A stretch of 64,000 nucleotides of DNA from IMG/VR virus record IMGVR_UViG_3300042566_001780, positions 227,688 to 291,687 of that record, one strand, 5' to 3'. Shown here in pieces: positions 1-64,000 of this stretch. The number at the start of each line of letters is the position of its first letter. The first letter of the stretch is position 1. The translations under genes and the position numbers were made by a program. The notes beneath the pieces are model-generated. The model ran no database searches. It had not been told where the DNA came from and saw nothing but the letters and a program-made list of their open reading frames with translations.

Positions 1-1866
1 AGTACCATTTCCTGCAGTTGAAGTACCGCCAGTTGCATAGATTTTTGAATCATTACTAACAGAATTTCCACTTGAATGAAAATTGATAGTCGGAGTTCCA
101 ATTACTGATAATGAACCTATGTCAATAGTTGAATCATTATCTGATAATGACATATTGCCAGATAGAGAAATATCGGTTGCACTGAAACTCCCAGTGGCAT
201 CTCGTAATACTATTGTATTAGCCGTATTTGTAGATGTAGCATTTGACCCAAGCGTAATTGTATTTGCCGTATCATTATAGGTAGCAGTAATTCCGCCCCC
301 ATTCACAAAAACCGCCCCAACAACATCTTGAACAGATTCAGTAAAATTACTTACTTGGGATGACGTGATGGAAATTGGTGAAGTAGATATTGCAGTCACT
401 AAACCTTTGGCATTCACGGTAACAGTCAGGCTGTTTGCCACTCCGCCAAAAGATCCAGTATTTGAGTTGACTGTAGCTAAAGTAATTGGCGAACTCACAT
501 TGGCTGATCCGTCAACTGAAAGTGAAGCTGTTGCATCTCCAGTTAAACTTAGTGTTCTTGCTGTAGACCATTTATCTGCAGTTGCAACATTTCCGGTAGT
601 AGTAGCAATATTGACACCGTTGATAGTTGGGGTGAATTTGAAATCAACAATATTGGTAGTTCTTGGAATCGATAATACTAAAGTTTCTGTAGTGCCATTA
701 TCTGCCACAGAAATTAAATTGAAATTAGAACCAGCATTTGCGCCAGATTCGGCAATGTTATTGACACGCAACACCCATCGTGACAATGTATTTGTGTCAA
801 AAGTAATTTGTCTATTTGTTGAAGTAGCTCCGCGAATTCTAAGTTGATTATTAGCCCCGCTTAATGTAGTTACATCACTTGCAGATAATGTCGTAAAAGC
901 ACCAGATGAAGCAGTAGTTGCACCAATTGGCGAATTGTTTATGGTCAATCCAGTAGCAGATCCCCCGGTAATTGTTACAGCATTAGCATCTTGAAATGCC
1001 ATTGAACCCAAATTGACTGTCGTAATAGATGTAGTTCTTCCCTTTGCATCTATAGTGATATTAGGAAAAGATGTTGAGGTGCCATATGTTCCAGCAGTGG
1101 CTACAGTAGACAGTGTCAATATTCCTGCAGCATTTGCAGAACCATCAAAACTAGTTGACCAGGTGGCGTCTCCTGATACGGAAATCGTTCTAGCTGTAGC
1201 TAATTTTGTAGCAGTTGCGGCATTACCAGTAACACTGATCCCATAAGTACCAGTTAATCTTGCAGATGGTACTGTTCCTGATGAGAGATTATCTGCATTC
1301 AACGCAGTTACTGGAATAGTGATGTTGGCAGAACCATTGAAACTTGTAGCCGTGCCAGTAGCAGCTCCAGATAGCGCTATTGTTCTTGCAGTTGCCAGTG
1401 TTGCAGCAGTAGTAGCTGCAATGGATGCGCTATTTGAAACTGCAGTAATTCTACCTTTTGCATCTACAGTAAGAATAGGGATGGCAGATGTAGATCCAAA
1501 AGAACCAACATTAGAATTGACCGTAGCTAATGTGGTAGTAATTGCTGTGGATCCAGAACCAGAAATATCACCGCTAAGTGTAATGTTTTGATTGGCAGTT
1601 AAGTAGACATTAGTGTCTAATACCCAAGTATTAGCACCAGATTTCTTTAAGAATCCAGAAGTACCAGCTAATGCAGCTATAGCATTAAGGTCGGCATCGT
1701 ATTCCTGAAGCTGCACCCATCCGCCGTTATAAATAAATAAAGCAGTGAGATCAGTTCTGTAGAATAATTCTCCAAAGCTTGGGATGCTTGGAAAATCTAC
1801 TCCACCCGCCACAACGGCGTTAATAATGCTAGAGCCTTCAATGAGCTTTAAACCATCTGAAAACAT
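1..1866 (-). CDS. Tail fibre protein (3' end runs off the window; absent from the ORF track)
   Basis: ATG at 1866 (MFSDGLKLIEGSSIINAVV...), frame open to position 1. Thr/Ala/Ser/Gly-rich, with repeats like ATARTISVSGDATWSTSFDGSAN and TxDAKGRxT that are shared with 3132..5048. Late promoter upstream. Confidence 0.85.
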   Translation of the reverse strand, partial: MFSDGLKLIEGSSIINAVVAGGVDFPSIPSFGELFYRTDLTALFIYNGGWVQLQEYDADLNAIAALAGTSGFLKKSGANTWVLDTNVYLTANQNITLSGDISGSGSTAITTTLATVNSNVGSFGSTSAIPILTVDAKGRITAVSNSASIAATTAATLATARTIALSGAATGTATSFNGSANITIPVTALNADNLSSGTVPSARLTGTYGISVTGNAATATKLATARTISVSGDATWSTSFDGSANAAGILTLSTVATAGTYGTSTSFPNITIDAKGRTTSITTVNLGSMAFQDANAVTITGGSATGLTINNSPIGATTASSGAFTTLSASDVTTLSGANNQLRIRGATSTNRQITFDTNTLSRWVLRVNNIAESGANAGSNFNLISVADNGTTETLVLSIPRTTNIVDFKFTPTINGVNIATTTGNVATADKWSTARTLSLTGDATASLSVDGSANVSSPITLATVNSNTGSFGGVANSLTVTVNAKGLVTAISTSPISITSSQVSNFTESVQDVVGAVFVNGGGITATYNDTANTITLGSNATSTNTANTIVLRDATGSFSATDISLSGNMSLSDNDSTIDIGSLSVIGTPTINFHSSGNSVSNDSKIYATGGTSTAGNGT

Positions 1867-1894
1867 ATTGCTAATTCCTTCATCAATCAGTACC

Positions 1895-1901
1895 TATTTA
1901 G
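1895..1901 (-). promoter_or_regulatory. T4-type late promoter variant CTAAATA
   Basis: CTAAATA 29 nt upstream of the tail fibre ATG; the same motif precedes other structural genes. Confidence 0.65.
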
Positions 1902-1914
1902 AAGAAACGTCGTC

Positions 1915-2799
1915 ATGAAACTTACACTTAAACAATTTCTAACTGAAGGCGGTAAAGCTACTGCTCATTTAGGTACGTCTCGAGCTTCGCAATCTGATAT
2001 TCAGGAAGCTCTTAAAGTATTGGCTCCAATAATGGATACAACACCAGATAAGTTGAAAGAGCACATTCTTGGCTCTGGTCGATTGACTTTGGTGGGAAAG
2101 CAAAAAGATTCTGGGGATCTTGATATTGCAGTCATATCTAAAGACCCGGAATCTTTAGTGAGTGACATCTCAAAAGTGGTGAAGTCTGAACCACGAAAGA
2201 TAGGTTCATCTACTTATTCTTTTGCCGTACCTGTACTTGGTTCAAAAAAGATTCAAGTAGACATTATGTTTGTACCAAGTCTTGATTGGGCAGCATTTTC
2301 TCACTATGCCTCAGAAGATTCAAAGCATAAAAGTGGGGTTCGAAATGAACTATTGCATGCTACATTGAAGCATTCTGCAGAACCCGGAAAAGACTTGATA
2401 TTACGAGATAAAGATGGCAACTTGATCGTTCGAGTTAGCCGATCTTACGATTTGATCAATGGTGTCAAACGTGTTTTTAAAATTGCCAAGAAACGTAAAG
2501 ACGGTAAAGGTCGCGTCAAAGGACTTGACCACGTAAGCCCTGAAGAAGTTGAGAGCACGCTGAAAGAACTTGGAATAGTTGATCAATTCAGCAAAGAAGC
2601 TGACATAATTCTTGATCCAAAGAGATTTGCAGAAATGTTATTTGGACGCAATACTCAAATAGCAGATCTTGGAAGCACAGAGAGTTTGATAAAACTAATA
2701 TCTGCCAGAAAAGATAAAAATGAAATCTTTAAGGATGCAGTATCTGGAATAAAAGATCGGGGATTTGTTGTCCCCGATGAGTTAAAACAATTTAGTTAA
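1915..2799 (+). CDS. Pol-beta-superfamily nucleotidyltransferase with N-terminal capsid-targeting-like leader
   Basis: GS...SGDLDIAV and IQVDIMF acidic triad; starts MKLTLKQFLTE. Confidence 0.6.
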   Translation: MKLTLKQFLTEGGKATAHLGTSRASQSDIQEALKVLAPIMDTTPDKLKEHILGSGRLTLVGKQKDSGDLDIAVISKDPESLVSDISKVVKSEPRKIGSSTYSFAVPVLGSKKIQVDIMFVPSLDWAAFSHYASEDSKHKSGVRNELLHATLKHSAEPGKDLILRDKDGNLIVRVSRSYDLINGVKRVFKIAKKRKDGKGRVKGLDHVSPEEVESTLKELGIVDQFSKEADIILDPKRFAEMLFGRNTQIADLGSTESLIKLISARKDKNEIFKDAVSGIKDRGFVVPDELKQFS

Positions 2800-3113
2800 G
2801 CTGGATCAGGATATCGTTCTTTAATTTCCTGAATTTTATCTAACCACTCTTGCATTGTGGCTTCACCTCTTTGTGCCTTAAAAAATAAGGGATCGGCTTC
2901 TTTTTTATAAGCATGAAATCTTAATGCGTCTATTTGTTCTGACGTTTTAACAGGCGCATAATATACCCAAGAGCTATTTTCCCACTCATATCCTTCACCC
3001 GGTTTTAGCGGGACTTCAATATATCCACTTGGATATGATGCTAATATTTCAGCAGAAGGTTGATTTGTCGTCTGCCAATAGCCTATACTAGGATGATAAA
3101 AACCTTTTTCCAT
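2796..3113 (-). CDS. Tail fibre assembly/chaperone-like protein
   Basis: Directly downstream of a fibre gene; C-terminal EADPLFFKAQRGEAT..WLDKIQEIKERYP is typical of fibre-associated proteins. Confidence 0.6.
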   Translation of the reverse strand: MEKGFYHPSIGYWQTTNQPSAEILASYPSGYIEVPLKPGEGYEWENSSWVYYAPVKTSEQIDALRFHAYKKEADPLFFKAQRGEATMQEWLDKIQEIKERYPDPA

Positions 3114-3131
3114 TAATTGCCTCTTTTAAAA

Positions 3132-5048
3132 TTACCGTAATTCGTGCCAAGCTCTAATTGGGCCATCTGGCAAATTATACCAGTGGTTAGGTGGAACCAC
3201 GGTAGTAATATGTTCCCATTCTCCAGAATCACCGTCTGCCTGGTACATGTTAACATAGGTGGTTGTTGAAACCCCGACATAAATATTACCCGATCCACCA
3301 ACATCAATCCAAATATTTAAAGCAATAGTTCTTCCCGTAGTATTCTGATACCACGTTCCTGCAGATCTAGTCACAGCTTGCCAAGTTTGTCCAACCCCCA
3401 ATGCATTAGCCGCTGTTCCTGCAGTTAGCGCGTTACCTGCATTAGTGGCATATGTGGCATTTGCACTGTTGCCAGTAATATCTATATCCCAGGTGCCACT
3501 TGCTCCGGTGCCGGTAAGACTAGGAGCACCAATAGTGTTGTAGCTGACTGTTCTTGCAGTATTTCCATTAAAGGTAGTACCACTTGCTACACCAGCTCCG
3601 CTATTATTAAATGTTAACGCTGCACTAGTTTGCGCGGTTATTGTTATGTTAGCACTTCCATTAAAACTTACACCATTAATGGTTCTAGCGTTAGCTAACA
3701 CGTTTGCAGTATTAGCGGCGATTGATGTCTGCGTAGATACTGCAGTAATTCTGCCTTTACCGTCAACTGTAATCACCGGGATTGCAGACGCAGATCCAAA
3801 AGTCCCATTATTTGCATTGACTGTTGTCAATGTCAACGTGCCGCTAACGTTTGCTGCCCCGTTAAAGCTGACTGACCAAGCTGCATCACCGGTGGCAGCT
3901 ATGGTTCTTGCGGTTGTTAGCTGATTTGCAGTATCGGCAATAGCAGCCGTTGAAATAGGAACTTGTACAACACCAGTTACCCGACCTTTATTGTCGACAG
4001 TGAGTTGCGGTATCAGCGTAGACGATCCGAAAGTACCAGCATTAGCATTTACGGTGTTCAATACCAAGTCAGAGCTGACATTTTCAGATCCATTAAAATT
4101 AACAGACCAAGCAGCATCACCAGTAGCAGCTATGTTTCTAGCTGTTGCGAGTGAATTTGCTGTAGCTGCAGTGACGGAAGTAGTAGAAACACCGGTAACT
4201 CTACCTTTACTATCGAGCGTAATGACTGGTATTAAGGATGAAGAACCATATGTACCAGCAGTTGCTACTTCAGCTAGTGTGAGAGCTGAAGAGGCATTTG
4301 CTGAGCCGTCGAATGTAGTAGACCAAGTACCGTCGCCTGTTATTGAAATCGTTCTTGCTGTAGCAAGTTTAGTGGCATTCGTGGCATTTGTTGCTGTTGA
4401 TGCAGATGTTGCTGAACCTACTGCCAGAGTTGATTGAGATGCCCAGGTTGGGGCTCCAGTGCCACCAGATAACAGAACCTGTCCTGATGCTCCGACACCG
4501 CTAATTGCATATGTAGATGCTGCGCTATATACAATTGCTCCTGCAGCAACCGAAGTAGAACCGGTACCGCCCTTTGCAACTGACAGGGTACCACCAATAT
4601 TAGAAAGATTTAAGTTCGCCTCAACTACATCTAGAATCGGGTTACCAGAAACACCAGATGGATTCGTAATACTAAGACGAGAAGAACCAGATACCAGGGT
4701 TCTAGATGCTGAAGTACCGACACCGGTTTTGACATAAAAACCAGTTACTGCTTGATTGATTAATGCTGATAATTCTGCATTGACCTGTTGGTAGGCTGAA
4801 GCTGGTAATCCACCTAGAGTGTCGGCGCCAATTTGGGAGCTGATTGATCTAACCCATCCCAAAGCAGGTTGATCACCAAATCCAGCATTAGCGTCTGGCA
4901 GCAAACCAAAGAAATACAGACCTGCCGATCCTTCTACCGAGTCTACAGTTTTATAGAACAGTGATCCATCGAAAGTTAAAGCGGGTTCTGGCAGTACAGA
5001 TCCGTATGGTATAATCGCGCCGCCGTTAAAGGTTTTATTTGTCGTCAT
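3132..5048 (-). CDS. Tail fibre protein
   Basis: 638 aa; three ATART..TGD..W...F.GSAN..TL..V..GT.GSS..IP..T.D.KGR.T repeats, ARTINGVSFNGSANIT, C-terminal LGVGQTWQAVTR tip domain. Confidence 0.88.
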   Translation of the reverse strand: MTTNKTFNGGAIIPYGSVLPEPALTFDGSLFYKTVDSVEGSAGLYFFGLLPDANAGFGDQPALGWVRSISSQIGADTLGGLPASAYQQVNAELSALINQAVTGFYVKTGVGTSASRTLVSGSSRLSITNPSGVSGNPILDVVEANLNLSNIGGTLSVAKGGTGSTSVAAGAIVYSAASTYAISGVGASGQVLLSGGTGAPTWASQSTLAVGSATSASTATNATNATKLATARTISITGDGTWSTTFDGSANASSALTLAEVATAGTYGSSSLIPVITLDSKGRVTGVSTTSVTAATANSLATARNIAATGDAAWSVNFNGSENVSSDLVLNTVNANAGTFGSSTLIPQLTVDNKGRVTGVVQVPISTAAIADTANQLTTARTIAATGDAAWSVSFNGAANVSGTLTLTTVNANNGTFGSASAIPVITVDGKGRITAVSTQTSIAANTANVLANARTINGVSFNGSANITITAQTSAALTFNNSGAGVASGTTFNGNTARTVSYNTIGAPSLTGTGASGTWDIDITGNSANATYATNAGNALTAGTAANALGVGQTWQAVTRSAGTWYQNTTGRTIALNIWIDVGGSGNIYVGVSTTTYVNMYQADGDSGEWEHITTVVPPNHWYNLPDGPIRAWHELR

Positions 5049-5093
5049 AGGTCAATCTGCCCTGGTAAGCATTCTAATCGAGGTGTTTCATTC

Positions 5094-5100
5094 TATTTAG
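5094..5100 (-). promoter_or_regulatory. Late promoter CTAAATA
   Basis: 46 nt upstream of tail fibre ATG 5048. Confidence 0.65.
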
Positions 5101-5213
5101 CAATTTTTGAAAGAAAAACCCTAAAGCTAGACATTGTGGTCTGCTCCTAAAATGAAGAACTTCTAGGTATCTGTGCATGTTAAAATTGCTTTTTGCACTT
5201 ACAAGGAGAACCT

Positions 5214-6194
5214 ATGACAGTGAATGCACAAGCTATCAACCCAACCTTCGAGCTCAACGCAGATTACCAAAAAGCCATATCTGATCTCATGAATCATGGC
5301 TACGAATCTGCTCCCCGCGGCCAAAAGACCAAAGAAATCATCAACTATTCATTCTCGCTGGTCAACCCACGCAATCGAATTGTTCATTTTCCAGATCGTA
5401 AAACTAGTCTAAAGTACCTACTTGGTGAGTTTATCTGGTACATTTCCGGCAGTGCAGACCCAAAGGGTATTCTTCCCTATGCAAAATTCTGGGACTCTAT
5501 TCGCAATCCCGATGGTACAGTAAATTCCAACTATGGTACTCGATTGTTTGGTCATCATCAAGACAGTCTGGTGACACGCGATGGACAAAAGATGTCTCAA
5601 TGGCAAGCTGTCATTAATATCCTCACTAAGGATAACGATAGCCGTCAAGCTATCGTGAATATTCATATGCCCAGCGATCGCTGGGATGGGAATAAAGATG
5701 TTCCATGCACCATCTCGCTGCAATTCCTAATTCGTGATTGGCGTCTGCATATGATCGTCACTATGCGAAGTAATGATGTCATTATGGGTACTTCAAATGA
5801 CATCTTCCAGTTTACTATGCTGCAGGAAGCTTTGGCATTGGAGCTTCGTAAAACTATGCCTGCTTTGGAACTCGGTTATTACTACCATAACGCTGGGTCT
5901 CTCCATATCTACGAGCGTCACTTTGAAATGGCCAAAGGAATCATGGAAGATAATCGAAAGCTTGAGCTTTCAATGCGGCCAATGGATTCATTCTCGGATA
6001 ATGTGCTGACCGGATTGGTTGGTGTTGAAGCAGCTTGGCAACATGCTGGAGCACCCAAAGATTTTGACTTTGCTAAAGTTGGAGCATGGCAATTGCTAAC
6101 TCCATACTGGCAAGATCTCGTTTTGATGTGTTTTGCTGATGATCATTCTGCAATGCATCGAGTTTTTGCTATTCCGGAAGACGAGGAACATTGA
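5214..6194 (+). CDS. Thymidylate-synthase-fold dCMP hydroxymethylase/hydroxylase (T4 gp42-like)
   Basis: AAGGAG RBS then ATG 5214. DSRQA, PCTISLQFLIR, MRSNDVIMGTSND (Asp where dUMP-specific ThyA has Asn), GSLHIYERHF. A canonical thyA is present separately. Confidence 0.8.
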   Translation: MTVNAQAINPTFELNADYQKAISDLMNHGYESAPRGQKTKEIINYSFSLVNPRNRIVHFPDRKTSLKYLLGEFIWYISGSADPKGILPYAKFWDSIRNPDGTVNSNYGTRLFGHHQDSLVTRDGQKMSQWQAVINILTKDNDSRQAIVNIHMPSDRWDGNKDVPCTISLQFLIRDWRLHMIVTMRSNDVIMGTSNDIFQFTMLQEALALELRKTMPALELGYYYHNAGSLHIYERHFEMAKGIMEDNRKLELSMRPMDSFSDNVLTGLVGVEAAWQHAGAPKDFDFAKVGAWQLLTPYWQDLVLMCFADDHSAMHRVFAIPEDEEH

Positions 6195-6195
6195 A

Positions 6196-6462
6196 ATGTC
6201 AGGTGGATCCTTTGACTATGCTTATTACAAAATTTCAGATTTTGGTGATAGTCTTGAAGCTAAACTTCTTGCTTATGATCCAGATGATTGGAACACAGAA
6301 TTTGTCAAGTCACTGGATCCATCTACTGTAGCACTTTTGAAACAGATTGCTAAAGAAGCCCAAACGCTTGGACCAAAGGCAAGAGCAGTCGAATGGCTAT
6401 TTTCCGGTGACTATGGAGAGCAAACTTTTCTTGATGTCATTAGCAAAATTGAACAAAAATGA
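6196..6462 (+). CDS. Hypothetical protein (MSGGSFDY family)
   Basis: ATG 6196, coupled to neighbouring genes. Confidence 0.6.
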   Translation: MSGGSFDYAYYKISDFGDSLEAKLLAYDPDDWNTEFVKSLDPSTVALLKQIAKEAQTLGPKARAVEWLFSGDYGEQTFLDVISKIEQK

Positions 6463-8198
6463 ATTACGAAAAACAAATTCTTGAAGCTTATGATTTTCTA
6501 GGCTTCAAACCTCGGGGAAATCAGGTTGACAACATCAGTGAAATTGTAACAGCATTTCGAGATGATGGGTTTAGCTCTGTTACGTTATCCGCCCCAACTG
6601 GTACTGGTAAATCCATTATTGGTGCAGTAACAGCTGAAGTTTTGCATAAGCTCGAAAGTCCTGACCTCCATGTTGGTGCTAGCTTTCTGTTGTCACCAAC
6701 CAATATTCTTAGCGAGCAATATTTCAAGACCTTCCAAGAAGGCCGTGACCCTCTTGATACTCGATTTCGAATGATTAAAGGCGCAGCTAATTTCCCGTGC
6801 GCTGCACTTTCTACAGATACTGAGCCACAAACTGCAGAGATGTGCGCGCTTCGATTGTTCCAAAAGTCTGGTGAACAATCAATGATTGACACCTTTTGCA
6901 ATGGATGTGAATATGCATTGCAGAAACGACTGCGCGATCGTTCTCGCCACTTGATCACAAATTATGCATACTATTTCATTGATAGAATGTATACACAGAT
7001 GATGGCTAAAAGAACTGTTTGCGTATATGATGAAGCACATTTGATCAATGATCTTTTTACTGAGCACAATGCCATTTATGTCAGTGACTCTCGGTTAAAG
7101 AAGATGTCGGAAGAAATTCTTGCAAATCTTTCTATTAGCGATGTTGGTGTATTCAAAAAGATCAAAGATGTCACTAACCTCGTCAAAGAAGGTAAGGTGG
7201 CAAAATCCAATTACAAAGATGTGCTGCTAACTCTTGCAGAAGTTTATGGCATCGTAACTGAACTTGCTCAGAATGCTGCAGATGCAGCAGGAAATGATCA
7301 TAAGCGCTATATTGCCATGTCAAAGTTGTCCAAGAAATACTTTGGACTCGGTTGTAAAATTGGCGATTTGTTTGAATACAACTACGATCATGCATTTGAT
7401 TTCAAACCGGCCAATCCAAAATATAATCAATCTGAAAATGAGCTGAGTGTAAAGCCTATCTTTGTAGCTGACATGTTTGGGGTGCTGAATAATGCAAAGT
7501 ACAATTTGTTGATGTCTGGCACACTTGGCGAAGTTTATGCTAATCGTACTCTGACTCTAGAAAATAACAAACACATTCGCTTGGCACCAACTTTTCCAAC
7601 TGAGAATAAGAAGGTCGTATTCTACAAACCACAGGCATTAAGCAAAGATTCTCTGCAGTTGAATCAGGTAGCAACTAAACTAAAAGCTGCGTGCCAAGAG
7701 ATTGTCAAATATCATACTGACAAAAAAGAGCGAGGTATTATTTTGACTCCGTCATTTGCGTTGTCTGAAATGATTGCCGATATGATTTCAAAAGCAAATC
7801 TTCCAGTTAGAATTTTTGAACATCATAAAGGCGATAAACTTAGCCTTGCGCTGAACAGATTTAAAGATTATTCTGGTGGTCCAGCTGTTATGATCACTGC
7901 TTCTGGCTTTGAAGGCATGGACCTGCCTGGTGATTTGAGCCGCTATCAGATTTTAGTGAAAGCTCCGTATGCATCATTAGGAGAAGCACGTGTTAAATTG
8001 ATCTTGGAAAAATACCCAGATCTTTATAAGCTGCTTTGTCTAATGAAGATGGTGCAAGGTGCAGGTCGTAGTGTGCGTTCGCCGACTGACTATGCTACTA
8101 CGTACATCCTTGATTCAAATGCCCAGCGCATTTGGACTGATAAGATCAACGAGTGGCGTGATGAATTCTCTATCAGCTTCACCTCCATCCTAGAATGA
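6459..8198 (+). CDS. DinG/YoaA-like SF2 helicase with Fe-S-type cysteines
   Basis: APTGTGKS, DEAH, EGMDLPGD, QGAGRSVRS; four Cys in the N-terminal part. Confidence 0.88.
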   Translation: MNYEKQILEAYDFLGFKPRGNQVDNISEIVTAFRDDGFSSVTLSAPTGTGKSIIGAVTAEVLHKLESPDLHVGASFLLSPTNILSEQYFKTFQEGRDPLDTRFRMIKGAANFPCAALSTDTEPQTAEMCALRLFQKSGEQSMIDTFCNGCEYALQKRLRDRSRHLITNYAYYFIDRMYTQMMAKRTVCVYDEAHLINDLFTEHNAIYVSDSRLKKMSEEILANLSISDVGVFKKIKDVTNLVKEGKVAKSNYKDVLLTLAEVYGIVTELAQNAADAAGNDHKRYIAMSKLSKKYFGLGCKIGDLFEYNYDHAFDFKPANPKYNQSENELSVKPIFVADMFGVLNNAKYNLLMSGTLGEVYANRTLTLENNKHIRLAPTFPTENKKVVFYKPQALSKDSLQLNQVATKLKAACQEIVKYHTDKKERGIILTPSFALSEMIADMISKANLPVRIFEHHKGDKLSLALNRFKDYSGGPAVMITASGFEGMDLPGDLSRYQILVKAPYASLGEARVKLILEKYPDLYKLLCLMKMVQGAGRSVRSPTDYATTYILDSNAQRIWTDKINEWRDEFSISFTSILE

Positions 8199-8254
8199 TC
8201 TCGGTTCATTCTTCAAAGCAGTGTACAATTTCATTTTGAAATTAATGGAAACCT

Positions 8255-9430
8255 ATGTCGGAAGATATTGATGATTTTATAAGTGGGCTTTTGTCTTCTT
8301 CAAGACCATCAAAAAGCCAAAGATCTGGCATTCGAGGTATTCGTTCTGCAGATGAGCGAGCAGTTAAAACGCGAAGATATCGAACTGCGGGAATGTCAAA
8401 AATTGGTTTACCGACTGCGTTAGACGACCCACAATTTTTTAAGGCTGGTATGGAAAACAAAGACTCTGTTATTTTTGGTGCGTATGGTGTAGATGATTGG
8501 CTAAGCAGCACATTCCTGCAACAAAGCATTCGAGATGGTATTACGACCATCATGAAGTCCGGCACCTGGATTATTCCAGCTAACTGGGATTTTGTTACAT
8601 GGTGCGCTACTATTTCTCCACGGTACAACTTCATTAGCGCCAATCGTGCAATGATCTTTACAAATTGGGGCCAAATTGAAGTTGGTCTCGGCCGCCAAAA
8701 GATTGAAGTCGAGATCAACGGTAAAATCAAAGAAGTCAATCAGTTTATTGACTTGCTGCATACTCAGTTCAAGCAGGCAGAAAACCTAATTGAATGGGTC
8801 TATGGCCAACGCGGTGAAAGCATCAGCGTGCCACTGAATTACCGTCCTGCTATTAATGAGGCGTACCCTTGGATCAATGGTGGGCTCGACGCCTATATTG
8901 ATGCCTACATGAATTCTGATGCCAGTGTTCTTATTCTTATTGGGGCACCGGGAACTGGTAAGACAACGTTTGTTAAAAACCTTATCCATCGCTCTGGTGC
9001 AGATGCAAAGGTTACCTATGATGTCAACGTCATGCAGAGTGATGGCATCTTTGCGTCTTTCATTGAAGGTCGTGAAAAATTCATGATCATGGAAGATGCT
9101 GATGCCTTCCTCAAGAGTCGGGCTGATGGCAATACTATGATGCACCGTTTCCTGAACGTGTCAGATGGTCTCATCTCTGCATCAAATAAGAAGCTGGTGT
9201 TTAGCACGAATCTTCCATCGGTGCGTGATATTGATGATGCTCTTATGCGTCCAGGCCGGTGCTTTGATGTGATGGAGTTCCGACCTCTTACTCGAGATGA
9301 GGCTATTGCAGTGTGTGACAAGACTGGCCGTCCCCATCCAGGTGATGGTTCCAGTTTCACTCTTGCATCTCTCTTTGGGGATTCTCCAAATACTTCTAAA
9401 GTTAAAACGAAGAAAGTTGGTTTTGTGTAA
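8255..9430 (+). CDS. AAA+ ATPase
   Basis: GAPGTGKT, MIMEDAD, FSTN, DDALMRPGR. Confidence 0.88.
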   Translation: MSEDIDDFISGLLSSSRPSKSQRSGIRGIRSADERAVKTRRYRTAGMSKIGLPTALDDPQFFKAGMENKDSVIFGAYGVDDWLSSTFLQQSIRDGITTIMKSGTWIIPANWDFVTWCATISPRYNFISANRAMIFTNWGQIEVGLGRQKIEVEINGKIKEVNQFIDLLHTQFKQAENLIEWVYGQRGESISVPLNYRPAINEAYPWINGGLDAYIDAYMNSDASVLILIGAPGTGKTTFVKNLIHRSGADAKVTYDVNVMQSDGIFASFIEGREKFMIMEDADAFLKSRADGNTMMHRFLNVSDGLISASNKKLVFSTNLPSVRDIDDALMRPGRCFDVMEFRPLTRDEAIAVCDKTGRPHPGDGSSFTLASLFGDSPNTSKVKTKKVGFV

Positions 9431-9987
9431 TGAAGAACTTTATTATTGAAGGTCTCGATAGACTTGGTAAAGATACGCTGATTAAAAATATCCAGCACAA
9501 AACTGGATATAAGATGGTGTGTCATCGATCTAAGCCTCTTGCCCTTGATTATTATCGCAAAGAAAATAATAGTCTGCTTCGATTCCAACAAGAGTGTTTT
9601 GCAAATGATATGCGTCTTCTTTGGATGTCTGAAGATACATCGGCATTTGACGGTGTTATCTTCAATCGTTCGTGGTTAGGCGAATTTGTATATGCGCCCA
9701 TGTATCGGGGGTATTCTGCGGAATACATTTTCGATTATGAAAATGTATATTCTCTTGAGAAGCTCAAACAAACTACGCTCGTGCTTTTGACTGAAGATTT
9801 TTCTAAGTCAAAGCATTTTATTGATGATGGGTTGAGCTTCGATATTTCAAAGCGCGTAGAAGAACAAAATAGCTTTGAACTTGCATTTGAGCGTTCGCGA
9901 ATTCCTTGTAAGAAAAAGATTAGTGTTACTGCAGATAATGGCAGTTTCAAAGATCCACTTTCTATTTTGTCTGAAGTTTTTGTTTGA
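9430..9987 (+). CDS. Thymidylate-kinase-like dNMP kinase
   Basis: IIEGLDRLGKDT P-loop; FNRSWLGEFVYAPMYRGY. Confidence 0.75.
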   Translation: MKNFIIEGLDRLGKDTLIKNIQHKTGYKMVCHRSKPLALDYYRKENNSLLRFQQECFANDMRLLWMSEDTSAFDGVIFNRSWLGEFVYAPMYRGYSAEYIFDYENVYSLEKLKQTTLVLLTEDFSKSKHFIDDGLSFDISKRVEEQNSFELAFERSRIPCKKKISVTADNGSFKDPLSILSEVFV

Positions 9988-9998
9988 AGGAAAATGTC

Positions 9999-10442
9999 AT
10001 GTTGATTAATCAAATCAAAAAAGATCAAGTTGAAGCTCGCAAAAACAAAGATTCTGTGAAAGCCAATCTACTCACTACGCTAATTGGTGAAGCTGAAATG
10101 GTTGGCAAAAACAATGGCAACCGTGCTCCATCAGATGCTGAAGTACAAGTAGTAGTTAAGAAGTTCATTAAGGGAATTGATGAAATTCTGACTCTGACTT
10201 TTGACAAAGACATTCAGAATTTCTTGACTGAGCTAGAAATCCTCAAGTCATATTTGCCAGAACAGCTGAGCCAAGAGCAACTTGCATTTGAGATTAGCAA
10301 AATCATCGGCTCTCTTACTGTTGCAAATCCTTCTCAGGCAATTGGTGTTGTGATGAAGGAGCTTAATGCAAAGTTCTCTGGGAAATTTGATTCCAAACAA
10401 GCTTCCATTTTGATCAAAGAAAATCTGGTACCCCAATCATGA
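9999..10442 (+). CDS. YqeY/GatB domain protein
   Basis: IKKDQVEARKNKD, ELEILKSYLPEQLS, IGVVMKEL..KFD. Confidence 0.82.
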   Translation: MLINQIKKDQVEARKNKDSVKANLLTTLIGEAEMVGKNNGNRAPSDAEVQVVVKKFIKGIDEILTLTFDKDIQNFLTELEILKSYLPEQLSQEQLAFEISKIIGSLTVANPSQAIGVVMKELNAKFSGKFDSKQASILIKENLVPQS

Positions 10443-11077
10443 TCGTCTTTGGTCAACCCACGTTGATCACGTTAACCAGCCCATCTTGCGGTGGAAAAAG
10501 CTGGTTAATGGAGCATCTGATTGCTGAATGGAATTTTCAAAGAATCATCAGCACTACTGATAGAGCTCCACGAGTTGGAGAAGTCGACAAGGTGCATTAT
10601 TTCTTTATGACTACTGAAGAATCTAAGGAGCTAGAGAAGCAAAAGAAATTTGCTGAGCTAGTCACTTATAATGGCGTTCGTTATGGTGTTACTCATGACG
10701 AAATGGTTCGCAAAGTAGCAAAGCCAAATAGCGCTCCTCCTATTGTTATTCTTGAACCTTCTGGATTGAAGGAATACGAGAAGTATTGCAAGAAAAACAA
10801 TTGGAGAATGTTCAAGATCTTTGTTGACACTCCAGAAGAAATTCGCATTCTTAGACTCGCAGATCGCACAACAAAAGACATCATTGCTAAACCAAATGCT
10901 TCTTATGAAGAGGTCAAGCAATGCATAGTGTCAAACAATAGTCGGTTGCAGGCAATAATTGAAAAAGAGCGTTCTTGGTATAAGAAAAGTAACTGGGATT
11001 TGATTGTACCAGGCACTTCACTAAGCGATGCAAAACATCTTATTCTAGACGCAGCAAAAAGGTTTAACAATGATTGA
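10439..11077 (+). CDS. Guanylate kinase-like protein
   Basis: SPSCGGKS, STTDRAPRVGEVDKVHYFF, YNGVRYG. Confidence 0.82.
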   Translation: MIVFGQPTLITLTSPSCGGKSWLMEHLIAEWNFQRIISTTDRAPRVGEVDKVHYFFMTTEESKELEKQKKFAELVTYNGVRYGVTHDEMVRKVAKPNSAPPIVILEPSGLKEYEKYCKKNNWRMFKIFVDTPEEIRILRLADRTTKDIIAKPNASYEEVKQCIVSNNSRLQAIIEKERSWYKKSNWDLIVPGTSLSDAKHLILDAAKRFNND

Positions 11078-11582
11078 AGTTCAAGCGCCAAATAAGTTCA
11101 AAGTTAAGATGGCACACTGGACCGTTTTTCTTGCTGGGTCCATTGAAATGGGTGCTGCTGTTAAATGGCAAAATGAAGCTGTTGAGCAACTTAAACCATA
11201 CAATGATGAGTTGGTGTTGTTCAATCCTAGACGAGATGATTGGGATTCTTCTTGGGTTCAATCGATTGATAATCCCCAATTTGCTGAGCAAGTGAATTGG
11301 GAAATTGAACACATCACTAAATCAGACATTGTGTTCTTCTATTTTGCTGGTGACACAAAATCTCCAATCACTCTAATGGAGCTCGGCATTATTGCGGGAA
11401 TGCATATGCGATATGCGACATCAGATGTCATTGTTGTTTGTGAACCAAATTTTTGGCGAAAAGGAAATGTCGACATTCTCTGTGATACAATCAATGTACC
11501 GCTTTATGATAATCTAAAAGATGGTCTAAGTCATCTTGAAAATTATCTTGTCACTAATGGTGGGTTCATTCCTGGAGCGTGA
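11070..11582 (+). CDS. Nucleoside 2-deoxyribosyltransferase-like protein
   Basis: VFLAGSI, FNPRRDDWD, QVNWE, SPITLMELG. Confidence 0.8.
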   Translation: MIEVQAPNKFKVKMAHWTVFLAGSIEMGAAVKWQNEAVEQLKPYNDELVLFNPRRDDWDSSWVQSIDNPQFAEQVNWEIEHITKSDIVFFYFAGDTKSPITLMELGIIAGMHMRYATSDVIVVCEPNFWRKGNVDILCDTINVPLYDNLKDGLSHLENYLVTNGGFIPGA

Positions 11583-14107
11583 AATGGAAAAAGACGTCAA
11601 TGATAATCAAGGTAGAAATCCTGATCGACCAGCAAATGTAAAAACAGATTTGATTTCACTTGGTGTAGTTGCAGTGCTGATGGCTCTTTCTTACGGCATT
11701 ATCAAATTTTTTGAACTATGAGTGACTGTGACTTTCGAATCAAAGCTGAACATATTTGTGAAGATTGCGGACATGTTCAGATGGTTCATGGACTAGTAAC
11801 GTCTGACAATGGCGTCTATTTTGGCAGTGCCCATAATTGGTGTGATGTTTGTGATACGGGATTGCCGAAGTTTAGTTGGAAGATTGTTGTTCCCGCAGGG
11901 AACATTGACATCACCTTCTTCATGAAAGGTCTTCCGAAAAAGATGGCATTTCAAATCGGCAATCAAATTTTCACCTTGGACTATGAACCTGAAGAACCAT
12001 CTGAGTTTTTCTTTATGGCCAAAATGTTGACAAATGCTATGAAAAAGATTGGCGTAAACTAATGGGACGTCTTACTGATAATGACAAACGGTTTTGGATT
12101 TTTACATATGGAAAATCCAACTACAATCCTTGGAGAATGATTCTTTCAAGTGGCGGGGGCTATGATGAACCAGCAAAAACTAATCTGACTTGCTACGGAT
12201 TTGGTTATGTTTTTCGTGTTCATTTTCCAAATTTCATAAAACCTTTCCGTGAATGGCACGAATTTCGATTTGAGAAACTTGCAGATGGTAGAAAAGGTTA
12301 TTGGGAAGAGCATCCTCGAGAATTTGGTTTTTCTCTTGATGAAGGTTTCTTAACTTTCTATCATGGGCCACAAACTCATGACAGTATAACGACAAAATCA
12401 ACTAGCTTCTTTCTTCCGTGGACACAGTGGTTCTTCAATCGCTATAGCGTCTATGGTTTGAATGGCGAACATTTGAAAAGCTGGATTTCTGAACGAAGTT
12501 TGTTCAAGAAAAAGAAGCCGTTTAATGAGTATGAAGAACAACGACAGTTCAAAGATCAGCAGGTACCAAAAGCCAAGTTTTTGATTCACGATGCTGATGG
12601 TACTGCGGTTATTGCAACAACTTATATCCAAGAACGTGAATGGACGTTTGGAGAAGGCTGGTTTCAATGGCTTCGATTCTTCAAAAAGAATCTGGTACAA
12701 CGTACACTTGACATTGAATTTTCCCAAGAAGTCGGTCATGACAAAGGTTCATGGAAGGGCGGGTTGATGGGTACCTCGATTGAGATGAATCCAAATGACC
12801 TTCATGAATCTGCATTTAAGCGATTCTGCGACCAAGAACATCGTTCAAAGAATGGCAAGTTCAAGATAAAATTCATAAAACAAATCGAGGAGTAAGCAAT
12901 GCTAGTAGAAAAATTCAACGAAGTCAATAGTCACATTATCAATCTGCTTCTTCGTCACCGTGAAGAACGCGTCGACATCACCTATCAAGATGTTTTTGAC
13001 ATTCAACAACGGTTGGACAAATTGATTGTTGATGTTGCTGCGGCAGAAATTGTCATCAATGAGCTGGATGTGGCACCAAAGAAATCTTGTGGTGGCAACT
13101 GCTCTGAGTGTGCATGTCATTAATGAAATTCCCAGGCATTTTCATCAGTCATCATGGTTCAGCCGATATTGACGCGTTAAGCAAAGAAACCCATGAATGG
13201 GAAGTTCGAGCTTCTAAAGGTGAATGTGCCTGGATTTGTTCAGATTGTTGTGTCACTTTCCCAGATGGAATGCCTGCAAAATGCGAACATGGTCATGAAG
13301 GCTGTACCAAAATCATTGAAAGTTTCCGAAATGAAAAGTGATGCCCAAATTAGCTATGATTTAGCTTTAGCCATCGGTTGGACTAAAGCAGATTTGGTTA
13401 TTGCAGAAAACAAAGTTTTTGTTTGGCGCGGAAATAATTGGCGTGAATTCTCTTACACTGATCCCACAGTCATCTGGCCTATTGCTGTTCGCTTTAGAAA
13501 AATGCCAAGTGAAGTTTGGTACAGAGCTGCACCTAAGAAAGAATGGTATGTCGCAATGCCAGATGGTCCAGGTACTTGGTGTATGTATGCCGATTCCCCT
13601 GAAAAAGCAGTAGCTCTTGGGGTTATCTCAGAGGTCGCAGAATGAATTTGCCCAAACCAAAAGTCTTTGTGAAAAGTTCCGAGTGGAATGATGCTCTTCT
13701 CAAGAGATGTTCATTCAATGGATGGCGTCATGATTATGGTGATTGCGACATGCGGCTCTACACTGAAGAGCAATTGCATGAATTTGCAAAATCGCAAATT
13801 GAAGAAGTGCTAGGTTTAGTGTTCACTAATTTGGTCAACATTGCAAAAACCAAAGAATTGGCGAAAGACATAGACCAAACATGGTGCGCTGCAGCACAAG
13901 GCATGCATCGTTTGGCAAATGAAGCTTTGAAAAAAGTTGATCATCTTGAGCCAACTGAAAAAGCTTCTCCTGAAAAATTAGAAGAAGCTCTGGAAGAAGC
14001 TTATTGGATCTTCGATGCCAAACGAAAAGGTTATTCCATGTGGCACGACCCAATGTCTGAGCGTGATGCATTCAAAACCACTATTCGAAAATTGTTGAAA
14101 GATTCAA

Positions 14108-14332
14108 ATGGCGACTAGAACTCGTGAAGTTGTTGTATCTAACAAAGCACAATGCAAATTGTGCAATGATGTTATTGAATCAAAATCTGGCCATGACTTC
14201 AAGTACTGTAGTTGTGGCGAAATTTTTGTAGATGGCGGAAACGAATATCTTCGTCGCGGTGCAAAGAACTTCGACAATTTCATTGAGCTAAGTGAGATTG
14301 AGGAGATTGTTGAGGATAGCGCGAATGAATAA
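14108..14332 (+). CDS. Small zinc-finger protein
   Basis: CKLC..IES...HDFKYCSCG..VDGG motif, common in phages. Confidence 0.65.
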   Translation: MATRTREVVVSNKAQCKLCNDVIESKSGHDFKYCSCGEIFVDGGNEYLRRGAKNFDNFIELSEIEEIVEDSANE

Positions 14333-15315
14333 CCTGATGATTCGGTGGCTCACGCTTGTGAATGGGCATATCAATGATGGCTGGAAATTCCTTTGGAGTT
14401 GTTATGGCAACAATGCCAGGAGCCTCGAGGGTGTCATTTGGGACAATGGAATCCAAGAGATGACTAGCACTATTTGCTATGACACCAAGACTTTTGAGGT
14501 TTACAACATCAGCGTTCACTGCTTTGATTCTAATAGTTTAGACAATAGTCGGAGCAAAGCTGCTATTTTCTTCACAGATGAAAAGCATAAGAAAGTCTAC
14601 GTCGAAGAATCTAATAAGCATGATGCTGCATGGGATCAAGCATGGTCGGGTGTCCTCTATGAAGAGGTGAAGTCATTTGATGATCTGGTGAAATTCATTC
14701 ATGATTCTCATTACCAGAAACTTGATGATCCTGAAGAGTTTGACGTAGTTGTTGACACCCTGAAAAAGCATCATGACAAGCTTTGGCAAATGACTCAACG
14801 AAACATGAATTCTGAATTTGTTGGAATGAACATTATGGATGACATTCGCATTGAACAGATGAGTGAATTGAAGCAAGCTATGCAACTGTGGAAAGATTTC
14901 AAAAATGGAAAAGCTTTTAGGCAAAATTGAATCGGTGAAATTTGGCTATGTTGGCTACCAAGACATGCAATTTGGTCTGCAGGTGTCATTCACCGGAAAA
15001 GACGGCTGGGGAGTTTCGGCCACCATCGCAAATGCTTGGTCTTTGGACATGGAATGCCCGTATAATCATGCATGGACTGAAGACGACCGGGATTCTGGTT
15101 TCGCAAAGACTATGCGCAAAATCAACCAAGTTATGAATGATGCTAAGGTGACTGACATCTATCAACTGAAGGGTGTTCCAGTTGAAGTGATCTTCGAAGG
15201 AAGCGTGTTGAAGGATTGGAGAATTTTGACTGAAGTTTTGTGAAAAGCTCCAAAAACAGTGTACAATTGAACCTAAGATGAAAACATAAGCAGATCATCT
15301 TAGGTTTTTTACTAT

Positions 15316-15535
15316 TTGGAACTTTGATCATGACTCGGCATTTTAATAACCAGGACTTTTTCAAAGGGTTTAGCGCTGTGAAGCCAAGCATGGTTGATGA
15401 TCTACTCATTTTGCCTAGCAAATTATCACAGGATGATTGCGGTGAGCAAAAAATACAAGTGAAAATCCTGAAAGCTAGATCTGCTGACAATCAACGCGTT
15501 TCTTTTCAACTTACTTGGAACTTTGATCATGACTC
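15316..15535 (+). repeat. 21-bp direct repeat TTGGAACTTTGATCATGACTC (15316-15336, 15515-15535)
   Basis: Exact repeat over the RBS/start of two consecutive ORFs. Confidence 0.85.
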
Positions 15536-18300
15536 TTGAAACTATTCGTACCAATCTCATCAAGACCATTGAGGGCAAACAGCTCTATCTTGATGAAGTC
15601 ATCAAAGCTCGGCAACAAGCAAATGGCACTCTTGATGCAGTGTTTTTTGCTCAAGAAGAATTCCTGAAGATCAATATTGCCGAGCTCAATGCCATCCTTG
15701 ATGATGTTGAAAAGCTCATTCAACCGACAGCTCCATTTACTGGTGAAATCTTTCATCATCCGGTGTAATCATGGTTGAATGGGGCAAAATGTTCTTGCAA
15801 CTCGTGGTGCAAGAGAAAAGTAGCAATGATTATCGTGCTTTCTTGACCTGGCGCGATGTCGATAGTGATGGCATTTTTGAATTGCGGGGCTATGGCAAAG
15901 ATGGTGCCTTGGCTGCAGCCGATGCATGGCACAAATTTGTGACTGATGCCGAATTTCATAGCTACTGGTCAGGTCATTATTTGGAGCAGAAATCTCATGG
16001 TTGATCATTTGACAGTCATTCTCTATTTGTGGACCTCTGTTGTTGCAGCTGGGACCGCTTCTTCACTCAAAGTCGAGAAAGACTGGCGCCCAATTGGCGA
16101 GTATCATTCGTGGCAACGTGGTGGTCCTAGTGGAATGACACTATGTGAAAACGCGGCAAAGCAACTTGGTCTTGAGAAGACGCGTTATCGTTGCGTTATT
16201 TCAAAATGATTTCGAAAACTACTCGCCTTACTATTGCAAACATCTGCTATGCAAATGTGGCAGGTCAATTTGCATTGTTCAGCAACCCAAAGTTCCGTGG
16301 ACCAAACTTCACATGGAAAGAATTTCCAGCCATGTGTGAGAAGCAAGCGGATATTTGGATGATCCTCAACAGTGTACGTGGTAACAAAGAAGAAATCAAT
16401 AGTGTTGCTCGTCAAGTGGCAAAAGAAATTGCTACTACTTTGGTGTGGCATTTGGAGAAATGAAAATGGTACGAAAAGTGAAGCTCATTGATAGAAACAC
16501 GATGCTGGACTACAATGATGTAGACTACCATCATGATATGTTTATGGCTCTAGAGCGAGCCTCAAAACTGGGATGGACCTTTTCATGTCGTGATAATCAT
16601 GTTCGAATTGACAGGCATGACGGCGCTAGGAAAACGGAAATACCATGGAGCCTTGCATATGCAGTCTCGATCTATGGAGAAAATGATTTCGATGCTCCTA
16701 TTGAAGATCTCGAGCGTGCTATTGATTTCTGCGAACATGAGCGTCAAGAGGCAATCATTAAGACGCAAAAAATTAATGCTGCTTTGGCCAAATTGACTGA
16801 TGAAGAAAAGAAACTTTTAAAATTGTGAAGGAAATTATGTCTAAGAAAATTGCATTCTATGTGAATTTTGCTGTTAAGCAATCTGTGCTTAACTACATTG
16901 CCGAAAGCATGATTGAAACTCTTCTTGACGAAATTGACGATTTCTATGATGAAGACTTCTTAAAATTTGCCAACATAGATCTAGATGAGCTCGCAACCTC
17001 AATTGCTAATTTTGAACCGTTTCAAACGGCCTTCAAAAAAGAAATTGAAGATCTTGGAACGTGGGCTGTTGATGATCCCCATTGGATTTGGGGCCACAAA
17101 ATTCTCAAACATCCTGAATGGAAAAAGATTGTAAGCCATATCAAATTTATGGATAAAATCTATCAGGATATCGAGAAATCAGAAAATAGCAAAAACGAAA
17201 AGCAGAAAGCCGTTGATTCTGCTATTGATCTTTTGCAAAAATCTGGGTACACTGTTCTTAAGCAACCTAATTTTTGAAAATGAGCTGGAACAACGTAATC
17301 CCATGGTTCATCTATGAAATGCGTCGAGAGAAAGATGAAGCTATGATGTTAGGCGCAACTGCCGAAGAACTTAACTCTGGTTGGGTTCGAAGTTGTCCAA
17401 AGCAATTCATTCAAATGGATCTTAGTTTCAGCCGAAGAGAAGATCGAAAGCTCTATAGTTTGGGCGTGCAAATTTTTTGATGGCATTGTGGTTTTCATGA
17501 TGATTTTAGGTTAGAATAGCTTCATCACCAAAACAAACTTAAACATCATGAACCACTTTGCAAAATTTGAAAAAGCCCATCAAGAAGCTCTGGCGATGAT
17601 CCAGTCTTGTCTTGACAATGTTGATGAACCTGAGCTGCAGGCAATCACTAAGTACTTGCTTGAGACTGATGCAAATCCGTATAGCTTCTTGCCTGATGGT
17701 TGGGCGGGTTGTATGACGACGTCTACCGGTTTCCAAAGTCTTCTTCATATGATTCATCATGCACTGTATGATGACGGTGACATTAGCTTTCCGATCGTTA
17801 ACGGCGAACCTCGTATGTCCTTCGTTTGGAAAAATGAAGAGAACTATGCAAATGAGGTTCTTAATTCGACTGAAAAAGATTTTCAAAAACGGCGAGGAAA
17901 TGTCTATGAAGTTGAGCAATGCAAAGACATTTTTGACTTCATTGAAAAGCACAAAGAATACCATCGAAAAGACGTGAAGCGCTTTTTCATTATGGACGCA
18001 GTTATGCATGGTTGGGAATATTCTGTTGAACACAATTCCAAATACGCCAACTTCGATCCTGACTGGGAATTTGATGAAGAAGTGATTGCTGAAGTTGAGA
18101 AGAAGAAAGCATTGCGTGAAAAGATGGGTCTTGCTCTGAAAGGCCATTCCAAATGATGACACTTCAGTTGGTTTTGCTAGTACTCAACTCAATTGTCAGC
18201 TACAAGTGTTTTGTGAATGAATCTAGCTTTTGGGGTTGGGCAAATCTCGTAGCAAGTGCAAACATGTTTGCAAACATCATGGCCAAATTGGTCTGAAATC

Positions 18301-18870
18301 ATGCCAAAAATTCAAAACATTTCGAAGGCTGCAGCAAAATCCGGCAGCCATTTTTTCACTGGTGATAATTCCATACTGATCCAGATTGTGGATCCGGCCA
18401 CCGAGTTTCCAGTTCCTGCCCAAAAATTTCAAGAGATTCATCAATTTGAATTTCTGGATGTTGAAGATGACGGGGTCACAAACTTTGGTGATGGGCGTAT
18501 GGTGGACATGAGTGAGTTTGCCATTACCAAAGATCAAGCAAAACAGCTCGTGCAGATTTTGCAAAGTGCAAAAGAACGAGACATGAATGTCGTCGTTCAT
18601 TGTCATGCCGGGATTTGTCGTAGCGGGGCTGTGGTTGAAGTTGGCGTCATGATGGGTTTTGACGATCCAAAAGTATTTCGCAGCCCTAATCTGCTTGTCA
18701 AGCATGAGATGATGCGGGCACTTGGCTGGACTTATGATAGTGATGAACCTCATACCATCAACGGGCAACCTATTGCCATGGAGTGGAATTCATTTGTTGA
18801 CAAAGTTTGGTTTTTGAGAGAAGCGCGTAGGCATCACAATGAATCTCAAGAACGTGAAGGAGATGTTTGA
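18301..18870 (+). CDS. Protein tyrosine/dual-specificity phosphatase-like protein
   Basis: VVHCHAGICRS (HCx5R) and FLD acid loop. Confidence 0.8.
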   Translation: MPKIQNISKAAAKSGSHFFTGDNSILIQIVDPATEFPVPAQKFQEIHQFEFLDVEDDGVTNFGDGRMVDMSEFAITKDQAKQLVQILQSAKERDMNVVVHCHAGICRSGAVVEVGVMMGFDDPKVFRSPNLLVKHEMMRALGWTYDSDEPHTINGQPIAMEWNSFVDKVWFLREARRHHNESQEREGDV

Positions 18871-21800
18871 ATGGAACTGAAATGGCTTTTCATTTTTGCC
18901 GGAGTTGTCATCACCGCAGGTGTTTCGGGTGAAGCTTTCATGCAATGGCAGGAACAGAAGTGCGTTGTTGAAGCTACCAAAAATTCTTCCTTTTCAGCAG
19001 ATGAAATTATGAAAATGTGCAAGTGATTTTGGGTTGAGTGCAAAAAGCAGTGTATAATTCATTTAACGCACTCAACCTTGGATCTAAATCATGAGCATGA
19101 ACATTCTGATTACTGCTAGTCGCAAGATCACCTTCAAAAAGAAGGACGGAAAACGTAGCGGTAGTGTTCAAAACATCAAGTTTGATGAGATTCAAACCCC
19201 AACAGTAATCACTCGTCAAATCCTGGCCAGCAAAGATCCGGTTAAAGCCTACAAGGATTATGTTGCTACTTTGAGTCATGTCGAAAAAGTTGCGGTCTAT
19301 GAAAAAGATGATCTTTTTGAAGAAGGCCCGGTCCTCTTCTATGAAGATTTTGATTGGACAAAAGATCATCTTGAAAAATTTGATCTGTGGATTGAGTTCT
19401 GCAATCAAGAAGGATTCACTGTCAAATTTGAAGAAATGTGAGAACCAAAATGGACATTATTGAAGCATTCATTGAGACTATCATTGCCATTATGTGGCTT
19501 GCATTCGGGATTGGATTTGCAGGATGTATGCTTTTTGCAATCTTCTGTTTCACTCAGGGCAGTTTGCTGTACGGGTTTTCTTCACTGGTTGCCTCGGTTA
19601 TTTTTGGCACTTTCTCAACTTACCTTTTTCACAAATGAGCACTTATCAAGAATGCCTTTTTGCAGGCAAAGAAGTTATCGTTGTATCGATGGTCAGCAAA
19701 GGAAATCGCATCCATTCCTCTGTGAAGCCGTACATTGGGCATGTTGGAATCGTTGAACGAGAAGCAAAGAATGGCATGCTTCTCGTCAAGTTCACCTATT
19801 CTTGGTGTCATTACGATCATTACCGTGCTATCCCTGCAGGATGTGTTAAAATTCTCGAAACTGTGAAATTTGCTTAACTTTAGGATTTTCAAAAATGGAA
19901 CAAGACCAAATCGACCAACAAATTTCTGAAACTGCTCGCGGCAGTCTTCCCAAGTGGCCGCAAATGATTGTGAGTGGTGAGAAGGTTACTGAAGAACAAG
20001 CATTTGAAATCATCTTTCGTACTGATGAATTTTTGACCTCTGCTCATAGTTACAGTGGTGGCAACAATCGCCAATTCAATGAGTGGTACCGTGAGGCCGC
20101 TGATTTGAACAAACTTCAAGTCACCCGGAAGTACCCAGAGGGACATGAATACAAAGACGTTGATTGGCACCTTCAAGAAAAGCTTCGTGAAGCCCTGAAG
20201 GTCATTTCGACTGAGTATGTCCATAACACTTGGGCCAGCAGTTCTTTCATCTTTGGTCCTCATGGTTGGTGTCATCCTGATGGTGCTATTAGCTACACTG
20301 ACAATGTTGGGAAATGGCCATCTATTCGCGAAGTCTACAACGACTGGGAAAAGCTGGCAAAAGCGTTTCCATTTCTTGATGTTCATGTGACTCTCATGAG
20401 TGGTGAGCAATCTGAAGATGTGAGTCAAGCAGTCATTAATTTCCACGTTCATGATGGTGTGGCTGACATCTGCTCCCCAGATGAAAGTGTCCACAATGTA
20501 GCATCTCGGGATTTTTCTGATTCTGGGCTGATGTCTTCTTTTCTGACACGAAGTGAACAAGGTCTTCCTTTCTCTTGGTGTGGTCGTGCAGCAGATCTGG
20601 TCAAAGACCAGGTTCAAAAAATTTTGGAAAATCATGTCGAAGAAATCGCTGATTGAAAAACTGGAGTGGTTCTTGGAAAGAACAAGAACCACTCCTATTA
20701 TGTCCATCTTCACGTCTCCGGAGATGATTGCTCTTCTGGAAGAAACGATTGGGCATTTAAAGAGGACACCTAGTGTAGAAATTGAGTTGCCTGAAGGTGA
20801 TGAGAGACTAGCTAAGGTTCGCTTCACTAAATGGGATGTAGACACTAAGCATCTTCATGTTTGTCTTTCAGTTTCTGAAATTGCATCTAGATTGAATGAC
20901 TCATTGGACGTAGAGCCCTCGGCTTGGGCGTGCTGGTCTGATCAACAAGACCCAACCAAAGACAAACCTGGAATCACGTCTTTTGAGCCAATGGCGTATG
21001 CAAAAAGGCTGCCACTTTTTTCTTTTGCGCAAATTGGAAAAATTGAACTTTCTATGGTACAATTCATCCAAGATGTTGCACAGCAGAAACCAGAAAAGCC
21101 AGATTATTGGTCAGCTTGTGGTCAATGCGAAAGAAACATCTCACGCGCTGAAGATCTAATTCAAGGAAAATGAAAATGGCTGTTTCTACCAAAGTTCTGA
21201 TTGATCTCGTCCATCATTTTGACGACGATAGTCGTACTGTGTTCATTGATGGTGAAGACACCGGCATCAAATTTGACAGTTCTCTTGGTGTTCATCTTCA
21301 TGGAATAATGATTGGACATTTGAGCAGCCGTGATAAAACTTGGGTCTTTGAATCGCTGGATGCTGAAAAGTTTGATAGCGGAATTTTGGTGAATGATTAC
21401 CATTGGAAGAATTTGGAATTTGCTGAAATGAAGGTGGCAGAATTCATCCATGCGAAAGGTTGAAAATCATGATTGAAACCAATTTGAAAGTGTTGCTGTC
21501 CTATTTTGTTGATGGCACTGAGTTGTCTCAGGATCAGATGCAAATGCTAGTTGATGCCCAATTTGTGACATTTTGCCCTGAGGTCATTAAGGGGAAGAAA
21601 TTCAACGGTTTTGAATTGACTCAAGCTGGTCGAATTGCATTGGTGTCAAAATGAGTCAACCTAGAGCTTTGCAACTTGCAAATTGGCTTCAGCATCGAGC
21701 CATGGGTGGAATTACACCAAAAGATATTGAAGCATCTGAAGAACTGCGCCGACAGCATGCTGAAATCGAGAGGCTGAATCAGTTGCTCTCAATTGAGCAA

Positions 21801-24800
21801 GGTAAAACGCATCAGTGGAAAGTGCTAGCTGAGTCGCAAAATGCTCAAATTAGCATGAAGACGCCAGATGCTTGTCGCGAATGGTTGAAAGAGCATCAAT
21901 GGTCCAGCGGCAATTACAATCAAGAAGGAGATTGGGAAAGTGATTGCCCAGAATGTGGTGGTTGGAAAAGCCAGGGCCATACCAAAGAGTGTAAGATTAC
22001 TGCTATGCTTTCAGAAGAACCACAGACTGTCACTGGCATAATGTCTTTGCAACATCGCGTTAGAGTGCATCTAGCTAATCGGTATTCTTACTCCCACCGA
22101 GAGTTTTGTGAAAAGCTTGAAGAAATCTTGCATGAGAATGTTTCAATGAACCAGTTGCAGCTGCCAATTGCTGCTTCACCTACCGTAATACACCAATGGC
22201 GAAAGCCGCATTGCTTTGACTGGCATGATGGACACCCAGATATCACTGACGGGGGAGGACCATATGAGACCCGGGTTTTGTTCACGAGCCCAGTTTACGT
22301 CGCAGAGTTGTTAACAGATGATGAAATTGAAATTGCCTACATGCGTTTGGCTGATAAGCAATCTTTCAGATCATTTCGAGATGGTGTTCATTTTGCAGAA
22401 CGCCACCACCAAATAAAAGGAATGGAATTATGAGTGATGCTCTAGAAATAGCAAACCGGCTTGAAGGCGTGCGCGTTCGTGAACATTATGACTTGATCCC
22501 AAAAAGGATTGCGGTTGATGAGCTACGCCGCCAGCACGCTGAAATCGAGAGCCTGCGGGCACAGCTCGAAGTTGGGCAGGCCGAAGAACGGACGTTGCGC
22601 GAGGCGCTGGCTGCTGCGGAAAACGCCAAGACGGACCCTGATGAGCCAGAGGCTGCTTGGGCTCTGATCGAGCAGCGCCATCTTGCCACACTGGCCCAAG
22701 CCGCAAAGCTATCCGCAGCGCCATCGCAGCCAGTGGCGCAGCCAACAGAGCAGGAAGCACAACTTGTGCTTGAGCGAGATTCAGCCCGCAGGGCGTATGA
22801 CCGTCAGTGTCGAGTAACCAACACGGCATACGCAAAGATCAGAGAGCTTGAGCAGGCCGCACAGCAAGCGCGGGTTGCACAGGGTGAGCCGGTTTATCAG
22901 ACCCAATCCCACGATGGGCGCTGGATCGACCTTGGGCGATCCAGCTACGATTACAACGTGCGAAATGGGCACACTGGTCGAGTGCTCTACACCTACCCAC
23001 AACAGCTTACCGAGCCTGTAACAGATGAGCAGATCAAAGAAGAGTGGTTTCACATTCACAGCTTGAGCATCTCGACGCTTGAAAAAGTAATTCTATTAGC
23101 TCGTGCTATTGAGCGCCTTCATGGAATCAAGGAGTGAATTATGTGTGAAAATACGCTTTTGCCGTGTCCTTTTTGTGGTGGAGAGCCCTACTTTGAAGGT
23201 AATGCAGCTGATTGGAAAGACGATAATCGTTATGTAGAACTGTCATTGAGGTGTTGTGCAGTAATGACCGAAGCCATTGGCTGGCGGAGAGCACGTGACA
23301 TGACAGTCAATGCTAGAACTGCAGAACTGCAAGCCAAGCTAACAAAAGCTTGGAATAATCGTAATCATTCAGATGAACCAGTGGCATGGCGCTATAAAGC
23401 TATGGCAATTGTGGATGGTGTTAGGGTACCTATTGCAACTATAGATCCCCATAGAAATGAATGGGAAATTACGCAACAGGAGCCGCGAGAACGATCGCAT
23501 CTCTCCTACCCGCTTGATTACCCTGCCATAGCCGATCATGAGGCACTTTATGCGCAACCGCAACAGGCCAGTGAGCTGATGACGGATGAGCAGGCAGACA
23601 GCGCTGGGGCGCACTCTGAAGGGCAGGGACTCGACAACATGATGAACGCGATTCATGCTGTCACGGGAGCAAAGACTATGGGTGAAGCGATGGCGCACAT
23701 GGCGGCCTACCGAAAGTATGAGCGAATCGAGGCAATTCGCTTCGCAGAGCGTCACCACAACATCAAGGGGAAGCAATGAGCCTGACTGATGAGCAGATTG
23801 ATGAAGTAGCTTCATCATACAAATCTCATGTAAATTGCGGCGAGGACTCAACGCCGGTAATTCATTACTACCACGCTGATGACTTTGCGCGTACCATCGA
23901 ATCCGTAGCCACTGCACCGCTGCTGGAGCGCATCAAAGAACTTGAACAAGAGCTCCTTGAAAGTGCTCGTCTTCATGGAATGGGATCTGAACGAGAAGCT
24001 GCGCTCATGGGTAAAGTAGATCGTCTTGAGCAAGAGTTGGCAAAAACAAAACTCACCAAGGTTGCAGCTTGGGTGAAAGAATCTGATCTCAAAGAACTTC
24101 AATCTGCCAATGGTATGAGCATTTGGGCTTTAAAAAGCCCGAAAATCTATTGGCCTGAATGCGATGTAAAGGAAAAAGGTTTTGTAGCTGTCTATACGGG
24201 TTCTCAGGTGGGTTGGGATGATGATCAAATGATTCGCTTTGCTTGGACTATTTTGGTTCAGGGAAACACTTCTGATAGCCTCGATCAAAGACTGGAAACA
24301 TTTAGGCAAAATGAAATTTTGCGAGGTAATCAATTTAGCAAGGTGCCATCGTGAATGAAAGACCTATTTGGCCTAAGCACAAGATCCAGGCAACTTTGCA
24401 TGAAATCATTCTAGATGGTGTTGCGCGAGATTTCTCTGATGAGCAAATCATCAGCGAAACCTGCAATCTGTGTGATGCTTCTATGATTCAAGTCTATCGA
24501 GATTGGTTTCATTCTCAAATGATTGAAAATGTTCGTGACTTTGTTGAGGATTATTTTGCTGAAGATTGGGCAATTGAAAAAGCTGTGCTGATGCTGACTA
24601 ACTACGAAAAGGCGCTGAAAACGTGATCGACATTGAGACTATGTCATGGCGCAAAACGTTGATTGCTTTAGCAGAACAATCAGCTCTCATGGATGTTATT
24701 CATGATCTCTATCCAGGCAAAGAAAATCGAGTTTTGCGTGATAAGTTGTGTCAACCGCATAGAGAAATCTGTGTTAGAATTCACTATCGCCGGATTGAAC

Positions 24801-27663
24801 TAGTGATTCAGCGAAATTTTTCATAAGGTGAAATAATGGATCACTTAGCTTGGTGGGAGATCATTTTGATCATTATCTGCGCTTTTGCTCCAGTTGCTAC
24901 ATTTCTTTTTGTCTATTTTAGGAAATCTTGATCATGGCTATGGATTATGAACAACTCACTCGTGAAGAACTGATTGCTAAAGTCAAGGAACTTACTGCAA
25001 ATAATCAGCGAGTAGCAGAAATCATTCTGCGAAATGATCGCGTAGACACCGTCAAATGGGCTAGTGATCTCCTGCTATCTGAAAAAGATGGCGACATGCT
25101 GGTCACTGAAGATTCTTCAATGCGACAGCAAATTGAAGAATTGAAAGCTCAGCTTGAAGAGAGCAAAAAGTCATGTAAGATTTTCTCAGGTATGCTGGTT
25201 TTCGGTCAAGATGTCGTGTTCCCAAAAGGTGAAGAGACGACTGATGAAGAGGCGTTGGCCGCAATTGAAGCTGCAGTGAAAAAGGCTAACGCAAATGAGT
25301 GAGCGCATTAGCCAAGTTAACTTCACCTGGCTGCCAAAATCGTGCCCATGTGGTGACGTGATGGATTCTGATTGCCAGAAACATGGTTGTCTATGGCAAA
25401 ATAATCCAGAACAAGTTCCACAACATTTCAGAATTCCTATAGATGAAGTTCAGCAAGAATTTGAACGCTGGGCGTCAAACAATGGAATTGAAATTTATGG
25501 TGAGTGGGAAGGCCAAACGTACATAAGTTCAACAGAGCGTTATTCTTATGAAGTTGATCAACGCGCTGCAAAAACACGACTAGCTCTCAAACTTTTCAAA
25601 CAAAGAAAAGCCGAACTTGGTGTAATTTACAACTACATAGCGCATGCGCTGATTGATCTTCAGGGCAATGATGCCTCAGGTTGCAAATACCGTTTGAAAA
25701 TTCTTTTGGAAGATCTTGAAAAAGCTAAAGAATCTGTTGTACAATGACATCATCAACCACTCAACCTTAAGGATTTTTCATGTTGAAAGTTTTCATCCTC
25801 GCTGCTCTCACTGCTACTTCCGCTCATGCCGGCATGTTTGATTCTGCAGCCACTAGCAATTGGCCAACGAAGCCAACAAAGAAGTATAAGCTGGAAATGT
25901 ACGGCTATGATGCTCGTGCCTATGAATTCCAAACTGACAATGGTATGAAATGCGTTGCAGTTTTTCCTGGCGGCGACGCCAAAGGTTGGCAACTGCAATG
26001 TCTTCCTGTCACCAATGCTCAACCCGCGAAGTGAACATCATGAAAAAGATTCTTTTTGCAATTGCTATTTCGCTTGCTGCAATCACTGCATTTGCGCAAA
26101 CGACCACAATCACTCTCACCAAAGAACAAGCTGCAGCACTGGCCCAAGCACAGCCTACTACTGCAGCAAATGTTAGTGAAACTGTTCGCCAGGAAGCAAG
26201 TGCATGGGGAGAACTTGGCGCAAACATGGGCAAAGCCTTGGTAGCTGCAGCCAAAGAAATTGGCGTGGCTGCCAATGAATTTTCTGAGACAAATCTTGGG
26301 AAAATCACTGTAGCAATTGTCGTCTATAAGTTGATTGGCGAAAGTATTATCGGATTTGTAGTTGGATTTTTGCTTCTTGTATTCTTCTTTGGAATTGCAT
26401 TGTGGTTCCTGCTTACCAAAAGTTTTTATGATTGTGAATACGAACACGTACCATTTCTTTGGGGAATGACTACTCGAAAGATGTTGCGGAAGTTTTATGC
26501 ACCCAAAAACAATCACGGTGAAATTGCTGCAGCTCGAATGATTGGTGCTTTGGTATCAATTATCATTGGATTGTTTGCTGGTCTTAACGTGATGTTTTGA
26601 AAGAGAAAATCATGAAGCGTACTCAAGGTCCTTGGATTGTTGTCAAAGAGGACGTTACCCAAATGTCTGATGGTATTATTGTTGGGTCATTGAATGGATA
26701 TGAAGTTCGACCGCTGGGTCAACAACCATTGGGAGAAGAGCTTCTTGATCTTGCCCTAATTCAACAAGCGCCAGAACTTCTTGAGCAACTTGAGACTTTG
26801 GTTAAGAAAGTTCAAAATCATATGGTTCATGGAACTTCACTTGATACGCAAGACCTTTTCTTGGCAAAAAGGGTCATTTATCAAGCACGTAAGCCAATTG
26901 ATCTTGATTCCAATGCTGAAGCATATCAAAAGCAATGGGATGAGCGACTTCACTTTTCGGAGGAATAATGCCTTCTATTCGGAAAATTAGATTGCGCCAA
27001 AAGCGAAAAGGGTCTACGGTCGGCAAGCGATGTAGCACTTATCAAGCTGGTTGTGTAATTTGCGACACTTGGAAATTTTTTGACATACATAAGAAGTTTC
27101 CAAGTCACGATGAGCTCTTCAAATTCATGGAAAATAATCATGGCTGATTTCAACAAAGAAGATGTGCAAGGCCCGCCGCGCTGGCGTGAATACCGTGGCG
27201 AAATGATTTTGATTTTCCCAAATGGAGAAATTCAGCTCAAAGGTTTCAATGGGTGGAGTTTCTCTTCATTTTGGGGAGTTATTTGCCACATTGATGAAGA
27301 GCTGTCACCGTAATGGGACTCACGATCTATAATGGTACGATGGATGGTGCTATGACTCCAATTTGCAATTGTTGTGGCATCATGCTTTGCTGGGACATTA
27401 GCGAAGAAGAAGCTCTTGGTGAAGATAATGAATTTTGGGAAAATTGGATTTGCCAAGAGTGTAATGACGGTGTCAGACTTAGTTTGAAAGATTGGCGAAT
27501 TTCAAAAGGATTAAAAGTGGAAGAAGATCTGGCTAAGGTTGTTGAAGAGCAAGAAGCTGTGAAAGCTGATATTGCATACAACGACTTCAAATCATCTGGT
27601 GAAATCTATAAGTATGAAGCTGCTCGAGCACTCGCTGAGCAAATCAAATGGCAAGAAAATTGA
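18871..27663 (+). other. Second block of accessory ORFs (19091-19441, 19895-20656, 21170-21463, 21651-22433, 22430-23137, 23776-24354, 25295-25747, 25780-26034 secreted, 26040-26600 membrane, 26597-26968, 27313-27663 and others)
   Basis: Coupled ORFs on one strand; 25780 and 26040 start with signal-peptide-like sequences. Confidence 0.65.
23141..23779 (+). CDS. Lar-like zinc-finger domain fused to accessory modules
   Basis: LLPCPFCGGE ... AWNNR, typical of the restriction-alleviation Lar family. Confidence 0.6.
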   Translation: MCENTLLPCPFCGGEPYFEGNAADWKDDNRYVELSLRCCAVMTEAIGWRRARDMTVNARTAELQAKLTKAWNNRNHSDEPVAWRYKAMAIVDGVRVPIATIDPHRNEWEITQQEPRERSHLSYPLDYPAIADHEALYAQPQQASELMTDEQADSAGAHSEGQGLDNMMNAIHAVTGAKTMGEAMAHMAAYRKYERIEAIRFAERHHNIKGKQ

Positions 27664-27706
27664 TGTGATCTTCTCGGGTTGAAGGTTTTTGGTGTATAAT
27701 TCATCC

Positions 27707-29227
27707 ATGAACACCAAAACCTTCACCCCCTCTCCTCAACAATCTGCTTACTTTTCGTGGATTGTTTCTGACATCGGTTCTGCAGTTCTTGAAGCTGTGG
27801 CAGGTGCAGGAAAGACCACTACATTGGTACATGGTCTTTCCCTCATGAAAGGCTACAAGTTCTTTGGAGCCTACAACAAAAAGATTTGCGAAGAAATTGA
27901 GAAGAAGACTGTTGGTATTGAGAACCTGACAGTGTCTACTTTTCATGCTGCCGGCTTCAAAGCTTGGCGCAAAGCAGCTCCAAATGTTCGGGTTGATGCT
28001 GACAAGTGCAAGCGCATTTATCGTGAAGCTTGTGAACGTAATCCTGAAGCAAATTATCAATTGGTTGAAGGTCCTGTCCTTCATCTGGTTTCTCTTGCAA
28101 AACAATCTGCGATTGGGATTGCAAGCAAATCGATGGTCTCAGTTGACAATTGGCTCCACTTGATTGATCACTTTGATATTGAGGTCTTCAATGAAGAAAC
28201 TGGAGTCGACAACACCAAGTTGATCATTCAATTGGCACGCAAAACGCTAGAAGCATCGATTGCTGAAAATACTCGTGTTGTCGATTTTGACGACATGATC
28301 TATGCTCCGTTGTATCACAATGTGAAAATGTTCCAGTTTGATTGGGTCTTGATTGACGAAGCTCAAGATACTAATGAAACGCGTCGATTGCTTGCTCTGC
28401 GCATGTTGAAGCGTGGTGGTCGGATGGTAGCAGTCGGTGATCCGAGACAAGCGATTTATGGTTTCGCAGGCGCTGATTCCAACTCCCTGCGTCTGATTGC
28501 GGAATCGGTGAATGCAAAGCAGATTCCTCTAACAATCACTTATCGGTGCCCAAAGAAAGTGGTTGATTATGCTCATCAATGGGTGTCTCACATCCAAGCT
28601 GCAGAGACTGCCCCTGAAGGTGAAGTGACATCGATTGACGTTGCTGAACTCGGGAATGTCGCAAAACCCGGTGATGCTATTCTCTGCCGGTTCAATGCCC
28701 CACTGATTAAGCACGTCTACGCCTTCATTGCTCAAGGTATTCCTGCTAAAGTCGAAGGTCGTGAAATTGGTTCTGGCCTGAAGACTTTGGCATCTCGGTG
28801 GAAGGTTCGTAAGCTGTCTACTTTGGTTGAAAAGCTGGATGCTTATCGTGAACGCGAATCCAACAAGTTCCGCGTAAAAGAACAAGAGTCAAAGGCTGCA
28901 GCAATTGAAGACAAAGTGGACTGCTTGAAGGTTATCGTGGATCGTGTCATGAAGATTGATCCTGATTGCAAAAAGCCAGTTGAGCGTATTTGCTCCGAGA
29001 TTGATGCAATCTTCACCGAAGATGGAAGTGCAAAGGTTGTTCTTCTGTCTAGCATTCATAAAAGCAAGGGACGTGAGTGGTCTAACGTGTTTCTTCTCCA
29101 AACAGGTCCTAGCGCGTGGGCGCGGAAAGAATGGGAACAGGAGCAAGAAGACAATCTTTGCTATGTTGCAGCCACCCGCGCAATGGAAAAGCTGATTTTG
29201 GTAGACATCAGCAAAGAAGGCAAATGA
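27707..29227 (+). CDS. UvrD/Rep-family SF1 helicase
   Basis: AVAGAGKTT, LIDEAQD, VGDPRQAIYGF, SIHKSKGRE, YVAATRA. Confidence 0.92.
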   Translation: MNTKTFTPSPQQSAYFSWIVSDIGSAVLEAVAGAGKTTTLVHGLSLMKGYKFFGAYNKKICEEIEKKTVGIENLTVSTFHAAGFKAWRKAAPNVRVDADKCKRIYREACERNPEANYQLVEGPVLHLVSLAKQSAIGIASKSMVSVDNWLHLIDHFDIEVFNEETGVDNTKLIIQLARKTLEASIAENTRVVDFDDMIYAPLYHNVKMFQFDWVLIDEAQDTNETRRLLALRMLKRGGRMVAVGDPRQAIYGFAGADSNSLRLIAESVNAKQIPLTITYRCPKKVVDYAHQWVSHIQAAETAPEGEVTSIDVAELGNVAKPGDAILCRFNAPLIKHVYAFIAQGIPAKVEGREIGSGLKTLASRWKVRKLSTLVEKLDAYRERESNKFRVKEQESKAAAIEDKVDCLKVIVDRVMKIDPDCKKPVERICSEIDAIFTEDGSAKVVLLSSIHKSKGREWSNVFLLQTGPSAWARKEWEQEQEDNLCYVAATRAMEKLILVDISKEGK

Positions 29228-29290
29228 CAATTATCCTCTGGGGCCTATAGGTGAGGCTCAGAGGTGTTTTTCTAAGAAAGTAATAGAGCT

Positions 29291-29548
29291 ATGTGTACCG
29301 AACAAACAGCACTCCCATGCCCCTTCTGTGGAGCTGAGATCGATCTTTCTGATGAAGACGTTCTCTACCCAACTGGAGCATGGAAGACGCATGAAAGCGG
29401 ATTTCGCGGCTACCTTAGGCCAAATGATCCAACTAGAGAAGGTCTAGTGTGGAGCATACACTGCAATGTCATCTACGGTGGATGCTCCGCAGAAATGAGT
29501 GCAGATTCCAAAGAAGAAGTTGTTCAGAAATGGAATCGGCGAGCTTAG
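29291..29548 (+). CDS. Lar-like zinc-finger protein
   Basis: LPCPFCG ... C....GGC ... KWNRR. Confidence 0.65.
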   Translation: MCTEQTALPCPFCGAEIDLSDEDVLYPTGAWKTHESGFRGYLRPNDPTREGLVWSIHCNVIYGGCSAEMSADSKEEVVQKWNRRA

Positions 29549-30426
29549 AAATAGCGATTGAATTCTGCTCTGAAATGCCCTTGGACCTTTTCACGGATCA
29601 AGGGCATTTGTTCTTTGATGTACAACGTTAACACCTTGTTGATGTTTCCCATGAGGTGAAACTCACTTCCTATTTGTGGCAAACCTAAAAGGTTAGTTAA
29701 TTTGTCAGCATCAATGGAGAAAGTACCTCCAACCTCTTTTGGTGCAAAATCTAATGAAGAAATTGGATTATGCGAACAATCACACGTTTCATTAATTATT
29801 TTTGGGATTCCCTTTAGGGAAGTTATTTTGTTGTGTGCACAATGATAGCTATTGCCTACCTCTTTTGGGCCGCCCTTCAGTGATTCTATCTGGTTTCTAG
29901 AGCAATCAAAATGTTCACCTACTTCCCGCGGACACCCAATTAACGATTGCAATTTGTTGTTAGCTATAGAGAAAGTTTCACCGACTGCAGTTGGAGCACC
30001 TTCTAATGAAACTAATGAATTTTCATCAGCATAGAAAGCTCCATAGATTGTGTCTGGTGCACCAACCAAATTAGTCAATTGATTACCACCGCAGTCATAC
30101 CAATTCCCAACTGACTTTGGCCCATGCTCCAAGCTTTTTAATTTGTTGTATCTGCAAAAGAATGATGCTCCTACACTAATTGGACATCCTTTCAGTGTTT
30201 TCATTTTGCTATGAGAACAATCAAATGATCCAGTTATATGCCCAAACTGAATAGGGATTTGGCTAGCTTTTGCTAACTCTACATGGTAAGATAGATCTAC
30301 ATCACCATTGACATCAACTGTTAGATCATCATTGATGATATAATTTTCAATTTCCCATTTTTCAAGAAGATCAGCAATAGCTTCTTTGGTGTTGAATTTT
30401 GATTCGTACAGAGACGTGAGTTTCAT
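29545..30426 (-). CDS. 22-aa leucine-rich-repeat protein (LxSLxGxPxxVGGxFxCSxN)
   Basis: About 8 repeats; N-terminal MKLTSLYES and INDDLTVDVNGDV cap. Confidence 0.8.
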   Translation of the reverse strand: MKLTSLYESKFNTKEAIADLLEKWEIENYIINDDLTVDVNGDVDLSYHVELAKASQIPIQFGHITGSFDCSHSKMKTLKGCPISVGASFFCRYNKLKSLEHGPKSVGNWYDCGGNQLTNLVGAPDTIYGAFYADENSLVSLEGAPTAVGETFSIANNKLQSLIGCPREVGEHFDCSRNQIESLKGGPKEVGNSYHCAHNKITSLKGIPKIINETCDCSHNPISSLDFAPKEVGGTFSIDADKLTNLLGLPQIGSEFHLMGNINKVLTLYIKEQMPLIREKVQGHFRAEFNRYF

Positions 30427-30431
30427 AGTGC

Positions 30432-30935
30432 TTAATGTGAATTGACAAAAATTGGATAGAAGACTTTTTCTTTTAGTTCTTCAACATCTTTTTCAGTGAT
30501 TGCTGGATTTTCACTGATCTCAAGAGAATCAGCCCCTTTTGGTGCACCAGCTAAAGTTATCAATGAGTTGTATGATGCATCATACATACCGCTAACTTCT
30601 CTTGGTCCTCCCCTCAAGTCTGAGAGCTTATTCACCCGACAGTGAAATTCTCCATCAACCTCTAATGGAGCTCCTTTAAGTGACTTAAGATTATTCTCAT
30701 TAACAGTGAATGATCCTTTAGTGAATTGCTGTGCCCCAACTAATGAGACTAACTTGTTATTGTCGAGATCAATATCGCCAGTGATAAGTTCAGGAAATCC
30801 TTCTAATGTTTCTATTTCATTGAACATTACCATGAAGTCGCCGTGAACTTCGTTTGGGCATCCAACTAGACTCTTCAATCCACAATTTTGCATTGAAAAA
30901 TAACCGTCTACTTTGCCAAACTTGAATGGAAGATA
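30432..30935 (-). pseudogene. 5'-truncated LRR paralogue cut by IS607
   Basis: Frame extends upstream of the Met as YLPFKFGKVDGYFS (cf. YLPIQFGKITGSF in the paralogue) up to the IS left end; N-terminal leader and cap are missing. Confidence 0.7.
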
Positions 30936-30995
30936 TCATTTTTAGATTCAAATCTCTATAAATAGAAATATAGATTCAATAAATCATTTATCAAT

Positions 30996-31601
30996 ATGAT
31001 CAAACTTAGAAAATTTGCTGCTGATCTTGGTATTTCTCGCATGACCCTTTGGAACTGGAAAAAAGCAGGAAAGATCCAGTTCCACAAAATTGGCTCAATG
31101 AATTACATTGATGTCGATACATATAACAAATTCCTTGGCATAAAAGCAGTAAAAGAGGAGCGTATTGTTATTTATTGCCGAGTCTCATCTACTGCAAATA
31201 AGGCAAATTTAGAAACTCAATCTGAGAGATTGATTTCATATTGCAATGCAAAAGGTTATCGAGTCAGTAAAGTAGTGACTGAATTCGGTTCCGGTCTAAA
31301 TGATAAACGTCCAAAGTTAGAAAAGCTATTGAAAGAGCAAGATTTTACAAAATTAGTAGTTGAACATAAAGATAGACTGACTAGATTTGGATTCAACTAC
31401 ATAGAGCAACTGCTTGCAGTAAATGGAATCCAAATTGAAGTTGTGAATAATGTTGAGTCAGACAAAGAAGACATTGTTCAAGATTTCGTATCGGTGATTA
31501 CTTCTTTTTATGCTAGAATTTACGGGCAACGATGTAGTAAGCGGCATACTGAAAAATTAGTGCAGGATTTAGCGCTCAATTCGGAGAAATCTGCTAAATA
31601 A
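30996..31601 (+). CDS. tnpA: IS607 serine recombinase transposase
   Basis: N-terminal HTH (LGISRMTLWNW), IYCRVSS, GSGLNDKRPKL, EHKDRLTRFG, FYARIYG. Confidence 0.92.
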   Translation: MIKLRKFAADLGISRMTLWNWKKAGKIQFHKIGSMNYIDVDTYNKFLGIKAVKEERIVIYCRVSSTANKANLETQSERLISYCNAKGYRVSKVVTEFGSGLNDKRPKLEKLLKEQDFTKLVVEHKDRLTRFGFNYIEQLLAVNGIQIEVVNNVESDKEDIVQDFVSVITSFYARIYGQRCSKRHTEKLVQDLALNSEKSAK

Positions 31602-31625
31602 GTGTATAGATCAATATAACAAATT

Positions 31626-32861
31626 ATGGCTGTACCAGTTCTAAAAGCTTTCAAATATCGAATATATCCAAATAAGGAGCAGGAGTCCTACCTGCTCCAA
31701 AATTTTGGATGTGTTCGCTTTGTTTGGAACCAGTTGGTAGCCAACTTCAATTCATTCTCAAAAGAAGGTCCAAATCGGCCAATGAATGAAAAGATATTGA
31801 AGGATAATGAACTATATCCTTGGTTAAAAGAGGCGATAAGTTATGCATTGCAGCAAAAGCGAATGGATTTTGATGAGCTGAAGAAACAGTTCTTCAATAA
31901 AGGTCGTAAAGTCAAATTAGGCAGGCCCAAATTCAAAAGACGAGGTAGAAATGAGTCATTCAGAATTCCTGCTGCTTCAATGTACCTAGAAAATTTTGAC
32001 AAAATCAAAGATGGGCGTATCAAATTGCCGAAAATGTCGCCTATGAAAATTGTCATAGATCGGCCTTTTACTGGCAAACCCAAATCGGTCACAGTCTCTA
32101 AAAATGCAAGTGGACAATATTTTGTTTCAATTTTAGTCGAAGAAGACATAGAGTTGAAACAAAATACCGGTCGCTCAATCGGTATTGATCTTGGTTTGAA
32201 AGATTTGCTCATCTTAAGTGATGGCACAAAAGTCTCCAATCCAAGATGGTTTAGAGAAAACCAATCTAAACTAAAGCGAGCACAGCAACATTTAAGTCGC
32301 AAGATAAAAGGTTCAAATAGATACAATAGGCAGAAAATCAAGGTAGCCAAAATCTACAGAGATGTGACAAATCAACGAAAGTTTGTTTATCACAACTTGT
32401 CAAGTTGGCTAGTTGATAACTATGACACTATTTGTACAGAGAACCTTAAAGTGAAGAATATGGTGAAGAATCGCAGTTTGGCAAAGTCGATACAAGATGC
32501 AAGTTGGTCTACGTTCATATCTATGTTAGATTACAAATCTCGTTGGTACGGTCGCACATTCCATAAGATAGACACCTGGTTCCCATCTAGTAAGACATGT
32601 TCTTGCTGTGGACATAAAATGGAATCGATGGATCTATCTGTGAGAGAATGGACTTGTCCATCTTGCAATACGCACCATGATCGTGACTTAAATGCAGCCA
32701 CAAACATACTAAATGAAGGTATTAAAGACCTTTATGACATGACCTCGGCTGAATTAACCGAGTACAGACGTGGAGAGGCAATAAGACCCAAGGAAGTTCT
32801 TCCAAAGGCAGCTTCAGTGAAACGTCTAGTTAGTTTTATAGATTTTTATAAAACGGCGTAA
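31626..32861 (+). CDS. tnpB: RNA-guided endonuclease TnpB
   Basis: KAFKYRIYP, RuvC motifs GIDLG / ENL / DRDLNAA intact, zinc finger CSCC..CPSC. Confidence 0.93.
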   Translation: MAVPVLKAFKYRIYPNKEQESYLLQNFGCVRFVWNQLVANFNSFSKEGPNRPMNEKILKDNELYPWLKEAISYALQQKRMDFDELKKQFFNKGRKVKLGRPKFKRRGRNESFRIPAASMYLENFDKIKDGRIKLPKMSPMKIVIDRPFTGKPKSVTVSKNASGQYFVSILVEEDIELKQNTGRSIGIDLGLKDLLILSDGTKVSNPRWFRENQSKLKRAQQHLSRKIKGSNRYNRQKIKVAKIYRDVTNQRKFVYHNLSSWLVDNYDTICTENLKVKNMVKNRSLAKSIQDASWSTFISMLDYKSRWYGRTFHKIDTWFPSSKTCSCCGHKMESMDLSVREWTCPSCNTHHDRDLNAATNILNEGIKDLYDMTSAELTEYRRGEAIRPKEVLPKAASVKRLVSFIDFYKTA

Positions 32862-32888
32862 TTATTCACCAACTTCTTTTGGAGCTCC
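32740..32888 (+). ncRNA. Putative TnpB omega-RNA scaffold plus guide (boundaries approximate)
   Basis: Hairpins CTCGG..CCGAG and GTTTTATA..TATAAAAC and an ACGT..ACGT pairing overlap the tnpB 3' end, where omega-RNAs normally lie. Confidence 0.5.
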
Positions 32889-33503
32889 TTCAAGAGAAGT
32901 TAAGTAATTGTTAGAACAATCAAAACTACCACCTACTTCTTTTGGAGCACCCTTAAGGGTTTCTAATTTGTTATATGCACAATCAAAATTACTGCCAACA
33001 AATCTAGGGCTTCCCTTAAGTGAGACTAAACTATTTCTACTACAATCGAAAATTCCTCCTACTTCTCGCGGAGCCCCAACTAATGAAGTAAGAAAGTTTC
33101 GCATGCACAAAAAATTTCTTCCTACTTCTAGCGGTCCGCCAATCAAGCTAGACAAATTATTGTATGAACAGTTGAAAATTCCATCAACTTCTTGTGGTGC
33201 TCCTTCTAAAGAAGTCAATTCATTATCGCTGCAATTGAATGATCCACCTACTTCTCTTGGTGACCCTTTTAGTGATTTGAGGTATCCACCAAAGAATCTA
33301 AATGATCCTGTAATTTTGCCAAATTGGATTGGCAAATATTCAAAATGCACATTGGATCCAAAATCAACGTCCCCATCAACATCTACAGTTAGATCACTAT
33401 TGATATGGTAATTGATGAAGCCATATTTTTGTATCCATGCTTCAACTTCTTCTCGCGTCTGAAGAAATTGAGATTGATTTTCAAATAATTGTTTTAGCTT
33501 CAT
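32862..33503 (-). CDS. 22-aa LRR protein, C-terminally truncated by IS607
   Basis: About 7 repeats, stops mid-repeat (APKEVGE*) at the IS right end; starts MKLKQLFEN. Confidence 0.8.
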   Translation of the reverse strand: MKLKQLFENQSQFLQTREEVEAWIQKYGFINYHINSDLTVDVDGDVDFGSNVHFEYLPIQFGKITGSFRFFGGYLKSLKGSPREVGGSFNCSDNELTSLEGAPQEVDGIFNCSYNNLSSLIGGPLEVGRNFLCMRNFLTSLVGAPREVGGIFDCSRNSLVSLKGSPRFVGSNFDCAYNKLETLKGAPKEVGGSFDCSNNYLTSLEGAPKEVGE

Positions 33504-34063
33504 TCTTCATTTCCAATGAACTGGCCTTCAACATGCTCTGCATCACTCATTATTTCAGCTACATCAATTTTGGTTTCATAGAAATAGACATCACCACCAA
33601 TGTGTTTGCTTATTCCATAAGATGAAGCCAAATCTCTATTTGAACTACAATCAAAATCTCCGCCAACAAATTTAGGACTTCCCTGAAGATCTGTTAATTT
33701 ATTTCTACTACACATAAATGATTTGCCGACTTCTCGTGGGGCACCTTTTAGGCGATACAGACTATTGCTAGATGCATTAAAAGATCCGCCCACTTCTCTG
33801 GGTGATCCTTCCAGCGAAGTTAATCCAAATCGTGTGCATGAAAAACCACCGGTCACAGTTCTCCATCTAAATGGAAAATTATCTTGTGGATTCAGCAATG
33901 GAATGAAAGTTACATTTCCATCAACGCTAACTGAGAAATCTTCATGAATTTCATAGGATCCGTCGACTAGAACAACCCGTCTAGATTTGATTAAGTCATC
34001 TATCTCTTCTTTTGTCTGAAGAAATTGAAGATTAGTATTTTCAAATAATTGTTTTAGCTTCAT
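33500..34063 (-). CDS. 22-aa LRR protein
   Basis: LTSLEGSPREVGGSF repeats; first codons (MKLKQLFEN) shared with the neighbouring gene. Confidence 0.8.
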   Translation of the reverse strand: MKLKQLFENTNLQFLQTKEEIDDLIKSRRVVLVDGSYEIHEDFSVSVDGNVTFIPLLNPQDNFPFRWRTVTGGFSCTRFGLTSLEGSPREVGGSFNASSNSLYRLKGAPREVGKSFMCSRNKLTDLQGSPKFVGGDFDCSSNRDLASSYGISKHIGGDVYFYETKIDVAEIMSDAEHVEGQFIGNEE

Positions 34064-34087
34064 TTTGTATCAATAGTGATTATTTTC

Positions 34088-34121
34088 TATTTAGCTCATT
34101 AGCTCTCAAAATTGCTAAATA
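34088..34121. promoter_or_regulatory. Divergent pair of late promoters (CTAAATA on - at 34088-34094 and on + at 34115-34121)
   Basis: Between the divergent LRR operon and the ATPase gene. Confidence 0.7.
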
Positions 34122-34149
34122 GTCAAATCACACAACTCTCTTGAAAATC

Positions 34150-35787
34150 ATGGTAAAACTCACTCTATCTGAATTCTTAGTCGAAGAGCAATTCTCTTCA
34201 GATGACGCCGATCGTCTTCTTTCAGTCATGCAACGTAGACTTCCTAAACTATTAGGTCAAAAAATCTATCGCCATGGTGGATCTAATGGCTTTGTTTCTT
34301 TAGGTTCTTCTGCTAAAGCTGCACTTTACTTCTTTGGTGATCGCGCCTTCCAAATCAAACTTAAAGGTTCTACTTTAGCTGGCATTGATGTTTGGGACAA
34401 ATTTGCGCTGAATCGCGGCCCAAGCTACTCTATTGATTTGTCTAAGCTAAATGCTGGATCTATTTTAGCTTCCATTTCTCGTTTGGCTGACCTCATCTTA
34501 GACCCGGTTGAAGGAAAGATTGAAGCTGAAGTTGTAAATGAGTCAATTCAACTCGATGAAATGGCTAAACGAGTATCTGATGTAGACTTCTTCAACATGG
34601 TCAAATCCGCCTTTGGTGAAGATGGTGCTAAGAAAGTATCATGGGATCAAATTAAGCAGGTTGCCGATACGAATGACGTTCTTATTCCTGGTTACATTCG
34701 TTCGCAGAAAATTGGTCGCGGTCTGTGGGATGCTACTCCAAAAGCTTCTACTGGATCTGAAAGCGCTGAAGCAAAAGAAGAGCCGAAAAAGCCAGCAAAA
34801 GCAGCACCTGTTTTGTACATCAAAGTGACTGCGCAAGATCCCGAAACTAAGAAGTTCATTAGCACCGGTGACAGCAAAGAAGCTCAGGCATTAATGGGAC
34901 AAATTCAAACTGCATTGCAAGCTGAACCCTCTAAAGCTGAACTAAAAGATCCAGAAACTTTGTATGGCCACATGGCGCAATTAGTTGATATGATTGCCAA
35001 GGCGCAATTAAGATCACTAATCATCACCGGGGGGCCTGGAAGTGGTAAGACCTATACTATCATGCAAGTGATTGAACAAAATAATCTTTTAAAAAACAAG
35101 GATTACGTTAAGCTTTCAGGCAAAGCAAGCCCTATCGAAATCTATAAGACCCTGTTCATGTATCGCGAAGGTGGCTTAATAGTTTTTGATGATCTTGATA
35201 GCATGTGGCGTAATGAAGATGCCACCAACATTTTAAAGGCGGCTTTAGATTCTTCTCCGGTTCGTGAAATTTCCTGGGTATCAACTCAAACCATTAACGT
35301 CTCACGAATGCCAGATGACAAAAAGCAAGAGCTCTTCAAGATGATTGATAAGCAGATTGATGGTACTGATGAAGACATTGACGATTTCTTAGGTGATGAT
35401 GAGGAAGATGGTAAGGAATCGAAAAAGTCTAAGAAGCGTGTAGTAGATACCAAGATTCGTTATCCATCTACATTTGATTTCAGAGGTCGTGTTATCTTTA
35501 TTTCCAATTTGAAGCCAGAAGATCTTGATTCTGCAATTATGTCACGATCTACTAAGATCAATATGGACATGACGCCAGAACAAATCCTTATGCGTATGCG
35601 TTCTATTCTCCCAAAGCTTGGAGGTACTGACGTTCCACTAGATAAGAAGGAAGAACTTCTTGATCAACTGATTGCTATGCATGGTCGTAAAGAAATTACT
35701 GCAGTAACTATGCGTGAATTTACCAAGGGTCTTGACATTGTTAGATCAGGTGCACCAAACTGGCGGGACCTCCTAATTTATATGTGA
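34150..35787 (+). CDS. P-loop/AAA ATPase with N-terminal extension and capsid-targeting-like leader
   Basis: GGPGSGKT, IVFDDLD, ILKAALDS, FRGRVIFISN; starts MVKLTLSEFLVEE; paralogue of 59658..60650. Confidence 0.8.
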   Translation: MVKLTLSEFLVEEQFSSDDADRLLSVMQRRLPKLLGQKIYRHGGSNGFVSLGSSAKAALYFFGDRAFQIKLKGSTLAGIDVWDKFALNRGPSYSIDLSKLNAGSILASISRLADLILDPVEGKIEAEVVNESIQLDEMAKRVSDVDFFNMVKSAFGEDGAKKVSWDQIKQVADTNDVLIPGYIRSQKIGRGLWDATPKASTGSESAEAKEEPKKPAKAAPVLYIKVTAQDPETKKFISTGDSKEAQALMGQIQTALQAEPSKAELKDPETLYGHMAQLVDMIAKAQLRSLIITGGPGSGKTYTIMQVIEQNNLLKNKDYVKLSGKASPIEIYKTLFMYREGGLIVFDDLDSMWRNEDATNILKAALDSSPVREISWVSTQTINVSRMPDDKKQELFKMIDKQIDGTDEDIDDFLGDDEEDGKESKKSKKRVVDTKIRYPSTFDFRGRVIFISNLKPEDLDSAIMSRSTKINMDMTPEQILMRMRSILPKLGGTDVPLDKKEELLDQLIAMHGRKEITAVTMREFTKGLDIVRSGAPNWRDLLIYM

Positions 35788-35842
35788 AAGTAATAATTTA
35801 GTATTACTTTTAGATCGGCACAAAAGTAATAACTTCAATCTG

Positions 35843-35885
35843 AGCCCAGAATGTGTTATAATTTCGCATTCTGGGCTTTTTCTTT
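35843..35885 (+). terminator. Intrinsic terminator hairpin with TGtTATAAT in its loop
   Basis: AGCCCAGAATG/CATTCTGGGCT stem followed by a U-tract. Confidence 0.65.
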
Positions 35886-35894
35886 GCTTGAAAT

Positions 35895-36080
35895 ATGCGC
35901 AACACTCTCCTCTTAATTATTACTGTTTGCACTATCGTGGGTGCACTTATTGGTCATGCATTCAGCTATCCCATTTTGGGTGCTATTTTTGGGTTCATGG
36001 CACTTCCTTTTGTGATAGGATCTATTGTGGTCGGCATTGCATGCATCATCAACTCATTTTCCAAAATTTTCAATCTATGA
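35895..36080 (+). CDS. Small membrane protein
   Basis: Two hydrophobic segments; ATGA overlap with the next gene. Confidence 0.55.
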   Translation: MRNTLLLIITVCTIVGALIGHAFSYPILGAIFGFMALPFVIGSIVVGIACIINSFSKIFNL

Positions 36081-36532
36081 GATTCTACTCACTTGTCAAT
36101 TATTACCTGTCTGATCTCCAGCGAGGGCTTCAGACTGCTCATGCAGTGTCTGAAATGTTAGTGGATCCTAAAAACTGCAAGGCAAAATTGCAGCACTATC
36201 ATCAATGGGCAAAAGATCATAAGACTATCATTATTCTGAATGGTGGCAATTCAAAGATGCTGCAGGAAAGCTATGATAATCTTTCTATTTGGTGTACTGC
36301 AGCGGGTTTGCCTATCACAAAATTCCATGAAGATGAGCAAAGCTTGAATTGCGCGTTAACTTGTGTAGGCCTGGTGTTGCCTGAAGAAATTTATGGTGCA
36401 AAACGTGCTTCAAATGATTTCATTAGTCATTATGAATTTAGAAATGCTGATGGCATTTGGATGAAAAATTATTATCCTGCAGAACCAGCATACCAAATTC
36501 TGGAAATCCTCAACAAATTCAAACTTGCGTAA
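36077..36532 (+). CDS. Peptidyl-tRNA hydrolase type 2 (PTH2)-like protein
   Basis: GLQTAHAV, W...KTIIIL, F.ED.....LTCVG pattern; ATG 36077. Confidence 0.55.
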   Translation: MRFYSLVNYYLSDLQRGLQTAHAVSEMLVDPKNCKAKLQHYHQWAKDHKTIIILNGGNSKMLQESYDNLSIWCTAAGLPITKFHEDEQSLNCALTCVGLVLPEEIYGAKRASNDFISHYEFRNADGIWMKNYYPAEPAYQILEILNKFKLA

Positions 36533-36544
36533 CAAGGAAAACAA

Positions 36545-37579
36545 ATGTCAAAAATTCTGATTACCGGCATGAATAAGCTTCAATGCACTGAAGACTTTTA
36601 TCTTGACCAACATTTGAAAGTCGTCCCGTCGCATTACTCTCTCATTCGCGCTCTTCGAGATATGGGGCATACTGTTGAGCAACGAATTGTGATGATAGGC
36701 GAAAATCTATCTGAATACGATCATGTAATTGTGTATATCCATAATCCTGCAGGGTTTGCCGGATTTGTATACAATGCCCTGTATACCATTTACACCCGGC
36801 CTGATTGCATTTTGGCATTTGATGATTGGCAAGTTGATAGCATTTATTCTGGTCTACTGTCTCTGAAAGATCCAGAAAAACTGTTTCGATCGTATGTTAA
36901 GGATGGGCATAAACACATTCCCGATCATATTGAAGATTACGAATCAATGATGATGAAAGCGCTCGACATCATTGATTCAAAAACTAACCGAATGATGATT
37001 TCGGCTTTTGCTGGCGGTGATCTTTCTAAGTTGATCGAATATCCAAGTAATCGCATTTTTAGTTATAATCCCAACCCGTATCATTTGAATCGACAGGGTG
37101 TCAAAGTAATCCCTGAAAATAAACAGAAAGTCTTTAACTTTGCTGGGCTGGTACAGGGCAAAACCGCCAGGTGGCTCAAATCCCAAAAGATTGGTGACAC
37201 TGGCTGGGATCTAAAAATGTATGGTTCCCGTAAAGATGGCCAAGACCGCGTCACTGAAGATGTGATGGTGAATATCTATGGGGAGCAATGGGGCATTTTA
37301 ATGCCGGGATATTTCCATGCCGGGTCGGGGTGGTGGAGGGCCCGTCCCCTACAGTCAGCCGATGCTGGTTCTATTTTGATTGGTGAATTTGCTGAAATGA
37401 TGGTTCTTTACCAAGATGAAGGTGCTGCTACGGTAAAGCCAGTTGATCTGATTAATCTTTCTACTAACGAACTTGCAGAGATTGCTGCTTATCAAAAAGA
37501 ATGCCTGTACAAAGCACATCCTTTGGATAAGAATGTCGAAAAAGAAGAACTCAATACCATTTTGAAGGCAGTAGTGTAA
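36545..37579 (+). CDS. Putative glycosyltransferase (GT-B-like), candidate nucleotide/DNA-modifying enzyme
   Basis: KILITG N-terminal strand, FNFAG, W+G.LMP.Y....SGWWRAR..Q..DAGSILI resembling a GT-B C-terminal domain; first gene of a sugar-nucleotide operon. Confidence 0.5.
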   Translation: MSKILITGMNKLQCTEDFYLDQHLKVVPSHYSLIRALRDMGHTVEQRIVMIGENLSEYDHVIVYIHNPAGFAGFVYNALYTIYTRPDCILAFDDWQVDSIYSGLLSLKDPEKLFRSYVKDGHKHIPDHIEDYESMMMKALDIIDSKTNRMMISAFAGGDLSKLIEYPSNRIFSYNPNPYHLNRQGVKVIPENKQKVFNFAGLVQGKTARWLKSQKIGDTGWDLKMYGSRKDGQDRVTEDVMVNIYGEQWGILMPGYFHAGSGWWRARPLQSADAGSILIGEFAEMMVLYQDEGAATVKPVDLINLSTNELAEIAAYQKECLYKAHPLDKNVEKEELNTILKAVV

Positions 37580-38593
37580 ATGAAAATTCTAGTTGTCGGC
37601 GCTGGTTTTTCTGGTGCGGTTATTGCTCGTGAACTGGCAGAAGCAGGTCATAATATTACTGTCATTGACAAGCGGGGTCATATTGCAGGAAATGCATTTG
37701 ACTTTAAAAATGACTATGGCATTCGTGTGCACAAGTATGGGCCTCATCTTTTTCATACAAATAATGAAACAGTGTTTGCCTATCTTAGCAAATTTACAAC
37801 ATGGATCCCGTATGAGCATAAAGTAAAAGCTATGTTAGCAGATGGCAGATATGTTACATTGCCCGTGAATAAAGAAACTGCTGAGATTGTAGGAAAAGAA
37901 AACATTGTCGATATTTTTATTCGCCCATATACTAAAAAAATGTGGGGGATGAGTATTGAGGAACTTGATCCTGAGATTCTACAGCGAGTTCCTATTCGTG
38001 ACGATATGAATGACAAATACTTTCCAAATGATCAATTCCAGTTTATGCCAGAAAATGGATATACTGAACTAATTAGGCAAATGCTACATCACGAAAATAT
38101 TTCTGTGCTGTTGGGCAAACCTTTTAGCAAGAAGTTGGAAGATGAATTTGATCACATCTTCAATTCAATGCCAATCGATGAGTATTACGATTTTTGTTAT
38201 GGCGAACTGCCATATCGATCTATCAAGTTTCATACTGTGGACCTCCCTGCTCCTAAGCTTTTGCCAACAACTACAGTAAACTTCACTCACAGCGGACCTT
38301 ATACTCGAGTTACTGAGTGGAAGAACATTCCAGGTCATGGAACAAATGATCAAATGACAACCTTAACTTTTGAGGAACCATGCGATTATTTGGACAATAA
38401 TAAAGAACGGTACTATCCGGTCAAAGATGCCTCTGGGAAAAATAGAGAAATCTATAAAAAGTATGAAGGTATTCTGAACGCGAAGACTACCTTTATTGGT
38501 AGATGCGGACTTTATGCTTACTTAGATATGCACATGGCAGTCAGTACCGCTTACTCCATTGCTAAACGATTTTTGAAAGAGCGAAATGGCTGA
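37580..38593 (+). CDS. glf: UDP-galactopyranose mutase family flavoenzyme
   Basis: VVGAGFSG, HKYGPHLFHT, YTKKMWG, LPYRS, YTRVTEWK, YYP, GRCGLYAYLDM. Confidence 0.9.
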   Translation: MKILVVGAGFSGAVIARELAEAGHNITVIDKRGHIAGNAFDFKNDYGIRVHKYGPHLFHTNNETVFAYLSKFTTWIPYEHKVKAMLADGRYVTLPVNKETAEIVGKENIVDIFIRPYTKKMWGMSIEELDPEILQRVPIRDDMNDKYFPNDQFQFMPENGYTELIRQMLHHENISVLLGKPFSKKLEDEFDHIFNSMPIDEYYDFCYGELPYRSIKFHTVDLPAPKLLPTTTVNFTHSGPYTRVTEWKNIPGHGTNDQMTTLTFEEPCDYLDNNKERYYPVKDASGKNREIYKKYEGILNAKTTFIGRCGLYAYLDMHMAVSTAYSIAKRFLKERNG

Positions 38594-38873
38594 TTTTATT
38601 CTGGTAGCGCAATCATTTCATAAAAATGCAGCAATTGCAGAAGTGCTAAATAAACGTGCAAAAGATGATCGAGTGATTGTTGTCACGAACAAAGAAGACG
38701 ATTCTAAATGGGAAGTTTTCTTTGAGCGTGTTTGTAAATGCTCAGTCTATCAATTCAGTCTTAGTGAAGAACTTCCGAAAACTCTGGAAGAAGCTTCTAA
38801 AAAGCTGAAAGACTTTCATCCCACGCAATTCACCCTAAACCAAGAATGTGTTTTTCTATATGATCCTGAATGA
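38586..38873 (+). CDS. Hypothetical protein in the sugar operon
   Basis: Overlaps both neighbours. Confidence 0.55.
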   Translation: MADFILVAQSFHKNAAIAEVLNKRAKDDRVIVVTNKEDDSKWEVFFERVCKCSVYQFSLSEELPKTLEEASKKLKDFHPTQFTLNQECVFLYDPE

Positions 38874-39327
38874 ATTGAAAAAACTGCAAGGCAAAAAAAT
38901 TGGATTTGTAGCAAGTTGTTTTGACTTGCTGCACGCAGGTCATGTAGCCATGCTTAGTGAAGCAAAGAATCATTGTGATTTTTTGATTGCTGCATTGCAA
39001 GTAGATCCGTGTGTTGATCGGCCACACAAAAATAAGCCAGTACAAAGCATAGTTGAGCGGCAACTACAGCTAGCATCATGTAGATTTGTGGATGACATCA
39101 TCATTTACCATACAGAAAAGGATCTAGAAGATCTTCTGCTGATTCTGCCTATAGATGTGCGTATTCTCGGCGTCGAATATCAGGATCTAGAATTCACCGG
39201 TAGACAAATTTGCATTGATCACGGAATTGAGCTTGTTTTCAATTCGCGAAATCATTCTTTTAGTTCAAGCGGTTTGCGGAAGCGTGTGCTTGAAGCTGAG
39301 CAAAAAGCTGCGACAAAAGTAGATTAA
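38860..39327 (+). CDS. Cytidylyltransferase (TagD/RfaE-II-like HxGH nucleotidyltransferase)
   Basis: CFDLLHAGH, KPVQSIVER, RNHSFSSSGLR. Confidence 0.87.
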   Translation: MILNELKKLQGKKIGFVASCFDLLHAGHVAMLSEAKNHCDFLIAALQVDPCVDRPHKNKPVQSIVERQLQLASCRFVDDIIIYHTEKDLEDLLLILPIDVRILGVEYQDLEFTGRQICIDHGIELVFNSRNHSFSSSGLRKRVLEAEQKAATKVD

Positions 39328-39881
39328 GCAAAAATCTTGTTTCCATCCCAGAAATAGAATTTTGCATCAGGGAAGACTCGAGTGTTTGAGTCTTCCGATC
39401 TAATTCCATTATCTTCGATCCACTCAAAGAACTCTTGAGAAAGATGTCTAGCTCTTTCTCCAGAAGATAGAAAAAGTTGAACCGGAATAGGGTCATTTCC
39501 ATTCATCAACAGAATGGCATCTGTTCTAGCACGGCCTTCGTGACTCACGACTTTCACGCTCTTGATACTATCATCTTCTTCGCGGGTGATTGACAAAATC
39601 AAGAATGGCGTAGCTATTGGTTCTCCACGTTTCATCATCTCAGCAAAGTTCCTTGCATCCTCTGTTCTATCTGTTGCAGTAGCTAAGGCCTTGAATGTAG
39701 TCGGTTTGATCCAAGCTACAGCTCCACGATAGAGGATGTTTTGTCCCATAGGTGTAGCTCCCATCCCGTTTTTGTTATCAAAGTTGACTTTGCCAACTTT
39801 GAACTTTTCGTTTACGTTCGATGGTGTAGCTTCTGGGAAATTTTCCTCTTCTAAGAGGTTCAAAAGTTCGCGTAAGATCAT
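39324..39881 (-). CDS. ParB-like fold protein with capsid-targeting-like leader
   Basis: PIATPFL...VVSHEGRAR; starts MILRELLNLLEEE; CTAAATA at 39913-39919 (-). Confidence 0.5.
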   Translation of the reverse strand: MILRELLNLLEEENFPEATPSNVNEKFKVGKVNFDNKNGMGATPMGQNILYRGAVAWIKPTTFKALATATDRTEDARNFAEMMKRGEPIATPFLILSITREEDDSIKSVKVVSHEGRARTDAILLMNGNDPIPVQLFLSSGERARHLSQEFFEWIEDNGIRSEDSNTRVFPDAKFYFWDGNKIFA

Positions 39882-39951
39882 AATTCTGTAGTACAATGCA
39901 TTCATTCTAAGTTATTTAGAATTTTTCAACCAACTTTGAAAGTTTTTACAA

Positions 39952-41040
39952 ATGTCTCATTTCATGAAGTCTGGCAATACATTCAAGATTGCCGCGGATG
40001 CAGCGCTTGATCTGTACGATCATCTGCCAGTTGGCACATATGTTGTCAAGCAGGACATGTTCAAGAACTTCTTCCTAGAAGCCATTGAAGATTTCAGCTT
40101 TTCTGGTAAGATTTACGGTGACACTGTAAAACAGCGTGAACGTATCTTCAACACGTTTGAGACTCGCAAAAACTCTACTGGCGTGCTGTTGACTGGTGAA
40201 AAAGGTAGTGGCAAAACCCTGCTGGCAAAACTGCTGGCTATTAAGGCTCATGAGTCTGGGATGCCAACGATTGTCATCAATACTCCGTGGTGTGGTGATG
40301 AATTCAACAATTTTATGCAGCTGATTTCTCAGCCGTGTATGGTTCTGTTTGATGAGTTTGAAAAAGTGTATGATAAGGATGAACAAGCTGCATTGCTGAC
40401 TTTGCTCGACGGTGTCTTTTCCAGCAAGAAGCTTTTTGTCCTTACCTGTAATGACAAATATCGCGTTGATACTCACATGCGAAATCGTCCTGGCCGCATT
40501 TTCTATTCGATGGATTTTGATGGACTCTCAATTGAATTCATTCAAGAATACTGCCAAGACAATTTGCACGACAAATCAAAGATTGATGGAATTTGCAAAG
40601 TGTCGATGGCATTTTCCAAGTTCAACTTCGATATGCTGCAGGCCATGGTTGAAGAAATCAATCGCTATGGTGAAACGCCGCAAGAAGCAATGCGTTATCT
40701 GAATGCGAAACCCGAGTATTCCGAATCCGTTATGTATGATGTTGCTCTCAAAGTTGATGGTGAACCTATCAAAATTGAGAATATTCAAGGACATAATCGA
40801 AAGCTTAACACCAATCCGCTGATTGTTCAACGAATCAATATCGATTATGAAGTTGTCACTATCGATAAAGATGGTGAAGAAGATACTGATTGGGAAGAAG
40901 CTCGATTTTCTCCAGCAGATCTGGTGAAGGTTGATATTTCTACTGGTACTTTTATGTTCAAAAATAGCATGGGCCAAGAACTCACCCTGTCTCGTGAAGT
41001 TGACAAAAGTACAAAATTTCATGAATTGCTGCTGGTATGA
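39952..41040 (+). CDS. AAA+ ATPase
   Basis: GEKGSGKT, VLFDEFEK, LLTLLDG, NRPGR. Confidence 0.88.
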   Translation: MSHFMKSGNTFKIAADAALDLYDHLPVGTYVVKQDMFKNFFLEAIEDFSFSGKIYGDTVKQRERIFNTFETRKNSTGVLLTGEKGSGKTLLAKLLAIKAHESGMPTIVINTPWCGDEFNNFMQLISQPCMVLFDEFEKVYDKDEQAALLTLLDGVFSSKKLFVLTCNDKYRVDTHMRNRPGRIFYSMDFDGLSIEFIQEYCQDNLHDKSKIDGICKVSMAFSKFNFDMLQAMVEEINRYGETPQEAMRYLNAKPEYSESVMYDVALKVDGEPIKIENIQGHNRKLNTNPLIVQRINIDYEVVTIDKDGEEDTDWEEARFSPADLVKVDISTGTFMFKNSMGQELTLSREVDKSTKFHELLLV

Positions 41041-41118
41041 AAGCATTCCTTATTTGGATTTCAATCGTAGCTCTTGCATTTCTGTCTAGCTATCTGTTGG
41101 TATTCAATTGAACGTGTG

Positions 41119-41140
41119 AAAAGGGTCTATAGACCCTTTT
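41119..41140 (+). terminator. Hairpin AAAAGGGTCTA/TAGACCCTTTT
   Basis: Perfect palindrome with T-tract. Confidence 0.6.
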
Positions 41141-41161
41141 CCTATTTGCGAAAGATGAATA

Positions 41162-41629
41162 ATGTCTTCTATTATTGAAGTTTCTGGTAATCTTTTAGAC
41201 ATAACTTCAGGCATGATCATTCACGGTTGCAATGCTCAAGGAGTAATGGGCTCTGGAATAGCGCTGCAACTTAAGAATAAGTACCCAGGGATGTTTTCTA
41301 CATATGTCAATGATGTTAACTTATGGTCTCAAAAAGGGACCCGGAGACATGATTGTTTAGGTGCAGTGTCTTGGCATATTGAAGGCGATCTTGTCATTGG
41401 AAGTTGCATCACACAGCTTTTCTATGGAAAAGACGGTGCAAAGTATGTGTCTTATGATGCTGTTGATTCATGCGCTATGGATGTGAATGCTATGTTGAAA
41501 TCTGGTGAATTTGCTGAGTTGCATATTCCAAAAATAGGAGCAGGACTAGGAGGTGGTAGTTGGAGTGTCATTAGTGAAATTTTGACACATCGTATCGAAG
41601 TACCTATTATTTGTTGGGTGAAAGAATGA
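41162..41629 (+). CDS. Macro domain protein (ADP-ribose processing)
   Basis: IIHGCNAQGVMGSGIA and PKIGAGLGGG.W. Confidence 0.88.
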   Translation: MSSIIEVSGNLLDITSGMIIHGCNAQGVMGSGIALQLKNKYPGMFSTYVNDVNLWSQKGTRRHDCLGAVSWHIEGDLVIGSCITQLFYGKDGAKYVSYDAVDSCAMDVNAMLKSGEFAELHIPKIGAGLGGGSWSVISEILTHRIEVPIICWVKE

Positions 41630-42967
41630 AACCAATAGCTTATAGATTCCAAATCAAATCTGGTGATTCATGGCAAACTTATCATGCTTCAAATTTGCCA
41701 AAGAATGTCATTCTCAGCAATGTTGTGCCATTATTTGAAAAACCTGTATTTGATCAAGCTTTTCTGAGAACGGTGTTTGAATCTAGTTTGAATTTCAATG
41801 ATTTCTATTCTCAGTTATGTAGCATTCAAATAATGGATCAAGAGCCAGGGGACATCGTGAATAGGCTACTTGCTAGAGCAGCTATTCGAAGGCAAATTTC
41901 TTCAAGAAAAAGCGTTGAGCTCAATGAAAAAGATCGTATTGCAGATCTTCTTGAGGAAGCAGCACATGAAATTATGAAGTTAAGAGGAAAATGACATGAG
42001 CAACAGCCTATCGGCTTTTTTAAAAGATCTTGCGGACTACACAAAAAGATTTATTTTCATGGGCAACAGCGATTATGCAAAGCAAATTATTGAATCAATC
42101 GAAGAACTAAAAAGCCAAGTTGTAGCTCTTTCTAAGCCGAGCCTATTTGCAATTTGCAAACTAAAAGTAGAAAATTCTGCTCAAGAAAAACAAGCATTTG
42201 AGTCGTGGGTGAAGTCAGTTTCGGGAGAAAGTGCTGATTTTTCAACAGATGAAACTGGAAATTATCAGCATCCCGAAATGTATGCTGCTTGGTTAGCGTG
42301 GAACGCAAGAGTGACACAGCAAAACTATGTTAAAATTCCCTATGCAAAGCTAAAGCTTAAATCCATTGACAATGGAATGCCGGACTGCCCGCATTGCGGA
42401 AACAATCGTCAAGTTTGGCGAAATCAGATTACGAACAAGCTCACATGTCACCGTGCATATTGCAACACTGTCATTGAAGAAATGGAAACAAAATGATCAA
42501 GTCTTTTACTCTGAAGCAAATTCCTTCCCATGTTGATCTGGAGCCAGGTGTTACGGTCTACGAGTCTGCTAAGTACGATTATGGTTTGGCAAGTGATGAC
42601 AGTCGATTCACCGGCATTCATCATGTTTCAGTGACTCTTGATCCAACTGGTGACTATCCATTTTTTACGGTTCCTGCACATTTCTTGGAGCCGATTGAGA
42701 ATGTCACAACCTAATTGCCTGCATATTCTTCAGGTTGGCAGATCTTTTGTGGCACTCAAAGATAGTGCTTCTGCAAATCGCTATATAGACCATTATGGAC
42801 TGTCAAAACAAGCAGTCCATCTTGGATGCAAAGAAGTCCATCAATCCTACATTGACATTTTTGAAAAGTGTAAAGTTGATAGAATTGGCTTTGAGCATCT
42901 AGGTCTTTTGCTGCAACCCTCATTTACACCGTTTTTCAAACATGTCCCAACAACCAAAAGTAACTGA
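41626..42967 (+). other. Four small hypothetical ORFs (41626-41994, 41996-42496, 42493-42714, 42701-42967)
   Basis: Coupled ORFs; 41996 ends in a CPHC..C....C zinc ribbon. Confidence 0.55.
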
Positions 42968-44714
42968 CTACGCCGTTCTTGATGAGATTGAACACGTACG
43001 CCGTCGTACTGGCATGTACGCGGGTTCTACTGAACTGCAAACAGCTTCGGACTGGATTTATGATCCTAATCTAAAGAAGATGGTCAAGAAGCAGGTGAGT
43101 TACATTCCTGCTCTTATCAAAATTTTCTCAGAAATTCTCGATAATGCAATCGATGAACACCGTCGTGCTCCAAACGTGCTTGATGCTATTCGGGTAGATT
43201 TCACTGCAGAAGGCATTATCACAATCACTGATAATGGTCGCGGTATTCCAGTTGAAGTCCATCCGCAAACTGGAAAATATATTGCAGAAACTGTGTTCAC
43301 GACGCTGCGTGCAGGTTCTAACTTTGACGATACAAAAGATCAACAACTTGTTGGCACCAATGGCGTTGGTAGTACACTGACATCTATCTTGTCTACCATG
43401 TTTCGCATCGAATCATGTGATGGCAAGAAGGTGTACACGCAAGAATTTAGAAATGGTCTTCGGGAGCGTGATGAACCGAAGATCAAATCTGACAACAAGA
43501 ATCGTACGAAAATTACATTCAAGCCAGATTACGAATTCTTCAAGTTGAAAGGTTTGGACGCCGATCATGCAATGAAGATGACCAAGAAGATTGCAGATGC
43601 CGCTGCATGTAACCCGGGTGTAAAGTTCTACATTAACGGTGATCGAATTGCTGTTAAGGATTTTGGTGACTACATTTCACTATACACTGATGAGTTTGTG
43701 TATGACGATACTCCTGATTGGAAGGTTGGCATCTCTCATTCTGATGGATTTGAGCAAATTAGCTTTGTCAACTCGGTTGAAACATACCAAGGTGGTACAC
43801 ATGTAGCATACGTAATGGATCAAATTGTTGAAGCCATTCGAGCATATATCAAGAAAAAACATAAGGTAGAAGTAAAGCCTGCTGACATCCGCAATCATAT
43901 GCGGGTGTATATTAGTGCCAACGTGAATCGGCCTAAGTTTTCTTCTCAAACAAAAGAGAATATGATTTCTCAATATGGAACTTACAAGACTTCTTGGGAA
44001 GTTCCTGATAAGATGATTCAGAAGCTGCTGAAGTCGCCAATTATTCAATCTGTGCTTGATTGGGTAGAAGCGAAGCAGAAAGCTGCAGAACTTGCAGAAT
44101 TGCGTAAACTCAACAAAGAAGCGGCAAAAGCAAATCCGCGTCGAGTTGAAAAGTTTGATGACGCCATTGAAAAAGTCAATAGGCACCAGTGCCAGATTTT
44201 TTTTACGGAGGGGGACTGCCTTTTTGAGGACACTTTGATTTATTCTCAAGGCAATGGGAATATTAAAATTAAAGATTTGCAAATAGGTGATTTTGTCCTA
44301 ACTCACCAAAACAATTTCAAACAAATAGTTAACAAAACTACTAAGTTAAAAGAGTGTATAAAATTTTGTCTGGAGGATAATAAAATTTTAATTTGTTCAA
44401 AAGAACATAAAATGTTATGTTATTCTAGAAATGACAAATGTTTTGGCTGGGCAACAGCTGAATACATAGCAAATAATCTAGATTCTTTCTATTTGGTAGA
44501 AAATGAGATAATTTCCAAAAGATGCATGGGGGACGAGCTAATAAGTAAGAACCTCCATGATAACGAATTTATTTTAGAATTTGGCAGTGGCCAAACATGG
44601 GAATCTTCACCCAACCACAGGTGGATGGTTTATCAATTAAAAACAAATAGTTTTGTAGTAGTGTCTACAGAAGATATGGAACTTGGCGATATGTTGTTAA
44701 TGAGTATGTCATAA
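42942..44714 (+). CDS. DNA topoisomerase II large subunit, fragment 1 (GHKL ATPase + start of TOPRIM) fused to N-intein
   Basis: EHVRRRTGMYAGS, EILDNAIDE, DNGRGIP, GTNGVG, FFTEGD|CLFEDT (intein Cys1 at 44217). Confidence 0.93.
   Translation: MSQQPKVTDYAVLDEIEHVRRRTGMYAGSTELQTASDWIYDPNLKKMVKKQVSYIPALIKIFSEILDNAIDEHRRAPNVLDAIRVDFTAEGIITITDNGRGIPVEVHPQTGKYIAETVFTTLRAGSNFDDTKDQQLVGTNGVGSTLTSILSTMFRIESCDGKKVYTQEFRNGLRERDEPKIKSDNKNRTKITFKPDYEFFKLKGLDADHAMKMTKKIADAAACNPGVKFYINGDRIAVKDFGDYISLYTDEFVYDDTPDWKVGISHSDGFEQISFVNSVETYQGGTHVAYVMDQIVEAIRAYIKKKHKVEVKPADIRNHMRVYISANVNRPKFSSQTKENMISQYGTYKTSWEVPDKMIQKLLKSPIIQSVLDWVEAKQKAAELAELRKLNKEAAKANPRRVEKFDDAIEKVNRHQCQIFFTEGDCLFEDTLIYSQGNGNIKIKDLQIGDFVLTHQNNFKQIVNKTTKLKECIKFCLEDNKILICSKEHKMLCYSRNDKCFGWATAEYIANNLDSFYLVENEIISKRCMGDELISKNLHDNEFILEFGSGQTWESSPNHRWMVYQLKTNSFVVVSTEDMELGDMLLMSMS
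44217..44711 (+). mobile_element. Split intein, N-terminal half (165 aa)
   Basis: CL..DT.I, IKIKDLQIGDFV, block-B-like S.EH / S..NH motifs, then a stop codon. Confidence 0.88.
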
Positions 44715-44722
44715 AAATAGCG

Positions 44723-44779
44723 CATTTTTTGTCTCCTTCTATAAATATGAATATATTTTACTGAAGGAGACAAAAAATG
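44723..44779 (+). promoter_or_regulatory. Late promoter TATAAATA (44740-44747) inside a 17-bp inverted repeat that masks the endonuclease RBS and ATG
   Basis: CATTTTTTGTCTCCTTC (44723-44739) is the exact reverse complement of GAAGGAGACAAAAAATG (44763-44779). Confidence 0.85.
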
Positions 44780-45886
44780 TCCATGAAACATAACTTTACT
44801 TTTATTGATACCGATCTTCAAAATCCAATTAATTTTGGAATTAATGAAATTACCCAAAAGAATTTAAACAAATCTATATCTTCCAAGTTTAAAAGAATTC
44901 TTAAAAAAGACTTTATTGATTTTCTATTAGCAAAAGTACCTATAGATAAAAAAATATTTTGCAATTGGTGCGGGCGGCCAAATGTAACATGTAAAGGCAT
45001 TTATGGTATAGATTTTTCTAATATGACAGTATCTCTTATGGATATTGAATACTCCAAAAAGTTACACTGTTGTTATGGAACCACAGAATGTCAAAGTAAA
45101 AAATTAAACCCTAATTCTATAGAATTTGTTTCTAAATCAAGAAATTTGTCATTAGAAGAGGCGCGCGAATACATTCTGAATAGAAATAAATCTCCATTCT
45201 ACAGCAGAAATCATAAAACTTTAGATGATTACAAAAAATATCAAGGATCTAGATGCTTTTCAGATGATGTAGAAAGAAATAAAGAGATAATTAATAAACA
45301 AAATTTTTCAAGAAGTTTAGATGGATTTAAGGAAAAATATGGTCCTATTGAAGGACAACAAAAATATGATCTATATCAATCCAAAAAAGCCATAACTTTA
45401 GAAAATCTTATTAAAAAGTATGATGATCCAAAAGTTGCAGAAGAAAAACTTTTATCTTGGAAAAGATCAACATCTTTGACATTGGAAAATTGTATTAGAA
45501 GACATGGACCAGTAGAAGGGCCTAAGTACTATAAAAAATCCGTTGAAAATGGCGGGCTATATAGTACAATAACTTTTGCATATGACGGGTCTGCGTTAAG
45601 GAGTAATAATGAAAGAAAGTTTTATGAATTACTGCTAGTTGCAGGTATCCCTAAAGAAGAAATATTGATAGATAATTGCTATCCAGAAAGTGCATTGCGA
45701 TATGATTTTTTTATAAAATGCTTAGGCATTTTTATAGAGATAGCTGGTATGAATGATGATCAATATAACGAGAAAATGATTCTAAAAAATAAAATATTCA
45801 ATGCATGGATAGTAAGACCGTTAGAGATTGATAAAGCAGCAACTAAAATAATAGAGTATTACAATTTTTTAAAAGAAGAGAAATGA
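44777..45886 (+). CDS. Free-standing putative homing endonuclease (C-terminal PD-(D/E)XK-like domain)
   Basis: Very AT-rich; KYG..EG..KY repeats; C-terminal RS..E...YDF....IFIE..G; lies between the intein halves. Confidence 0.72.
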   Translation: MSMKHNFTFIDTDLQNPINFGINEITQKNLNKSISSKFKRILKKDFIDFLLAKVPIDKKIFCNWCGRPNVTCKGIYGIDFSNMTVSLMDIEYSKKLHCCYGTTECQSKKLNPNSIEFVSKSRNLSLEEAREYILNRNKSPFYSRNHKTLDDYKKYQGSRCFSDDVERNKEIINKQNFSRSLDGFKEKYGPIEGQQKYDLYQSKKAITLENLIKKYDDPKVAEEKLLSWKRSTSLTLENCIRRHGPVEGPKYYKKSVENGGLYSTITFAYDGSALRSNNERKFYELLLVAGIPKEEILIDNCYPESALRYDFFIKCLGIFIEIAGMNDDQYNEKMILKNKIFNAWIVRPLEIDKAATKIIEYYNFLKEEK

Positions 45887-45887
45887 T

Positions 45888-46331
45888 ATGTTTGAGAAAC
45901 TTCTGGATGATTTTGAAACTATTGGGAAAAGATTGGTCAAAATTAATGCTGTAGACTTTGCAGGTCTTGCCAATACAGTTGATATTGAGGTTGAAGATGA
46001 TAATTCATTTACCCTATCAAACGGCCTCATTTCTCATAATTCTGCCCGCTCTTCCATTCAGGCTGCTCGCGGTAAAAACAAGTTTATTGGATCTTTTTCT
46101 CTTCGGGGCAAGCCGCTTAATGTATATGATGCCGAAATTAAGGATGTGATTGCAAATGCTGAATTTGCAAACATGCTTGCTGTTACAGGATTGCAACTTG
46201 GAGAAAAAGTTGAAGCTGAGTCTGATGGAAATTGGCACATCATTGAAATTGACGGTAAAGACGTATTGGTTAATGAAAATGATTTTATTAACATTAACGG
46301 TGATCTTATTAAGGTTAAAAATTTGATCTAG
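45888..46331 (+). CDS. C-intein (51 aa) + topoisomerase II large subunit, fragment 2
   Basis: VDIEVEDDNSFTLSNGLISHN|SARS (Ser+1 at 46041), then LRGKPLNV...TGLQLGE. Confidence 0.92.
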   Translation: MFEKLLDDFETIGKRLVKINAVDFAGLANTVDIEVEDDNSFTLSNGLISHNSARSSIQAARGKNKFIGSFSLRGKPLNVYDAEIKDVIANAEFANMLAVTGLQLGEKVEAESDGNWHIIEIDGKDVLVNENDFININGDLIKVKNLI

Positions 46332-46373
46332 ACTTTGACGGTTATTGCTAAATACATTTTTGAAAGGATAAAA

Positions 46374-47423
46374 ATGAAATGTACTTTATGCAATAATGAA
46401 ATACCAAGCATCTATAAAAATAGAATTGCATGTTGTATTAGTCCGTGTGAGTCATTTTTCATAAAACCAAGAACAATATTATGGAAAATAAAAGTATTGG
46501 GCTTCAATGAACAAAAAGTCCTAGATGAAAACCGTAAAAGAACGCAAAAAGCTGGAAATACGAGAAAATCATTGGGGCTTTCTAAAGGTGCAAATAATCC
46601 AAATAGCAAACAATATTTGTTAAATCTAGGTAAGAGTGAAGATGAAATAGCACAATTTCATAAATCTACTGCCAAAAAAATGGTGGATACAAAAATAAAA
46701 GATGACTTTTATAAGGTAAAATCTAATAATCCATATTCTTATGAATACTGGATATCTCGCGGATATTCAAATGAAGAAGCTAAAAATAAAATAAGATCTA
46801 AAAATCATAATTGTGCCGAATACTGGATATCTCGCGGATATTCAAATGAAGAAGCTAAAAAACTAAGTTCAGAAAGTGCTGATACTAATTCATTAAAAGC
46901 AAAAATCAAAAGACATAAAAATGAAGGTCATAAAAAATATATGGAAACAAAAAATAAAATGTCTGGTAGTTGGAATCCAAAATCTGCAAATAGTGTTAGT
47001 TTTTCATCTTCACAATCAGCAAATGCCTTTTTTAAGAAAATATATAAATTTGTTAGGCGGTTGGGTTTCACTAGACATGAGATGACGTTTAAATTAAATT
47101 TCGGTAAAGAATTTTGGATTAAAAAAGATAAAAAAATTTATTTTTATGATTTTGTTTTGCACCCCCTAAGATTGATAGTAGAATTCAACGGCGAACATGT
47201 TCATGTTGATCCTGGTTTATCTTTAGAAGAAAAATTAAAATGGAAACACGCGTTTTCTAAAATGGATGCTTTTAGTATTGAAGAATATGATAAGCAAAAA
47301 AATATAGCAGCTGCTGCTAGAGGGTATAAAATAATTTATGTCTGGTATAAAGATCAGGAATCTGGATTTAATTCTATTGTTGATTTTTTAAAGGAAAAAT
47401 ATAATCATGGTACAAAAGATTAA
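46374..47423 (+). CDS. Free-standing putative homing endonuclease (Vsr/DUF559-like C-terminus)
   Basis: YDF......IVEFNGEHVH ... D..K...A...GY.IIYVW; YW.SRGYS.EEAK repeats; CTAAATA at 46348-46354. Confidence 0.75.
   Translation: MKCTLCNNEIPSIYKNRIACCISPCESFFIKPRTILWKIKVLGFNEQKVLDENRKRTQKAGNTRKSLGLSKGANNPNSKQYLLNLGKSEDEIAQFHKSTAKKMVDTKIKDDFYKVKSNNPYSYEYWISRGYSNEEAKNKIRSKNHNCAEYWISRGYSNEEAKKLSSESADTNSLKAKIKRHKNEGHKKYMETKNKMSGSWNPKSANSVSFSSSQSANAFFKKIYKFVRRLGFTRHEMTFKLNFGKEFWIKKDKKIYFYDFVLHPLRLIVEFNGEHVHVDPGLSLEEKLKWKHAFSKMDAFSIEEYDKQKNIAAAARGYKIIYVWYKDQESGFNSIVDFLKEKYNHGTKD
46743..46861 (+). repeat. 44-bp perfect direct repeat (46743-46786, 46818-46861)
   Basis: GAATACTGGATATCTCGCGGATATTCAAATGAAGAAGCTAAAAA twice, encoding EYWISRGYSNEEAK. 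Confidence 0.9.
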
Positions 47424-47990
47424 AGTTAAAGCAAAAAATGTTAAGCCAACTCCCGATCAACTGCGAACTTATGTTCAGCAACAAGGACGTTTGACGACTC
47501 GAAATACGAATTTGCGTTTTGGTAAACTGATTGTGCTATCAGACCAAGACCTTGATGGATAGCTTCGGCTATCCATATTACATACACATTTAAAGAGTTA
47601 TTTGGATTTCATGTTTCTTCACTGCTGCTTTCCTTTTGGGCGAAGTACTGGCCAGAGTTGTTCAAACTCGGCATGGTATATCGGATGAACACTCCGCTTT
47701 ATATTGTCAAAACCAATAAGGGCGAACTTTTAGAATTCTTCACTGAAGAAGATTATGAGCGCTGGGCAGCAAAGGGTATCAAACATAAAGCTGACTATTA
47801 CAAAGGTCTTGGCGGTTTTGATACGGAAACTTTTGAGCGATTTATTGAGAATCTTGATAAGTATCTTGTTAAAATTACAGAGCTTGAAGCCCAAGACCTT
47901 GCAAAAATTGAGCTAGCTTTCTCTAACAAAGAGCAAGATGCTCGCAAAGAGTGGCTTGAGGATATTCGATACTTTGAAATTGAAGATTGA
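47407..47990 (+). CDS. Topoisomerase II large subunit, fragment 3 (T4 gp60-like), decoded by a 47-nt translational bypass: join(47407..47559,47607..47990)
   Basis: MVQKIKVKAK...LRFGKLIVLSDQDLDG-TAG, resuming in another frame as FHVSSLLLSFWAKYWPELF...YYKGLG...RKEWL. This restores the DxDxDGxH TOPRIM motif. Confidence 0.9.
47555..47606 (+). promoter_or_regulatory. Ribosome bypass signal (take-off hairpin, coding gap, mini-SD, landing codon)
   Basis: ATGGATAGC-TTCG-GCTATCCAT stem-loop; GAG 47595-47597; GGA 47604-47606. Confidence 0.88.
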
Positions 47991-47995
47991 AAATT

Positions 47996-49336
47996 ATGCT
48001 AAAAACAGAATCAACTGCAACAGAATTTATTGACGAAAAGCTTCGTCTTTACTCTGCTCACTCCAACATTCGAGGTATACCATTTATTGGAGACGGCTTC
48101 AAACAAGCTCACCGAAAGGCTGTTTGGGGTATGCTTAAACGTGGTGAAAATGCCGACAAAGATACTATTGAAAGAATTTCCGCAAGGTCCGCCAGTGACA
48201 CAAACTACGCGCATGGCGTAGGCTCACTTGAAGGCACAATGGTTGGACTGGCGCAGGATTATGCTGGCAGCAACAATATTCCATTGTTTGAAAAGTTTGG
48301 TCAATTTGGTGATCGTCTCAACAAAAAGCCTGCAGCCTCTCGCTACATTAAAGCAAAGCTTGCACCTTACTTTCGTCAGCTTTTCCGCAAAGAAGATGAT
48401 CTCATTTTCGAGTTCATGACTTCAAATGGAATGGAAGTTGAGCCAAAATACTTTACTCCTCTTTTGCCACTTGTTCTGGTAAACGGAGCTGAAGGTATGG
48501 GTACAGGTCATAGCACCTATATTATGGCCTATAATCCAGAAGAGATTAAAACCAACATCATTAAGCTGCTTGATGGCAAGAAACTTAAACCCAACACAAT
48601 GCTTCCATGGTGGAAGGGGTTTAATGGTTCTGTTAGCCGTAATCCAGAAACTAGTCAACTTGAAATTACAGGTTGTTACAACATTAAGGATGGGCGTACA
48701 CCAATTTTGACTGTTACTGAGCTTCCTATCGGCATCCAAAGTGATCAATACAAAGCTCATTTGGACAAGCTTGAAGATCGTGGAATTATTCTCAGTTACG
48801 ATAATCTTTCTGACAAGCGCGGTTTTGAATTCGTTATTCGGATTCCAAAATCCACTGCAGAAAAAACTGATGAAGAAATTAAAAAGCTCTTCAAACTGGC
48901 ATCAAAAGAAACAGAGAACTTGACTGTTTGGGATGGTGATGGTGTCCTTAAACGGTATGAAAATGTCGAGTCACTTCTTGAAGAATGGGTTGAATGGCGT
49001 GTTGCGCGATTTGAGGATCGTCGCCAAGCTCTAATGAAAAAGACCAAAGAAGACATTCTTTGGGCAAGTGAAAAATACAAGTTCATTATTTTCTATCTGA
49101 AGAATGTCAACTTCTTCCGTGATAATGAAACTAAAGTAATTGTTGAGAGGCTTCAAACTGAAGGTTTTACCCGCATTGAAGATCTTCTAAGCATGCCAAT
49201 GCGATCACTCACTAAGCAAAAGATTGAAGAACTCAAGAATGAAGTTGAAAAACTGAAAGTCATTTTGAATGATCTTGAAAATGACAATGCAACTTCAATG
49301 TTTAAACGAGATCTCAAAGAGTTGAAAATAGCATGA
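47996..49336 (+). CDS. DNA topoisomerase II medium subunit (T4 gp52/GyrA-like)
   Basis: DGFKQAHRK, YAHG..SL, AASRYI (catalytic Tyr), LVNGAEGMGTG, ELPIG. Confidence 0.93.
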   Translation: MLKTESTATEFIDEKLRLYSAHSNIRGIPFIGDGFKQAHRKAVWGMLKRGENADKDTIERISARSASDTNYAHGVGSLEGTMVGLAQDYAGSNNIPLFEKFGQFGDRLNKKPAASRYIKAKLAPYFRQLFRKEDDLIFEFMTSNGMEVEPKYFTPLLPLVLVNGAEGMGTGHSTYIMAYNPEEIKTNIIKLLDGKKLKPNTMLPWWKGFNGSVSRNPETSQLEITGCYNIKDGRTPILTVTELPIGIQSDQYKAHLDKLEDRGIILSYDNLSDKRGFEFVIRIPKSTAEKTDEEIKKLFKLASKETENLTVWDGDGVLKRYENVESLLEEWVEWRVARFEDRRQALMKKTKEDILWASEKYKFIIFYLKNVNFFRDNETKVIVERLQTEGFTRIEDLLSMPMRSLTKQKIEELKNEVEKLKVILNDLENDNATSMFKRDLKELKIA

Positions 49337-49496
49337 TCACTATTTGTATAGATGAAGTGAATGACCCAAAAAGCTTTAGCATTTCTAAAGATGGCATGGT
49401 AAAATCTATTTCTGCAGAAATGGACAAATTGCAATTTCTGATTAGCATTCTATCTGCACTGAAATTGGATTTTGAAGTAATTCACTCTAATTGAAA

Positions 49497-49532
49497 TTCT
49501 CCAGTTTTTTCTGCGCCAGAAAAAACTGGAGA
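49497..49532. terminator. Long hairpin TCTCCAGTTTTTTCTG-CGC-CAGAAAAAACTGGAGA
   Basis: About 16-bp inverted repeat between gp52 and the J-domain gene. Confidence 0.55.
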
Positions 49533-49555
49533 CAAATAAAATAGCAAAAAATCTT

Positions 49556-50380
49556 ATGAATGCTTATGAAACGCTAGGTGTCAAACCTGGGACTTCTGCT
49601 GATGATGTCAAAAAGGCATATCGCAAACTTGCTCAAAAATACCATCCCGACAAATATCAAGATGGTCCTGAGAAAATAGAAGCAGAAAAGAAATTCAAAG
49701 AGATTCAAGCTGCATATGAAGAGGTCACAAACCCAAAGCAGCAAAAGAATATGTGGGGGCATGGAAACCCCAATGGCTTTACCGAAATGGATGATATTAT
49801 TCGTGCATTTCGTGAAGCGCATGAAGGTAATTTTCACCAGCGCCGATCAGTCCCAATGATCAACATTCGGCTGTCTCTTAAAGAGGCATTCGAAGGTAAA
49901 AAGATTATGTTGAATATTGATGGAAATAGCATCAATTATCAGATTCGGCCAGGTCTACCATCCGGTGTAGGCTTCATGGATGAAGTGCCTGTTGGTGATG
50001 GTAAAAAGCAAATCAATGTTCGAATTGATATTGTCGACCAAAAGTTTGCATTCAGGCAAATTGGATCTTTTGATGGTATCAATTTTAGCGGCGATCTTGA
50101 AACCGTCATTGATGTTGATGCACTTGATATTCTGTCTGGAAGCTGGATTGAAGTTCAGGATTTCCTTGGAGAAAAGCTTCAAGTGCGAGTACCAAGCGGG
50201 TTCAATGGTGGGCAGATGCTGAAAGTAGCTAATAAAGGTTACTACAACTGGAAGGGTCAAGGATATACAGATCGCGGCCATATGTTTCTTCATGTGCGCC
50301 CGGTCTTCAAAGCAAAGCATGAAATCAATAAAGATAAACTGAAGAAGCTTTATGACGAAGTCTGCGGTGCAAATGCCTAA
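49556..50380 (+). CDS. DnaJ/CbpA-like co-chaperone
   Basis: J domain with HPD; C-terminal DnaJ_C-like region; no zinc finger. Confidence 0.88.
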
Positions 50381-50891
50381 TGACATTTCAGGTATTTCTT
50401 TTTCGCAAAAGAAATTGGTGAAAGTTATTTCTGGAGGTCAGACTGGTGTAGACCAAGCTGGTCTTTTTGCCGCTATTTCTTGCGGATTGGAAACCGGTGG
50501 GCAAGCTCCTGAAAACTATTTAACCAGTGCAGGCAATTTCCCAATGTTAGAATTATTTGGATTGACTGCCGATGGAAATTACTATGAGCGCACTGGGGCT
50601 AATGTCAAAAATTCCGATGGTACTATCATTATTGCGGAAGATTTGACCTCTGCAGGTTCTAGCGCCACAAGGCGCTTTTGCGCTCGAATAAATAAACCAT
50701 GCTTAGAAATCGAATTACAAAATTTGACCTTCACTACAGCTCATGTGATTGAAATTTGCGAATTCATCACTGCTAAAGAAATTTCAATTTTGAACGTCGC
50801 CGGGAATCGAGAGCGCTACAAAAATAATGCAGTTTTTTCTTGCGCAAAAAAATTGTTGACAGAAGTTTTCACCACACTTAAGCAATTATGA
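50373..50891 (+). CDS. SLOG / putative molybdenum-carrier-like protein
   Basis: [31 protein letters not shown]. Confidence 0.82.
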
Positions 50892-51751
50892 CTTCACAAA
50901 CTTTCGAATATAATCTCCTCAACCTGTATCATGACATTCTTCAGAATGGCGATGAGCGAATTGATCGCACGGGCGTAGGCACTCTTTCAGTTTTTGGTCG
51001 ACAACTTCGAATCAATCTTCAAGATGGATTTCCGTTAGTCACTACTAAGAAGATGGGATTTAAGTCCATTCTGGCAGAACTTCTTTGGTTCATTGAAGGT
51101 AGCTGCGATGAGCGCCGCCTTGCAGAAATTCTACATGGGACACGTGATGTGTCCAAGAAAACTATCTGGACTGCAAATGCCGAAGCTCCATACTGGAAGT
51201 CTAAAGCAAATTTTGAAGGTGATTTAGGTCGCGTGTATGGTGTGCAATGGCGTACATGGCATGGTCATGATGATGTTTATGTTGATCAACTCCAAAATAT
51301 CATTAATACCCTCAAGACAGACCCAACAAATCGCCGCATGATTTTATCTGCATGGAACGTAGGTGAGCTTGACATGATGGCACTTCCGCCGTGCCATATG
51401 TTTGCGCAGTTTTTTGTGTCACAGAAAAAACTGTCATGTCAAATGTATCAGCGCTCAGTTGATAGTTTCTTAGGTCTCCCATATAACATCTCATCTTATG
51501 CACTGCTCACGCATATCATTGCAAAGATCTGTGATCTAGAAGCTGGTGAGCTTATTATGTGTCTTGGCGATACTCACATCTACAAGAATCACATTGACCA
51601 AGTCAAACAACAAATTGCTCGTACGCCATTTGAATTGTCGAAGCTTTCTATTTCTGATAGCATAAAAAGTCTTGATGATCTGAAGATGGAACATTTTTCT
51701 ATTACTGATTATCAATATCATCCTGCTATAGTTGCTGAAATGGCAGTGTGA
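50888..51751 (+). CDS. thyA: Thymidylate synthase
   Basis: DRTGVGT, YGVQWR, MALPPCH, YQRSVD.FLGLPYN, GDTHIY.NH. Confidence 0.95.
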   Translation: MTSQTFEYNLLNLYHDILQNGDERIDRTGVGTLSVFGRQLRINLQDGFPLVTTKKMGFKSILAELLWFIEGSCDERRLAEILHGTRDVSKKTIWTANAEAPYWKSKANFEGDLGRVYGVQWRTWHGHDDVYVDQLQNIINTLKTDPTNRRMILSAWNVGELDMMALPPCHMFAQFFVSQKKLSCQMYQRSVDSFLGLPYNISSYALLTHIIAKICDLEAGELIMCLGDTHIYKNHIDQVKQQIARTPFELSKLSISDSIKSLDDLKMEHFSITDYQYHPAIVAEMAV

Positions 51752-51752
51752 A

Positions 51753-52470
51753 ATGACTTCACAAATTTCATTTTATCGGTATATACGATATCATAAGTTT
51801 GATCCAATACGCGGGGAACTACGTGTAAATCCAAATGGCGGAGTAGCTTTAGGTTTTATTCAACGTGATGATTATCTTCAGTTTGTGTTCACTAGGTGCC
51901 ATCTTGATGATCGCTTTTCCAAACTCACTGCAAAAAACCGGCTAGAAGCCAGGGCCAGAGCCATAAATTTGCGAGGCGAAAAATATTTTTCTGCATGCGG
52001 ACCAATTGCAGAGAATCGAGATATAATGATTTTGTTGGATGAGATTTTCAAGTTAGAAAAATCATTTATTCCAAATGAGGCAGATAAGACAAGCGTTGAA
52101 CTCAAGAAGTACTTGATGGAATGTGTCAATCAAATTAAGAAAATTCGTGAACACAATGCTGAAGAACGCGCTAAATACGATGAATGGATACAGCTGCGTA
52201 GAGCACTTGACTTTAAATCCCTATACGCAAAGGGGATGCCGGCTGTAATGTTAATTGATTGAACTTCTAAAACTTGAAATGGAAACTCGTACTTCAAAAC
52301 CTGCTTATATGGAAAAAGACAATCTGACTCGTAAGAATAATGCTGCTCATAAAGCGCATGTTCGAAGCATCAAAGAGAGTCAACAGGCATCATATTTTGC
52401 TGACGAATATGATGATGACGAACTGGATGAATATTCCATTAAGTTTGAGCCGGTGAAAGACGAAGACTAA
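51753..52470 (+). other. Two hypothetical ORFs (51753-52262, 52255-52470)
   Basis: Coupled to thyA; no recognisable motif. Confidence 0.55.
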
Positions 52471-52489
52471 TTCATTTCTGCCCTAATGA

Positions 52490-52520
52490 AAAGGACTACA
52501 TGTCAAAGTGTAGTCCTTTT
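52490..52520 (+). terminator. Intrinsic terminator
   Basis: AAAGGACTACA/TGTAGTCCTTTT. Confidence 0.7.
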
Positions 52521-52534
52521 GTTTTGCTTGAATG

Positions 52535-52569
52535 AAAGTTCAAAGTTCAAAGTTCAAAGTTCAAAGTTC
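52535..52569. repeat. Tandem heptamer (AAAGTTC)x5
   Basis: Directly visible, in the longest intergenic gap. Confidence 0.9.
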
Positions 52570-52915
52570 AACTTGAGAGAAGATCTTAAAGAGAAAAAGA
52601 AGGCTCAGCCGTCAGCCGCGGTGCGATTTATAGGCATTATGGGGCAAATAAGCTTTTGCACAGAGCAGTGGCAAATAAGAACAGTACGTAGTAGCAAATA
52701 AGAAAATCACTTTCAATTTCTCTAAAATCAGCAGCTCCGGATTCACCAGAGGCGCTCAGGGACACCAACATCATAAAGACATATGGTACCTTATCCGAGT
52801 CAAGAAACACTCCTGAGGCCTTTTTAGTGACTTCCATAATTTTTGCGCAAGTTTTTTCTGCAACAGAAAAATTAGTGTACAATCACTCCATTCAAACTTC
52901 AACCTAGAAACCATC

Positions 52916-54082
52916 ATGTTCCCGAAGATCGAAACCATCCAAGACTTTCAACCCAAGATTGACGGTAACAAGCAGATTCGAGTTAAAACCGTTGAATCTG
53001 GAATTGCTGCTGGATTCACTGTCATCTGCTACATGGTTCAGGATGAAGATACCTTTGCAGGATCCAATCAAGAATTCGAAAAAGAATGTCGTGGCATTGT
53101 GTTTGGTCCTGGCGGCCAGCTGGCCGCCCGCACTATGCAAAAGTTTTTCAACATTGGTGAAAAACCTGAGACAATGCCTGAAAATATCAAATGGCAAGAT
53201 GTTGTTCGGATCATGATGAAAGTTGATGGATCCATGGTGACGCCAGTTGCTATCTCTAATGAACAATTCAAATTCAAGACGAAGAAGTCTTTTGACACTC
53301 CTGAAGCGGCACTTGCAGATTCCATCACTGCAAAAATTGATGTTGATACTAATGGAGCTGCATCAAAGTTTATTTGGGATTGCGTTTCTAAAGGACTGAC
53401 ACCTACCTTTGAAGTTACTTCTCCGCGATTCCCGATTGTTGTCCACTATCGGACTGATGAACTGACTTTGCTTCATGTTCGCGAAAATGTGAGTGGGCGC
53501 TATTTTTCTGAAGAAGAAATTCTGAAGATGAACTCACCATTTAAGTTGGTTGAAAACAAGATTGCTGATTTCTATAATGATGGAATTCCTGCCAATATTG
53601 TGTCTTGGGAAAAGCTGAAAAAAGCTGCAGAAACTATGGAAGGAATTGAGGGCTGGGTGCTTCAGTTTAAAAATGGTGATATGGTCAAAATGAAGACTGC
53701 ATGGTACATCAACCTGCATCATGCAATCACTTTTGTGCGATATCGTGACGTTGCTCGAGCTATTTTGACTGACACCGCTGATGACTTGAAGGCAGCATTC
53801 AACTTGCTGAAGCGCGATGTGACACCGATTCTCAACATTGAAGGTGTCATCAAAACAGTTGTTTCTGAAATTGAAAGTGCGGTAATGATCGCAGTAAATG
53901 AAGGCAAACAGCTGAACTTCACTGCAAAGGATATGGCGCTGAAATATAAAGTGCATAAACACTTTGGGCTTATTATGAATCAATTCAACGGCAAGGAAAA
54001 TAACTTCTATGAATATTATTTGAAGAATTACATCAATGATTGGACTCTTGAAGTCATCCCAACAACCGTAAATGAAGAATGA
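52916..54082 (+). CDS. RNA ligase 1 (T4 RnlA-like)
   Basis: ECRG, KFFN.GE, KVDGS (motif I), TFE, EGWV, VKMK. Confidence 0.88.
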   Translation: MFPKIETIQDFQPKIDGNKQIRVKTVESGIAAGFTVICYMVQDEDTFAGSNQEFEKECRGIVFGPGGQLAARTMQKFFNIGEKPETMPENIKWQDVVRIMMKVDGSMVTPVAISNEQFKFKTKKSFDTPEAALADSITAKIDVDTNGAASKFIWDCVSKGLTPTFEVTSPRFPIVVHYRTDELTLLHVRENVSGRYFSEEEILKMNSPFKLVENKIADFYNDGIPANIVSWEKLKKAAETMEGIEGWVLQFKNGDMVKMKTAWYINLHHAITFVRYRDVARAILTDTADDLKAAFNLLKRDVTPILNIEGVIKTVVSEIESAVMIAVNEGKQLNFTAKDMALKYKVHKHFGLIMNQFNGKENNFYEYYLKNYINDWTLEVIPTTVNEE

Positions 54083-54612
54083 AAATGCGAAACCCAAATA
54101 ATCTGCAGCACCCACTTTTGACTCGGTTTGAGAAAATCATTTTCTTTAGTCGATGGCTGCAAGCGCCAATGTACGTTGGCCTTATCGTGGCCCAAATTGT
54201 CTATGTCTACAAGTTCATTGTTGAACTAATTCATTTGGTCAGCACGGCTTCTACCTTGAAAGAAACCGAAGTTCTGCTGATTGTTCTAGGATTGGTAGAT
54301 GTCGTGATGGTGGCAAACTTGCTGCTCATGGTGATCGTGGGTGGTTATGAAACTTTTGTCTCACGACTTTATCTTGAAGAACATCCAGATCGGCCCGAGT
54401 GGCTAAGCCATGTTGACGCTGGTGTCTTGAAGATCAAATTGGCTGCAAGTCTAATTACGATCAGCTCAGTTCATTTGCTAAAGACATTCATCAATGCTGA
54501 TAATGTGCCAATGAACACTATCCTTGCGCAACTTGGAATTCATGGAATGTTTCTGCTATCAGCTTACACTTTGGCATCAACAGAAAAATTGTTGAAAAAT
54601 AATCGACATTGA
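54079..54612 (+). CDS. YqhA/UPF0114 membrane protein
   Basis: SRWLQAPMYVGL, GGYETFVSRL, RPEWLSHVDAG.LKIKLA, SSVHLLKTF. Confidence 0.85.
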   Translation: MKMRNPNNLQHPLLTRFEKIIFFSRWLQAPMYVGLIVAQIVYVYKFIVELIHLVSTASTLKETEVLLIVLGLVDVVMVANLLLMVIVGGYETFVSRLYLEEHPDRPEWLSHVDAGVLKIKLAASLITISSVHLLKTFINADNVPMNTILAQLGIHGMFLLSAYTLASTEKLLKNNRH

Positions 54613-54637
54613 AAAAGGGGGATTATTCCCCCTTTTT
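54613..54637. terminator. Bidirectional terminator
   Basis: AAAAGGGGGA-TTAT-TCCCCCTTTT between convergent genes. Confidence 0.75.
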
Positions 54638-55377
54638 CATTTCTTCGTCTTTGGATCTGGACTATCTAAATGGATAAGAAGTTCCCTAACAAGTTCTGAG
54701 CGTTGAACATCAGAATTGCCAAATTCAACAATGTTAATAAGACGCGATTTGCCACGAACTTTACGAATAATCCAATCAAGACCATGTTCTTCAATCCCAA
54801 GCTTGTTGAAGTTCAAGTCACATTGAGATGGGTCACCATTTACCACAAACGTCGAATAATCACCGGCACGAGTGACAAATAATTTCATTTCTTGCGGCGT
54901 GGCGTTCTGGCTCTCATCGAGTATAACATATGAGTTCCGAAAGGTTCTTCCACGCATGAAGGACAACGGAGCAAATTCAATTTTGCCTGCATCAAGAAGT
55001 TTTTTGGCCATAGTTGGACCAACTAATTCTTCAGTAGCATCTAAAAGAGGCTTTAGATATGGAGCGATCTTTGAATCTAAATCTCCCGGTAAAAACCCGA
55101 GAGATTGACCTGCTTCAACTGCTGGTCTAGTCAATACCACTTTTTGGACATCTCCAGCCAGCAATCGCTCCATTGCTACGGCCATAGCTAAAAATGATTT
55201 ACCAGAACCTGCTGGGCCACTTCCGATTGTAAGTGGCGAATTTCTCAACGACTCAAGATACATTTCTTGAGCAAAAGATTTAGGCTGTGGCACAAAGCGA
55301 AGTTTGATAACTTTGTTTCCTTCTTCTTTTATTGGTTGTGGATACTTGTTTTCACGATTTAGTAATTTGCGACCCAT
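54637..55377 (-). CDS. phoH: PhoH-like ATPase
   Basis: GPAGSGKS, LTRPAVEAG, GFLPGD, FMRGRT, ILDESQN, GDPSQCD. Confidence 0.92.
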   Translation of the reverse strand: MGRKLLNRENKYPQPIKEEGNKVIKLRFVPQPKSFAQEMYLESLRNSPLTIGSGPAGSGKSFLAMAVAMERLLAGDVQKVVLTRPAVEAGQSLGFLPGDLDSKIAPYLKPLLDATEELVGPTMAKKLLDAGKIEFAPLSFMRGRTFRNSYVILDESQNATPQEMKLFVTRAGDYSTFVVNGDPSQCDLNFNKLGIEEHGLDWIIRKVRGKSRLINIVEFGNSDVQRSELVRELLIHLDSPDPKTKK

Positions 55378-55572
55378 TAAAATCCTCCTACAGGATTGGT
55401 CAAATTGTTAAGAATGTACTCTGAGTAAGTACAGAGGTTCTCTCGAGGAGAACATACGAAAAAGCCCGCTTAACACCACTGATGAATAATGCTGCACGCG
55501 AATGAAATACCGTGCCATAGTGTAGGAAAAGTGTGTAAGCGGGCTTATGAAAATCATAAAGCCTAGACAATA

Positions 55573-55968
55573 TTAGTCTTGCTTTTTGACAACATAACGA
55601 ATCCAATCAGCAACATTCATCTGCTGATTATGAAGTAAACATTCACCTGCCTCAAGACACCAAAGTAGATATTCTGCTAATTCTACTTGATCAATTGGGT
55701 CTAACATCTCGATGTAGGAACGAGTTGCAGATGAAGTAGCTTCGGAACCGGGTAATACAGGATTTTCAAATTGAAGATCAGCGCTCTTCAAACCATTTTT
55801 GAAAAACTCTGCAACTCTAGCAATAACTAAAGTTTGATATGCATTAGTAATTTGGCCGGATTTAACGACTTCTTTAAGGGTTAAGTCCACTAGCTGTGGA
55901 GCATGACCTGGAGCCCCATAGCATTTTTCATTTTCAGTTAATGAAGAAACAAGTTGATGTAATTTCAT
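55573..55968 (-). CDS. Hypothetical late protein with capsid-targeting-like leader
   Basis: Starts MKLHQLVSSLTE; in the operon behind CTAAATA 56537-56543 (-). Confidence 0.6.
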   Translation of the reverse strand: MKLHQLVSSLTENEKCYGAPGHAPQLVDLTLKEVVKSGQITNAYQTLVIARVAEFFKNGLKSADLQFENPVLPGSEATSSATRSYIEMLDPIDQVELAEYLLWCLEAGECLLHNQQMNVADWIRYVVKKQD

Positions 55969-55993
55969 AAGATGTTTGCTAGTTTTAGACTAT

Positions 55994-56457
55994 TTAAGCT
56001 TTTCCGCTAATTTTCAATGAAATTAATTGATCTAACTCAGCAATACCTTGCTCTAACGGTTTTACGTAAGCGGGGTTTCTTCGCGCCATTAACATTCGAT
56101 CGTATAGAACATTTTTAGTTTTAATTAATTCGTCAAATGATAAATTGACCCAAGTGTCTTTTGGCGCTATAGTAACTACAGGTTCATCAACGTAGTTCAA
56201 TGGTAAATCTCCCATCCTTGAATAGCTTCTAATTTATTATGTACATGCTGGACCAAATTGAAAATTTCAACTGGAAGATCTACTTCTAAGAGCAGTTGAA
56301 AAGTTTCGTAGCATTCCATTATTAGATCTTCAATGTCTTCTTCATCTGGTACAAATTCTGGTGGAGATGACAAATCGTGAAGATCATGTGGACGCTCTTC
56401 CTCAATTTGTTCAAGAAGTTCCTGAACATCTTCTAGTTCATCTTCAATTTTGCGCAT
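55994..56457 (-). other. Two small hypothetical ORFs (55994-56215; acidic 56197-56457)
   Basis: Coupled ORFs on the minus strand. Confidence 0.55.
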
Positions 56458-56484
56458 GATGATCCTCAGAAAGTAAGCCACCAT

Positions 56485-56543
56485 CTAAATAGAAGTAGCA
56501 TATAGATCAACATGAAAGCTGACCATGATCTATATCTATTTAG
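56485..56543. promoter_or_regulatory. Face-to-face late promoters with a central 10-bp inverted repeat
   Basis: CTAAATA + at 56485-56491 and - at 56537-56543; ATATAGATCA/TGATCTATAT at 56500-56535. Confidence 0.6.
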
Positions 56544-56579
56544 CTTTTTCAGTCAGCGGAAACATAGGAATTATCAATC

Positions 56580-58727
56580 ATGTCTTATAGCTTATTTTGG
56601 AGAGATACTAGTTTACCATTCACGCAGAAACAGGTAGCTATTGATGTACCTGCAGGTTCAACTGTATCTACTGCAGCATCACTTAGATTTACTGGTAAGG
56701 GTGCTGCTAACTACGGTAAAGTACAACAAGAAAACTTGATGCGCCTACTTGAGAATTTTGCATCAGGCACGTCTCCAGAAAATCCGACTGTGGGTCAACT
56801 TTGGTTTGATACATCTATATCAACCTTAAAAGTTTGTGTAGCTACAGCACCATCTCCTGTTAGCTGGAGAACCATTAAAACAACACAAATTGGTGAAATA
56901 GGAGAAGCCCCTCCATCACCTGCGGCTTTAGGTGATTCGTGGTTCTCTAAAACTGGATCATCATCAGGATTTGGTTATCACTACACCGGGCTTGGCAGAT
57001 TCCCACAGACCAATTGGACCTCAACTGGTTATTATCCAACGACTAACACCACAACACTTGGTGCAAAAATCAATTCTTCTGCTTTTAATAATGCTCCAGG
57101 TACAAATCCTGGAGAAGCATATATCCATGGATACGTATCAGGTGTCGGCGCAGATGTTGATGGTAGTGTTACTTTTAACGGCACCTCTATCACATTACTC
57201 AAAGGTGTATTGAACACAACATTCCCAACACCAGTAGACCAATTTGCATTTATCATGTATGATAGATCGCAGTCATTACTTGCTGGCACATCTTATTTTA
57301 CGGCATTCAAGGACGCATCTGGACAGTGGTTTTATGATCGTTTTGGAAGTTCAACCAACTGGACTGCATTTACACCAAGTACTGTAGCAGATAATGAGCA
57401 AATCATCATAGGTACTTTAGTAGTGGCTGATATTGATGCTACCACATCTACAGGTATTACATCTTTAACTTTGTGGAATGAGGCAAAGTATTTGGCTGAT
57501 GTTGAACATGTGCCAGCAACATTAATTAACGGCTCGATTGGCGGATGGCAACAATATTCCCCAAATACCTTAGTAGTTGCTGGAAGATATGAATATGATT
57601 TAGCTTTGCAGAAACTTCTAAAGTTAATTGGGGATACATTTATTAATGGTGGATCTGGCGCATATGATCTATTCCTTAAAAATCGTTTAACTCCATTCAA
57701 TACATTAGATGCAAGTTTGAGCGCCGCATGGAAATCAAGAACACCTGTAGATACCAATGTTGCAACTAATACCCCTGCAGGGTTAGAACTACTCCGTGTT
57801 CAGCCAACTTCCCAAGATTGGGACAAATTATTAGCTATTGCAAAATGGGCAATAGATCGCTATGAGCTGCCAAACGGATTTGCTTCTAATGTGCCAGATG
57901 TTCCGTTTGTTCAAGATGGATTGCCGATGGACAGTGCGACAGCAGCAAACTATGGAATTCCTCATGGTAGAAATATTGCGCTAAGCACTGTTGGGCAAAT
58001 TAGTCTAGCACGTATGTACCAAGAATGCCTAAACATTTTAGAAGCTGCAGTGTCAAAGCGTTATGTTTTGAAAGGTCTTTTAGGACAATCGGGGGTTAAC
58101 ACTGATTTTGGTGATAATGTTGAAGTAACAGGTCACGTTAGTTATTCTGCTAACGTGACTGGAGCTCCCCTTACTGCTAATCCTTTTACTGGATTGCGAT
58201 TCCAATTCGCAGCAAATGAAATGCACCGCTTCTTTACTTCAGGTCAGGCTATTGAGATCGTGTTTACCCATAATCCTGGTGTTACACCCACAGCTTCTGA
58301 CATTGAATTGAAGAGTATTACTGATAATAGTGGTAGAGCTCGGTTCACTATGGACAAGTTCTATACAATGACTTCATCTGCGACTCCGTCATTAAGTGCG
58401 CCGCCAGTAGATGGTGGATTTAGTCTAATCAATGGAACTATAAATGCTAGCGTGGTGCAAACATTTGCAACATATTCTGTTGGGAGTTCAACTATTAGTG
58501 TTAGAGCGCAACGCGGCTTTGCAAATGCCAATTCTATAGACTTTTATGTGTACGTGAATACGGCATCATCTACTACCGGAACCTTCGATATCTCGTGGAA
58601 CTGGGTGAATGATACTGAAGAATACATGGACACGGTTTCTACCAGAATTTATCCTGAACCAGCAGCTTTCGAAGTATCGCATAAGCTTGGTTCTACTCTA
58701 TGGACTGCATCAATACCGGTCACTTAA
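56580..58727 (+). CDS. Virion structural protein (baseplate/tail-associated)
   Basis: G.G..NYG...QEN...LLENFA....P.NP..GQLWFD N-terminal motif typical of jumbo-phage structural proteins; Thr/Ser-rich; late promoter. Confidence 0.75.
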   Translation: MSYSLFWRDTSLPFTQKQVAIDVPAGSTVSTAASLRFTGKGAANYGKVQQENLMRLLENFASGTSPENPTVGQLWFDTSISTLKVCVATAPSPVSWRTIKTTQIGEIGEAPPSPAALGDSWFSKTGSSSGFGYHYTGLGRFPQTNWTSTGYYPTTNTTTLGAKINSSAFNNAPGTNPGEAYIHGYVSGVGADVDGSVTFNGTSITLLKGVLNTTFPTPVDQFAFIMYDRSQSLLAGTSYFTAFKDASGQWFYDRFGSSTNWTAFTPSTVADNEQIIIGTLVVADIDATTSTGITSLTLWNEAKYLADVEHVPATLINGSIGGWQQYSPNTLVVAGRYEYDLALQKLLKLIGDTFINGGSGAYDLFLKNRLTPFNTLDASLSAAWKSRTPVDTNVATNTPAGLELLRVQPTSQDWDKLLAIAKWAIDRYELPNGFASNVPDVPFVQDGLPMDSATAANYGIPHGRNIALSTVGQISLARMYQECLNILEAAVSKRYVLKGLLGQSGVNTDFGDNVEVTGHVSYSANVTGAPLTANPFTGLRFQFAANEMHRFFTSGQAIEIVFTHNPGVTPTASDIELKSITDNSGRARFTMDKFYTMTSSATPSLSAPPVDGGFSLINGTINASVVQTFATYSVGSSTISVRAQRGFANANSIDFYVYVNTASSTTGTFDISWNWVNDTEEYMDTVSTRIYPEPAAFEVSHKLGSTLWTASIPVT

Positions 58728-58730
58728 TCA

Positions 58731-58755
58731 TTTTGGGATCCAACGGATCCCAAAA
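58731..58755. terminator. Hairpin TTTTGGGATCC-AAC-GGATCCCAAAA
   Basis: Perfect 11-bp stem after the structural gene. Confidence 0.6.
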
Positions 58756-58832
58756 GTAAAATTTTGTAACTGTCTCTAGAAGTTCAACATGTTGGTGTAG
58801 AATAACACTACACCAACCACTTTGGAGTTTTT

Positions 58833-59099
58833 ATGAGCCAGCTTCCTCTCATCACTATTGGTCAAATTTACTTGCACCCATCGTACAACGAATACATGGT
58901 GGTGACAAAGTACAATCGTGGTGATGTGAACTTTTCTGGTCCTGGTTTTTCTGGTAAATGCTGGGTTGAAGCATTCTTGCAAAAGTTTCAACCCGTTGAT
59001 CCTGCCGATATCACAGAGGCAGAGAAAACTGTTCTTCTGTCTTTTGGGGTGCCAAACTTGTTGGTTGGTTGGTTTGAACCTTATTGTGAAGAAGATTGA
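58833..59099 (+). CDS. Hypothetical protein
   Basis: GGAG RBS and upstream -10 element. Confidence 0.6.
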   Translation: MSQLPLITIGQIYLHPSYNEYMVVTKYNRGDVNFSGPGFSGKCWVEAFLQKFQPVDPADITEAEKTVLLSFGVPNLLVGWFEPYCEED

Positions 59100-59529
59100 G
59101 ATTCAAACTTGAATTAGTCAACACAAAATTTTCACCATGTAAAATCTTGTAGTTGCTACATTCTTCACATTCTAGATGGAGGGCTTGCTGTTTAGTGAGC
59201 CCTCCATTTATCACTTCAAAGTCAAGAATAATTGCTGTAACTCCGTCATAAAGTTTCGGGTCATACAAAGCCGACTTTCCAGTTCTTGTAGTTGTTTTGC
59301 AGTTTAGGAATTCGCTTTTGTGTTGATGTAGTCTTTGTTCTATTTTCTTCTGGTGACTTTGGCCAATATAGTACCATGTGCTTTTTGGATGAAGATCTAT
59401 TTTTAGCACATAAACAGAAAACATCCCTGGCACATGCTTATCACCCTGAAAAGACGACTGTACTGGGAAAGAAGATAAGAATCTTTTCCAGTCTCTAGAA
59501 ATTTGGTCTAAACAGGGTGGTGCATGCAT
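59011..59529 (-). CDS. GIY-YIG-family endonuclease (free-standing)
   Basis: SVYVL...YYIGQS..IEQRLHQH ... ALHLE ... LTN; CTAAATA at 59535-59541 (-). Confidence 0.72.
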   Translation of the reverse strand: MHAPPCLDQISRDWKRFLSSFPVQSSFQGDKHVPGMFSVYVLKIDLHPKSTWYYIGQSHQKKIEQRLHQHKSEFLNCKTTTRTGKSALYDPKLYDGVTAIILDFEVINGGLTKQQALHLECEECSNYKILHGENFVLTNSSLNLNLLHNKVQTNQPTSLAPQKTEEQFSLPL

Positions 59530-59657
59530 CTTGTTATTTAGCACATAGAATGTTACACTTTTTGCGCAAACTGTTACATTCTCCAACCCAAAAACTTAGG
59601 TTGAGTGTTATATAATTCATTCATCAACAACTCAACCTGTTAAAACGGAGTTTTCAA

Positions 59658-60650
59658 ATGAGCAACACAGCAAAAGTCACCTGGAACGATGCACTGGGCC
59701 GCTGGGAAGCGCTTTTCAATGGTGAAGTTCTGGCTTCTCGTCGGGACTTCAAAGGTGGTATCGATTATCTGCGGAACGCAATTGAAGGCGGTTTCAATCT
59801 TCGTGCAAAGAAATTCAATGTGACGAAGATCGAAATTGTCAATGCTCCTGTTGAAGCAGAGTTTGATGATTCTGATGGCGACGCTCAAATTGCTCGTGAA
59901 CATGAAGTGTTCCCCATCAACGAGCGTTTTGCCATCATGGAAGACTACATTGACATGGTGAGTCAATTCCAATTGGCTTCTACGGTGGTCACTGGCGAAG
60001 GTGGTCTTGGTAAAAGCTACACCGTCATGAAGACACTGTCGGCCAATGGTCTTCGTGATGTTGGTTCGATGGAGCCTGGCGAACGATTCCTTGCTGGCCG
60101 CGGTTATGTGGTGGTCAAAGGGTTCTCTACTGCTAAGGGCCTGTTTCGTACACTGTATGAGAACCGCAACAAGATCGTAGTCTTTGACGATCTGGATTCT
60201 ATCCTGAAGCAAGCTGATGCAGTCAATTTGCTTAAGGCTGCACTCGATTCCTACGATACTCGTATTGTGACGTGGAATTCTGAAAGCTCTTTTGGAGGTG
60301 ATGATGATCTGCCAAAGTCTTTCGAATTCACCGGTGGTGTGATCTTCATCTCCAACTTGCCAAAGCACAAGATTCCCCAAGCAATTCGTAGCCGGGCAAT
60401 GTGTGCAGACGTCAGCATGACTCGCAGTGAAGTTGTTGAGCGTATGCGAGTGATTGCAGTCTCTGAAGAATTCATGCCTGGGTTTGAAGTGGAGCATAAG
60501 CTTGAGGCTCTGGAATTTGTTGCAGAAAATGCACATAATCCGCTCATTACTGAACTGAACCTTCGTTCTTTGGTCAACGTGGTCAAAGCACGTGCTGCAA
60601 AGCCTGATAGCTGGAAACGCCTTGGACTGTACTCGATGATCAACTCTTGA
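59658..60650 (+). CDS. P-loop/AAA ATPase
   Basis: GEGGLGKS, IVVFDDLD, LLKAALDS, FTGGVIFISN, AIRSR. Confidence 0.85.
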   Translation: MSNTAKVTWNDALGRWEALFNGEVLASRRDFKGGIDYLRNAIEGGFNLRAKKFNVTKIEIVNAPVEAEFDDSDGDAQIAREHEVFPINERFAIMEDYIDMVSQFQLASTVVTGEGGLGKSYTVMKTLSANGLRDVGSMEPGERFLAGRGYVVVKGFSTAKGLFRTLYENRNKIVVFDDLDSILKQADAVNLLKAALDSYDTRIVTWNSESSFGGDDDLPKSFEFTGGVIFISNLPKHKIPQAIRSRAMCADVSMTRSEVVERMRVIAVSEEFMPGFEVEHKLEALEFVAENAHNPLITELNLRSLVNVVKARAAKPDSWKRLGLYSMINS

Positions 60651-60669
60651 TCAACACCCACAACTAACG

Positions 60670-60692
60670 AAAGGGACCCTTAGGGTCCCTTT
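60670..60692 (+). terminator. Intrinsic terminator
   Basis: AAAGGGACCCT/AGGGTCCCTTT. Confidence 0.7.
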
Positions 60693-60825
60693 CCATTTGT
60701 GGATGTGCAACTATTCCACAGAGATTTCATGATCACCGGGACTCACCTAATTGATCAGAAAACAATGCTCATGACCTCTACTCGCTAAATAATCAAAATT
60801 AGCATGTGAAAAGGCATTAAGCATA

Positions 60826-61236
60826 ATGACTGATCAGCAAAGAGAACTTATCTTAAATGAAGCTAGTAATGCAGCTATCACATTAGATCACCAGCTTAAT
60901 AACCTGATGGATGTGTATGATTCCTTTATTGACACATCAAGCGATGATATAAATTCAATCTTATTTGAAGATTTGATCATATCAATTGAAGCTTTAAGTA
61001 TACTACCTGGATTAATTGCAATGGAATTAATTTCATGGAAATCTGGGACTTCTAGTATACCTTTGATGGAATTTGATGTAGACATTATTAATGAATTTGC
61101 TATTCATTTGAATTCGATAGTTCATTTTCTCAAATTACACAATGCTTCATTAATAGGTTTTGATAACAAAAAAGTTGACATGTCACTTATGATCATACGC
61201 ACTGCAAATCAATTGCTTGGAACAGCACGAGTCTGA
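60826..61236 (+). CDS. Hypothetical late protein
   Basis: CTAAATA at 60785-60791. Confidence 0.55.
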   Translation: MTDQQRELILNEASNAAITLDHQLNNLMDVYDSFIDTSSDDINSILFEDLIISIEALSILPGLIAMELISWKSGTSSIPLMEFDVDIINEFAIHLNSIVHFLKLHNASLIGFDNKKVDMSLMIIRTANQLLGTARV

Positions 61237-61238
61237 AA

Positions 61239-61937
61239 ATGAAATTACTCAAAGAACTTTTAGAAGGTAAACTTGAAAAGGAATCTATCTTTTCAGTTCA
61301 CATCCCAGCATTTGTTTTCAATGGGCGTGATTACCACTATGACGTAGCAAAAATCCGTGTCATGGCAACCTCAGAACAACATGCTATTGATATTGTGAAT
61401 GATCACAAGGTAGATGTCATTCGATTTTTGACATCACAACGATCTTCTCCATCAAATAAAAAGCTGATTGATCCAAAGAAGCAGGTTAAGGACGCAATCG
61501 TTTTCAAGCCATCTTATTTTGCTAAGAAGACATCAATTGTTCACAGCAAGTCAGTGCTCACTGATCATGGTGGATTCAAAACAATTCATTTGACTAATGC
61601 TTTGACTGAAGCACTTGACGATAGATTGTTGACAGCTGCAAGCTATGCATTCACTTTAGTTAAGAACTCTAGAGAAGGCATTGGCAATCAAGTTGATGAA
61701 CCAACTTTTATTGGTAATAACACTATGGAATTCGGTATTCGCGATTTCGGGCAATGGGAAATGTCGGAAGGCGAAGAAGATGATGGTGATTATGATTGGA
61801 TGGTGCCAAAAGAATCTACAATTGCTAAGTTGAAAGCTTATCTTGAAACAGCAAAAAAGCATCATCCAGTCATAGAATACGATTTTCATATTGGTGAAAA
61901 ATCGTGGATCTATGTTTCAATCAAATTAGTGGGTTGA
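61239..61937 (+). CDS. Hypothetical late protein with capsid-targeting-like leader
   Basis: Starts MKLLKELLE; internal ALTE. Confidence 0.6.
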   Translation: MKLLKELLEGKLEKESIFSVHIPAFVFNGRDYHYDVAKIRVMATSEQHAIDIVNDHKVDVIRFLTSQRSSPSNKKLIDPKKQVKDAIVFKPSYFAKKTSIVHSKSVLTDHGGFKTIHLTNALTEALDDRLLTAASYAFTLVKNSREGIGNQVDEPTFIGNNTMEFGIRDFGQWEMSEGEEDDGDYDWMVPKESTIAKLKAYLETAKKHHPVIEYDFHIGEKSWIYVSIKLVG

Positions 61938-61991
61938 AAAAGCATTAACTTTTAGTTAGAATAGAACCATCTATGTCAAAAGGATGGTTCT

Positions 61992-62774
61992 ATGGAAAAA
62001 AGTTCACACGATTCCCTCGGCGATCGGATGAAAGCTTATGAAGCTGCATCAACCGATCGATATGCAGTTAAGGGACACCCGCTCATTGCACGACTTGATG
62101 GTCGTAGCTTTCACACCTACACCAAAGGTTTTCACCGACCATATGACATCAACCTGTCGTCGCTTATGATAGGTTTAGCATCTGCACTAGTTGAGGAATT
62201 CCATGCAAATGTTGGATATGTCCAATCTGATGAAATTTCTCTGATGTGGTATGTAGCAGAAGACGCCTTACAAGAATATCCATTTGCTGGCCGTTTCCAA
62301 AAACTCGATTCTGTACTTGCGAGTTTTGCTGGTGCTTGGTTCAACCGCCGGTCAAACATTCTCAAGATCAAAGAAGATCAACTTGCTACTTTTGACTGTA
62401 GGTCCTTCAATGTACCTTCTAAAGATGAGGCGCTCAATATCTTTAAGTGGAGGCAGTGGGATTGTAGGAAAAACGCTGTGAGTATGGCTGCTCACACTTA
62501 CTATTCTGCAAAATTCTTGCATGGTATGAAACGCGATGAGATGATCTTTCTTTTGAAAGACGAAGTTCATGTAGATTTTGACAAGTATCCAGAATTTTTC
62601 AAAGATGGCACTTTTGTGAAAAAAGTTCAGGTAGAACGCCACTTGACTCCAGAAGAATGTGATAAAATTCCTCTTGAACATCGACCTACTGGTCCTGTGA
62701 TGAGGTCAGAAATGAAGACCTTCTATGTGGACAGTGGTCAAAAAGAAGATTTTGAGAAATTCATTTTTGGCTGA
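61992..62774 (+). CDS. tRNA(His) guanylyltransferase Thg1-like protein
   Basis: RMKAYE, ARLDGRSFH, YVQSDEISL, FDCR, WRQ.DC.KNA. Confidence 0.92.
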   Translation: MEKSSHDSLGDRMKAYEAASTDRYAVKGHPLIARLDGRSFHTYTKGFHRPYDINLSSLMIGLASALVEEFHANVGYVQSDEISLMWYVAEDALQEYPFAGRFQKLDSVLASFAGAWFNRRSNILKIKEDQLATFDCRSFNVPSKDEALNIFKWRQWDCRKNAVSMAAHTYYSAKFLHGMKRDEMIFLLKDEVHVDFDKYPEFFKDGTFVKKVQVERHLTPEECDKIPLEHRPTGPVMRSEMKTFYVDSGQKEDFEKFIFG

Positions 62775-62776
62775 AA

Positions 62777-63577
62777 ATGCAAAAGCAACTGTTGATTGGG
62801 TCAGTGGCCGCTTACCATTGGCTTAGTGGTAAAGTTGAATATCGTGCACCACGTGACATCGATATTTTGACTCCAGCCTCAATCAGCAGTAGTTCGCGTC
62901 ATATTTGTAACATTGAAACTCAGTGGCATGATCTTGCTGAGGAAATTATTGAGACATCAAGGGACAAAGTCTTTTGTGATCTTGATTTGCTGTATACACT
63001 AAAAGTGTCGCATGCATATTGGGATATTCACTGGCAAAAAACTACCTTTGACATTGTCACCTTCAACCGATTTGGTGTTACAATCAACCAAGATCTTCAT
63101 GATGGTCTTGTGAAAATGTGGTCTGTTATTCATGGACCTAAGAAAGTCAATCTTAACAAAAAGGTAGATGAATTTTTCACAGAGCACGTGAAGCGTGAAT
63201 ACGATCATGAAATTTTGCATGAGCTGGTAGCATTCAACCAAAAACCAATGCATACTTTGATCAGACCAGATCTACAATCTGTTTGGGTAGATAAAGGAAT
63301 GTTTTTTGATTTGCCTTTTGAAAAGCAAATTGAAACAGCTCTTGAAGAGATGATGGTAATAGCAATTGAGCGCAGTCACTTGAGTATCAAGAGTCCTAAT
63401 CTTGTAAAAGTATCTTCACTTCATAAAGCGCATAAACTTCTTGTAACATCAATGACTAAAGGTTGGTTTGCTCAATTTTTGGTTGAAAATATTGAAAATC
63501 TTCTTGGAAATCAAACTAAGAAACGTTGTTTGGATAAAATCAATTCTGTTTTGCACCTTTTGGAAACCACATCATGA
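62777..63577 (+). CDS. Nucleotidyltransferase-like phage protein
   Basis: LIGS.A ... P.DID, LYTLKVSH, YDHE.LHE.VA. Confidence 0.6.
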   Translation: MQKQLLIGSVAAYHWLSGKVEYRAPRDIDILTPASISSSSRHICNIETQWHDLAEEIIETSRDKVFCDLDLLYTLKVSHAYWDIHWQKTTFDIVTFNRFGVTINQDLHDGLVKMWSVIHGPKKVNLNKKVDEFFTEHVKREYDHEILHELVAFNQKPMHTLIRPDLQSVWVDKGMFFDLPFEKQIETALEEMMVIAIERSHLSIKSPNLVKVSSLHKAHKLLVTSMTKGWFAQFLVENIENLLGNQTKKRCLDKINSVLHLLETTS

Positions 63578-63960
63578 TCGAAATCTCTAATCCACAATCT
63601 ATCAGCAAAGAAGCTGTCGGCATCCTAATCAATGCGCTGAACAACAAAAATTTTGATAGTTTTTGTAATGCGGCCTGGCTCAACTACTCAGCTGAGCGTC
63701 AAAACCTTGATGTGTATGATCCAGTCACAAATCGCCTGATTTTCACTGGTGAAAAAGTTCATGCATCTGGCGGTGAAGGCGATGGTGCTTCCCTTGAGAT
63801 TGTTTTTGAATGCAAGAAAATCAATGAAGATTCCTCTACTGAAGAGTTCTTCTTCAAGATTGAAGGAAACTACAGCTCATGGGCCGATAATGGCTATGAG
63901 CGCACTATCACTATTGTGAAACCTGAGCCCCGTACTGTAATTTTTTACGAACCTGCCTGA
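63574..63960 (+). CDS. Hypothetical protein
   Basis: GGEGDG ... G.YSSW motif; coupled to the upstream gene. Confidence 0.6.
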   Translation: MIEISNPQSISKEAVGILINALNNKNFDSFCNAAWLNYSAERQNLDVYDPVTNRLIFTGEKVHASGGEGDGASLEIVFECKKINEDSSTEEFFFKIEGNYSSWADNGYERTITIVKPEPRTVIFYEPA

Positions 63961-64000
63961 AAGGAAAATTCAAATGTCTACTTTGCTTGAAATTCTGAAA

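Follow-up and report, generated by a model that had tools for sequence, protein, structure and literature searches.

A putative ribosomal bypass cassette of the mobA/gene 60 family in the Toprim motif of a jumbo-phage topoisomerase II

Results

Organization of the locus

The window analysed here is a 64-kb stretch of a contig from a jumbo phage. The genome spans no less than 291 kb, and its topoisomerase most closely resembles that of Pseudomonas phage pf16. The topoisomerase II gene Topo2L lies in this window in several pieces, interspersed with two endonuclease genes and followed by the gene for the medium subunit:

42942..44714, + strand: Topo2L fragment 1a, with Pfam matches to HATPase_c and DNA_gyraseB and weak matches to Hint_2 and Intein_splicing
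44217-44711, + strand: N-terminal intein half, starting at Cys426 (...TEGD/C...) and followed by TAA
44777..45886, + strand: HEG1, 369 aa, frame 2, probable homing endonuclease gene, free-standing between the intein halves
45888..46331, + strand: Topo2L fragment 1b, comprising the C-terminal intein half, extein, C-terminal extension (CTE) and TAG
45888-46040, + strand: C-terminal intein half, residues 1-51 of fragment 1b, with the junction ...SHN/SAR... at 51/52
46335..47423, + strand: HEG2, 362 aa, homing endonuclease gene, putatively Vsr-like, in the position of mobA in T4
47407..47559, + strand: start of fragment 2 (gene 60 equivalent), comprising the N-terminal extension (NTE, residues 1-35) and the Toprim replacement
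47516..47550, + strand: predicted stem-loop 5' of the take-off hairpin
47555..47576, + strand: take-off stem-loop, 9 bp plus UUCG, with GGA and UAG in the 5' arm
47560..47606, + strand: coding gap of 47 nt, comprising UAG, the hairpin remainder, an A/U-rich spacer with GAG, and the landing GGA
47607..47990, + strand: remainder of fragment 2, FHVSSLLLSFWAKYWPELF...YYKGLG..., C-terminal part of Toprim, TGA
47987..49336, + strand: topoisomerase II medium subunit (gp52/GyrA-like), Pfam DNA_topoisoIV, E 5e-80

Residues 1-425 of fragment 1a (42942-44216) encompass the ATPase domain and the transducer domain as far as ...FFTEGD, and residues 1-426 are colinear in alignment with uninterrupted relatives. 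The extein of fragment 1b (SARSSIQAARG...GEKVE) extends from 46041 to about 46214 and is followed, at about 46215-46328, by the CTE supplied by the element. The CTE, ...DGNWHIIEIDGKDVLVNENDFININGDLIKVKNLI, can be aligned to the tails present in T4 gp39 and in MGS11 (our locus L087), and is absent from the aligned relatives with an empty site; the match to T4 gp39 has an E value of 1e-18 over an alignment that includes the CTE. The two coding pieces of fragment 2 were queried separately in the protein searches, and the remainder matches Pfam TOPRIM_C (E 2e-18). The medium-subunit gene overlaps the stop codon of fragment 2, and the same gene order is found in the relatives L089 and L090.

The two intein halves appear to constitute a split intein: the first begins with Cys, the second ends in His-Asn followed by Ser, the exteins are colinear and the halves lie in separate ORFs, set apart by stop codons and the frame-2 ORF. 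The C-terminal half matches NCBIfam intein_Cterm (TIGR01443) at residues 32-52 of fragment 1b with 25.5 bits, above the cut-off of 15.6, and intein_Nterm gives a sub-threshold match at residues 426-492 of fragment 1a. Uninterrupted relatives read continuously through the intein site (EGDSAR). HEG1, whose frame differs from frame 0 of the fragments on either side, has no match in Pfam or NCBIfam. Both HEG1 and HEG2 match phrog_22677, and they share marginal similarity over a putative nuclease core. HEG1 is probably a homing endonuclease.

The 47-nt gap and its signals

A 51-aa ORF (47407-47562) ends in ...LSDQDLDG followed by TAG, with the take-off codon GGA at 47557-59 and the stop codon (UAG in the transcript) at 47560-62. 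Both codons lie within a perfect 9-bp inverted repeat (47555-63 and 47568-76) enclosing a UUCG loop with a C-G closing pair. Folded alone, this hairpin reaches -12.6 kcal/mol (z = -5.7), a value equalled by none of 200 shuffles. No T-run follows the hairpin on its 3' side, so that it does not resemble a terminator. The spacer between the hairpin and the landing codon (47577-47603) is 81.5% A/T, and contains a mini Shine-Dalgarno triplet GAG (47595-97), separated by 6 nt from the landing GGA at 47604-06. The only other GG in the gap belongs to a GGC within the hairpin. Counted by the T4 convention, from the UAG through the landing codon, the gap measures 47 nt; between the two GGA codons there are 44 nt, compared with 47 in T4. 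An open frame, GFHVSSLLLSFWAKYWPELF..., starts at 47604, stays intact for 128 codons and closes at the TGA at 47988-90. This is frame 1, whereas the 51-codon ORF is in frame 0, and its first ATG, GTG or TTG is the TTG at 47658. The original prediction, which proposed a hop of the gene 60 type at this site, listed the GGA-TAG, the UUCG hairpin, the A/U-rich spacer, the GAG six nucleotides before GGA and the resumed frame; each of these is present where it was predicted, and the predicted gap length is likewise correct by the T4 convention.

The pattern GGATAG-N25-45-GAG-N6-GGA occurs once in the window, against an average of 0.05 in shuffles, a figure that refers to the composite pattern before any hairpin or protein context is required. 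UAG is the rarest stop codon of the window but still an ordinary one, and terminates 7 of 78 long frames. A search of the 64 kb for tRNA genes found none. The fold of 47490-47556 (-14.1 kcal/mol, z -2.4, equalled in 4 of 200 shuffles) places a predicted stem-loop just upstream of the take-off hairpin, where it may correspond to the 5' stem-loop of T4. Folding predicts no significant stem-loop 3' of the landing site (z -0.8), a weakness also noted for clade 11 (Manning and Atkins, bioRxiv 2022).

Taken alone, this sequence would also be compatible with splicing or editing of the RNA that removes or bridges the 47 nt. We regard this as highly improbable: no Rfam family, introns included, was found in or around the gap (47300-47800 scanned), and 47 nt is far below the size of a self-splicing intron. 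Furthermore, the homologous gap of T4 is, as Huang et al. reportedly found in 1988, retained in the mRNA and bypassed during translation.

Uninterrupted relatives define the empty site

The original prediction proposed an alignment with relatives lacking the gap. The same Topo2L gene is uninterrupted in eight related jumbo-phage contigs, and these, together with the more distant pf16, read continuously through LRFGK..L[ST]D.D.DG-[FYS]H... The two pieces of the window fit the uninterrupted genes without an indel, and the take-off and landing Gly codons correspond to a single parental Gly, residue 522 in L042 and residue 507 in L046. The insertion position is the Gly of the Toprim DxDxDG motif, the same as Gly46 in T4. 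Upstream of it, residues 36-51 of fragment 2, the 16-aa Toprim-motif replacement LRFGKLIVLSDQDLDG (47512-47559), are 94% identical in alignment to the uninterrupted gene of L042; downstream, the remainder of fragment 2 is 70-79% identical to the eight relatives from the landing residue on.

A close relative reveals selection on the landing frame

A close relative, L091, is an independent assembly from another sample with 93% identity to the window, and retains the GGA/GGA cassette with one substitution. Between this one close pair, the 27 codons after the landing site differ by 8 synonymous and no non-synonymous changes; read in each of the other frames, the same stretch shows no synonymous and 7 non-synonymous changes. 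The synonymous-only pattern begins at the landing codon. In the upstream piece (47407..47559), 8 codon changes are synonymous and 1 is non-synonymous. Only 1 of 44 nt of the gap has changed, as opposed to 16 of 78 third codon positions in the flanks (Fisher p = 0.005); the gap is under constraint.

These data bear on two alternatives. Translation might start anew at the TTG at 47658 or at the ATG at 47673, the 51-aa peptide being a separate subunit. Both starts are in frame, and gene callers annotate TOPRIM_C ORFs of 100-102 aa in the relatives. However, a protein started there would lose GFHVSSLLLSFWAKYWPE, which is encoded upstream of both starts and conserved in every relative. Five of the substitutions against L091 fall in this stretch, before the TTG; read in the landing frame, none of them changes an amino acid. 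Internal initiation would also leave the matched codons, the hairpin and the spacing of the GAG unexplained, and we consider it most unlikely.

Alternatively, the cassette could be a relic at which translation simply terminates at the UAG, leaving fragment 2 unmade and the phage either without an intact Toprim domain or dependent on host enzymes. Homing elements do decay, the endonuclease gene is already gone from L089, L090 and L091, and even in T4 the bypass efficiency is estimated at only about 50% (Manning and Atkins 2022). A relic is nevertheless very unlikely here. The post-landing frame is intact over its whole length at the identities given above, the changes in it since the divergence of the window and L091 are purely synonymous, the gap has changed less than synonymous sites have, and the cassette signals persist in lineages that lack the endonuclease.

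Conservation of the signals in homologous cassettes

We compared 13 cassettes: those of the window, T4 and MGS11, and 10 others. All 13 have a GGN codon followed by UAG and a hairpin whose 5' arm contains the take-off codon. Pairing within the hairpin is maintained in 99.1% of cells of the comparison, which is matched in 1 of 500 shuffles. The only pairs of take-off and landing codons are GGA/GGA, GGU/GGU and GGU/GGC, so that in every cassette the landing codon can be read by the take-off tRNA. The wobble base of the take-off codon, its partner in the stem and the landing codon co-vary (GGA/U/GGA versus GGU/A/GGU or GGC); the pair formed by the wobble base has flipped from A:U to U:A, a compensatory change. 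Other changes in the 3' arm are exclusively C-to-U and preserve pairing as G.U. In 11 of the 13 cassettes, the landing codon is preceded by GAG or AGGA at a distance of 5-6 nt. The gap DNA of the window can be aligned with that of T4, and gap lengths between the codons vary from 38 to 47 nt within the clade.

The gap lengths of the homologues span all three frame relations, and the gap of L090 contains two in-frame stop codons; only a hop that is independent of frame explains all of these gaps. A frameshift or stop readthrough near the GGA-UAG, with the translated gap becoming an insertion in the protein, is by contrast extremely improbable. The landing frame is indeed open from 47556, and a shift at the stop would yield an insertion of 15 aa; however, there is no slippery heptamer, no such gap-encoded insertion is present in the strictly spaced Toprim motif of the aligned relatives, and readthrough in the take-off frame would lead into unrelated sequence.

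As a metagenome assembly, the contig might be suspected of containing an error of sequencing or assembly here. The probability of this is negligible, as the same or homologous cassettes occur in independent assemblies from other samples (L091, L089, L090, L092, L093 and L094) and the insert has a homologue in the gap of T4. Six homologous ORFs of 48-54 aa were found elsewhere, all ending in ...DLDG. Comparison of 46300-48100 and 47407-47990 with 50,697 phage records gave no DNA match in near or distant mode; the window phage itself is outside GenBank-derived collections.

Scans for the hairpin itself were less specific. The exact sequence GGATAGC.TTCG.GCTATC retrieved 37 loci from IMG/VR, all of them unrelated except for the window's own contig. 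Many of these 37 loci are positioned just 3' of stop codons. A slightly looser scan added one true cassette, L049, and a metagenome scan gave 38 loci with 5 true cassettes. In a phylogenetic tree, cassette-bearing genes are interspersed with genes that have an empty site; the tree, built from 128-aa C-terminal pieces, has too little resolution to distinguish one from several entries of the element into the clade.

The nascent peptide

In T4-type cassettes, the conserved residues of the leader peptide are an invariant Tyr (Y16 in T4), Q19, V22, R24 (R/K), Y33 (Y/F) and T40 (T/S) (Manning and Atkins, bioRxiv 2022). Invariant positions in our leader alignment, numbered by the window, are K6, Y22, D46, D48, D50 and G51. 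Y22 precedes the take-off site by 29 residues, and the conserved Tyr is found 29-31 residues before take-off across the cassettes. Reading of the alignment suggests that Q25 corresponds to T4 Q19, R28 to R23/R24, F38 to Y33 and S45 to T40. T4 V22, described as highly conserved in the preprint, has no counterpart in the aligned window leader. The original prediction held that the nascent peptide differs from that of T4. It is certainly divergent: identity is 18%, BLASTP finds no alignment between the two leaders, and their relation becomes visible only in the multiple alignment. It is not an unrelated peptide, since the Tyr, Q, R, F/Y and S/T positions are kept. Judged by this positional conservation, the leader of the window is related to that of T4.

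The endonuclease gene of the element

HEG2 overlaps the ORF starting at 47407 by 17 nt. Its product is 38% identical over the full length (E 7e-69) to the endonuclease of MGS11, which is described as a putative VSR endonuclease (Manning and Atkins, bioRxiv 2022). Searches of Pfam and NCBIfam and sequence and profile searches of the PDB assigned neither HEG1 nor HEG2 significantly to a family; Pfam DUF559 matches both HEG2 and the MGS11 enzyme below threshold (E 0.02). A structural model of HEG2 (mean pLDDT 74) has PvuRts1I, AbaSI, Vsr and a DUF559 protein as its top fold matches, all weak and below significance (E 5e-3 to 0.8, TM about 0.4). The counterpart of HEG2 in L051 matches the NCBIfam vsr family with an E value of 9e-5. 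HEG2 is a putative homing endonuclease of Vsr-like type, and not MobA.

The gene is polymorphic, being present in the window and in L092 and absent from L089, L090 and L091. In L091 its absence is a clean indel; the intein halves of L091 are adjacent, and its HEG1 region differs from that of the window.

Discussion

We conclude that the window very probably carries a homing element that belongs to the mobA/gene 60 family, interrupts the Toprim motif of a jumbo-phage Topo2L and contains a 47-nt cassette that ribosomes would bypass. The insertion site, matched codons, UAG, hairpin, Shine-Dalgarno-like triplet, NTE, CTE and endonuclease gene that characterize a gene 60-type cassette are all found. 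By the definition of Manning and Atkins 2022, insertion falls within one codon of the site, at the Gly of DxDxDG or the Asp before it, the triplet stands 5-7 nt ahead of the landing codon, and the endonuclease is the HNH enzyme MobA in most clades but a VSR or GIY-YIG enzyme in some metagenomic ones. A hop of this type, as originally predicted from the sequence, is supported by the empty-site relatives, by the synonymous-only changes in the landing frame against L091 and by the signals shared among the 13 cassettes. The identical DxDxDG site, the gp39-like tail and the endonuclease gene between the fragments indicate that the cassette is homologous to that of T4 and not an independent invention. 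The prediction placed a T4-like hop in a phage far from T4; the host is a jumbo phage that is not T-even, and "T4-like" understates the case for a cassette homologous to T4's own.

The element splits the gene, tails the upstream fragment with the CTE and brings along the putatively Vsr-like endonuclease gene. The downstream fragment receives a new start, a 35-aa leader, a replacement copy of LRFGK...DQDLDG and the 47-nt cassette. In decoding, the ribosome would read 51 codons and arrive with peptidyl-tRNA-Gly on the GGA at 47557-59, its A site occupied by UAG, which is decoded slowly. Un-pairing of the anticodon may then be promoted both by the leader inside the exit tunnel and by the C(UUCG)G hairpin as it folds at the A site. 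Retaining the peptidyl-tRNA, the ribosome would slide across the A/U-rich spacer. The expected product, ...DQDLDG-FHVSS..., has one Gly only, and would join the upstream fragment (1a and 1b after intein trans-splicing) and the gp52-like subunit. This scheme assumes a host with a GGA-reading tRNA, Shine-Dalgarno pairing and suitable UAG decoding speed. The sequences show the anatomy of the locus, its homology, the empty sites and the pattern of selection; from these we infer the hop itself and its efficiency, the trans-splicing of the intein and the immunity of the carrier. By analogy with T4, the gap probably breaks the target of the endonuclease, making the carrier immune to its own enzyme.

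In the lineage of the window and L091, GGU/GGC has given way to GGA/GGA as the codon pair, and the hairpin has changed in compensation. We tentatively suggest that gene 60-type elements may form a living and polymorphic population in this jumbo-phage clade. If so, homing of a putatively Vsr-type element from one jumbo phage to another continues, and the clade offers a natural mutagenesis series for the rule of take-off and landing codons, gap length and leader in hosts far from E. coli. It would also contain one enzyme that requires a ribosomal hop, intein trans-splicing and the assembly of split pieces.

In textbooks, gene 60 bypassing stands as the extreme case of programmed recoding, and to our knowledge it was known from T4 alone for three decades. 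Experimental proof of the mechanism comes from T4 only. The bypass cassette has more recently been recognized as part of a spreading mobile element (Manning and Atkins, bioRxiv 2022). The same work describes dozens of gene 60-type elements, including a clade with putatively Vsr-type endonucleases in pf16-like phages (bioRxiv 10.1101/2022.08.31.505936), to which the element of the window belongs. The original prediction regarded the cassette as a rare natural variant; it is less rare and less new than that view holds, given these dozens, the same architecture among them, and the 11 more found here. The mechanism is not new, and the window is a further instance of a known form of recoding. The window sequence and six relatives, which are not among the sequence files of Manning and Atkins 2022, add a further lineage: seven uncatalogued cassettes from one jumbo-phage clade. 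Two of the seven have GGA/GGA outside the T-even phages together with the compensating stem change, and thereby give natural support to two rules, that the codons match and that the take-off codon lies inside the hairpin. Recognition of the cassette also corrects the annotation of an essential replication enzyme, which gene callers break up into an orphan ORF of 51 aa and a TOPRIM_C ORF that is truncated.

Several other systems share part of this organization. In the mitochondria of Magnusiomyces capitatus, Byp elements reportedly cause programmed hops over inserts of 27-55 nt (Lang et al. in 2014 are said to have described them). Like the window, they combine matched codons for take-off and landing with a following codon that is poorly decoded, but are mitochondrial, unrelated in sequence and numerous in each genome, and lack such a Shine-Dalgarno or nascent-peptide signal. 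MobE in nrdA of phage Aeh1 is likewise an endonuclease that splits an essential gene whose pieces reassemble by means of tails; it differs in having no bypass cassette. Dassa et al. in 2009 reportedly noted 'fractured genes', in which split inteins occur together with free-standing endonucleases of Vsr-like type. In MGS5 (Manning and Atkins 2022), the upstream Topo2L fragment is also broken by intein halves flanking an endonuclease ORF, but in the window this ORF is in a separate frame, and the intein is therefore split at the gene level.

T4 gene 60/mobA, the subject of reports by Huang in 1988 and Bonocora in 2011, shares with the window the gene and codon of insertion, GGA/GGA, the UAG, a UUCG hairpin whose 5' arm includes the take-off codon, a GAG separated from the landing codon by 6 nt, an A/U-rich spacer, alignable gap DNA, a homologous tail on the upstream fragment and an endonuclease gene between the fragments. 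The T4 gap has 50 nt and the hairpin tip CC-UUCG-GG, that of the window 47 nt and C-UUCG-G; the leaders, with the 18% identity noted above, have 46 and 51 aa. The endonuclease is the HNH enzyme MobA in T4 and a putative Vsr-like enzyme in the window, and the hosts are a T-even phage and a jumbo phage with a pf16-like topoisomerase. The upstream fragment of the window additionally holds the split intein.

Clade 11 (MGS11 and MGS12) likewise has a putatively Vsr-type endonuclease in place of MobA, the C(UUCG)G tip and a pf16-like Topo2L. In MGS11 the CTE and NTE are homologous to those of the window, as is the endonuclease over its full length (38% identity). GGA/GGA is given only for the clade of E. 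coli phages (Manning and Atkins, bioRxiv 2022), and the motif SFWAKYWPE of the window's subclade does not occur in the sequence files of that study. MGS11 has GGU/GGU with 40 nt between the codons and a fragment 1 without intein, whereas the window has GGA/GGA separated by 44 nt.

Results

The window carries a cassette of the T4 gene 60 type in its gene for the large subunit of topoisomerase II (Topo2L), and by analogy with T4 this bypass cassette very probably works in the window phage. The features concerned are as follows.

42942-44714: ORF whose extein ends ...TEGD, followed by the N-terminal intein half from Cys426
44777-45886: free-standing 369-aa ORF in another frame, between the intein halves
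45888-46331: ORF with the C-terminal intein half ending SHN, then SARSSIQAARG...
46335-47423: 362-aa ORF between the topoisomerase fragments, homologous to the MGS11 endonuclease; 17-nt overlap with the 51-codon ORF
47407-47562: 51-residue ORF ending LSDQDLDG, with take-off GGA (47557-59) and TAG (47560-62)
47555-63 / 47568-76: perfect 9-bp inverted repeat closed by C(UUCG)G, its 5' arm holding GGA and TAG
47595-97: GAG, six bases 5' of the landing GGA
47604-06 to 47990: open frame from the landing GGA, coding for the TOPRIM_C portion of a type II topoisomerase
47987-49336: gp52-like subunit
49556-51751: DnaJ, cpYpsA and thymidylate synthase block

The ORF, the GGA and TAG, the 9-bp UUCG stem, the A/U-rich spacer, the GAG and the second GGA of the original prediction all proved exact to the base. 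The take-off hairpin folds at -12.6 kcal/mol (z = -5.7), and the 27-nt spacer behind it is 81.5% A/U. The downstream frame differs from that of the 51-codon ORF and has its earliest start codon, a TTG, at 47658. Chance alone would give 0.05 occurrences of the composite motif per window. Folding predicts a stem-loop at 47516-47550 (z = -2.4) that may be the counterpart of the T4 5' stem-loop; it returned no convincing downstream barrier stem-loop (z = -0.8). A simple terminator scan of 46200-48200 found five hairpin-plus-T-run sites against 0.7 expected from shuffles, four of them minus-strand sites within coding sequence; none of the five is the take-off hairpin.

The original prediction had also called for an alignment with gap-free relatives. 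Topo2L of Pseudomonas phage pf16 is unbroken (LRFGKIVQLTDADADG-SHIAGLF...WPELF), and both window pieces align to it without an indel. In eight closer relatives, the jumbo-phage contigs L041-L048, the C-terminal piece is 70-79% identical to that of the window and the gene is uninterrupted throughout (...QLRFGKLVVLSDQDLDG-FH[IV][ST]SL.LSFWAKYWPELF). BLASTP places the window pieces colinearly on these eight proteins, and the 51-aa ORF ends on the same parental Gly on which the downstream frame begins. Only a GGA-to-GGA hop rebuilds the protein exactly; the feature had been read correctly.

Used by itself as a query, the 51-aa piece recovered six ORFs of 48-54 aa from other assemblies, all ending ...DLDG and all on contigs that carry a cassette. 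One of these contigs, L091, comes from a different sample, is 87-93% identical to the window in DNA and has the same GGA/GGA cassette. Between the two, the 51 codons before take-off differ by eight synonymous codon changes and one non-synonymous, and the 27 post-landing codons by eight and none in the landing frame; in either other frame the latter stretch shows seven codon changes, none of them synonymous. Five of the post-landing changes precede the earliest possible internal start. The purely synonymous pattern therefore indicates protein-level selection right after the landing codon, in a lineage already carrying the cassette. One change falls in the 44-nt gap, significantly fewer than at third codon positions of the flanks (p = 0.005); the gap is thus constrained as RNA or DNA.

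We compared 13 cassettes, from the window, T4, MGS11 (L087) of the Manning and Atkins preprint and contigs L049, L051, L079, L080 and L089-L094. All of them have GGN-UAG, a UUCG hairpin whose 5' arm holds the take-off codon, and a landing codon readable by the take-off tRNA. Hairpin pairing holds in 99.1% of cells, equalled by 1 of 500 column shuffles. The take-off wobble base, its 3'-arm partner and the landing codon co-vary: GGA, U and GGA in the window, L091 and T4; GGU, A and GGU or GGC in the remaining cassettes. Other 3'-arm changes are exclusively C-to-U and keep G.U pairs. In 11/13 cassettes a GAG or AGGA precedes the landing codon by 5-6 nt. By eye, no triplet of the GAG/AGGA type stands 5-7 nt ahead of the presumed landing codon in L080 (142-216) and L079 (2-70), the L079 cassette being cut by the contig end and its landing position uncertain. 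Frameshifting and readthrough are excluded as general explanations, since the between-codon distances (38 to 47 nt) span all three frame relations and the L090 cassette has two in-frame stops. L093 (175-246), of the same jumbo-phage clade, carries a T4-type CC-UUCG-GG tip and an AGGA Shine-Dalgarno motif, whereas its neighbours in the clade have C-UUCG-G and GAG; tip length is therefore variable within one clade.

The upstream topoisomerase fragment (42942-46331) is a 'fractured gene' with a split intein at EGD/SAR (Cys426 ... SHN/S). The ORF at 45888-46331 has an intein_Cterm match above cut-off, EGDSAR is continuous in relatives, and the intein is absent from the eight empty-site relatives. 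The 369-aa ORF is probably a second homing endonuclease; L089, L090 and L091 seem to lack it and to retain the two split intein halves side by side. At 585 aa, the gp52-like (GyrA-like) subunit of L090 (1144-2901) is longer than its counterparts in L089 and the window (446-449 aa), and it has a faint Intein_splicing match; its sequence suggests that this partner subunit also contains an intein.

The 362-aa ORF is 38% identical to the MGS11 endonuclease over its full length. It has sub-threshold DUF559 matches, its best fold matches, all weak, are PvuRts1I, AbaSI, Vsr and a DUF559 protein, and it is plausibly a Vsr-like nuclease. L091 lacks this gene, the difference being a clean 1.07-kb indel (window 46330-47400 against L091 1609-1620), and retains the cassette; L089 and L090 likewise lack the gene and keep the cassette. 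L091 has a strong AGGAG before the start of the 51-codon ORF. In L051 (contig Ga0209229_10000005), a 510-aa ORF (4712-6244, minus strand) between the topoisomerase fragments has an architecture unlike that of the window's endonuclease: it matches NCBIfam vsr (E 9e-5) and, weakly at its C-terminal end, the XF1762 family.

The window is the final 64 kb of contig IMGVR_UViG_3300042566_001780 (291,687 bp) and has 40% G+C. Its genes are those of jumbo-phage replication and nucleotide metabolism (helicases, a clamp-loader-like ATPase, thymidylate synthase, RNA ligase), with no tRNA genes in the 64 kb. The replication module may contain a transposase of the insertion-sequence type: a 411-aa ORF (31626-32861) matches phrog_506 (E 4e-128), a PHROG transposase family. 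Downstream of the topoisomerase genes, the order DnaJ-domain protein, cpYpsA-family protein, thymidylate synthase is common to the clade (L089 8398-10891; L090 3092-5313), the cpYpsA label coming from precomputed Pfam matches in L089 and L090 only. Because this order is conserved, the three contigs are syntenic relatives.

Discussion

The sequences show the anatomy, the homology, the empty sites and the selection pattern. The T4 experiments are the established knowledge behind the bypass mechanism, and because of them we infer the hop, its efficiency, leader dependence, intein splicing, endonuclease activity and an immunity role of the gap. Since the upstream part is broken as well, an active large subunit would need trans-splicing to join the two polypeptides of the upstream fragment, a ribosomal hop between the two GGA codons to complete a third, and non-covalent assembly of the pieces through the element's tails. 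The assembled large subunit would then bind the gp52-like subunit.

The cassette had been taken for a rare natural variant, but its family is already described. In a preprint (bioRxiv 10.1101/2022.08.31.505936), Manning and Atkins catalogue 28 cases from genomes and 13 from metagenomes; each lies at the same site of Topo2L and comprises a bypass cassette together with C-terminal and N-terminal extensions. Their supplementary files contain neither the window sequences, the contig identifiers of the related loci nor the subclade motif SFWAKYWPE, and literature searches found no later paper on the window's clade. The window cassette is a fresh addition to this family from a new host clade, valuable for natural variation and annotation; the mechanism is not new. 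GGA/GGA was confined to the E. coli phage clade in that preprint, and the window and L091 are its second occurrence.

Sequence comparison marks the window cassette as a homologue of the T4 element rather than a look-alike. Its gap DNA can be aligned with the T4 gap; no DNA similarity to T4 is detectable in the surrounding genes. The tail of the upstream fragment, ...DGNWHIIEIDGKDVLVNEND..., aligns with those of T4 gp39 and MGS11 and is lacking in uninterrupted relatives. The claim of a different nascent peptide holds in that the leader is 18% identical to that of T4 and the two give no BLASTP match. The conserved Tyr lies 29 residues before take-off (29-31 in 7/7 aligned sequences), and of the T4 leader positions described as conserved in the preprint (Q19, V22, R23/24, Y33, T40), all have counterparts in the window (F for Y33, S for T40) except V22, which has none. 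In clade 11 of the preprint a putative VSR enzyme replaces the endonuclease in a pf16-like phage insertion, and in its case MGS5 intein halves around a VSR gene additionally split the upstream fragment; the window unites the putative VSR-type replacement of clade 11 with the intein-split upstream fragment of MGS5.
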